Positions 1 to 64,000 of a DNA stretch of 64,000 nt are shown here, one piece after another; within the stretch, counting starts at the first letter, position 1; the number at the start of each line of letters is the position of its first letter. The notes under the pieces were generated by a model. It saw only the letters and a list, made by a program, of their open reading frames with translations. It had not been told where the DNA came from and searched no databases. The DNA is from the human T2T-CHM13v2.0 reference genome, Homo sapiens: NCBI RefSeq assembly GCF_009914755.1, contig NC_060938.1; one strand, written 5' to 3'. Both the position numbers and the translations under genes were made by a program.

Positions 1-464
1 TAAGAGCAACTTGATAGTCTCAGGAACAACAGTGAAAGAAATGAGTTTTCTCCTAATGAATACTACAAAATACTATGAAATACTACTGAAGTTACTACAG
101 TGATTTTTTTTTCACAAGGAAAAACAGAAAAACACTGAAAAGTAAAGGTTTCATTTAACCTTAAAGAAACCACAGCTTTCTGCTAGAGATATTCATCGTC
201 AGGAGAAATTAGAAATTGACTTATAACTACATTTATACATGTTCCATTCTTCTGCAGCATTCAAAATTTTAAATACGGATACAGATGTAATGTTTATCCT
301 CCTAGTGCAAAGCCAAGATTATAGCCAGATGGAAATCAGCTTTATCACCTCCCAACATCTGGCTCTCAACACACTGCCAAAGCAATATCACTTTAAATGT
401 GGACCGAGAACCCAGAGTCCTAGTGCAGGCTCTAATGTAGCCCTGTGGTACGATCTAAAAGCTA

Positions 465-762
<298 letters not shown>

Positions 763-1301
763 TGCCATATTATTGTCTTCCTGAATAACAGCTACTTGTA
801 CCATAAACACATCAAGGAGATTTTACCATATGCATTATAATAAAGTACATTTGAAAAGTATAGTCATGAAAGTATATACTTGACCTATATTTTGAAAATT
901 CATGGACAAGTCCTACTTTCTAGAAAGAAAAAGCTCATAAATGTAGTACTGTACTAAGCCATAGAGTTTACTGGGAAACCTAGGATGATTACAGAATCAT
1001 TCTGGCCCTTAACCTGGAAGCCACGCAGAGAAACTTCCAGTAAAATACCATGCTGACACTGCAGGTGCCTTTAAAGACACATTTCTAGGAAAGCTGGGCA
1101 TTTAACAGGAAGGGAAAACAAGGTAGGAAAGTACTGTGGATCTTCCCAACTATTAATAGTATCATTTTTATTAAAATTGGACAGTCTCACCCCTTTTGTT
1201 GTTGCTCTAGGTATATACCCATCACCTCCTTTCTTACACATACACACACCCATAGACACATATACACACACTGACATCCTTTCACTGTACTTCTCCATTT
1301 A

Positions 1302-1695
<394 letters not shown>

Positions 1696-1761
1696 CTATC
1701 TGTTGAGATAATCTCTTTGGATAATGAGGATCTTACTCCTTGTCCAGCATTCCCATCTTCA

Positions 1762-5139
<3,378 letters not shown>

Positions 5140-5834
5140 CTATTGGAGAAAAAAACCACACACGCACATAATCAAAGCTTTAGCATTACACAGCATTATG
5201 AAGAAATAGCACTTGAGGTAAATGAAATCACTCTTATTAAACCAAATTGTGAAACAAAGCAAAACAAAGTTATACCGCTGATCTCTAGGCACAGCTCATG
5301 CTTGGTGCAATGGATTAACATCCAAAAAAAATTCATAATTTCATAATTTTCAATGCTCCTTTCTAAATCCCACATGTCCTAAAGTGAAATCATAATTACA
5401 CTTGAAGTTGACCAGTAAACACAGTATTCGAAATTCTAACCACTTCACCAAAAACAGATGCCTAAATTAAATACAGCTAAGGAACATTAGCTAGAAATTA
5501 TTCATGACAAAAATGTCCAAGCTAGTTTCATAACATTTATACATTACACAATAACCATGACTTTTAGAAAAATACTTATAATGAATTGCTAAGACATTGT
5601 AATAAGGTGAAGCAATAGGAAGAAATTTTAAGAATCAAATTGTATCAAAGAGAGATTGGGGGCATTAAGAGGTTATTATTATTATGGTTAAGTATAGTCA
5701 CCTCAGGGAAAGAGGCTGGGAATGGGAAAAGATAAAGCAGGAAAATTCCTTTTCATATAAACCTTTCTTTGCCATTTGATTGTTAAATCCTGTTCATGTA
5801 TTACTCTGATGTTTTTAGAAAGTCGTTATTATTC

Positions 5835-6214
<380 letters not shown>

Positions 6215-6499
6215 TTAAGTTTTCCTGCAAGTGAAAACACAAAAACAAAAAACAAAACAAAAAAAACCAAACCCTAAGATTCCAGTGCCATTAAAGGTCT
6301 CCCCTTCTTCTCCATCAGTGAGAGCCACGTGGGTGGGCCCCTGCAGGCGGTGGGGCCGGTTTTCCAAACTCGGGACAAATCAGGGCTCTTAACTGCAGAA
6401 TTTCTGCTGCTTTCTAAGCTAATGCACTAAGCAGCCGGCAGCAACTGAGGGGTAAACGTTTAACAAGTATTCCGATTAATGTAAACCCAATGATTTCCT

Positions 6500-6965
6500 G
6501 ATGACGCCTCCCAGCGCCTGGGACTGACGGGACGCACGGGCCTGGATCCAGGGCACGGGGGCCTGGGAGGGCCGCGCGGGCCGAGTCCGGGGCAGCGCTG
6601 CCTTCCCGCCAGGCCCAGCCCCTCCCTGGCCAGCCCCGTCCTTGTCCCCAAACTGGGCCCGCCCGGCCGCCAGGCCGCCGGGCCTCCGGGGCCCTCGCGC
6701 ATCCGGCTCCGAAAGCTGCGCGCAGCCATCATCAGGGCCCTTCTGGTGTTAGAAGAGACCCCGGCATCATCTTTTCGTCGCGTGCTTCCCCCAGAGTCAC
6801 CTGGAGTCCCGCTTAACAAATTCTCCGACACCAACCGCCTCGGACGCCGACGCGCGCACCTTGGATCTTGAGGCTCGTGCGTGCCCACGAGCATGCGCTT
6901 CGGAGGGGGCGCGCCAGGCCGCGAGACACCAGTGCGCATGCGCACCAGTTGTTCCAGCCAAGGAT
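6500..6965. promoter_or_regulatory. CpG island / MLH3 promoter with a perfect NRF1 palindrome
   Basis: GC- and CpG-rich. TGCGCATGCGCA at 6933-6944 (extends to the 14-bp palindrome 6932-6945) and a second GCATGCGC at 6891-6898. Confidence 0.85.
6801..6952 (-). other. MLH3: MLH3 non-coding exon 1 (5'UTR)
   Basis: Donor CAG|GTGACT at 6801/6800 inside a CpG island; agrees with my recollection of the MLH3 mRNA leader. The 5' end is approximate. Confidence 0.85.
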
Positions 6966-7350
6966 CCGCATCCCAGGGTTCAGTGAACCGGTACCTACAG
7001 TCTCAATCCTTATTCCCTTTTGGCATGGTGTTAAAGACTATGTCGTAACTTTTACTTTTGTTTTTATTTTTTTTTCCCGTGTTTTCCCTTTCCTTTTTTT
7101 TCTCATTTTCACCTTTGCTCTTAACTACCGTTTAATTCAATATATATTTTATGTGTTTACTTATTGTCTTCTCTCCCTAGAATGTAAGCTATGTGAAGGT
7201 AAGGAGTTTATATATTTTGTTTACTGCTGTATCCCAGTTACCAAGAACAGTGCCTGGCCTATGGTAGGCACCGAATGAATGAATAATTCCAGAGCCTGCC
7301 ATCTTAGAATTATGGCATTTGGAGCTGGAAAAGGCTGAGAAACTGTCTAA

Positions 7351-7662
<312 letters not shown>

Positions 7663-7989
7663 CTTTGCTCAACTCTTAATTTACAGATGACAACACCAAG
7701 ACTCTCTTCACTGACTTGAATCTCCCCAGTGCCACCACAGCTTTTAGTTATAAAAATAACTAAAGGAGAGCAGAACTCTGAGAATGCTGTGAGAATAAAG
7801 TGTTTTGGAATTGTTAACCAGTCCTTAGTTTTTGCTTTCTATCTCATTTTCATTGAGAATTTAAAGTGGAATTTATAACGAATTTGTCAGACCTGGTAAG
7901 CATTTGATATATGCTAGTTTAGTGACTAACCAAACCCAACCAACCAGTCTTCTAGGGCTGATTAAGCAAAATCCTGATAACTGTTTATG

Positions 7990-8370
7990 ATTATTACTAT
8001 ACCTAGGGCTGCCATAACAAAATACCTCAGACTGAGTAGCTTAAGCAGCAGAAGTCTATTTCCTCTCAGTTCTAGAGACTGGAAGTCTGAGATCAAGGTG
8101 TTGGCAGCAACGATTTCTCCTGAGGCCTCTCTCCTTGGCTTGTAGATGGCCATTTTCACAGGGTCTTTGATTTTTGCACACGTGTCTATAGCCAATATGT
8201 TCTCTTATAAGAACACCAGTCAGATTGGATTAGGGCCCACCCTCACAGCCTCATTTAATCTTAATCACCTCTTTAAAGGCCCTATGTCCAAATACAGTCA
8301 CTTTCTGAGGTACTGGGGACTGAGACTTTAACATATGAATTTGGTGGGACACAGTTCAGCCCATAACATA
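7990..8370. mobile_element. MaLR solo LTR (MLT1 family)
   Basis: Typical gggctgccataacaaaatacc...ggaagtctgagatcaaggtg...ttcagcccataaca motifs. Confidence 0.8.
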
Positions 8371-8677
8371 ACTTTATGTGAATTCCTTACCCAGAGAAAA
8401 GAAACAACAGCAGAAGTAATTCATCCAAACATAAGGTGAACAGAGCTAACAAATTGAACTTGTGGTATTTGTTCTTATTAGGCATGGAATTTCTTGAAGA
8501 ACATTTCATAGAAACCATTTAAAGAAATGACTCAGACTTTTTTTCTTTCAGACCTCTTTAAATTACCTCAAAATCCTCTTCCTACAAATGTTTACTGAAT
8601 AAAGACCTCTCATTTCGCCCAAAAGGAAGTTCACTGAAGATTTTTTAAAAGTACTCTAAGCAGAAGGTTCTAACGTT

Positions 8678-8683
8678 TTTATT
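8678..8683 (-). terminator. ACYP1: ACYP1 polyadenylation signal AATAAA
   Basis: tttatt on the + strand, about 180 nt past the stop codon. Confidence 0.7.
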
Positions 8684-8863
8684 GATTAGATTTGTGTACA
8701 GTGGTAATCCTTCCATCATACAGGTAATATATAATAACATTCAAAAATCTGACATTAAAATAACTTATTGACTAATGCTAACATTAACACACAATAGTTC
8801 TATCTCTATTAATAATAAAAACCAAACCACTGAGTTTATCTTAGAAAACTTAAATTCAGGCCA

Positions 8864-9079
8864 TTATTTTACAATTTGGAAGTCTGAGTAATCCAACTTC
8901 AAGATGACTTTTTCATTGTTGAAGTTTGCTTTGTCGATGTGTGATTTAGGACTTCCTCTTGTTTCAAGCCATTCCTGCATATGACGCACCTTGGAGATGG
9001 GACCTTGCAATTGTCCTTGCACTGTGCCCCGGTCAGTGTTCTGGACCCAGCCTACCAATCCCAGCTTTTTACCCTCAGC
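8864..9079 (-). CDS. ACYP1: ACYP1 last exon, coding part (aa 29-99 plus stop), acylphosphatase-1
   Basis: Acceptor ...ccccttag|GCT at 9080/9079; encodes [22 protein letters not shown]...DFQIVK* including the catalytic WVQN motif; TAA at 8866-8864. Confidence 0.97.
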
Positions 9080-10463
9080 CTAAGGGGGGTAAAAAGAGAG
9101 AGAGATCCAGTGAGATTGAAGAAAACAAGGTAAGACTACAATCTGTTGCCAGAATCTTGGCCTAGAATCAAGCCACTGAAACTAATTTGATATTGCCCAG
9201 AACAGTCAAAAGAAAGACAGCAAGAAGGATCTCATTGCTTATCTTCACATGAAGTATTGGCCACTTGACTGCATGTCTTTCTTCTACCCTATAAAACCCA
9301 GGCACTAGAATTTTTCACTGTGTAGTCAATTTGGTTAAGTATCAAAGACTTAAGTCCAAAACAGATGCTTTTGAAATGATCCCCTAAGGCTGATTGTTTT
9401 TAGAATACTGGACTGTATCTTGCTCATTTTCCCTTCCCCTAATCAAGAATCTATTGGGTATGTTAAATGGAAAAAACATGAAGTTATCTGATCCTTCCCT
9501 TTGCCTTTAACCAGGACCACACCTAAACAAATCCAGATGAATTAGTGTTCATTATATCTTTAAAGATCATTAGAAAGTATTTCACAATTTCCTGGGCAAC
9601 TCATCCCGTTGTTCTTACTGTAGTGAAACTGTCTAACCCAACATCTTTATGTTGTAGCCAAAGCCCACTTTATTATCTTCCTAGAAAAGGAAAGCAGCTG
9701 GTGTTCAGCCTCTCAACAGCAAACCATGAGACTACATAACTATCAGGTTTTCACTTCACTTTCTTCTCTTCTGTCTAAATAATCACAATGCCTTTAGGCT
9801 TATAAAAAGCATCTAATCATTACAGTGTCTTATCCTTTTTAATGTTCTTTCCTTTTATTAAACTGTGGCAAGACTGAATGTTTAGGAAAGGTAGCAATGT
9901 TTTGGAGGTAATTTTATTTTTGTATAAATTTATGATTAGAATATTAAGTCATTGATTGTTAAAGTAATTATCTAAATAGAAGATGTTGGATTACAAAAGA
10001 AAATGGGAGTTAACATGATTGCATGTCAAAATGTGGGAAATTGCTGGAGTTGGCCAAAGAAAACGTTATGCATAGCAACAAAATGTTTGATGAGGAATTT
10101 AAGTATCCATCAAATCAAAGACATGTTCAAAGCAAAGACATGTTTGCTTAATGAACAAAACAGACTCCAGCCAAATAAATAACCATTTGAGGGATACAAA
10201 GGAAATTAAGGAATGAAGAAAAATAGAAGATGCCTACCTGATGCGCTGCTAAGTGCCAAAGAAGATACCATAAAAGAAGAATGCTGAGAATGAATTTTGA
10301 GTAAGACTCCGCATCCAACTGACAGGGCAGTATAACAACTGCCCTCTTCTGCTTCAAATTAACCCAGGGGAGCTGACTATCTCCAGTTCTTAAGAGTTAT
10401 CTTATATGGTAAATAGCTGTAAGAATGTGCAGTTTTAAACAGGAGGTTGTCACAGTCAAATAA

Positions 10464-10804
<341 letters not shown>

Positions 10805-11775
10805 TTATCTGAACTCTTGAGAGTTGAACAGAACACTCCAAAATTTGACCAGTGTTGAGAATGGGCGTTTCCTACTGGTTTCATTTGTGTGCTCAACTCT
10901 GTTCTTATTTTTTTAATGATGACATAATGTTATTGACTCATGTTCAGTTTTGAATATCTATTGCACCAACAGGGTTTTTCTCCCCTAAGAAAATTCCAAA
11001 AAGTGAATTCTACCTCATAACCATATTTTTGCTTAAACAATCATCTGACAACATTTCAAGGACTGTAATCACCACCTCTAGTTGCAATCTAAAAAGAAAC
11101 TCTCTTCAAATCAATAATCAAGATTTCCACCTTAGGATACTAGAAAAAGAAGAGCAAACTGAATTCAAAATGAGCAGAAAGAAGGAAATAAAGATTAGAG
11201 CAGAAATTAATGGAAAGCAGAAGAATAGAGAAAATCAATAAAACAAAAGTTGCTTCTTTGACAGGATCAACAAAATTGACAACCTTTAGCTAGACTGATA
11301 AAGAAAAACGGATGAAAGCCTCAAATTACTAAAATCAGAAATAAAAGGAGACATTACCACCAACCTTACAAAGATAAAAAGGATAAAAGGGAATTCTATG
11401 AACAATTATATGCCAAAAAATTAGATTAAATTTTTTTGGATGAAAACAAACCTAATACCTAGAAAGACAAACAACCAAAACTGAATCAAGAAGAAATAGA
11501 AAGTCTGAATAGACCTATACCAAGAGATGGAATTTGTAATCAAAAACTTCCCACAGATAAAAAGCCCAGGACCAGATGGCTTCATGGGTAAATTCTACCA
11601 AATGTTTAAAAAAAAATCCTTTACCAACCCTTCACAAACTCTTCCAAAAAATAGAAGAAGATCCAAACCAAGAATTAAGGGTTAAAAAAAAGAAGAGGAA
11701 ACACTTCCCAACACATTTTATTAAGCCAGCATTATCCTCATACTAAAACTAAAGCTAAAAAATAAAAATGAAAAA

Positions 11776-11970
11776 TAAGTGTCTCATTCCTGGGACTGTG
11801 GTACTTAAAATTCAAATTCTAACCTGGAAGGAATCTTTGAAACATGAATGTGAATTGTCAATACCTCTTTTCCTTTTTCTTTTTTTTTTCTGAAGGATGG
11901 TGGCACAGTCACAGCTTATTGCAGCCTTAACCTCCCAGGCTCAAATGATCCTCCTTCCTCAGCCTCCCAA
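11776..11970 (-). repeat. Inverted duplicate of 17741-17935 (195 bp, 1 mismatch)
   Basis: Base-by-base reverse-complement comparison. Confidence 0.97.
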
Positions 11971-13061
11971 AAACAAAGCTGTCACGAGAAAAAACAACCA
12001 AAAAACCATAGACCAATATCTCTTATGAACAGAGATGCAAAAATCATCAGCAAAATACTAGCAAACCAAATCAGGCAACACAGAAAAAGAATTGTATACC
12101 ATGACAAACTAGGATTTCTTTCAAGGTTGGTTCAATATACAAGAAGTAATCAATTTAATACACCATATTAATAAAACAAAAGCTATATGATCATCTCAAT
12201 AGATGGCAAAAAAGCATTTGACAAAAACCAATACCTCTTTTATGATCAAAACACTCAACAAACTAGGAACAGAAGGAAACTTCCTCAACCTGATAAAGGG
12301 AATCTGTGAAAAACCCACTGCTAACATCATACTTAATGGTGAAAGATTAAAAACGTTCCCACGAAGATCAGGAACAAGACAAGGATGTCTGCTGTTACCA
12401 CTCTACTCAATATTATACTTGAGGGTCTATCCACAGCAGGAGAAAGAAAAGGCATTCAGATTGGAAAGGAAAAAGCAGAACTACCTCTATTTGTAGATGA
12501 CATATCTTGTATACAAAAAGTCCTAAGAAACATACACAGGCACACACTAGAGCTAATTAACAGTCTCACAAGGTTGTAGGATATAAGATTGATATACAAA
12601 AATCAATTGTATTTCTATACACTAGCAATGAAAAACTGAAAATGAAATTAGGAAACAATTCCATTTATAATAGCATCAAAAAGATAGAGTGTCTAGGAAT
12701 AAATTTAACAAAAGAATTGCACGACATATATGGAAATCTACAAAACATTCTTGAAAGAAATTAAAGAGTATCTAAATAAATGGAAAGACATCCCTTACTG
12801 ATGTATTGAAATACTTAACATTGTTAAGATGATATTACTACCCAATTGATCTACAGATTCAACTCAATCTCTATCAAAATCCCAGTGCTTTTGCAGAAAT
12901 CGAAAAATTGATACTAAAATTTACATGGAAACATAAGGGACCCAGGATAGCTAGAAATAATCTTGAAAAGGAAAAACAAAGTTGAAGGATTCACACTTCC
13001 CAATTTCAAAACTTACTACAAAGCTGCAGTAACTGAGACAGTGTGGTACTGGCATAAGGAT

Positions 13062-14080
<1,019 letters not shown>

Positions 14081-14337
14081 GCAGACATATAGATGAATGG
14101 AATAGTATTGAGAGTCCAGAAATAAATCCTTACATTTATGTTGATTTTTGAAAAGGGTGCTATGACAAATGTGGGAAATAATACTCACTTCAACAAATGG
14201 TGCTGGGACAACTGGATATTCATATGCAAAAGAATAAAGCTGGATTTCCTACCTCACATCACATAAAAATTAACTCAAACTGGATCAAAGACCTCAATCT
14301 AAGAGTGTAAACTATGAAATTTTGAAGAAAACATAGG

Positions 14338-14783
14338 CGGCTGGGCGCGGTGGCTCACGCCTGTAATCCCAGCACTTTGGGAGGCTGAGGCGGGTGGATC
14401 ACGAGGTCAGGAGTTCGAGACCAGTCTGACCAACATGGTGAAACCCCGTCGCTACTAAAAATGCAAAAATTAGTTGGGCGTGATATAGCACACCTGTAAT
14501 CTCAGCTACTCAGGAGAATCGCTTGAACCCTGGAGGCGGAAGGTTGCAGTGAGCCGAGATCGAGATCACGCCACTGCACAGAGCGAGACTCTGTCTTAAA
14601 AAAAAAAAAAAAAAAAAAAAGGAAAAGAAAACATAGGCATGACAGCAGCTGGGTGTGGTGGCTCACACCTGTAATCCCAGCACTTTGGGAGGCTGAGGTG
14701 GGCAGATTGCTTGAGGTCAGGATCAGCCAGGCAACATGGGGAAACCCAGTTGCTACAAAAAACAAAAACAAAACAAACAAAAA
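14338..14783 (+). mobile_element. Alu dimer plus Alu left monomer inserted at the same L1 site
   Basis: aaaacataggc occurs before, between and after the two elements. Confidence 0.9.
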
Positions 14784-16192
14784 ACATAGGCATGAACCTT
14801 CATGACCTTGGATTAGGAAGATTTCTTAGATATAACACTAAAAGTGCAAGCAAAAAAAGAACAGATAAATTTGATTTGACTTCATCAAAAGTAAAAACTT
14901 TTGTACTTCACAGACACTATCAAGAAATTAAAAAGACAACCCACAGAATGGGAGAAATATTTGTATATCATACATCTGATAAGGGACTAGTATCCAGAAT
15001 AAAAATATTCTTACAACTCAAGAATAAGGAGGCAAATAACTAAAAATGGGCAAAAATATTTGAATGGACATTTCTTCAAAGCAGACATAAAATATGCCAA
15101 TAAGCACATGAAAAGATGCTCAACATCATTAGTCATTAGGAAGGCAAATCAAAACCACACTGAAAGTATACACATACAACAGGATATTATTCCGTCTTAC
15201 AAAGAAAGGAAATTGTTTTTACTTTCATGATATAACACAGATGAACCCTGAGGATATTATGCTAAGTGAAATAAGCCAGCCACAAAAGGACAAATACTGT
15301 AAAATTCCACTTATATGAGGTAACTAGAGCAGTTGAATTAATAGAATGTAGATTTATGATTGTCAGGGGCATGGGGGAAGGAGAAAATGGGGAGTTAGTG
15401 TTTAATGAATACAGAGTTTCAGTTTTGCAAGATGAAAAGCGTTCTGTAGATAAACAGAACAATGTGAATGTGCTTAAGACCACTGAATTGTACATTTAAA
15501 AATGGTTAGAACAATAATTTCTATGTTATATGTATTCTACCACAATTTTAGAAGTAAGTGTGCTATATGGTTTCCAAATATTTTGGGATTTTCCAGTTAT
15601 CCTTTTTATTTTTTTAATGTGGTTTAGTTCCACTGTAGTTGGAGAACATTCCTTGATTTAAATCCTTTTAAATTCATTAATACCTGAAAAACAAACAAAC
15701 AACCACAATGAAATATTACCTCATACCCACTAGGATGGCTAACATAAAAGACAGTAACCATTGTTGGCAAGGATGTGGACAAACTGGAATTCTCACACAT
15801 TGCCAGTGAGAACATAATATGGTATAGCTACTTTGGAAAAGTTTGGCAGTTCCTCAAAAAGCTAAACATAAAGTTACCATATGACCCAGCAATCTACTCC
15901 TAGGTATGTATATACTCAATGGAACTGAAAACATTGTCTACATAAAAATATGTGCATATGTGTTCACAGCACTACTATTCATAATGGCCAAAAATCAGAA
16001 ACCCAAATTTCCATCAATTGATGAATGGATAAATGAAATGTGGTATATCCATACAATGGAATATTATTCAGCCATAAAAAGGAATAGGATACTAATACAT
16101 GCTACAGTGTAGATAAACCTTGAAAACAATATGTTAAGTGAAAGGAGCCAGTCACAAAAAAAGGCCACATTTGTATGATTCCATTTATATTA

Positions 16193-16526
<334 letters not shown>

Positions 16527-17105
16527 CTAGAATAGGCAAATCCATAGAGACAGAAAGTAGGTTAGTGGTTGCCAGGGGCTCAGGGGATGAGGAGTGAGTG
16601 CTAACCTAGGTAGGGGTTTCTTTTTGGGATGATGAAAATGTTCTGGAATTAGTGCAACATTTTGTGAATATACTAAAAATCACCAAATTATACACTTTAG
16701 GAGGATGGGTTTTATGGGATGTAAATTATATTCCAAGTTTTCAAAAGTCCCTGAATTATTATTTGTCACTTCTCTAGAAATGAAGGAATTTAAATAAGAG
16801 GCTAGATAATATCAACAGCAAACATTGCAGCAAAACAACTGTTCAAATGAACATATATATTTAAATGATTATAAATAGTAAAGAATAAGCTACAAGCCTA
16901 ATTAAGAAAAAATAGATGTCATTTTATATGCAGTTTTCCAATCAATATTTGTTTTTCTGCATTCTGTTATTCTCTCTTTAAACTGGGGAGAGGGGCAGGT
17001 AGAGAAAGATGGGCTATGCATACCACTATCTGACCCTTTTCCCTCAACAACTTTGACTAATCTTTGAAGCTGTTATCTCAATCACCTTAATTTACAGGAA
17101 CTTAC

Positions 17106-17184
17106 CTGCATAACTGGTAGCAAAGCTAACTGGAACACAGCTCTTGCTGTGAGTTTCAGCAATTCTGTTTTCAACAGTCATTTC
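17106..17184 (-). CDS. ACYP1: ACYP1 79-nt alternative cassette exon (frameshifting; 55-aa isoform)
   Basis: Acceptor aaatag|GAA at 17185/17184 and donor CAG|GTAAG at 17106/17105. Reads EMTVENRIAETHSKSCVPVSFATSYA, then G|GC TGA in the last exon. Matches my recollection of the short ACYP1 splice variant. Confidence 0.85.
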
Positions 17185-17198
17185 CTATTTGAGTGTCA

Positions 17199-18100
<902 letters not shown>

Positions 18101-18888
18101 GAAGTTTTGCAGTCCTAACTCATTATCTGTGGGATTAGCGACACACTGGGAAGGCAATAGCCAATACCTACAGAAGGCAGAGGGTAAATTGAGCTTGCAT
18201 TTGTGTGTGCCTGTTGAGGGAAGATTAGCCACATTAAAGCAGAGGTAGAGGCTGCCAACAGTTTGTCCATCCCCTCAAATAATCCTTTATTGCTCTAGGA
18301 AGAATACCAGGCTCCACATTCAGTGTTCCCATCACCTATTCTGGAATGGATAAAGAGTTTTTAATAAGAAAAACGTCAGCTGGAAAAGGTAAATGTTCTT
18401 TCAAAACCAAAAAAGAATAGAAAGAAATTAAGTGGAGAACTGAGGGAAGCTTGGAGAAAGAGGTCTGAAGAAAGTGCAGCAGCTGCAGAGGAAGCATTTA
18501 TATATGTTATATACATGACATCAGGTCATCTAAATGCCAGCTCTTCAATCAATGTTAGCCTTTCTATAAGAAACCTGACTTGGTTTGATGATGCCACAAC
18601 GGCGAGCACTGGGGAAGCCCTCTATTTCCCTTGGAAGAGAGAAGCTCATTAATATGTGTATCTAGATGCTCAGGCACCACTGACTAATAATAACAGCAGG
18701 GTGATCTTCCATTTACACCATGTTTTACCGATTGCACAGCATTTTCATACTCATTGCTCTACAAACTACCTCTTTGCCATGCAGCTACCAAATAGCCAGC
18801 GGCTTCTAGTTCACATTTGTCAAGAACACGTCCCTTGTTCCTATGCCCACAACCTAGGTTACCACCCCAAAGCCTGCAGGCCACATAC

Positions 18889-18972
18889 CTGAGTATGCTT
18901 ACGGAAAAACACCCCTTGCACCTTCCCAAAAATTTCATAATCCACTGATATCAGGGTGTTTCCTTCTGCCAT
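18889..18972 (-). CDS. ACYP1: ACYP1 exon 2 coding part (aa 1-28)
   Basis: MAEGNTLISVDYEIFGKVQGVFFRKHTQ contains the acylphosphatase GxVQGVxFR motif. Exon spans 18889-18980; acceptor AG at 18982-18981; donor CAG|GTATGT. Missed by the ORF track because it is short. Confidence 0.97.
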
Positions 18973-19149
18973 GCTCAAACCTGTCAGAAACCAGGAAAGC
19001 AGAAGAGTGAAGGGCTATTATTCCAGGACCCGCAAGCCTGAGTCAGAAAGGGCCACACCCACCCCTGTCCATCCTTAACCATTGCGACCTCTCCCCGACT
19101 TCAAGGTCCTGGAAATGGAAACGTGAGTGGATGTGATAAGGTGTGTGTG

Positions 19150-19630
19150 AAGGAAGAACCAGACGCCGGGAGAGGGAGCTTCGGATCGCAGCTGCCCGCT
19201 GAAGCCTCTTCTGGGGAAATAACCTGAGGACCGATGACCTCCTTACATCCATGCCCGGTCCCGCTCCCTCACTACCAGAATTCCCTGCTACTAACTCCCA
19301 GAATCCCCTGCTACTAACATTTTAGGGCTAATCGACCTGAGAAGCACACCCTGGGGGCCCCTGGCGGCTCACCCTCCTTGTCTTCCCCACCGGCTGCCAG
19401 GATCACTCCGGGACCACCACGCCAACGGCTCACCAAGGCGCGCAAACCTCCGCGCCCGGAAGTTTAGTGTGTAGCTGCTCCTTCGCTGTCGCTCATGCCC
19501 ATCACCTCCAGCTGACCAATCAGAGACGGCGCCTCGGCCCGGGCCCGCCCAGAAGGTGGGATTTCAGGACGCGGTTGTCCGGCAACCCAAAAGCTTTGGG
19601 TTGGGGATCTGTCCAGGAACTCGGCTGGGC
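19150..19630. promoter_or_regulatory. CpG-rich ACYP1 proximal promoter
   Basis: ETS site CCGGAAGT 19456-19463, CCAAT box 19516-19520, GC box about 19541-19550, X-box-like GTTGTCCGGCAAC 19574-19586. Confidence 0.75.
19434..19500 (-). other. ACYP1: ACYP1 proximal non-coding exon 1
   Basis: Donor TTG|GTGAGC at 19434/19433 in a CpG-rich region; the 5' end is approximate. Confidence 0.7.
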
Positions 19631-19884
19631 CTCCACAAACCTAGCCCTCATCGCATCTCAGTCAACAAGCGCAACCCTCTTCTCATTTTCTCATGAGGAG
19701 AAAGGCATAGACGAAGAAGTACATGGGGATACATTCAATCATTCAATTAAATACTGACTGACAGCTACTGTGTGCCAGGCACCTGTTCTAGGTGACCAGG
19801 CAAACATCAGTGAACAAAACAGGATCCCTGTCCTGAGGAGCTTAATTCTGGAGGTGAGAGACAAACAGCACACATTAAACATCA

Positions 19885-23843
<3,959 letters not shown>

Positions 23844-23870
23844 TCAATGGAAAGTCGCCCTTCTTTCTCA

Positions 23871-23992
23871 TAGAGGAGAGGGAAGGAGAGAGAGAGAGGA
23901 GAGAGGGAGACAGACAGAGACAGAAACAGAGGAGAGAGGGAGAGGAGGAAGAAGAGAGAGAGACAGAGAGAGAGAGAAAGAGAAAAAGAAAG
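23871..23992. repeat. GA-rich polypurine low-complexity tract
   Basis: (GA)n/(GACA)n mosaic. Confidence 0.9.
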
Positions 23993-24613
23993 CCGGTAAA
24001 TTCTGCTGAGGGAAGCTGTGGGAGTTGATAATCGGGACCCTGAGTGGAGTGGGAAACGTCTGGAGCTGCATATACGGAGAGGCGGTAGAGTCAACTAGGG
24101 ATGAAAACGAGGAATTAAAAAAAAAAAAAAGACTGATCTGGAGGGTCCACCAAGGAATTTCCTTGTAACGGGTAACAGCTGTAATATGACATGTTGAAGT
24201 ATTAACACTGATGACTGCTGTCTACATTATTTTCCATGTGCATGAATTGAGTAGTTACAGGGAAAAAGCGAACTGCCTGTTCCAAACGGCTTACACAGAT
24301 GAACTGAAGCGAAGAAGAAAAATGAACTTTCTTTTGATGTCAACAAGATAGAGTATCATTTACTGTTGAAGCCAGGTTATACTGATTATTTTCGATCTGG
24401 TAGTTAACTTTATCATCATTACATTTGGCTGAGTCATTCCTGGGCCCTAAGTAGAGACGGCTAGAATTACCACGTGAGTAAAACATTATAATATCAAAAT
24501 AATTAGATTGGCCACAAAAACTACCACGGAAAGATACTGCGTAGCAAAAACGTTGGCAGCAAGTTCCAAAGCCTTGGCGAGGACAAGCAAGGAGCGCGCG
24601 CGTGCAGCCATAC

Positions 24614-24695
24614 CTGGGGCCCGCCCAGCGCAGCCGAGCGCGCGGAGAAAGGCCAGCAGCAGCCCCGCTCCCGCCAGGCGGGCGGACGCCGGCAT
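24614..24695 (-). CDS. ACYP1: Putative ACYP1 upstream alternative first exon, coding part (N-terminal extension; 129-aa isoform)
   Basis: ATG at 24695 with A at -3; donor CAG|GTATGG at 24614/24613. 82 nt plus the 8-nt exon-2 UTR make 30 codons in frame with the ACYP1 ATG. Confidence 0.7.
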
Positions 24696-25049
24696 CCTGC
24701 GGCGGAAGCACGCGGAGGCACAGCCAGGGCCTCCGCCCTTTGCCAGACAAGGGCACACCCCAAGGTCTGGGAGCGTCGTTCTCAGAAAAGTACAAGTTCT
24801 TCTTTGAAGGAGCTCCAGAAAAGCCTCTCCCGCCCCTCCCCGGCTCCCCAAGGGCAGGGCTGGACCGAGCTGCAGAGTTGGCCGGACACTGACTGGGTCA
24901 AGTGACCTTGGGCTGACCGCACCCCCACCCCCGGTCGCCCCGGGTCGCTGGTGCACTGCGCCTGCGCGCGTCTCCCCGAGGAGTTCGCGGCGAGGGGCGG
25001 AGCTTGGCGCGCCAGTGCCTCGGTTTCCAGGCACCGGGAATAACAGAAG

Positions 25050-25153
25050 CCAGCTGAGAGCGCCTGCGCGGCTGTCGGTTGATGGGGAGGTCAGGTCTGG
25101 GAAACTAGGCCCTGGGGTTTTCCCTGAGCAGGAGCGGTGCCCGAGGGCCTCAG
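25050..25153 (+). other. ZC2HC1C: ZC2HC1C non-coding exon 1 (5' end approximate)
   Basis: Donor CAG|GTACGC at 25153/25154 in the CpG island, upstream of the acceptor cccgtag| at 25958. Confidence 0.6.
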
Positions 25154-25977
25154 GTACGCAGAAGGGCGGGGAGACATGGGATCAGCACCTCCACCTCCTA
25201 AGGGACCGAAGGGCAGGAGAGCGAGAGGACTTGTCCCCAGAGGTGGAGTCCGAAGTGGGGGCGCCCCAGTTGACCCTTCGGGACAAAACGTGACTTCAGC
25301 CTTAAGGATCTAAAACCGGCCGCGGTCAGGTCAGGTGGCCCTCAACGCTCAGGTTACAAAACTTTTACAGTCTGCGCCACGGGGACTCCTGGGATGAGGG
25401 TTTGACAGCCAGGCACCTGCTCCAGGCCCTAGCAGCTTTTGTGCTCTTTGGAATCAAGCACGGTTCCAGCAGGAGGGAAGCCCTGAGAGTTCTTTGTGCC
25501 AGTCACTACCTCTGGGCCACAGCTTTCTCACCTGTAAAATGGTGAGGCTGGACTCTGCGGGAACCCTTCAGTTTACAGGGGAAGAAACGGGGGCCAGCAA
25601 GGGAGAAGTCGCTTGTCCTGTTACAGGCCTAGAACCTGACTTTCTAGTCAGGTGCTCTTTCCACCTACTATAGAGTATACTGTGCGTGGCAGAGGCTGGT
25701 GCTGGAGGAAAGGAAAGCTAGGTGGCAGGAACACCTGTAGCACCTTCGTTTTTCTACCCTCAGGGCCTAACACAGTGTCTTGTGCATAATCACTCACCAA
25801 ATGGTTTTTGAAGGGAAGCTTTGGCAGGTCCAGCAACACTGTCCCCAGAAAAGTTTAAGGGAATGTGGGCAGGGCAAATGTAGAAATAGTTTGCTTTAGC
25901 AGCCGAGAGTGAACCTCAGACAAACTCTTCCCGTGTATCTGGTTTAAATCTCCCGTAGGCGTCAGTCCAGGCCCTGA

Positions 25978-27315
25978 ATGGCTGGTCTCCAGCGGTTGGC
26001 GTCACATCTGCCTGTGGGCGTTATGCTCCCACATAATACAACGGAAGCTCCAGGGCCCCACTCAGCCAAGCAAGACTCTTATGAACAAGGTGACTCTTCC
26101 CAGCAGTCCTTGAAGGGGCACCTGAGGAACAATTTCCAGAAGCAGCTTTTGAGCAACAAAGAGTTGATTCTGGATAAAGTCTATACTCACCCCAAATGGA
26201 ACACCCAAACAAAAGCCCGGAGCTACTCCTATCCCCACTGTACTGGAATCAGCCAGCAAGATCCAGAAAGTGATTCCCAGGGCCAAGGAAATGGTTTGTT
26301 TTACTCGTCAGGCCCTCAATCCTGGTATCCCAAAGCCAATAACCAGGACTTTATCCCCTTTACAAAGAAACGAGTTGGAGTGGACCGGGCGTTCCCATTG
26401 AAACCCATGGTCCACAGGAAGTCGTGCAGTACAGGTGAGGCTGGCACTGATGGGGACCATAATGTCTACCCAAGGCCCCCTGAGCCGAGAGAGTTTTCAT
26501 CTAGGAACTTTGGTGTGAGGAACCAGGGCAACTTTTCTGTGGTTGGTACTGTTCTTGCTGCCACGCAGGCGGAGAAGGCCGTGGCAAACTTTGACAGGAC
26601 GGAGTGGGTGCAGATCCGAAGACTAGAAGCTGCAGGGGAGAGCTTAGAGGAGGAAATCCGAAGAAAGCAGATTCTCCTGAGGGGAAAGCTGAAGAAGACA
26701 GAGGAGGAACTCAGAAGGATCCAGACGCAAAAGGAACAGGCCAAGGAAAATGAAAACGGAGAGCTACAGAAAATTATACTCCCCAGGAGCAGAGTTAAAG
26801 GTAATAAAAGCAACACCATGTACAAACCTATCTTCTCCCCAGAATTTGAGTTTGAGGAAGAATTTAGTAGAGACAGGAGAGAGGATGAAACTTGGGGACG
26901 GTCTCAACAAAATTCAGTTCCATTCCAGTTCTCTGATTATAGAATCCAGAGGCTCAAAAGGGAAAGGCTGGTAGCAAGCAATAATAAAATTCGAGACCCA
27001 GTCTCAGAGCCATCGGTGGAGAAATTCTCCCCGCCTTCAGAAACACCAGTCGGTGCTTTGCAGGGATCCGCCAGAAATTCCAGCCTGTCCATGGCACCAG
27101 ACTCCTCAGGTTCCAGCGGCTCCATTGAAGAGCCACAGCTGGGTGAGTGCAGCCACTGTGGGCGCAAATTCCTCTCGTTCAGGCTGGAGAGACACTCCAA
27201 CATCTGCAGCAGGATGCGGGGTTCCAAGAGGAAAGTGTTTGACTCCTCCAGGGCCCGGGCTAAGGGCACAGAACTAGAGCAGTACTTGAACTGGAAGGGG
27301 CCAGCTTCAGCCAAG
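25978..27315 (+). CDS. ZC2HC1C: ZC2HC1C (FAM164C/C14orf140) exon 2 coding part, aa 1-446: coiled coil and C2HC zinc finger
   Basis: Long ORF MAGLQRLASHLP...; charged coiled-coil segment; CSHCGRKFLSFRLERHSNIC (CX2CX11HX3C); phase-0 donor AAG|GTAACA at 27315/27316. Confidence 0.95.
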
Positions 27316-29306
27316 GTAACAAGAGCCTTATGGATGTGACTTGGTGTGGTGATCATTGTAGGGGTCTGTTTTGTCATCATCAGTTTTCTTTAGGGAAAAT
27401 TCATGTGTCATGTAGGAAGAATTGACGTCTAGAATTAACATTTCTTGATTACTACTGTATGCCAGCATTGTGACGGGAGCTTTTCATGTGATCTCCACAT
27501 TATCTCTCATTGTATCAGTTCAAAAATCAAGACTTGGACAGGCTAAGTAACTTGCTTGAGGTCACAAACAGCTTTAAGTGGCAGAGTCGGCATATAAATC
27601 TTGGTTGGAATGACTAAAAAATCTAGACATAGAATTTGTGTCCTTTGGATTATAAAAGTAATAAAAGTTTACTGTAGAAAATTTAAAAGACACAAAAAAT
27701 CTAAAGAAAAAAATGCAGCCTTTTGTCACCTGGAGAGAACTCCTCACTCTTTGCAATGTATTCTGCCACTTCCCAAGACTAGGATCTGTGACCATTCCTT
27801 TAACTATTCACTCTTTTAAGGTTAGCTCAGTGTTAACATAGCTTCTTAGTAAATAGATGAAACACAATTAAGTTTGGAATTCTTTTTCTGCCCATTTAGA
27901 ATGTAAACACCTTGAAGGTAAAAAGGACTTTCTTTCTGGTTATCTTACAAACCATGCCCTTGCCAATTATTTCTCACTTTAGAAAAACCAGGTTGGAAAA
28001 AGTAAGGGTTTCGTGACACTTACATGATAAATTTAGGTGAACTTCATAGGCACATTTGGACATATCTGGAGAAGATTGTCTCATAAATGAATGACATGTC
28101 AAGGTTGTGCCACTTGGTTTATAAAATGGTTATTTCTCAAGGTGTGGCATGCTGACAAACTTTATTTTAGTAGTTTTAGTGTTTAGTGTTGTATTAGAAA
28201 AATTGATTCGTCGTTTAGTGTTATATTAGGAAAATATAACAATATATTAAGCCCCTGATTTCCAGGGATCATGAATTTACAGAAAAATATTAATTAGTTG
28301 TAAGGATGAAGTGAAAGTGCAGATGATTGAAGTTTGGGAAAGCGTAGATCATATGATCTCAGAGGCCCCATCTAGTTCTAATATTCCAGAAGAATAAGAG
28401 AGTGTCATTCTGTTTTCATTTCTTCCCAACCCTCCCTCCGCTGTGCTGGCACCTCTTGTCCATTGGCACTTTACAGTTTCTGTGTATTTGCTGGAGCCTT
28501 TAAAAACTCACATTTATATGATGGTTGTTAGAAGAAATTGTTTACAATTAGAGTTCTTTCTTTTAGTAGTTTGGAGAAATCACAAGGAAGTCCCATCCAT
28601 GTTCAGAGATCATCTCCCTGAAATCTAGTTTCCAAAGAAGAAATCAGCATTTTGCTCTTGCAGATAATAATATGATCACCACTTACTGTTTTTTCCTGTT
28701 TTCTTTCAGTTCAACCCAGTAATCCACTGGGAATTCACTCTATGTCCCACTGTAGCGATTTATTTTTGGCCAGAGCCTAAAAGAATCTTGTGTTTCTTAA
28801 ATTCGTAAATACAGTTACGGTGAAGCAAAATAATTAGGTTCCTGAGATCAGATGCTCCAGCTTTATGGCAACTAGTTTGTGGGAATGTGTGACATTGAGG
28901 ACACCAAGACAGAAGGGACCTAGACTAAGATGCACCTGCACCACCCTGGTAATGTCTCAAATCTTATTCCACAGTGCTGTGCCTTTGGAAGCTGAGTGGT
29001 TGTACCTTCCTGTCATTCCTCTAGAGTACTCAAGAACAGGTGATTTTCCTGGTATCCTTTAATCTTCACGTAACTCCCAGCAGACGTACACCCTGTCTCT
29101 CTCCTGGACTGTAAGCATTTTTGAGGACAGGGAACATATTTTGTGCTTTGTGCTTAATAAGTGTTAACTGAATAGAATTTCAGTACAATGAGGAATAAAA
29201 TTATAGGAATTAGAGTATAAGAAGTAAATTACTAAAGGATCTCATATACTTGAGGAACTTTCCCCTGATCAAATTCTTTGAGAGGAACTTTCCCCTGATC
29301 AAATTC

Positions 29307-31971
<2,665 letters not shown>

Positions 31972-32931
31972 TCTATTTAAATAATTTTTATTTTTAGCTA
32001 TCAAAGTTTTAATTTACAATAGTTCTTTCTGGTTCTCTGGTTGTCTTTTTTTCACAGTATACTCTTCTTGTTTTATGGACACAATCTCTTCTAATACTCA
32101 TTTTGTTGATATGGTCTCATGTTAAAAAAAAGTTTTCTTCTGCCACCTGCCTTGTTGCTGCCTCCTTTTTGTTTGTGGACTTTTTGGCTCTTTTTCTTGT
32201 TAGAGCTTTTAGCAAATATCTGATGATTCCTGGCTGTCCTTTCATATTTAAGCTTAAGTGGGGCTCATTGACTAAGGATCTTCATATTAAGGTTCCCAGA
32301 TAGTGAGTCTTTTAATTAGCGTTTCCCAAGGTCAGTATCTGAAGGCTTTTCTCTGGACTGTTCTGTGTATCCAGAGTACCCCTCTTTTTCCTATGAGGAT
32401 GCCAATATGCTTGGTACTCTGGGGGCTGAGTGGGGGAAGGAGGCTGACAGTTCGATAATTTGGTATGTACACTTGTACTTAATCCCCATTTTCAGCCCCA
32501 AGATTAACCCAGTTCCACGTGTCTAGATTTCCTGAGTCAGAAATCTGTGTGGTTCAATTTCTCCAGAGAATAAATCCTTGCTCTTCTGTGAGTGTGCTTG
32601 GGTGTTGAACACTTGGATGCATAAGGTGGGAGGAGCCGTGGGGTCCTACTTGTTTTCAGTCCTGTACCTCCTTACCTTCCACTATCGGGTACTTCCAAGC
32701 ACTGAACCTCTCAGGTTCTGTTGGGAAAGTGGCTTGCCTCTCAGCAGTACCTCCTTTGCAGGCCCTTGGTTTGCCTCAACGCTGGCAAGTCAGTTACTGC
32801 TGTTGCTCCTTTCCTGTTCTCTTTGACCTTGCAGATTAGTACCCTTTTCATTTTCTTACTGTTATTCTACAAGAGACTCAGGAAGAAGATAGGTGCCAAC
32901 TTGAATGATCAGTCTCCCTTTTACATTACAG

Positions 32932-32964
32932 GCTGAACCTCCTCAGAAGAGCAACTGGAGATAG
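32932..32964 (+). CDS. ZC2HC1C: ZC2HC1C last exon coding part AEPPQKSNWR* (protein 456 aa)
   Basis: Acceptor cttttacattacag|GCT at 32931/32932; TAG at 32962-32964; 446+10 = 456 aa. Confidence 0.92.
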   Translation, partial: AEPPQKSNWR

Positions 32965-33195
32965 AAGCATGAATCTTTTATCCATACGTTCCGCCAGGCT
33001 CGAGAGGTCCAGCAGGTAACTGCCAAAGGTGGAAACTGTTCACACTTGCCTCCCATCCTGCCTGCAGAAAACCCAGACTGCATTCAGTGTCCTCAGTGTA
33101 GCCACCACTTTGCTCCCAAGGTGGCTGAGCAACACATTCCCAAGTGTAAGACCATCAAGAACTGTCATCCACCTCTAAGGAAGCATTATAGTTGA
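32965..33195 (+). pseudogene. ZC2HC1C: Fossil C-terminal coding sequence of ZC2HC1C (second C2HC zinc finger) now in the 3'UTR
   Basis: 76 uninterrupted in-frame codons after the TAG, containing CPQCSHHFAPKVAEQHIPKC; ends at TGA 33193-33195. Confidence 0.9.
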
Positions 33196-33800
33196 GCAGA
33201 CAACAATGGAAACTTTTGGATAGTTCAGAAAGCTCTGCTTCTCTTCAGCAGTAAATGGGAGTAGAATTTGATGCAAAGCAGAAAGAAATCAAACAGCTCC
33301 CAGATCTGCCTGCAGAGCTAAAATCTGTGAGGAGAGAGCCACTGCTAAGCAGCAGGAGGCAGAAGGAAGCCCCAGCTTCCCACTAAATTACAACCTTGGG
33401 CTGGTATGCTTTATGTTATTGCCCTCAGAATTGATGGGTGAAGACACTGAAGAGTCATGAGCAGGCTCCATTAAAGCTCTTTTCTTGCATGCCTGACTTG
33501 TGGTTTGTGCTAGTTAAGTGCCTGCATCTGGTTCTGCCTTCTTGTCACTGCATGTATGTTCAGAGTTCCTGTTAACTCTTGCTTTTGTAGAAGCTGGAGT
33601 TATTAGGATGTGTTGGTGTCAGAGGGGCATGATCACCCAGATAGTAACTCTTATAAAAGATAATACAATTTTGCTATAAGGCATTATTAATGGAAATCTA
33701 TCCTTGGTCTCCCTGGTGCATGAGCCTGGCCAAAACCCAATACAAGTATGTAAGGTTAAGGCACCAATGTCTCCTAAACCTTCCCTATGGTGTACTGTGT

Positions 33801-33806
33801 AATAAA
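33801..33806 (+). terminator. ZC2HC1C: ZC2HC1C polyadenylation signal AATAAA
   Basis: Canonical hexamer about 840 nt after the stop, preceded by TGTA motifs. Confidence 0.65.
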
Positions 33807-35448
33807 GGAAAGATCTTTATGTACTTTACAGGGTAGGGATGGGTGTTGGGGGGGAAACACATTATACTTCTCTCTACTTGTTCTTTTCTAATGGGTTTCA
33901 TATGTTAAGAAAGAAACCTCCATTTTAGCTGTTAGTAGCACTCTACTTTCAAATCGGTTTGGCTAAATGACTGTTTAGAGGCAGCAAAATCTACCATCAA
34001 AGCAAGCTGAGACAGGCTGGTCATGGTGGCTCATTCCTATAATCCCAGCACTTTGGGAGGCTGAAGTGGGAGGATTGCTTGAGGCCAGGAGTTCAAGAGC
34101 GGCCTCGACAACAAAGCAAGACCCCATCTCAAAACAAAACAAAGCTGGGACACTGCACAGTGTCACATGCCCTTGGCAATTATAGCATAGTCAACTTCTA
34201 TTTCAGAGAGTAAACTTTGAAGGGAAAGGGATCAAATCTTTTTAATTTTCTCTGTGTAGAATATTGCCTAGCACAAGTTAGACCTTCAATTAGTGAGGTC
34301 TGGAGATTTAAAATTAAACAAGAAGATGAGTGAGTCCTACACTAGTGAAATCAGAGAACTGATAAGTTAATGTCTGCGAGAGTATTATCAGTTCAGATAG
34401 GAGTGAAGTTAGCACAACAGATAGAAATCTTAGGATTACTGTTCTGTATTACTCAAATTGTTAGTTTAAAATACTGGAGAAAAACTGCTCAATTTGAGCT
34501 AGTCAACAGGGCTAGACAGACAACAAAATCCTATTTTACTAAGTAACAAATGGCCACTCACTCTTGCTCCATTTCCACTGCACTCCAGCCTGGTGACCTA
34601 GTGAGACTCCATCTCAAAAAAAAAAAAAAAAAAAGAAAAAAAAATTGGGCTAACAGATCAGACCAATTTGAAATGTGAGTTAAGGCTTTAGCGGTGAAGC
34701 TGCAGGACACAGGCTGGGAAAAAATCCTATATATTTAAATAGGAGCACACATTTCTTTGCACTCTTTTTAATTGTTCCAAAGGAAAGGAGGTATCACATA
34801 ATAAAGCTTTATGGTTAGCCCCTTAAGGAAACCTCACACAGAGATAATGGATATTTAACCTAATAGGTACATTCCCTAGGCAAGTTCAATGAAATGTACA
34901 CTTTAAGTGGGAATGTAAACCAGTACATTGCAATAGATGGCAAGAATAAGCTGTGGCCAAGGTCACAAAATGGCAACATGTGGATTGCTTTGCTCCACAG
35001 ATGTTTTATTTCGCTGGCCTAGCATTCATAATATGATCTGACATTTAAAAACTGGGATATGGAACATCTCTTGAAAAACTGGAAGTTCTGGAAACACTGG
35101 GCCAGCAACCCGCATGGCACAAATTGGGTGGGGTTTAGAATCAGATGCTCCTCCAGATGGGAATGGTAGCACCAGACCACTGCAGTCTCACTTGGCCTGC
35201 TTCACTTCTTTACCTTATCTGCCTGGTACCACAGGCACTTGGATTTGGGATTGCTGGATGTTAGTAAGGTCATAGATCTGGGCCCTCCAGAGAGAACAAA
35301 TTGTTGTTATATGTGGGGAGTGCTTTCTAAAAAGGAAGCAGTTGTTTGCTCTCATTTTGCTAAAGAAATAAAACAATAGTCAATGCCTTAAGTGTTCCCT
35401 TTAATCTCTACATGTTTAGGCCTTGGTTATATTAGAAATATCTTTCAA

Positions 35449-36638
<1,190 letters not shown>

Positions 36639-37530
36639 CGAGACAGTATTTCTTAACAGCAATGTATGTAATGCAGCACAGCACCTTCTGGCCAATGTTT
36701 GCTTTCATTATCAATTTATCACTCTCCACAGCTACACAGGTGGTAACAGAGATGTGACATAGTGGAGTTTTTCTCCCTAATGTTCATCATTCTGTGAGGT
36801 TTAATGATCAGCGTGTTTATTTCCACAGTTAATCATTGAAACAATAAATGATTTTTGGCTTTGCAGCAGTTAGGAACATGTTTTATAGTCCTGATTATAG
36901 CCCACTCTGCCCTGACCATCATGAATACTTTTTTGGAGGTTTAGGGATTTCATGTGAATGAATTTATTTAAAATGTATTCTTGCCCCTGAATTGTTCTAT
37001 TATGAATGTTTGTGAACATATGGCAAGTGAAATGAAATTTTTTAGTGTACTTTTGCTTTAAACTTCAGTGAAATGCTCAGCCAAGAGAAGTTGTAACTTG
37101 GCTGTGCTATGCCAGGGAGACCAAATTCAGTTCAATCTCTTTGAAGGAAAAGTTTTACAAACCATAAACTGGCATTATCACTTGGAAAGGCCCCCACTGA
37201 GACTGAGGAGGTAGGTACAAGAAAGGATCATCCTTCTTTTAGTGGCTCATTTTTTCCCTCCCTCTGCACTTTCGGCACTTTTAGACATTTTTGGGAAAAA
37301 AGCTGTAGCAGCAGCAATGATTCTGCTGGCAAGAATAAGAAACTGGAGAGAAGCAAAGAATATTTCTGTGCAGATGTCCCTTGCATTGTTTCTGTTCCAA
37401 GAACATTATTTATATAAAGACTCACAGAATCAAAGATTCACGGAGGCCTAGAATCTGGATGTTTTATCCCCAGAGACTAAGGTCCATGCACAGGCTTACT
37501 GAAGCACAGTACTGATTAAGAGCTTAAATG

Positions 37531-37536
37531 TTTATT
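37531..37536 (-). terminator. NEK9: NEK9 proximal polyadenylation signal AATAAA (about 2.4-kb 3'UTR)
   Basis: tttatt on the + strand at the end of a repeat-poor UTR-like stretch. Further distal candidates lie at 35005-35010 (AATAAA) and 34767-34772 (ATTAAA). Confidence 0.6.
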
Positions 37537-39958
37537 TAAAACAGAAATGCCAAACCACTCCACTCTCAACCTTTCAAGCAACCTGGCTAACAATAAACTA
37601 GTTCTTCTGCAACAATGTTAGAGCAGAGGAGTAACTCAGGTTATACTGTAACTCAAAAGCAATACTACTAGAAAACTTAAAACACCTAGCACTGCATAAA
37701 GAAAAAAAGCAGGACAAAATTTAAAGAGAATTAGCTACAGAAAACCATTCAAAGGCATTTCTACTGCCTCATCTTTTACTCCATCCCCCTTTGAACTGGT
37801 TTCTGTTTGCATACTTGTTTGGTGGGAAAAAAAATCATATGGCTGTCCCAGGCACAATATGGGAAAGTGCAAACTGTCTCTAAGGCACAGAACTTAGATT
37901 CTCAGCCAGATTAATAGCAAATCTAGACTTCCCAAGGGAATATGCTAGAGAAAATGACCACAGCGTTCCACTGCTAGGGAAAGGCTCCCCTATGAACAAG
38001 ACCAGGGCACTCACCCACCCCCGGCACTCACTTTCACCCCACCTTCTCAGCAACCTGCCCACGTCCATCAGCTCCATGGCAGAAGCAATCCTCATGATGA
38101 ACACCCAAACTGACCCAGCCTCTCAGGCCTGCTGAGATGATGAGCATGAGGATACAGGGACATGACAGGTCAATCGGTCCTCAAGAAAATCAAAGTTGCA
38201 TTTACATGCTGAACCAAAACCCACTGTTACAGTTTATGACAACCCCCGCAAGTCCCCAGAACTTGCAACTTTAATCAAAGTTTGGCTGCTTCCCTTATTT
38301 CAAGAAAAGGTTTCAGTGATTACATTAGTACTAATGTACTAGGCTTCCCAGAACTGAGAAAACAATGGGAACATCAAACCAAAGAAGATCCCATTGAACA
38401 GAGTTGCCTGTCCCGAGCAATGGGGTTCTCCCCAAGCATCAGCCTTTATGCCACCAGTTTTGGAGAAATGGCAAAATTTCCATTGCACAAGACCTCCCAC
38501 AATGTTGATAAGATTATCAAACATTTTGGTCTGGGGAAGATGAAACAAAATTAATTTAGCTGTTTATAGGAAGGTGGGATGTGAGACTCATCAAAGGTAG
38601 GATGTGTGACACAAAATACCACAGGAACATTTTACAAGGCTAGGTGGAAATACAAAGCTCACATCCTTAAGGAAACCATCAAATACTTGCCTAGAACTTT
38701 CTATATGAAGTTTTGTTCTTCTATGACACTATTTCTCTTTGGTAAAGCTAGCTTGTTTCTATCTACAAAGACACAGTGAGTACAGGATTAGAAGTGAGCT
38801 CTCAGCCAAATTCCTTTTGCAAGTTCTACCTGTTCTGTTAGGCTTCAGGGACTCCCAGGGTTTGGTGCTGGCTTTGGGCCACTCAGGTAGGAAAAATGAT
38901 ACAGATTCATTCGTTACCACATGGCTTCATAAAACACCAAAAGGGGAAAAATACTGACTAGACATTCAGAAAGAAAGTGGTTGGGGCTGCTGATATCAAG
39001 ATCAGAACCCTAAGAGCCATGAAGGCAGAGGCTCAAAGAAGTCTTTTCATGGGCAGAAGACTGAGAGCCCTCTAAGCCCTCTCTAAGATACCAAGTAGAG
39101 GCAGCTAAAGGAGGACCTCTTCTCCTTCATGATTTTCTCTTAAGGCTATTCTGACTGCCCCATGGACTCAATTCTCTGAGACACCTCATCCCTCAGAGAC
39201 ACCTCATCCCCTCATCCACAGTTAGGAAATCCCACCCTGCATTGGTCACAGCCTGAAACACCAGCTGTGTGATGATGAGGGTCCTGCCCTTTCTCTATTC
39301 CTCACTGAAGAAATTTCAATCAACCCTCAGAGGAAAAGCAACCTAAGCCTACCTTTCCTCCTAAAGCATTTAGCTGCACAGAGTAACTGAACTTTTTCGA
39401 AACAAGCCCTAGATTGACTCCATCAGACATATTTTCCTGGACTCAGGGCTCCCAAGAGGGCCAGACTACTTCACCACTCTGCAGAGGACACTGGGCGGGC
39501 CACACCTGATTCCAGCCCACTCCAACTTTACACTTCTCCCTCTCCCACCCAGAGGGGTAATGCCTGGTACTGAATTCCCAAGGCAGCTTCCAATCAATGG
39601 TGAAAATGATACATGGGATATAAGCTGCTACCAGCGCAATTAAGGTGAGCACTGTGTCTCCTCTTCAAAGGTGGGATCAACAGATGAGGTACAGAGCTGC
39701 TGTTGCTATGGCAGTCACTGATGACAAAGCCAGGGCCATGGGGGCCCTTCCATTCTCCAAAACAATAAAATCACTCCTAGATCCTATCTAAAAGGCAATG
39801 CCACTCTCCAAATGTACAAGGAAAGTGCTTCAGAGCCTCTGCCTTGCGCTCCTTTTCTGCAAGTGAACAAAGCCAGGAAAGCTGCTCTCTGCATTCGGTA
39901 AGTGTGCTGTGAAGTTCTTTGGGTCCCAGTCTCCTGGGGGCTCTATAGGCTCAGGAGA

Positions 39959-40081
39959 CTAGAGGCTGGGTCTACAGGAGTCTGTTCCCAGGAGGCACCA
40001 GGAATCTGAATCTAAGTCAGGCTTTGGATCCATTTCCATCTCTTCCTTTGCTGTCTGAGTTCCTTTGGAATGCATCCCCAC
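39959..40081 (-). CDS. NEK9: NEK9 last exon coding part (aa 940-979)
   Basis: [40 protein letters not shown], with the LC8-binding KGTQT and LIR-type WCLL motifs; acceptor AG at 40083-40082. Confidence 0.96.
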
Positions 40082-40414
40082 CTGTCCGGATAAAACACGG
40101 TTCCACATTAGCAACAGTGCCACCTAGTCACAGCAGTAGTTCAGTACTATATTTTCAATGCCAACTTCTAAGGCATTGGCTAAGGCGTGGCTAAGGATTT
40201 GTAGCCACGATCTTGTGAGACGCTCATGGCACTATTTTAGATACAGTCCATACCTTTATATTTACTGCAGGTAGGGTGACCAACTATCCAGGTTTGTCCA
40301 GGACTGCGGGGTTTCCTGGGATGCAGAACTCTTAGTTTTAAAATGGAAAAAGTCCTGGGCAAAACAATCTTCTCCCTGCTATAGCTGCCAATCTTACCTT
40401 GTGTGTGTGTGTGT

Positions 40415-42326
<1,912 letters not shown>

Positions 42327-42388
42327 CTATTTCAGTACTTCGTGTTTTGTTTCTGTGATTCTTCAAAACAGGCTTAGAAATTGGATTA

Positions 42389-42619
<231 letters not shown>

Positions 42620-43189
42620 CTAGAGAGACAAGAAGGAGATTGCAGGAGGTTCTGCCCAGGTGTCATAGCTCCTCAATCCAAACTTCCTCTAAGTGCAATC
42701 GGATTTTACTTTTAAATTAACAAGATAAATCATATATACACATGAATATATGTACGAGAAACAGAAATGCTAGGATTATAACAGCGATGGGCACTGACAT
42801 AACATGGAAAGTGAACTCTCTGCCTCAGTCCCCATTAGGCCAAGGTGGGAGACCAATCATCTATTTTGGAGGACTTTGTGAAAAATTTTAAAGCACCTTG
42901 GTATCTTCTCATTTAAAATGCTGAAGTAGGGAAAAGCATGATTTGGTTTGGAACAAGTCTTTCAGATCACAGACCCAAAGGGTCAATATTCATGATATGC
43001 AGTGAATCACACTTTAGAAAAGATCTGAGAGGTGGTCAGTAAACAGCACCACCAACACAATTTAAGAAGGTGAACTGACAGAGAAATTAAAACATTCACC
43101 TTGAAGTTTCAAAGGTATTATTACCTCTTCTGGGAAGCTTTCTGATGATCCTAGTCTGGATTTTTCTCTTTTCTACTGTACTTTTTTTA

Positions 43190-43455
43190 TAGGAGGGTTC
43201 AACAAATAGCCCATAGGCCAATTCTGGCCCACTGCCTGTTTTTGTAAATACAATTTTATTGGAACACAAGGATGCCCATTCATTATGTATTACTTGAAGC
43301 TGCTTTTTGTGCTACAATGTCAGAGTTGAGTAGTTGCAAAAGAGGCTGTACACATTTCTGTCTAAAATGGTCTAAAATAATTACTATGTGGCCTTTAATA
43401 GGAAAAGTCTAAAATAATTATGTAGCCTTTTATAGAAAAAGTTTCATGACCTTGG
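43190..43455. mobile_element. MER58-like hAT-Charlie DNA transposon fossil
   Basis: ggcccactgcctgtttttgtaaata...ttttattggaacaca...gagttgagtagttgc motif. Confidence 0.75.
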
Positions 43456-43730
43456 ATTATAGTTTTACTGAGGTATTTACCACAATGTCATTTTTACCAA
43501 GGTTAGGTGTACATGTGTTGCTTCCTCACTAGACTACCAGTATTACTTCTTTCTTATATTTAGAGCCTCTAACCTACCCTGCCAGTGTCATGAAAAACTG
43601 AATTTGAATTTTGGTATTTCTGAGGCAGAGGGAAAAGACAATCCCTTTAGAAAGGTGTTAGCCTGTCAGAAATGTGGAAGGGTAAATACCTTTCTGAGGC
43701 AACTCAGTTTAGTCTTGGGTTGAGGCTTTA

Positions 43731-44030
<300 letters not shown>

Positions 44031-44462
44031 CTATGTATATGAGAAAGAATCTCATTAGTCTGTTTGCAGTATTTGCTTCCTCCCAAATTCCCTTCTTTTT
44101 GCTATAGTTTTCCCTCTCTCATGACTTCAGCACCCTCTAGTGGGCAAGACAGTTGTGGTTAACAACATATCACAGCCTACCTGTGAAAAAACTGCCACCC
44201 CTTCATCAGAGAAACAGTGATGCAAAGGCAAACTCAAAGAACACAGGCTGGAGTTTCTGGTGTGTCACTCCAACACGCTTATTCTACACAGGCTATTCAG
44301 TGAGCTGGGACGCTCCAAGGATGTGTCAGTGAGGCTGGCTGCAACACTGCTGAAAGCTGAGGCTAAAGGTGCAGACAGAACAGCATGCTGCTTCCTCTGT
44401 TCACGCTCCTCAAATCACTAGCAAGTTTAGTCTTATTAGACAGGGAGCTTTAAACCTACAGA

Positions 44463-46258
<1,796 letters not shown>

Positions 46259-46658
46259 ATCCAACATTTTTACTTTCTGTATCTCAACTTTCATCAACCA
46301 TTTTCCTATTGTAAGGCATTCCAACTGCTCCAATATTCCATTTCTATAAATGACAGTATAAAATCTGTAAGCTTAATCTTTATATACATGTACTACAAAA
46401 ACTGCCATCAAGGTAGGTTATAGTAACTTATAATACATTCACTTAAGTAACAAGGGTATGAGAACATTTTTTATCTTTTTGGAAAGAAAAAAGGATTAGT
46501 GATTAGGCAATTTCTTTCCAGGTAGAAATCAGAAGGCTGGATTCAGGATGCACAACAGTTTACTAGGTACTTGGAAAACTGAGAGACCCTGACAGCTCTT
46601 TCTAGTTCCTGCAAAGGGCCACATATTTTATCCAAGTTACTTCTTCCAAAGGAATTAC

Positions 46659-46867
46659 CTTTCGAAGCCAGCCAGGACAGGAGCTGCTGGCCCCATTACT
46701 GTTCCCCATGGCCTCTGTGGGACTGATTAAACCTTCCATTCCTCGGTCTGCTTCCATTGTTCCTCGGAAGCCTCCACTTGGGTCAGGAGTTTCAGATTCC
46801 TGCTGACTGTCCTCTTCTTCACCACCGCCGCCCCCGCCGCCTCCTCCCGGGCTAGAGCTCTGAAACA
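46659..46867 (-). CDS. NEK9: NEK9 exon with poly-Gly/acidic linker (aa 745-814)
   Basis: 209 nt, [22 protein letters not shown]...CPGWLRK; canonical AG/GT. Confidence 0.95.
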
Positions 46868-47359
46868 CTGACAGATATACAGCACAGAAATAGACAGCTT
46901 TGCTATGCAGCAAGACAGATTTACCATTTGACAACCCTACTTACCCTGGAAAGGTGCCTATAAGCTGCATGAAGTGCAATGGCAACAGTGCAAGTCAAAT
47001 GTTAGGGACTAAATTTTTGGTTTTCATACAAACTATGTTTTGTAATTTTGTATAGTTGTATTTGTATATCAGGATGCTCATAATGATAATTCACTTCCAT
47101 TTACCAACTTTGTTTATCTTGTATCCATAGCAGGTTATCAATATTCTAAAAGCATTACCAAACAATCCCCCCAACCACAGCCCACCAAATCTAGCACCCA
47201 TGCTTACTCTGCTTCTTTAAGAGATACATTCAGATTCCAGCATCCTCCATAGACACTTATCTTATATAAAAAGGTCTTTAATATTTGAGCCAAACTCCTC
47301 TTAAAGTTGCCAGATAAACTTACCATTAACTCCCTGTCCGGGGAAAATCTGAATGTTGA

Positions 47360-47974
<615 letters not shown>

Positions 47975-48482
47975 TGAATATTACATTCTCTGACGACTAT
48001 CTGTATCCATTTTTATAATATAATGGCTGATTCTTTCATATCATACAGCATATTCCAAGCAACCTTAATGAAGACTAGCTGATGTGTGGTCAGGAAATGA
48101 AACTGAATTTTAATATGGGCCAAATAAAAATATAATTAAGAAGATTAATCTGTCAAAGTTAAAGAAAAATTGCCTGGTATTTTCTTTTTTTTTTTCTCTT
48201 ACTCCTCAGGGATCCTTGTTCTGATGCCTGGTATTTTCTGAGGCTAAATGTAAAGAAGGGTTAATTATCACCTGCTGTGCTGGCCTGGGGACTAACTGGG
48301 TCATGCTGAGATCCTACGGAAGCAGCAGAACTATAGTTACCAAAGTGAGTTCTGAAGCTTACTTTTTGTTTTAAATGGCTTTTTAAGATTATGCTGCATT
48401 TTAGATATACCTAAGACTATTTTAACATACGTGTAAATTTTCATGCCTAACAATAAACATAGGTCTATTTGCCACTAGAACT

Positions 48483-48682
48483 AGAATTGCACTATCCAAT
48501 ATGAGTTACTAGCCATATGTGCCCGCTTAAACTTAAAGAGAATTAAAAATTCAGTTCCTCAGTCACACAAGCCACTCTCTGGAGTGCTCAATAGCCACAG
48601 AAAGCTGGTAGCTACTATACTGAACAGCACCGATATGGAACATTTCCACTGTTGCAAAAAGATCTACTGGACACTGCTGAAC
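48483..48682. mobile_element. MER3-like hAT-Charlie fossil
   Basis: ctagccatatgtg...aaaaattcagttcctcagtcacac...gtgctcaatagccac...ctactggaca motifs. Confidence 0.75.
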
Positions 48683-48819
48683 TAGAGCATTACCTATATC
48701 ACTGTATTTGCCGTGTGAATTCCTTCCTTCTCTGGCCTCCTACCCAGATGAAACCATTCTGTTTAATTTTATATTTATCATTTCTTCTTAAAAACTTTAT
48801 CGCCTTTATGTATCCTTAA

Positions 48820-49080
<261 letters not shown>

Positions 49081-49664
49081 TGATCTGCCTGCCTTGGCCT
49101 CCCAAAGTGCTGGTGTTACAGGCGTGAGCCACCACACCCAGCCTATTTTACTTGTTTCTAAACTTTATAAAAAGGCATGTAGTCTGCTGCAACTTGCTTT
49201 TTACATTTCACATTATGGAAATATTTGGAGATGTTCACTTTCACTCCAATGGATGGTTATAACGCATTTAATCAACAAATAGTTACTGAGCATTTACCAT
49301 TTGCCAGGCACTGTTCTAGGGAAGTAGATAAAATTGATAAATAAAAAAGACAAAAATCCCTGCTCTTCCTCGAGTTTACATCTTCCCACCAATGGACATT
49401 TGCTTTTAATTTTATGTTTTTCCTTTAAATACTGTTCTAGTAAAACAAACTTGTAGTAGAACTGCTGTGCTTAGCGAAAGATCTTCAGTCAGTTTTGACA
49501 GATATTAATATACATAAACAGAGATGCCAAGCAATGGGCTACTTAACTATATATAATATGGTGTAATAAGTCAGTGTATATGTGTAAACTGAAGTTCAAC
49601 AAGTCTAGATCATGTTTTCAGCTGTTTCTTTTTGGAGGTTTAATCTGTTTGATTGACCGATTGT

Positions 49665-49842
49665 TTATGTATTTATTCATTTATTCGAGATAGGGTCTTG
49701 CTATGTTGCCCAGGCCGGATTGCAGTGGCTATTCATAGGCATGATGATAGTGCACTGTAACCTTGAACTCCTGGCCTCAAGTAATCCTCCTGACTCAGCT
49801 TCCTGAGTACCTGGGACTAACGGCTGTGCCACTGTGCTCAGC
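49665..49842 (-). mobile_element. FAM (fossil Alu monomer, 7SL-derived)
   Basis: Monomer retaining the 7SL-type gcctatgaatagccactgca segment that dimeric Alus lack. Confidence 0.8.
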
Positions 49843-49895
49843 TTTAATCTGCTTTTATTCTGGGTGTTTATGTGTTTTGATTCCAAACAATATCA

Positions 49896-50222
<327 letters not shown>

Positions 50223-50760
50223 CTACAGGGACTCTAGCAGGTAGAAAACCAAAAAGGAAAATAGATTCAATTTCCTAGCATGGTCCCCAATAATAGAGAA
50301 CCATGAAGACAGCAGTCAAAGGAAATCTATCAGAGATCTTTGGGATGATTCTCCTAACCACACTGAAAGTTTAGCCGAGTTTTATTCTGAGTGCCTGTTT
50401 TGGTGAACTATTTCTTTAGACTGGAATACCCCTGGGAATACCGTGGAAGTAGAGGACTCATTACCCCCTAGAATAGTAAGGAAAGGAATAATACATAAGT
50501 CATATTACAGTACTGGGCAAGCTACTTAATTACTTGCATATGCGTTGGAGGCAAAGATGATGTAGTGTCTCTCTGACCACAATGTAAAAGTTATAACTTA
50601 CTGCAAAACCAAACAAAATATGATCTTCTCTCTTAACCACTGTATTCCTCACTTCCCAAAGACATTTCCCATTTTCCTTTGGGTTTTGGAGTCTACATGG
50701 AATCTAACCAAAAGACCCACACTTCAGAAAACCACTGGTACCTGAAACATTGGTACTTAC

Positions 50761-50820
50761 CAGTTCCAATGGATAAGCCACTGCTATTGGAACGGATGGT
50801 CTTAGAATTCAATACTTTCT
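50761..50820 (-). CDS. NEK9: NEK9 60-nt exon
   Basis: (E)KVLNSKTIRSNSSGLSIGT(V); ttctcag| and |gtaagt; phase 1/1 fits both neighbours. Confidence 0.93.
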
Positions 50821-51484
50821 CTGAGAAAAAATATTTGGTAGGTAAGCACTGTATACTGATATAGGCAAGAAAAATGAGAGAAGACTAGGATAGGGAGATA
50901 ATTGCTCTCCTTGACTCCAGATAACTTTAGAACTATAACTTACAGTTTTAGAAATTAGTATCATAAGCTAAGCACCACTTGCTATTCTAAGTATATTCAC
51001 TATCTACATTAGCAACTGTCTGCCTTGGCTGGTCACTGGAATCACCTGGGAAGTTTTAAAAAGTAACCATGTGTTTGAGACCAGCCTAGGCAACATGGCA
51101 AAACCCAATCTCTAAAAAAAAATGCAAAGCTAGCCAGGTGTGGTGGCACTGGCCTGTAGTCCCAGCTACTTGGGAGGCTCAGGTGAGAGGATCAATTGAG
51201 CCTGGGAGAGCGAAACTACAGTGAGCTGTGTCTGTGCCACTGCACTCTACTCTGGGTAACAGAGTGAGACTCTGTCTCAAAATTTAAAAAAAGGAAGTAA
51301 CATTGCATAGGTCTGTAGGTTCCACCCCAGAGATTCTGATTTAATTGGTCAGGGATAGGGTCTGGACCGTGGTATTCTTAAAAGCTTCTTGGCCGGGTTC
51401 AGTGGCTCATGTCTGTAATCTCAGCACTTTGGGAGGCCGAGGCAGGCAGATCATGAGGTCAGGAGTTCAAGACCAGCCTGGCTA

Positions 51485-51760
<276 letters not shown>

Positions 51761-51861
51761 TTACACAGGCATTTATAAAGTAGTTCCTAACAAAGTAATC
51801 TTTATGCAGAAAGTGCTTATAATTTAAAGTTTCTTTTAAAGGATGTACTGAATGTTTCTCA

Positions 51862-52058
<197 letters not shown>

Positions 52059-52452
52059 TCAGGCGTGGTGGTAGGCACCTATAGTCCAAGCTACTTGGGA
52101 GGCTGAGGCAAGAGAATTTGCTTGAACCCAAGAGGCGGAGGTTGCAGTGAGCCGAGATCACACCATAGCACTCCAGCCTGGGCGAAAAGAGTGAAACTCC
52201 AACTCAAAAAAAAGACAAAAAAAAAACAACCAAAAAAATCAATTCTAAGGGGGCAGGCAGAGCCCAAACTTATATTAAAAAATAATCAAGAGATGGCAGA
52301 TAGCAAAGCTCCAGGAAATGACAATGTTCTGTTCCCACCACTAGGCATGGCATCCTTGACCATTACAAGACTTACAGAAATGGCTTCTTCAGGACATTTC
52401 TGTTTCCAACAATGTGACTAACAGTACTCAGATGTGGGTCCATCCTCTGTCA

Positions 52453-52686
<234 letters not shown>

Positions 52687-52857
52687 TTAACAGAACACTG
52701 GCTTCCCAATTCTCCGGGTTCCCCATCTTTATATCCTAGAGCTAGAAAGACTTCCCACTATGTACTAAACAAGGGAAAGCTGTTTATTCTCCTATATAAA
52801 GCTTAAACTCTTCCTGATTCCACTTGGGTAAAAATGCCCACTCTTCCTATGTACTGC

Positions 52858-53950
52858 CATTCACTCATTCATTCATCCAATCATTCACCTTTTTCTTCAA
52901 CAACTTTTTATTGGTCATTCATTCAAACAGTGACTGAACATCTATTTCATGACAGGTACTGCATGGGGTGATAGAGCAGTGAACAAAACCAAGTCCTTGC
53001 CCTGTGGAACTGACATTCTAGTAGGGGAGACTGATAATAATAAATATACACCTAATATTTAAGGTGGTGATAAATGCTATGAAGATAAATGGTGGAGAAA
53101 AATAAGTGGAAACAAAGAGTAACAGTGGGGTGGGATATCATTATTTTAGATAGGGTAGGTCAGAGGAGTTCTGACACTTGAACAGAGATCTACTGGAGTG
53201 ACGAAGAGTTTCCAGGCAGAGAGAAGAGCAACAGCAAAAGTAATGTCAGCAGCACAAACAAGGAACAAGGAGACCCCTGCAGCTAGAACAAAGTAAAGGA
53301 AGGGACGGAATAACAGAAGGGGTCAGGAGGTGGCTGAGGTCCTTCTCACATAGGGCCAGTCGGGCCACTGTGATGACTCTGGCACTTACTGACTGATAGA
53401 GGAAACCACTGGAGGTTTTGAGCAGTAGTTATTTAAGAGAATCCCTCTGTCTACTGAGGAGAACTGATGGCAGGGGAGCAAGGATGGAAGCAGGGAGACC
53501 AGTTGTAGTGGAGATGGTGAGAAGTGGTTGGATTTATTCTGAAGATAACCAATATGGATGGGATGTGGAGTGTAGGAGGAAGTTGCCATTTACTGAGACA
53601 GGAAGGCTGCAGGAGGTACAGATCTGGGCAGAAAATCAGAAGTTTGATTTTGAGTATACTAAGTTTGTCTGAGATGCCTATAACTTCTTATCCAAATCAG
53701 GCTTTTAAAAAAAAATGAAACAGGGTGGCTATTAATCATTAAGCCAGGACAACAGGCATGAAGGCATGAATCAGGATTGGTCTAAGATAACTGGGTTATA
53801 TGGCCCACCCTAAATTTAGACATCAAGTTGAGGAGCTGTTGAATAAATGAGTCTGAAGGTCAAGCCTGGTGATATAAAGCAGTCAATGTATAGGGGGAAT
53901 TTAAGGGAACGAGCTCACTTTGGAGAGACAAGTGAGCCTTGGGGTACTCC
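52858..53950 (-). mobile_element. L2 LINE fragment
   Basis: cattcattcat terminal repeat followed by typical L2 3' sequence. Confidence 0.75.
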
Positions 53951-54507
53951 AGGACTTAGAAGACTAGGCTGCTGCTATTATAGCACCTAACACCTGCCTG
54001 TGCTAGTCCCCTATTCTACTAGAGTGTGAGCTCCTTGAAAGCAGGAGTTTTCTGAGACTCATTTCTATATTCCTAGAGCCTAAAAGAGGACTTGGACATG
54101 AATGAGGCCATCAAGTACAGTTCAGAGGAGTATAGGAACATCAAGAGGTAATATGCCCAGCCACAGAATCCAAATTTACATTCCTCATTCTGAAGTTAAA
54201 GTCATGAACTACACAGATCTATTCAAGAAACATGAGCTCTCTGAAGCCCTGTCAGAAAGTGCTACTGCAGTTGCTGCACTAAATTTATCTTCAGTGACAT
54301 CCTGACTGTCCTGTGTAACGTTTCCATTTATCCAAGTCTGACCTAAACAGTTTGCTCCTTAAAGTCCCTTATTTTGGGACAAGCAGAGAGAGTTAATGTG
54401 CTGTTCTGAATGCTGGTTTATTTAAATATGGTAACAGATCACAATATCCCTGAGACCCCTCATGAGTACAGAACAGGCATGGACCAAAAGAAAACAAGGA
54501 TATCTCA

Positions 54508-55861
<1,354 letters not shown>

Positions 55862-56374
55862 TCAGAGAAAAGAGAGGAGAAAAATCAATTAGACCAACTC
55901 AGAAATCTGAGAGATACATAATATAGCGGAAAGCAGCCCTTCAAACCTTAGCAGTCCCTATGGACATCACTGCAGTACAGGTGACCCCAGCCAACAGAGA
56001 AAATATGCTGTTCTCTCCAGCTACCCAATCAATGTTTACTGAAATCAATCAACAAGATACTGGGCAAGTTATATAGAAGTACTTAATAATTCTTATAACA
56101 TTTTACCAAAAAAGTGAAAGCTGAAATGAAAAAAGGAGGAATGTAGAACATTAACCTATCATTATCTAGAAATCTGGCCTTTAAAAACAATCACTATGTT
56201 GAACACATGAAAAGTTAATAAAGCTCAATATATATAACCGGCCACCAATTTAATACAAATAAAAAAGTACATCCACAATTCAGCTATACAAATAACTAGT
56301 CCATTTCTTTCCCAGCCAAGAACTGAAACACAGCCATGTGTCCAGAAAGCTTGAAATGATATGTACAGACTCAC

Positions 56375-56536
56375 CATCAGTGGCAGCAATGGTAAACTCA
56401 TCACCGCAGGAGACCCTGATCACTTGCTTCCCACCAAGGGGTCCCCCCAACAGGTTGATTCCCAGACGCTTCTTGTAGTTCCCAACGCCCAGCTGCCCAC
56501 ACTTGTTGCAGCCAAAGGTCAGCAGCCGGCCTCGCT
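56375..56536 (-). CDS. NEK9: NEK9 exon, RCC1-like repeat
   Basis: 162 nt, [16 protein letters not shown]...[13 protein letters not shown]. Confidence 0.95.
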
Positions 56537-57039
56537 CTGAGAGAGAAGCAAAAAGAAATAACAAGGCACAAATGAGTCCTGGAACCCAGAGAAGATGCAG
56601 CCAAGCAGACTTCATGGATTAGCTTCCGGTTGTTAGAATATACAAATATAAAACTAGCCACATGATCCTGGACCTAGGACAAATACAGTATCTAGGCACT
56701 ATAACCAATTAGATCCAGTCAGCGACTCGATATTGTATTCTCTCTCCAGTACTGTATTTGTAGTGAGAAAAATGAGTACTACCTTAGAATACTTATAAAA
56801 GGTGCTAATCAGAGACAGCAGATGTCTGGAATCATAGGTGTGGTGTTCTCATAAAAGGATGTATTTATTATGCATTTATAATAATTATCAATAAAAATAT
56901 GTACCTGAATACATTAATGAAATAATACTAGATTTTCAGGGGAAATCGGGATGATATACATATAAAGAAAACCTAATACCTGATAGAATAAAAGAGGCTC
57001 AGCTACTAAGGCATGTGATACAGTTGTAAATCAACTTAC

Positions 57040-57148
57040 CATCAATAGCAGCTGTGTGAGTCTTGCCTGGGGCAATGGTACGGATCTTATAAAAGGACAA
57101 CTGTTTGGCCAAGGTAAAGGACGTTGTGTAGGGAACTTCATGGTATGC
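57040..57148 (-). CDS. NEK9: NEK9 exon, RCC1-like repeat
   Basis: 109 nt, [11 protein letters not shown]...GKTHTAAID. Confidence 0.95.
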
Positions 57149-57626
57149 CTGAAACAAAATAAAACACAAAGCAGATGCATGAGGTAAGAAAATCGAAGGA
57201 AAATCAGGCTGAGAATGGAAAAAAGTCCTGGTGACCAAAAGGCCTTTCAAGTAAGTTATATTACTAAGAAGAGGGTGCCAGGTAGTTTTCCATCTCCAAC
57301 AGAAAACAAGAGGAAATAAGCTGAATATGTAATCAGAGAATGCAGCACATGAGGCAGAACTTTCTGACAACCAAAGTTTTAGATTCTGACTTAGGGTTTA
57401 TAAAACATGAACTTTCCATCCCAGAAGGTATTTATATAAGGAGAGAATCGTTGACATTTACCTTGGTTATACACTCTGCATATCTAACAAGGGCAGGGCA
57501 AAGAATTAAAGTCCTGAGGACTGTCTCCAGCCCATAAAGGAATCAGCTTACTGTGATCTAATTTCATCTATAGGGTAGTGTTTCTCAACTTAATTAAAAC
57601 TCATGTTCCCTTTGAATTAGTATTAA

Positions 57627-58034
<408 letters not shown>

Positions 58035-58240
58035 AACTGAATATTTCTTTTCAAACTACAAAGACACTCTCTCCAGCCTTGCCCTGAATTTGTACTCTCC
58101 TAATTGAAAATCACTACTTTAGAGATTGCTTAAAAATTAATTCTTACCTTTTTCATTGAGTCAGAAAACTTCTGTCTCTTAATTTTATTCTTTGGAAAAT
58201 GACAAAACTCATTATATTAACACAAAAAGGAAACTAAGAC

Positions 58241-58591
58241 GCAGCCATAAAAAAGGATGAGTTAATGTCCTTTGTAGGGATATGGATGAATCTGGAAACC
58301 ATCATTCTCAGTAAACTATTGCAAGGACAAAAAATCAAACACCGCATGTTCTCACTCATAGGTGGGAATTGAACAATGAGAACACCTGGACACAGGAAGG
58401 GGAACATCACACACCGGGGCCTGTCATAGGGTGGGGGAAGGGGGGAGGGATAGCATTAGGCGATATACCTAATGTAAATGACGAGTTAATGGGTACAGCA
58501 CACCAACATGGCGTATGTATACATATGTAACAAACCTGCACGTTGTGCACATGTACCCTAGAACTTAAAAGTATAATAAAAAAAAAAAAAA
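58241..58591 (+). mobile_element. 5'-truncated primate L1PA (about PA4-PA6) 3' end with poly-A and 17-bp TSD
   Basis: Canonical L1 3'UTR with G-rich tract; TSD aaaaaggaaactaagac at 58224-58240 and 58587-58603. Confidence 0.95.
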
Positions 58592-59180
58592 GGAAACTAA
58601 GACAATATCAGTGGTGAATTTGCTAACATTTTTGAAGACAGAATGGTAATTACATTCGATAAGCCTAAACAGGATCAGTGATTTGGGAGAAATCTAAAAA
58701 ACTCCAATCAATCAAAAAAACTCCAGGAAGGTGATGCATGGAAATATGTTTTTTTTTATAACATTAATTTGCTTGTTCCTATTTCAATAAGGTAAAAGCT
58801 GAATTTCATCATTTTATTCTTTGTAATCAATTTATTTGTTGAAGTATAACACACTGCAAAATATCACACAGCTTGACACATTTTTCTATATACATATACT
58901 GGTAAAACCATTACAGATCAAGATATAGACCATTCCCATTACTCTAGGATCCCTTCCACCTCTTCTGTTAATATCCCTCCTTCAATAAGTAGCCACAGTT
59001 TTGATTTCTGCCAGTATAAGTTAATTTTGCCTGTTCTTAAATTTTACACAGATAGAGCTATATAGCATGTACTCTTTGTGGCTGGCTTCTTTTTCTGCAC
59101 ACAATGCCTATGAGACCATAACTAAAGTCAAATTCCATGGTCACTAACCAATAATGGCATCTCAAAGAAATTCCAACCTA

Positions 59181-59453
<273 letters not shown>

Positions 59454-61333
59454 TCAAAAGAGACATGCTGCATTTAGCAGAATGACTACAGGAAAGTGAG
59501 GACTGCTCTATTCTTTTCAGGTTTGCCCAGTGTCTTAGAGACTACTTTTTCTTTTTTTTTTTTTTGAGATAGAGTTTCCCTCTTTTGCCCAGGCTGGAGT
59601 GAAGTCGTGCGATCTTAGCTCACCGCAATCTCTGCCTCCCAGGTTCAAGCGACTTCTCCTGTCTCAGCCTCCCAAATAGCTGGGATGACAGGTGCATGCC
59701 ACCACGCCCAGCTAATTTTTGTATTTTTATTAGAGATGAGGTTTTGCCACGTAGGCCAGGCTGGTCTCGAACTCCTGACCTCAGGTGATCTACCCACCTT
59801 GGCCTCCCAAAGTGCTGGGATTACAGGTGTGAGCCATCACGCCTGGCTGAGACTACTATTTTCTTTTCTTCTTTTTTTTTTTTGAGGTGGAGTCTTGCTC
59901 TGTCGCCCAGGCTGGAATGCAGTGGTATGATCTCAGCACACTGCAACCTCTGCCTCCCAGGTTCAAAGCGATTCTCCTGCCTCAGCCTCTTGAGTAGCTG
60001 GGATTAAAGGCGTGTGCCACCATGCCCAGTTAATTTTTGTGTTTTTAGTAGAGACAGGGTTTCACCATGTTGGCCAGGCTGGTCTCGAACTCCTGACCTC
60101 AAGTGATTTGCCCGCCTCGGCCTCCCAAAGTGCTGGGATTACAGGCGTGAGCCATTGTGCTCGGTCAAGGCTACTGTTGTCAACGAAGAGCTCAAGTTTT
60201 ACAATATCAAAGAAAAGGTGACAGTTCCAGGTCAACTAAACAAGACAGCACCCTCTCAGTTTGTCTTAGTAATAGGTCCTACTTAGGGTGACCTGTCAAA
60301 AAGTTGAGAAAGAAGCTTCAATTCATTGCTGATTTTGTCCTTTGAGATGGAAGGCTGCTTGACAGTTACAGAAATTCAGTAGCCCTGTGGGGTCCCAATC
60401 TGGTCATTTTATAGGAGAGGTGACAGAGTACTGAGGTAATATCTAGGACTTCCAAATGCTCATATCTTTTTACAGCTAACTAGACAGGACTGGAGAAGGT
60501 GGGGTGATGCATGTGTGGGGTCACAATGGATGTGTGTAAAACCTGAAACCTCAACCCTCAGTTTCTGCCACAGCCTTTCCAGGAGAAAAGGAACAGCTGG
60601 GAATCCCATTGAGGATGGTCCCTAGAAATGCATAATAATTTAATTTTTAAAATATAAATAAAAACTGGTTTGGCTAAAAGTTCCCAAGGAAAGAAAAAAA
60701 AAAAAGAAAACAGAAAACCCAAAACACTGCTAACAATAAATGGTATAGCTGATTTAGCCAACCCTCCAATGGGTAAGCCTGTGCCCTAGGGTAGGTGGGA
60801 GAGATGTGACTGTGCTTTTCCCCCAGCTGGTATCAGCCTCTGTGAGCCTCTCACAGGGCCAGCTCTGGCAAGGCTGAGAGTAATTAGATAATATGTTTCA
60901 TGCAACATGACCGCTAAACAAAAACAACTATTAATATTTCATCTGGTGGTCAACTGTAGAAACAGGAGAGGAAAATGGCTGTGTTGGGTTAAGAGACAGT
61001 ATACTGCTTTACAGTATCTTCTCGAGTTTTCCAGGGTATTTGTAGCTATATGTGACTTTTCTGCTGTACACGCTGATTTTAGCTGTCATCCCTGAGTAAG
61101 ATGTGACTTCACAATGTCCACAGTCGCTGTATCCACTTTCTCAATTTTCTGTGATTTGGTCAGATGACAAGACCACAGGGTGCTAAATCAGGAATCCTAA
61201 ATTGTCAGTCTCCCAAACAGGAAACACTTCGGAAATAAACACCTTGATACAACAGAGCCAAGGAAAGAGGACATATTATTGGAGTCTGTGCGACTTAAGA
61301 TAGGTTTTAGAAATAAGTTGCTTCTGATTTTAC

Positions 61334-61380
61334 CTTTTGTGGTGTATAATAATCCTCTTCTGAATCCAAACCCAGTCGTC
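61334..61380 (-). CDS. NEK9: NEK9 47-nt exon
   Basis: (G)RLGLDSEEDYYTPQK; tttcag| and AAG|gtaaaa; restores phase between the flanking exons. Confidence 0.93.
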
Positions 61381-61528
61381 CTGAAACACACATAAGAATG
61401 AAAATCATTATAATGAGGGCTTCCTTCCCAGTGAATAGGTTCTGTAAGATTCTCTTTTGCCAGGTGCGGTGGCTCACACCTGTAATCCCAGCACTTTGGG
61501 AGGCCGAGGCAGGTGGATCATGAGGTCA

Positions 61529-61780
<252 letters not shown>

Positions 61781-61885
61781 TTAACACTTCTCATTTAGGG
61801 GCTGCATGATGGGTTTAGATGCATACAACTTTGAAGTCAGGTTGTATACCTGTGAAGAAGTGGACAGAGACAAGGCTACCCCTAC

Positions 61886-62086
61886 CATATTCGCCACAGC
61901 CCCAAGAATAGACTTCCTTGTTTCGTGTCAGAACCACCACATGATTATCTCCACAGGAGACCTGCTCCACTGGATTGCTGAGGAAGAAGTTCAGCTGCAT
62001 GGGTTCTAGCACTTCAGGGCCAGCAACTTTGTCCACCCCCATGCAGCCATAATAATCTGATCCGAAGGCATAGAGCTGACCCTCAT
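61886..62086 (-). CDS. NEK9: NEK9 exon, RCC1-like repeat
   Basis: 201 nt, [16 protein letters not shown]...VYSWGCGEY. Confidence 0.95.
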
Positions 62087-62726
62087 CTGCAAAAGAAAGG
62101 AAAACAGAATCCATCAAAGGACTGACTTATTTTATCTAATCAGAAAGTTGGGCAGGGCTGGAATGAGGACTACCCCAGCAAATGATCTCACATGAATTGA
62201 TTATATCCAAGAAATTAAAAGGACAGACTGTGCAAGTCTAGAGTTCTATGTCAGAGAGTCATGTGTACTACTACTACTATATTAAACAATTTAAAAAGTG
62301 GTAGCATTATCACATTAAAAGGACTTAAAATTTTAATGGGGCCATCTTTGTTATATAGATAAAAAAATAAGTCCCAAGGAATCATTAACTAAGTAATGAC
62401 AAGACCAAAACTAAACTTAGGTCTTGATCCTAATTTTGTGTTATCCATAGCCTGATGAGGTGGTAAGATTATTTTTCCTGCCAACCACGACACACATTTT
62501 CTCCTGATCCCACCTCTTCTCTGTTACCCACCTGTCTTCTCCTTGCTCACCACCCCCTAATACTATAGCAAATTTGGTATGTTATTATTAATGAGTATAT
62601 TTGCTCAAGGTCCTCTGGTTCTTTGTATACTGTCTTTTGTTTTAAAATCCCAACTAAGATTGCACAGCATTAAGCAAAATACCCCCACATTAAATGCACT
62701 TAAGACACTTTCTGCTGATGGCTTAC

Positions 62727-62871
62727 CAGTCACACAGACAGTGAAATCATCACCACATGACACCTGATGGATAGCTTTGCCTTGCAACTTTTCCACATGC
62801 TTTGGCTGTCGATAGGAGGCTTTGTCTCCATGGCCCAGCTGACCATGGAGTTTAGTGCCTCCTTGCATGTT
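62727..62871 (-). CDS. NEK9: NEK9 exon (aa 395-442), RCC1-like repeat; the kinase exons lie beyond the window
   Basis: 145 nt, [16 protein letters not shown]...[12 protein letters not shown]; residue numbers back-calculated from a 979-aa protein. Confidence 0.95.
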
Positions 62872-62882
62872 CTGTGAAATAA

Positions 62883-63071
<189 letters not shown>

Positions 63072-63490
63072 TAATTTTTCATGCCAAAAGCTGATCTTTA
63101 ATGGAACTTCATATGAAGAAAAACAGTAGAAAAAAAGAGCTAGAAATTTAGAAATTAGAAAAAAATGGGCAAAGGGATTAAACATTTTAATAGCAAGTAG
63201 TATACAGATCCTGCCAACAGGTAAAGAAAACTTAAAAAGTATCCAGATTAATATCCATTAATCTAATCTTTGTCCTTCAAGTCTAAGGTAAACTATATAT
63301 TTAATTACAGGTGATGGTGAAAAAAATTCTTTATAATATAGTCTAACTTTGTTGCTTTCTACAGGAATATAGCTTCTTGAAAATCTGTACTAGAAGTTTC
63401 ATAAATTTTGGTCACAGTTTCCCTGAAACATGGAAGAGTTATAAAGAATCTGGCTACATCAAAGAGGCTGCTATACAGCAATGAGACTAG

Positions 63491-63746
<256 letters not shown>

Positions 63747-63873
63747 TGATCCACTCGCCTCGGCCTCCCAAAGTTTTGAGATTACAGGTGTAAGCCACCA
63801 TGTCTGGCCTTTTCAACAGTTTTATAGAGAAAAATAATTCTATTAAATGAGTATACTACAAGTCCTCATATTT

Positions 63874-63888
63874 TATATATATATGTGT

Positions 63889-63927
<39 letters not shown>

Positions 63928-63944
63928 ACAGTATATATATATAT
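63874..63944. repeat. (TA)n-(TG)n-(TA)n compound microsatellite
   Basis: Seen directly. Confidence 0.95.
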
Positions 63945-64000
63945 TTTTTTTTTTGAGACAAGGTCTTGCTCTGTCACTCAGGCTGCAGTGCAGTGGTGCA

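What the first reader, a model, noticed from the sequence alone, without database searches (positions are those of the whole stretch)
24614..24695. Upstream ACYP1 exon in the ZC2HC1C CpG island adds a leader resembling a signal or transit peptide
Seen: ATG 24695 (A at -3) to donor CAG|GTATGG, spliced to the ACYP1 exon-2 acceptor (18980), reads MPASARLAGAGLLLAFLRALGCAGRAPGLS-MAEGNT..., in frame, 129 aa. The leader has a basic n-region, a hydrophobic core (LAGAGLLLAFL), small residues C-A-G before a plausible cleavage site, three Arg and no acidic residues. Established: ACYP1 is regarded as a cytosolic enzyme. Inference: promoter choice could redirect acylphosphatase to the secretory pathway or mitochondria, co-regulated with ZC2HC1C from the shared island. 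I recall a longer annotated ACYP1 isoform, but I know of no function for it.
Basis: partly seen in the sequence, partly recalled or inferred. Interest (0 to 1): 0.7.

Follow-up and report, generated by a model that had tools for sequence, protein, structure and literature searches.

The report
Ancient hydrophobic leader on ACYP1 isoform
An already annotated alternative first exon of human ACYP1 puts a 30-residue hydrophobic leader on this 'cytosolic' enzyme; placental mammals keep its reading frame and hydrophobic core, which hints at an unstudied membrane or secretory form, but the human start codon is not the ancestral one and nothing yet shows the protein is made.

Summary
ATG 24695 (minus strand) is the only ATG in the annotated ACYP1 alternative first exon 24614-24894. 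Its donor at 24614 joins exon 2 (18980) in frame and gives 129 aa, 30 extra plus the usual 99. The exon was already in the hub's RefSeq table, so it is not new.

New here: a profile of the extension found 39 protein clusters (216 member sequences), 35 of them named placental gene models. These read the same exon as a 55-59-residue extension that starts 27 codons upstream of the human ATG. At that older start, human has ACG. At the human ATG, most mammals have Ile. The frame is therefore old, and the human start is new or recurrent.

A hydrophobic core is kept apolar: 1 of 16 variant states is polar, against 45% expected (P=0.001). Overall identity is only slightly above a neutral simulation, and human versus macaque looks neutral. 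Human also carries an Arg that cuts the apolar run from about 18 residues to 11.

HeLa start-site profiling shows no initiation there. I could run no targeting predictor.

Best reading: an ER-directed signal or anchor segment on a minor, promoter-specific isoform. Compartment and function are unproven.

The parts
24614..24894 (-). Alternative first exon of ACYP1 (annotated in RefSeq as an exon of other transcripts)
   Evidence: Hub annotation table. Sequence. 281 nt with a single ATG.
24693..24695 (-). Human start codon of the long isoform, with A at -3 and C at +4. The same column is Ile in 17, Met in 4 and Val in 2 of 23 aligned rows.
24614..24695 (-). Coding part of the exon: 27 codons plus the first base of the junction codon
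24645..24677 (-). Hydrophobic core LAGAGLLLAFL (residues 7-17 of the human leader). It is the most constrained part of the extension across placentals.
24642..24644 (-). CGC = Arg18, found only in the human row. That column is Ser 16, Gly 4, Thr 1, Arg 1 and gap 1 of 23. It shortens the apolar run from about 18 residues to 11.
24774..24776 (-). ACG (Thr) at the column where 20 of 23 rows have the start Met (MLPD...). This is the position of the older placental start codon.
24612..24613 (-). GT of the donor CAG|GTATGG
18889..18980 (-). ACYP1 exon 2. The acceptor AG is at 18981-18982. Eight bases precede the canonical ATG (18970-18972) and are read as part of the leader.
   Evidence: Hub table.
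8864..9079 (-). Coding part of the last ACYP1 exon, shared by both isoforms
   Evidence: Hub table.
19373..19443 (-). Canonical, non-coding first exon of ACYP1, the alternative to the upstream exon. It holds the CUG (19398-19400) used in HeLa.
   Evidence: Hub table.
24500..25400 (.). CpG island and head-to-head promoter region shared with ZC2HC1C (starts at 25032-25045 on the + strand)
   Evidence: Hub table.

Best explanation
Positions 24614-24695 are the coding end of an annotated alternative first exon of ACYP1. The exon is transcribed from the CpG-island promoter that faces ZC2HC1C. A ribosome scanning a transcript from this promoter meets ATG 24695 first, because it is the only ATG in the exon. 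The product is the normal 99-aa acylphosphatase behind a 30-residue leader.

The leader is the shortened human version of an old placental extension of 55-59 residues. Its constant feature is an uncharged hydrophobic segment of about 18 residues, for example LAGVGLLIAFLSTLGC in the hyaena model, with Arg on both sides. In human the older start is ACG, a newer ATG sits directly before the segment, and Arg18 trims the segment to 11 residues. The human leader therefore has the n-h-c layout of a cleavable signal peptide.

Most likely mechanism: the hydrophobic segment is recognised co-translationally and takes this minor isoform to the ER membrane. In man it would be a cleaved signal peptide. In most other mammals it would be a signal peptide with a long n-region or a type II anchor. 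Promoter choice would thus give a membrane or luminal acylphosphatase alongside the cytosolic one.

Shown: the exon, the splice, the frame, conservation of the frame, and selection for apolarity in the core. Inferred: that the protein is made, that it is targeted, and to which compartment.
For: Anatomy.

Age of the frame: one search found 2 hits among 3612 candidates, one search found 5 among 38, and one search found 39 clusters (216 member sequences) among 5866. Of the 39, 35 are named models from 31 placental species and 4 are unnamed records. The named species cover primates, rodents, lagomorphs, carnivores, cetartiodactyls, perissodactyls, a bat, a pangolin, afrotherians and an armadillo; the assignment to orders is my own knowledge. 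In the 23-row alignment all indels are in frame. In 5 named models (Elephantulus, Orycteropus, Dasypus, Rhinolophus, Peromyscus leucopus) the record name carries no isoform suffix.

Protein-level filter: in the 11 core columns only 1 of 16 distinct variant states is polar, charged or Pro, against 45% of possible one-base non-synonymous changes (binomial P=0.001). In the 16-column extended core the count is 5 of 27 against 42% (P=0.009). In the N-terminal half it is 23 of 73 against 36% expected, so there is no filter there.

Start turnover with the core kept. Human and the Castor model (a record that begins without Met) lack Met at the older start column and have Met just before the core. The pig models start at a different ATG. 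An unnamed record that holds the same peptide as the pig model has its N-half in the +1 frame of the human DNA (9/15 identical, E 1e-5), yet it re-enters the shared frame before the core.

Core properties: the apolar run is at least 18 residues in 16 of 22 non-human rows and 14-17 in the other 6. In the four non-human rows I scanned (Macaca, Hyaena, Vicugna, Elephas), the 21-residue Eisenberg <H> is 0.61-0.73 with muH 0.04-0.09, so the segment is uniformly hydrophobic and not amphipathic (scales recalled). Chance control: 0.2-0.9%.
Against: No trained predictor (SignalP, TargetP, DeepTMHMM) could be run, and the rules I used are crude and were written post hoc.

Overall conservation is weak. 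Mean pairwise identity of the extension is 0.61, against 0.92 for the enzyme (231 pairs). Between superorders it is 0.54-0.65. A substitution-only neutral simulation gives 0.57-0.42 at d=0.3-0.5 (the distances are assumed from memory).

Human versus macaque is 48/57, inside the neutral range at d=0.065 (mean 0.88, 0.79-0.96). Homo and Macaca differ from the non-primate consensus at 17 and 20 places, against 6-16 in 14 of the other 20 rows. This suggests constraint may be relaxed in catarrhines.

In-frame similarity of about the same level runs on upstream of the older ATG into the annotated 5'UTR (human versus two unnamed records: 51/83 and 44/75 identical, one codon-sized gap). Part of the conservation is therefore probably DNA-level, from the promoter or UTR.

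Ascertainment: a species with a broken frame would not yield a long model, so the open frames found are a biased sample.

Human Arg18 breaks the segment: the summed Hessa score for the best 19-residue window is +4.3 in human against -1.0 to +4.2 elsewhere (scale recalled). The mature enzyme has no Cys in 23 of 23 rows and no N-x-S/T sequon in 20 of 23, so it carries no mark of a secretory-pathway protein.

HeLa harringtonine profiling lists 2 ACYP1 start sites and neither is this one. No site at chr14:75069xxx appears in the stored part of Table S1. The file was cut when stored and ZC2HC1C is absent from it too, so the promoter may simply be silent in HeLa.

No ape, mouse, rat or non-placental sequence was recovered.
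Confidence: 0.4

Rival explanations
1. By-product with no function in human. The island promoter fires in both directions and the upstream exon is spliced to ACYP1 at a low level. The leader is just what GC-rich DNA encodes. Conservation reflects promoter or 5'UTR DNA, and in the human lineage the extension is decaying (older ATG lost, Arg in the core).
For: Human versus macaque is 48/57, which is neutral-like. The extension is only slightly more conserved than the neutral simulation. Similar in-frame similarity extends into the 5'UTR. There is no initiation at this ATG in HeLa. The human start is not the ancestral one, and Arg18 is unique among 23 rows. None of the seven literature searches that included the term ACYP1 found work on the isoform.
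Against: The core avoids polar residues far more than mutation alone would give (1 of 16, P=0.001), while the N-half does not. Promoter constraint does not explain this difference. Where Met is missing at the older start column (human, Castor) or the older start is out of frame (the pig-like unnamed record), another in-frame ATG sits ahead of the core. The long form is modelled in 31 named placental species. A signal-like layout is rare in GC-rich frames (0.2-0.9%).
Confidence: 0.33
2. Mitochondrial presequence. The Arg-rich, acid-free human leader is imported through TOM/TIM and cut by MPP, giving a mitochondrial acylphosphatase. In other mammals the N-half acts as the presequence and the hydrophobic segment as a stop-transfer sorting signal.
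For: The human leader has 3 Arg, 0 Asp/Glu, 8 Ala and 7 Leu in 30 residues. With Arg18 the 18-residue hydrophobic moment rises to 0.42 (0.68 over 11 residues). The net charge before the core is positive in 21 of 22 non-human rows.
Against: The orthologues carry acidic residues in the N-half, for example D4 and E22 in the non-primate consensus. In the four non-human rows scanned the core is uniformly hydrophobic (muH 0.04-0.09 at the window of highest <H>), and the highest 18-residue moment anywhere in those extensions is 0.27-0.33. The run LLLAFL is typical of SRP substrates rather than presequences (own knowledge). A search for ACYP1 with MitoCarta found 0 papers, which is weak evidence. No predictor was run.
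Confidence: 0.15
3. Translational control rather than targeting. The upstream-exon mRNA mainly serves to lower or change the output of normal ACYP1. It has a long GC-rich 5'UTR and its first AUG lies 30 codons ahead of the canonical one. The extended protein would be unstable or quickly degraded.
For: The 5'UTR is 199 nt and the exon is 69% GC. In HeLa the canonical transcript also starts at an upstream CUG, so N-terminal heterogeneity is tolerated. An exposed hydrophobic N-terminus on a cytosolic protein is a usual quality-control target (own knowledge).
Against: This does not explain why the frame and the apolar core are kept, nor why an in-frame start is re-created when the older one is lost.
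Confidence: 0.07

Closest known systems
Annotated long ACYP1 isoform (RefSeq transcript using exon 24614-24894; predicted 'acylphosphatase-1 isoform X1/X2...' models in other mammals)
   Same: Same exon, same splice to exon 2, same frame. The hub table lists the exon. Searches give the orthologous models.
   Different: The annotation gives no function. Non-human models start 27 codons further upstream and have a longer apolar segment. I could not see the human record itself, so its accession and length are not verified here.
Alternative first exons that add or remove an ER signal peptide (plasma versus cytoplasmic gelsolin, secreted versus intracellular IL-1 receptor antagonist; recalled, not checked here)
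   Same: One gene, two promoters or first exons, the same mature protein, and an N-terminal hydrophobic leader present only in one form.
   Different: In those cases secretion is shown by experiment and the mature protein has an extracellular role. ACYP1 has no known luminal or extracellular substrate, and the mature domain has no Cys and mostly no glycosylation sequon.
Dual cytosolic/mitochondrial isoforms from alternative starts or first exons (for example KARS1, abstract seen in the listing; GARS1 and TRNT1 in PMC12718117, passages seen)
   Same: An N-terminal extension decides the compartment, and the shorter form is cytosolic.
   Different: Those extensions are amphipathic and acid-poor, and their start codons are conserved. 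Here the core is uniformly hydrophobic in the four non-human rows scanned, the orthologues have acidic residues, and the start codon has moved.
Type II signal-anchor proteins
   Same: A single uncharged segment of about 18-22 residues lies about 30 residues from the N-terminus, with Arg-Arg directly before it in most rows.
   Different: Hydrophobicity is marginal (summed Hessa score -1.0 to +4.2; recalled scale, no position terms). Human has only 11 apolar residues. Topology is untested.

Membership tests
ACYP1 alternative first exon / long isoform | Exon boundaries match an annotated ACYP1 exon, with GT-AG splicing to exon 2 | tested here: met
   The hub table lists 24614-24894. The donor GT is at 24613-24612 and the acceptor AG at 18982-18981.
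ACYP1 alternative first exon / long isoform | The upstream ATG is in frame with the canonical ORF, with no stop between | tested here: met
   129-aa product whose last 99 residues are the canonical protein.
Acylphosphatase family (Pfam PF00708) | Acylphosphatase domain present behind the extension | tested here: met
   PF00708 at E 1.3e-21 (Macaca model, residues 68-154) and 1.7e-21 (Halichoerus model). The human mature part equals the 99-aa sequence listed for ACYP1 in PMC12718117, supplementary file 3. The human spliced protein itself was not scanned.
Cleavable ER signal peptide | Basic n-region at the N-terminus without acidic residues | tested here: met
   Human: Arg6 lies before the core and there is no Asp or Glu in 30 residues. 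In other mammals the core starts at residue 28-37, so the n-region is unusually long and holds Asp/Glu.
Cleavable ER signal peptide | Uninterrupted hydrophobic h-region of about 7-15 residues | tested here: met
   Human: 11 residues, mean Kyte-Doolittle hydropathy 2.40 (scale recalled).
Cleavable ER signal peptide | c-region with small uncharged residues at -3 and -1 | tested here: inconclusive
   The simple rule gives several candidates (after residues 21, 22, 23 and 24 in human; after 48 and 49 in the hyaena model). No weight matrix or trained model was available.
Cleavable ER signal peptide | Positive call by a trained predictor; cleavage and translocation in cells | not testable with these tools
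   No SignalP, TargetP or DeepLoc here. DeepLoc2 values in PMC12718117, file 3, cover only the annotated and the CUG-extended forms, and both are called cytoplasm.
Mitochondrial presequence | Net positive and free of acidic residues | tested here: inconclusive
   Met in human (+3, no Asp/Glu). Not met in most orthologues, where the consensus N-half has Asp and Glu.
Mitochondrial presequence | Amphipathic helix | tested here: inconclusive
   Human 18-residue muH is 0.42. In the four non-human rows scanned it is 0.27-0.33 at best, and 0.04-0.09 at the window of highest <H> (Eisenberg scale recalled, no reference set run).
Signal-anchor / transmembrane segment | Apolar run of about 18 or more residues flanked by basic residues | tested here: not met
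   Human: 11 residues, because of Arg18. It is met in 16 of 22 non-human rows, and the other 6 have 14-17 residues.

The most novel reading that the evidence does not exclude
ACYP1 has an ancient, placental-wide second form that is not cytosolic. It would be an acylphosphatase carried to the ER or secretory membrane system by a conserved hydrophobic N-terminal segment, encoded in the first exon of the promoter shared with ZC2HC1C. The start codon has been replaced at least three times (human, beaver, pig) while the segment was kept. In human this turnover turned a long anchor-like extension into a short classical signal peptide. The human ACG at the older start (A at -3) might still give some of the long form. 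This would open a new line on the unresolved physiological role of acylphosphatases.
Probability: 0.3. Interest if true: 0.7.

Novelty: new member of a known kind. Interest (0 to 1): 0.45.

Why it matters
Acylphosphatases are small, much-studied enzymes, and the glioma ACYP2 paper describes ACYP as a small cytosolic enzyme (PMC7285537, Background passage). By my recollection their role in the cell is still unclear. If a conserved isoform is sent to membranes or into the secretory pathway, the enzyme could meet substrates or partners that work on the 99-aa form has never considered. Promoter choice at a bidirectional island would then switch its compartment. The locus is also a clear small example of start-codon turnover with retention of the downstream targeting-like segment. 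If the rival reading is right, the finding is an ordinary minor transcript and needs no further attention. A handful of standard experiments would separate the two cases.

Tried and rejected
1. AlphaFold2 of the Macaca long form with a 21-row alignment gave mean pLDDT 49.3 and pTM 0.37. Residues 1-67 were below 50 with no secondary structure, and even the enzyme domain was poorly modelled. It is uninformative and I did not use it.

2. A Pfam scan of two long orthologues and the pig fusion model found nothing in the extension. The only hits were PF00708 and a sub-threshold DUF2871 match inside the enzyme part.

3. Literature. None of the seven searches that included the term ACYP1 gave a paper on the long isoform, its leader or its localisation. 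The one paper on ACYP1 splice forms (Degl'Innocenti et al. 2004, IUBMB Life 56:29) is not held. I saw only a citing sentence, that both 'CT and CTsv' products induce apoptosis in HeLa (PMC9322919), and cannot say which variant CTsv is. An ALS blood RNA-seq paper lists an ACYP1 isoform switch 'with consequence' but gives no detail in the main text (PMC10946588).

4. HeLa initiation-site data list no site at the upstream ATG. I treat this as weak evidence, because ZC2HC1C is absent from the same table and the file was cut when stored.

No mammalian DNA collection is on hand, so I could make no codon-level (dN/dS, PhyloCSF) test.

7. I rejected identity alone as proof of coding constraint, because the same level of in-frame similarity continues into the 5'UTR.

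Full report
**1. The observation**

On the minus strand the sequence reads ...GCAGG ATG CCG GCG..., with the ATG at 24695-24693, A at -3 and C at +4. The exon ends CAG|GTATGG at 24614. Exon 2 begins at 18980 behind a pyrimidine tract and AG.

A script that joined the annotated exons from the window file shows four things:
- The 281-nt exon 24614-24894 holds a single ATG, this one.
- The 82 coding bases join exon 2 in frame, giving 129 aa. That is 27 residues coded in the exon, a junction Gly, Leu-Ser from exon 2, then the canonical 99 aa.
- The canonical transcript gives 99 aa.
- The frame stays open upstream through the whole exon.

Without splicing, the ATG opens a 69-aa ORF (24486-24695). 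The region is a CpG island (GC 0.645, CpG o/e 0.74 over 24500-25400, against 0.14 at 22000-23000). The exon's 5' end is 137 bp from the nearest ZC2HC1C start in the hub's table. The exon is already listed in that table as an ACYP1 exon of other transcripts.

**2. Is the signal-like look more than GC-rich chance?**

The leader has 3 Arg, no acidic residue, 8 Ala, 7 Leu and 5 Gly. It has an 11-residue apolar run, LAGAGLLLAFL, and small residues at -3/-1 at several places after it.

I wrote a crude rule after seeing the leader, so it is biased in its favour. It is met by 18 of 2095 GC-rich stop-free 30-codon windows of this window (3 of 1759 outside the exon). It is also met by 1153 of 131521 stop-free sequences generated from the exon's own first-order composition. 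The rate is 0.2-0.9%, so such a leader is uncommon but not vanishingly rare.

**3. Related sequences**

The protein database includes nr. I ran three searches:
- The unspliced ORF, restricted to residues 1-40: 2 hits among 3612 candidates.
- The squirrel-monkey model, residues 1-57: 5 hits among 38.
- A five-row profile of the extension: 39 clusters standing for 216 member sequences, among 5866 candidates.

Thirty-five clusters are named gene models from 31 placental species. By my own knowledge of the taxa, these cover primates, rodents, lagomorphs, carnivores, cetartiodactyls, perissodactyls, a bat, a pangolin, three afrotherians and an armadillo. Four clusters are unnamed records. No ape, mouse, rat, marsupial or bird sequence came back. 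The search depends on shared words, so this absence is weak evidence.

**4. What the alignment shows**

I aligned 22 models that have a complete enzyme domain with the human conceptual reading from 24776 (23 rows). All read the exon as a 55-59-residue extension that starts MLPD... or a close variant.

- At the older start column, 20 of 23 rows have Met and human has Thr (ACG, 24776-24774). Diceros has its Met one column earlier. The Castor record has no Met there.
- At the human ATG column there are 17 Ile, 4 Met (Homo, Dasypus, Castor, Ochotona) and 2 Val. Saimiri has Thr.
- Human Arg18 stands where 16 rows have Ser, 4 Gly and 1 Thr.

So the frame is old, but the human start is not the ancestral start. 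The companion expectation, 'conservation of the ATG', fails.

**5. How constrained is the extension?**

For 231 pairs (22 rows; the mis-spliced Peromyscus leucopus model was dropped), mean identity is 0.61 in the extension and 0.92 in the enzyme. Between superorders the extension scores 0.54-0.65.

A substitution-only simulation from the human DNA gives 0.57, 0.49 and 0.42 at d = 0.3, 0.4 and 0.5, and 0.88 (0.79-0.96) at d = 0.065. The distances are my assumptions. CpG effects and indels are not modelled.

The extension is thus only somewhat slower than neutral. Human versus macaque (48/57) is indistinguishable from neutral. The two primate rows lie far from the non-primate consensus (17 and 20 differences).

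Similar in-frame similarity continues upstream of the older ATG into the annotated 5'UTR. Human against two unnamed records gives 51/83 and 44/75 identical, with one codon-sized gap. Identity alone therefore cannot separate coding constraint from promoter or UTR constraint. Gene models also exist only where the frame is open, which is an ascertainment bias.

**6. Evidence that is specific to protein**

In the 11 columns of the hydrophobic core there are 16 distinct variant states, and only one (Arg in Manis) is polar, charged or Pro. From the human codons, 45% of one-base non-synonymous changes would be (binomial P = 0.001).

Over 16 columns, through the conserved Cys, the count is 5 of 27 against 42% (P = 0.009). 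In the N-terminal half it is 23 of 73 against 36% expected, so there is no filter there. The states are not independent events and the expectation uses human codons, so the P values are rough. The contrast between the two halves is still what selection for an apolar segment predicts, and what DNA-level constraint does not predict.

Start-codon turnover points the same way. The pig models start at a different ATG. An unnamed record with the same peptide as the pig model has its N-half in the +1 frame of the human DNA (9/15 identical, E 1e-5) and re-enters the shared frame before the core. Human and the Castor record lack Met at the older start column and have Met right before the core.

**7. 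What kind of segment is it?**

In 16 of 22 non-human rows the apolar run is at least 18 residues, and in the other 6 it is 14-17. In the four non-human rows I scanned (Macaca, Hyaena, Vicugna, Elephas), the best 21-residue window has Eisenberg <H> of 0.61-0.73 with a hydrophobic moment of 0.04-0.09. That is uniformly hydrophobic, not amphipathic.

The summed Hessa score of the best 19-residue window is -1.0 to +4.2, which is marginal for a membrane span. All three scales are recalled from memory. Arg-Arg precedes the run in most rows and a single Arg or Gln follows it.

In human the run is 11 residues, <H> falls to 0.41 and the moment rises to 0.32-0.42. This fits a signal-peptide h-region, or less well a presequence.

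The mature enzyme has no Cys in 23 of 23 rows and no N-x-S/T sequon in 20 of 23. Nothing marks it as a secretory protein. No trained predictor was available.

**8. Is it used?**

I had no RNA-seq or CAGE data. HeLa harringtonine profiling (Table S1 of PMC11014515, read through its supplements, file cut when stored) has two ACYP1 rows. One is the annotated AUG. The other is a CUG at hg38 chr14:75063981, which maps to window 19400-19398 in the canonical first exon.

No row has a position starting 75069, and ZC2HC1C is absent from the table. The follow-up paper (PMC12718117, supplementary file 3) gives DeepLoc2 'cytoplasm' for both forms. In HeLa the upstream start is therefore not seen, but the shared promoter may simply be off there.

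**9. Explanation**

Best supported (about 0.4): an ER-directed hydrophobic leader on a minor, promoter-specific isoform. It is old in placentals and remodelled in the human lineage.

Rivals:
- A by-product that is functionless in human (0.33).
- A mitochondrial presequence (0.15).
- A translational-control or unstable-product reading (0.07).

The anatomy (exon, splice, frame) is certain. That the frame is old is very likely. Selection on the core is likely. Translation, targeting and compartment are inferred.

**10. Comparison with what is known**

The nearest known thing is the annotated long isoform itself. The nearest mechanisms are alternative first exons that add a signal peptide (gelsolin and IL1RN, both recalled) or a mitochondrial leader (KARS1, GARS1 and TRNT1).

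None of the seven library searches that included the term ACYP1 found a study of this isoform. The 2004 paper on ACYP1 splice forms is not held.

I file the finding as a new member of a known kind. It is of moderate interest, because acylphosphatase physiology is, by my recollection, unsettled and the tests are simple.

Noticed in passing
window 19398-19400 (-), canonical ACYP1 exon 1: A CUG start in strong context gives a 12-residue in-frame extension of normal ACYP1. It is listed in HeLa initiation-site profiling with higher initiation efficiency (log2 12.97) than the annotated AUG (9.19). It is not conserved (PhyloP -0.45).
   Followed up: partly
P0029 (Elephas), P0038 and P0039 (Sus); human counterpart would be 24614-24894 spliced towards MLH3 exons below 6934: Predicted read-through models join the ACYP1 leader exon directly, and in frame, to MLH3 coding exons. 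The MutL_C and HATPase_c domains lie behind the same hydrophobic leader. I did not check whether human makes such transcripts.
   Followed up: no
window 24777-24863 (-), annotated 5'UTR of the upstream exon: In-frame similarity to two unnamed mammal records continues about 28 codons upstream of the older start, with one codon-sized gap. In-frame near-cognate codons lie at 24875, 24857, 24851, 24818, 24785, 24779 and 24776. This could be promoter or UTR constraint, or a still longer non-AUG reading.
   Followed up: partly
window 24486-24695 (-): Without splicing, the same ATG opens a 69-aa ORF that runs into the intron. The Chlorocebus X2 model reads part of the corresponding intron as coding, using a later donor.
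   Followed up: no
window 18973-18980 (-), start of exon 2: Among mammals the few bases between the acceptor and the canonical ATG differ by a two-codon indel (LS versus LSLN, VGMN or LSMS). This keeps the long form in frame and in some species adds a second in-frame Met just before the canonical one.
   Followed up: no
window 17106-17184 (-): Including this annotated alternative exon shifts the frame after exon 2. It gives truncated products of 55 aa (canonical start) or 85 aa (upstream start) that lack most of the enzyme domain. It may or may not be the 'CTsv' form of the 2004 paper, which I could not read.
   Followed up: no

What the first reader, a model, noticed from the sequence alone, without database searches (positions are those of the whole stretch)
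32932..33195. ZC2HC1C is cut by a single TAG; a complete second C2HC zinc finger lies in frame in the 3'UTR
Seen: after AEPPQKSNWR the TAG (32962-32964) is followed by 76 open codons, KHESFIHTFRQAREVQQVTAKGGNCSHLPPILPAENPDCIQCPQCSHHFAPKVAEQHIPKCKTIKNCHPPLRKHYS*. These carry the same CX2CX11HX3C spacing as the expressed finger in exon 2. Established, from memory: the paralog ZC2HC1A continues SNWRRKHEEFI...DPDYIQCPYC..RF...RHI.FC, the same module. Inference: a lineage-specific nonsense change (probably CAG>TAG) shortened a 533-aa ancestral protein to 456 aa. The stop is in the last exon, so the mRNA should escape NMD. Several codons look like CpG-decayed Arg (CAC CAC, CAA CAC versus ERH in finger 1), which suggests relaxed selection since the truncation. 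Stop readthrough, editing or a segregating reversion allele would restore the finger.
Basis: partly seen in the sequence, partly recalled or inferred. Interest (0 to 1): 0.8.

Follow-up and report, generated by a model that had tools for sequence, protein, structure and literature searches.

The report
Human ZC2HC1C lost its second finger
In the human ZC2HC1C gene a single stop codon has replaced a glutamine that other land vertebrates keep, so the human protein lacks the second zinc finger of its relatives, whose decaying remains still lie in frame in the 3'UTR.

Summary
TAG at 32962-32964 ends the 456-codon reading frame. Behind it lie 76 open codons and a TGA at 33193-33195.

The 76 codons align without gaps with the C-termini of 10 orthologues, from macaque to opossum, and end at the same stop. 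The TAG falls on a glutamine. That glutamine is present in 121 of 122 orthologues that carry the motif, and 0 of 150 fetched proteins ends there. The paralogues ZC2HC1A and ZC2HC1B carry the same linker and finger module.

The relic keeps all four zinc ligands but is eroding:
- Pfam zf-C2HC_2 scores 10.9 bits for the relic, against 21.8 in macaque and 30.8-36.7 in four other mammals.
- At 43 highly conserved sites the relic departs 6 times, more than any of 115 orthologues.

Readthrough has no support: the context is UAG-A and no structure follows.

Seven changes on the human lineage argue that the loss of constraint is old, probably shared with other apes. I could see no ape sequence, so this is untested. 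No paper found describes the truncation. It is a clean but ordinary domain loss.

The parts
25978..27315 (+). Coding part of ZC2HC1C exon 2, 446 codons. It contains the expressed first C2HC finger at residues 387-410 (about 27136-27207).
   Evidence: One search gives the translation (P0001). PF13913 scores 26.4 bits at residues 387-410; the genome-wide PF13913 scan finds this finger at 31.7 bits.
32932..32961 (+). The last ten sense codons of the human protein (AEPPQKSNWR), at the start of the terminal exon.
   Evidence: They align with AEPP(R/Q)KSNWR of the orthologues.
32962..32964 (+). Derived TAG stop codon, in place of a Gln codon that is nearly invariant elsewhere.
   Evidence: Q in 10 of 10 aligned orthologues. 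Q in 121 of 122 orthologues with the motif, L in 1, and 0 of 150 fetched proteins ends at WR.
32965..33192 (+). Relic of the ancestral C-terminus, 76 in-frame codons now in the 3'UTR. It comprises the linker (KHESFI..AKGG), the second C2HC finger and the basic, proline-rich tail.
   Evidence: 89% identity to macaque, E = 2.1e-35; a sifaka query finds it at 85% identity with one TAG inside.
33088..33147 (+). Core of the relic finger, CPQCSHHFAPKVAEQHIPKC. All four zinc ligands are kept, but the neighbouring residues have changed (Y>C three residues before the first Cys, and H>Q inside CPHC).
   Evidence: PF13913 scores only 10.9 bits (E = 0.38), against 21.8-36.7 bits for the same stretch of five orthologues.
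33193..33195 (+). The ancestral stop codon (TGA), at the position where the full-length orthologues end.
   Evidence: The alignment ends flush with the C-termini of the orthologues (..RKHYS).

Best explanation
A single nonsense substitution, most simply CAG to TAG, turned a Gln codon in the last exon of ZC2HC1C into a stop on the lineage leading to humans. The ancestral protein had about 531-533 residues and two fingers. The human protein has 456 residues and keeps only finger 1. It has lost the conserved linker, the second C2HC finger and the KTIKNRPPPPRK tail.

The stop lies in the terminal exon, so the mRNA should not be an NMD target, and the short protein is the normal human product. The 76 codons behind the stop are no longer translated and are drifting.

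Shown here: the position of the stop, the homology and collinearity of the relic, the two-finger state of the orthologues and paralogues, and the excess of changes at conserved sites.

Inferred: the exact base change, that the relic is untranslated, and the age. From the number of private changes, constraint was probably lost well before the human-chimpanzee split, and erosion of finger 2 had already begun in the catarrhine stem.
For: 1; the TAG, the 76 open codons, the TGA, and phase 0.

2; 286 homologues at E <= 0.001. Among the 120 listed, most orthologues are 520-537 aa, including macaque (531 aa, 91% identical), mouse (527 aa) and opossum (534 aa).

3; gapless alignment of the read-through exon with 10 orthologues, with the TAG on Q and a shared end.

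4. Q in 121 of 122 orthologues, and none of 150 proteins ends at WR.

5; the relic finds 110 ZC2HC1C proteins, from mammals to birds, turtles, tuatara and axolotl.

6; the same module is present in human ZC2HC1A and ZC2HC1B.

7. Decay of the relic:
- PF13913 bits for the last 76 residues are mouse 36.7, sifaka 34.6, opossum 33.5, tamarin 30.8 and macaque 21.8, against 10.9 for the human relic.
- At 43 sites that are at least 95% conserved in 115 orthologue C-termini, the relic departs at 6. That is more than any of the 115 (maximum 5; 105 of them have 0 or 1).
- The relic alone no longer finds the paralogues in the genome, whereas the sifaka module does.

8; downstream of the stop there are 6 human-only changes against 1 macaque-only change, plus one site where both differ. 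Upstream the counts are balanced, 17 against 21, so the retained part has not sped up.

9; 7 private amino-acid changes over 180.7 nonsynonymous sites. If the region has been neutral only since the chimpanzee split, P(>=7) = 1.4e-4. Since the orangutan split it is 0.037, and since the macaque split 0.36. The divergence values used are recalled, not computed.

10. Passages of PMC12029121 treat 456 aa as the wild type. They cite work placing the human protein at the ciliary tip.
Against: - The lineage-by-region contrast is not significant: Fisher p = 0.08-0.17, and the binomial test on the downstream counts gives p = 0.125.
- Two of the seven private changes (R>C, CGT>TGT) are CpG transitions, which inflates the count. 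With 5 changes the tail probabilities are 0.005 for the chimpanzee split and 0.2 for the orangutan split.
- No ape sequence, orthologue DNA, population data, Ribo-seq or proteomics could be examined. The age, fixation and non-translation are therefore inferred.
- All four zinc ligands and the whole 76-codon frame are still intact. Chance retention of an open frame of this length is not rare, but I did not test it.
Confidence: 0.9

Rival explanations
1. The TAG is leaky or recoded, by programmed readthrough or by A-to-I editing of UAG to UIG (read as Trp). A 533-aa two-finger isoform would then still be made at a useful level.
For: The 76-codon frame is open to the ancestral stop and the four ligands are intact.
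Against: - The stop is UAG followed by A. Passages of PMC11387191 rank readthrough as UGA>UAG>UAA for G418 and SRI, with C the most permissive next base. Those are drug-induced data; that natural readthrough prefers UGA-CUAG is recalled.
- The 120 nt from the TAG fold no better than shuffles (z = 0.19; 104 of 200 shuffles fold at least as well). The only pairing at the TAG is a 6-bp hairpin, too short for an ADAR substrate (recalled).
- There is no Rfam match in 32000-35500.
- The relic has changed at sites invariant elsewhere, including Y>C and H>Q at the finger, and it falls to 10.9 bits.
Confidence: 0.03
2. The TAG is a variant still segregating in humans. An ancestral CAG allele encoding the long protein would then be common.
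For: Nothing from my calls. Only one haplotype, this window, was read.
Against: - RefSeq NM_024643.4 as placed on this assembly ends its coding part at 32964 (hub annotation).
- PMC12029121 gives 456 aa as the wild type (passages).
- Seven further private changes at conserved sites imply a long time without constraint.
Confidence: 0.03
3. The AG of the TAG is used as an alternative 3' splice site. Exon 2 ends in phase 0, so joining it to 32965 would give an in-frame 522-aa protein with the second finger.
For: The frame arithmetic only. An in-frame acceptor 15 nt inside the exon (cctcctcag|AAG) seems to be used in a mouse-lemur model, P0009, which reads ..SVKKSNWRQ...
Against: - The 20 nt before this AG are purine-rich (..agaagagcaactggagatag), and two good AGs lie upstream of it.
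- None of the alternative exons listed by the hub for the 7 transcripts starts at 32965.
- The decay of the relic argues against any use of it.
Confidence: 0.02
4. Loss of constraint on finger 2 came first, in catarrhines, and the TAG is a late, possibly human-specific consequence rather than the cause of the decay.
For: -: four to five changes are shared by human and macaque (R>H, I>T, D>H, R>H, probably P>R) and one by all anthropoids (R>Q), in a module nearly frozen from opossum to sifaka.
- Pfam bits fall stepwise: 34.6 in sifaka, 30.8 in tamarin, 21.8 in macaque.
Against: - Macaque keeps the frame, all ligands and the whole tail. It has only 1 private change against 6-7 in human, and 2 departures at conserved sites against 6. 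Constraint therefore persisted on the macaque lineage.
Confidence: 0.2

Closest known systems
ZC2HC1C orthologues of other mammals (for example macaque P0002, 531 aa; mouse P0078, 527 aa)
   Same: The gene and exon layout are the same. Macaque is 91% identical over the first 446 residues. The read-through exon is 87% identical to macaque and the 76-aa relic 89%. The ancestral stop is the same.
   Different: The orthologues read Gln where human has TAG, and they carry a second PF13913 finger (two matched stretches). Human ends 77 codons early.
Human paralogue ZC2HC1A (chr8)
   Same: It has the same module after finger 1..PSNWRRKHEEFIATIR.. as linker, a proline run, then DYIQCPYCQRRFNENAADRHINFC. 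It is 50% and 56% identical to the sifaka module.
   Different: In ZC2HC1A the module is intact and is split by an intron just before DYIQ. In ZC2HC1C it lies in one exon and is cut off by the stop.
Human paralogue ZC2HC1B (chr6)
   Same: It has the same linker and second-finger module.
   Different: Its second finger is lost in a different way. The first Cys ligand reads Arg (DYIQRPYC), while the frame stays open.
Lineage-specific truncation of human genes by a nonsense or frameshift change (class recalled from the literature, for example CASP12 and MYH16; no call)
   Same: A single disabling change leaves recognisable, decaying coding sequence downstream.
   Different: Here only a C-terminal domain is removed. 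The retained 456 aa has evolved at the same pace as in macaque (17 against 21 private changes). It is reported as a ciliary-tip protein (PMC12029121, passages).

Membership tests
Pfam PF13913 zf-C2HC_2 (the relic finger) | Four zinc ligands with spacing C-x2-C-x11-H-x3-C | tested here: met
   reads CPQCSHHFAPKVAEQHIPKC, the same spacing as finger 1.
Pfam PF13913 zf-C2HC_2 (the relic finger) | Score at or above the curated gathering cut-off (27 bits) | tested here: not met
   10.9 bits, E = 0.38. For the same 76 residues, mouse scores 36.7, sifaka 34.6, opossum 33.5, tamarin 30.8 and macaque 21.8. The relic is not among the 65 matches at E <= 10 in the genome-wide scan, of which only 150 of 296 candidates were scored.
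ZC2HC1 family, two-finger architecture (finger 1, SNWR-x-KHE linker, finger 2) | Collinear homology of the stretch behind finger 1 with orthologues and paralogues | tested here: met
   One search gives a gapless alignment with 10 orthologues. One search gives 110 hits. Searches show the module in ZC2HC1A and ZC2HC1B.
ZC2HC1 family, two-finger architecture | The second finger is part of the translated protein | tested here: not met
   TAG at 32962-32964 lies 41 codons upstream of the first Cys of the finger. Translation past the stop cannot be tested with these tools.
Programmed stop-codon readthrough genes of mammals | Leaky stop context (UGA followed by CUAG, or C after the stop; recalled, and for drug-induced readthrough PMC11387191 passages) | tested here: not met
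   AGA UAG AAG CAU.
Programmed stop-codon readthrough genes of mammals | Stimulatory RNA structure downstream of the stop | tested here: not met
   z = 0.19 against 200 shuffles; no Rfam family.
Programmed stop-codon readthrough genes of mammals | Protein-like conservation of the extension in the species that carry the stop | not testable with these tools
   No ape DNA or protein could be seen. The protein database shows only one representative per 90% identity cluster, and none of the listed representatives reaching the last exon is a human or ape protein.

The most novel reading that the evidence does not exclude
A small fraction of human ZC2HC1C is still made with the second finger. This could happen by readthrough of the UAG, or by use of the AG of the TAG as an in-frame 3' splice site. 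The still-open 76-codon frame with all four ligands would then be a conditionally expressed C-terminal extension and not a dead relic.
Probability: 0.04. Interest if true: 0.6.

Novelty: new member of a known kind. Interest (0 to 1): 0.35.

Why it matters
ZC2HC1C is a poorly understood testis- and cilia-linked protein. Studies of human variants and of mouse models assume the two proteins are equivalent. They are not: the human protein lacks a linker, finger and tail module that is conserved across the mammals, birds, turtles, tuatara and axolotl sampled.

With ZC2HC1B's second finger also degenerate in human, only ZC2HC1A keeps an intact second finger. This matters for three things:
- interpreting variants near the 3' end of the gene;
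- choosing constructs (human 456 aa against mouse 527 aa);
- asking what finger 2 does.

As evolution it is a tidy example of domain loss by one nonsense change with a datable relic. The mechanism itself is well known.

Tried and rejected
- **Dating the TAG in apes failed.** The protein database shows only one representative per 90% cluster. The nearest visible proteins are macaque (P0002, 119 members) and a 290-aa chimpanzee isoform that ends before the last exon (P0062). The held genome has no relatives. I left the third homologue search unused, because clustering would hide apes again.
- **Literature searches found no account of the truncation.** The searches were ZC2HC1C (35 papers, 25 listed), FAM164C or C14orf140 (13 papers, 12 listed), and ZC2HC1C with readthrough, nonsense, human-specific, stop gain or hominoid (where none of the 20 listed contains ZC2HC1C). 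A search for ZC2HC1C with cilia, testis and knockout added nothing. Only main texts are searched, so supplementary tables of lineage-specific stop gains may list it.
- **The short orthologue forms are not stops at the human TAG.** Forms of about 439-458 aa looked at first like independent truncations. Most end in V(T/I)(R/K)A.., which is exon 2 read on into intron 2; human reads VTRALWM* there too. A few others are alternative last exons in predicted models.
- **The relic as a query for paralogues found only itself** plus four chance-level hits.
- **There is no competing feature on either strand.** No ORF stands out and no RNA family matches.

Full report
**What is there**

The terminal exon of ZC2HC1C starts at 32932 in phase 0, because the coding part of exon 2 (25978-27315) is exactly 446 codons. 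It reads AEPPQKSNWR and then TAG at 32962-32964. After the TAG come 76 sense codons (32965-33192) and TGA at 33193-33195.

Both fingers have the spacing C-x2-C-x11-H-x3-C. Finger 1 is CSHCGRKFLSFRLERHSNIC and the downstream one is CPQCSHHFAPKVAEQHIPKC.

**What it is**

A search with the 446-residue exon-2 protein gave 286 homologues at E <= 0.001. The 120 listed are ZC2HC1C proteins of mammals. Most are 520-537 aa, for example macaque 531 aa (91% identical), tamarin 531, sifaka 532, mouse 527, elephant 532 and opossum 534.

I read the human exon through with X at the stop and aligned it with ten of these. It is collinear without a gap, the X falls on Gln in all ten, and the human frame ends exactly where their proteins end. 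I then examined all 150 fetched proteins:
- 122 carry the WR-x-xHE/D motif.
- The residue after WR is Q in 121 of them and L in 1.
- None of the 150 ends at WR.

The relic alone finds 110 proteins at E <= 0.001. All the named ones are ZC2HC1C, and they reach birds, turtles, tuatara and axolotl. The ancestral state is therefore a two-finger protein, and the human stop is derived. TAG is one transition from CAG. That this was the change is inference, because I saw no orthologue DNA.

**Paralogues**

I used the sifaka C-terminal module as a query against the held human genome. It finds:
- the relic, at 85% identity with one TAG inside;
- two exons of ZC2HC1A on chr8, at 50% and 56% identity;
- two exons of ZC2HC1B on chr6, at 49% and 44% identity.

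In the paralogues an intron splits the module just before DYIQ. In ZC2HC1C the module is in one exon.

**Is the relic decaying?**

Against the consensus of 115 orthologue C-termini the relic has 12 mismatches and macaque has 7. From the alignment they sort as follows, in relic numbering:
- Shared by human and macaque: R7H, I19T, D27H and R47H.
- Shared by all anthropoids: R56Q.
- Macaque only: G23E.
- Position 25 is P in most species, R in macaque and C in human.
- Human only: L9F, Y39C, H44Q, R67C, P68H and P71L.

Both predate the human-macaque split and occur in species with an open frame. That argument fails.

The private changes do point to relaxed constraint:
- At 43 sites conserved in at least 95% of the 115 orthologues, the relic departs at 6. 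That is more than any orthologue (maximum 5; 105 of 115 have 0 or 1).
- Pfam PF13913 scores for the last 76 residues are mouse 36.7, sifaka 34.6, opossum 33.5, tamarin 30.8 and macaque 21.8 bits. The human relic scores 10.9 bits.

A relative-rate count, with the two New World monkeys as outgroup, gives these figures:
- Downstream of the stop: 6 human-only changes against 1 macaque-only, plus one site where both differ (74 sites).
- Upstream of the stop: 17 against 21 (416 sites).

The direction is as expected, and the retained part of the protein has not accelerated. With counts this small the contrast is not significant (Fisher p = 0.08-0.17).

**Age**

The relic has 180.7 nonsynonymous sites. 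I used recalled per-lineage neutral divergences of about 0.6% to the chimpanzee split, 1.7% to orangutan and 3.2% to macaque. With these, seven private amino-acid changes have P(>=7) = 1.4e-4, 0.037 and 0.36 respectively.

Two of the seven changes are CpG transitions (CGT>TGT). With five changes the figures are 0.005, 0.2 and 0.68.

This favours an old loss of constraint, before the great apes diverged, over a human-specific event. It dates the loss of constraint, not the stop itself. The stepwise fall in Pfam score from sifaka to tamarin to macaque suggests some erosion of finger 2 before any stop.

No ape protein or DNA was visible to me, because 90% clustering hides them. This remains a prediction.

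**Readthrough, editing and splicing**

- The context is AGA UAG AAG. Passages of PMC11387191 rank UGA>UAG>UAA for G418 and SRI, and give C as the most permissive following base.
- The 120 nt from the TAG fold no better than shuffles (z = 0.19).
- No Rfam family matches 32000-35500.
- Use of the AG of the TAG as an in-frame acceptor is arithmetically possible. But the AG sits behind a purine-rich stretch, and it is not among the annotated exon variants.
- No other ORF of note lies on either strand.

**Function**

Passages of PMC12029121 take 456 aa with one finger as the wild type. They cite work placing the human protein at the ciliary tip, moving with IFT trains. They also report an exon-2 frameshift at 0.25% allele frequency with homozygotes in gnomAD.

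The short protein is thus the working human product. What finger 2 adds in other species is unknown.

**Short forms in other species**

About two dozen fetched proteins of 439-458 aa are not stops at the human position. Most are exon 2 read into intron 2, ending V(T/I)(R/K)A..; human would read VTRALWM* there. Others are predicted alternative last exons.

**Novelty**

None of my four literature searches found a description of the truncation (main texts only). The difference in length can be seen in public protein records. I rate it a new member of a known kind. It is a clean, well-supported domain loss, useful for anyone comparing human and mouse ZC2HC1C, and not mechanistically surprising.

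Noticed in passing
L030:1501-1602 (G000 chr6 145091219-145091320), human ZC2HC1B: The second finger of the paralogue ZC2HC1B reads DYIQRPYCMRRFNESAAERHTNFC, with Arg where the first Cys ligand should be. In human, two of the three ZC2HC1 paralogues therefore lack a working second finger, each in a different way. I did not check whether the Arg is lineage-specific.
   Followed up: partly
window 32965-33192 compared with P0002, P0003 and P0004: Finger 2 was already eroding in anthropoids while the frame was still open. R>Q before the His ligand is shared by New World monkeys and catarrhines. Four to five further changes are shared by human and macaque. Pfam bits fall from 34.6 (sifaka) to 30.8 (tamarin) to 21.8 (macaque).
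   Followed up: partly
window 27316-27339: If intron 2 is retained, the frame runs on for only 7 codons (VTRALWM) before a stop. Many database 'short forms' of the orthologues (439-448 aa) end in the equivalent intron read-in. They may be ORF calls on genomic or unspliced contigs rather than real isoforms.
   Followed up: partly
window 32938-32946: An in-frame second acceptor (cctcctcag|AAG) lies 15 nt inside the last exon. A mouse-lemur model (P0009, ..SVKKSNWRQ..) appears to use the equivalent site. In human it would remove AEPPQ but not the TAG.
   Followed up: no
G000 chr5 122669132-122699480 (L006-L011): The strongest PF13913 matches in the human genome are a cluster of six fingers on chr5 (34.1-48.7 bits). 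It is probably ZNF474 and a neighbouring gene, but that name is recalled and not checked.
   Followed up: no
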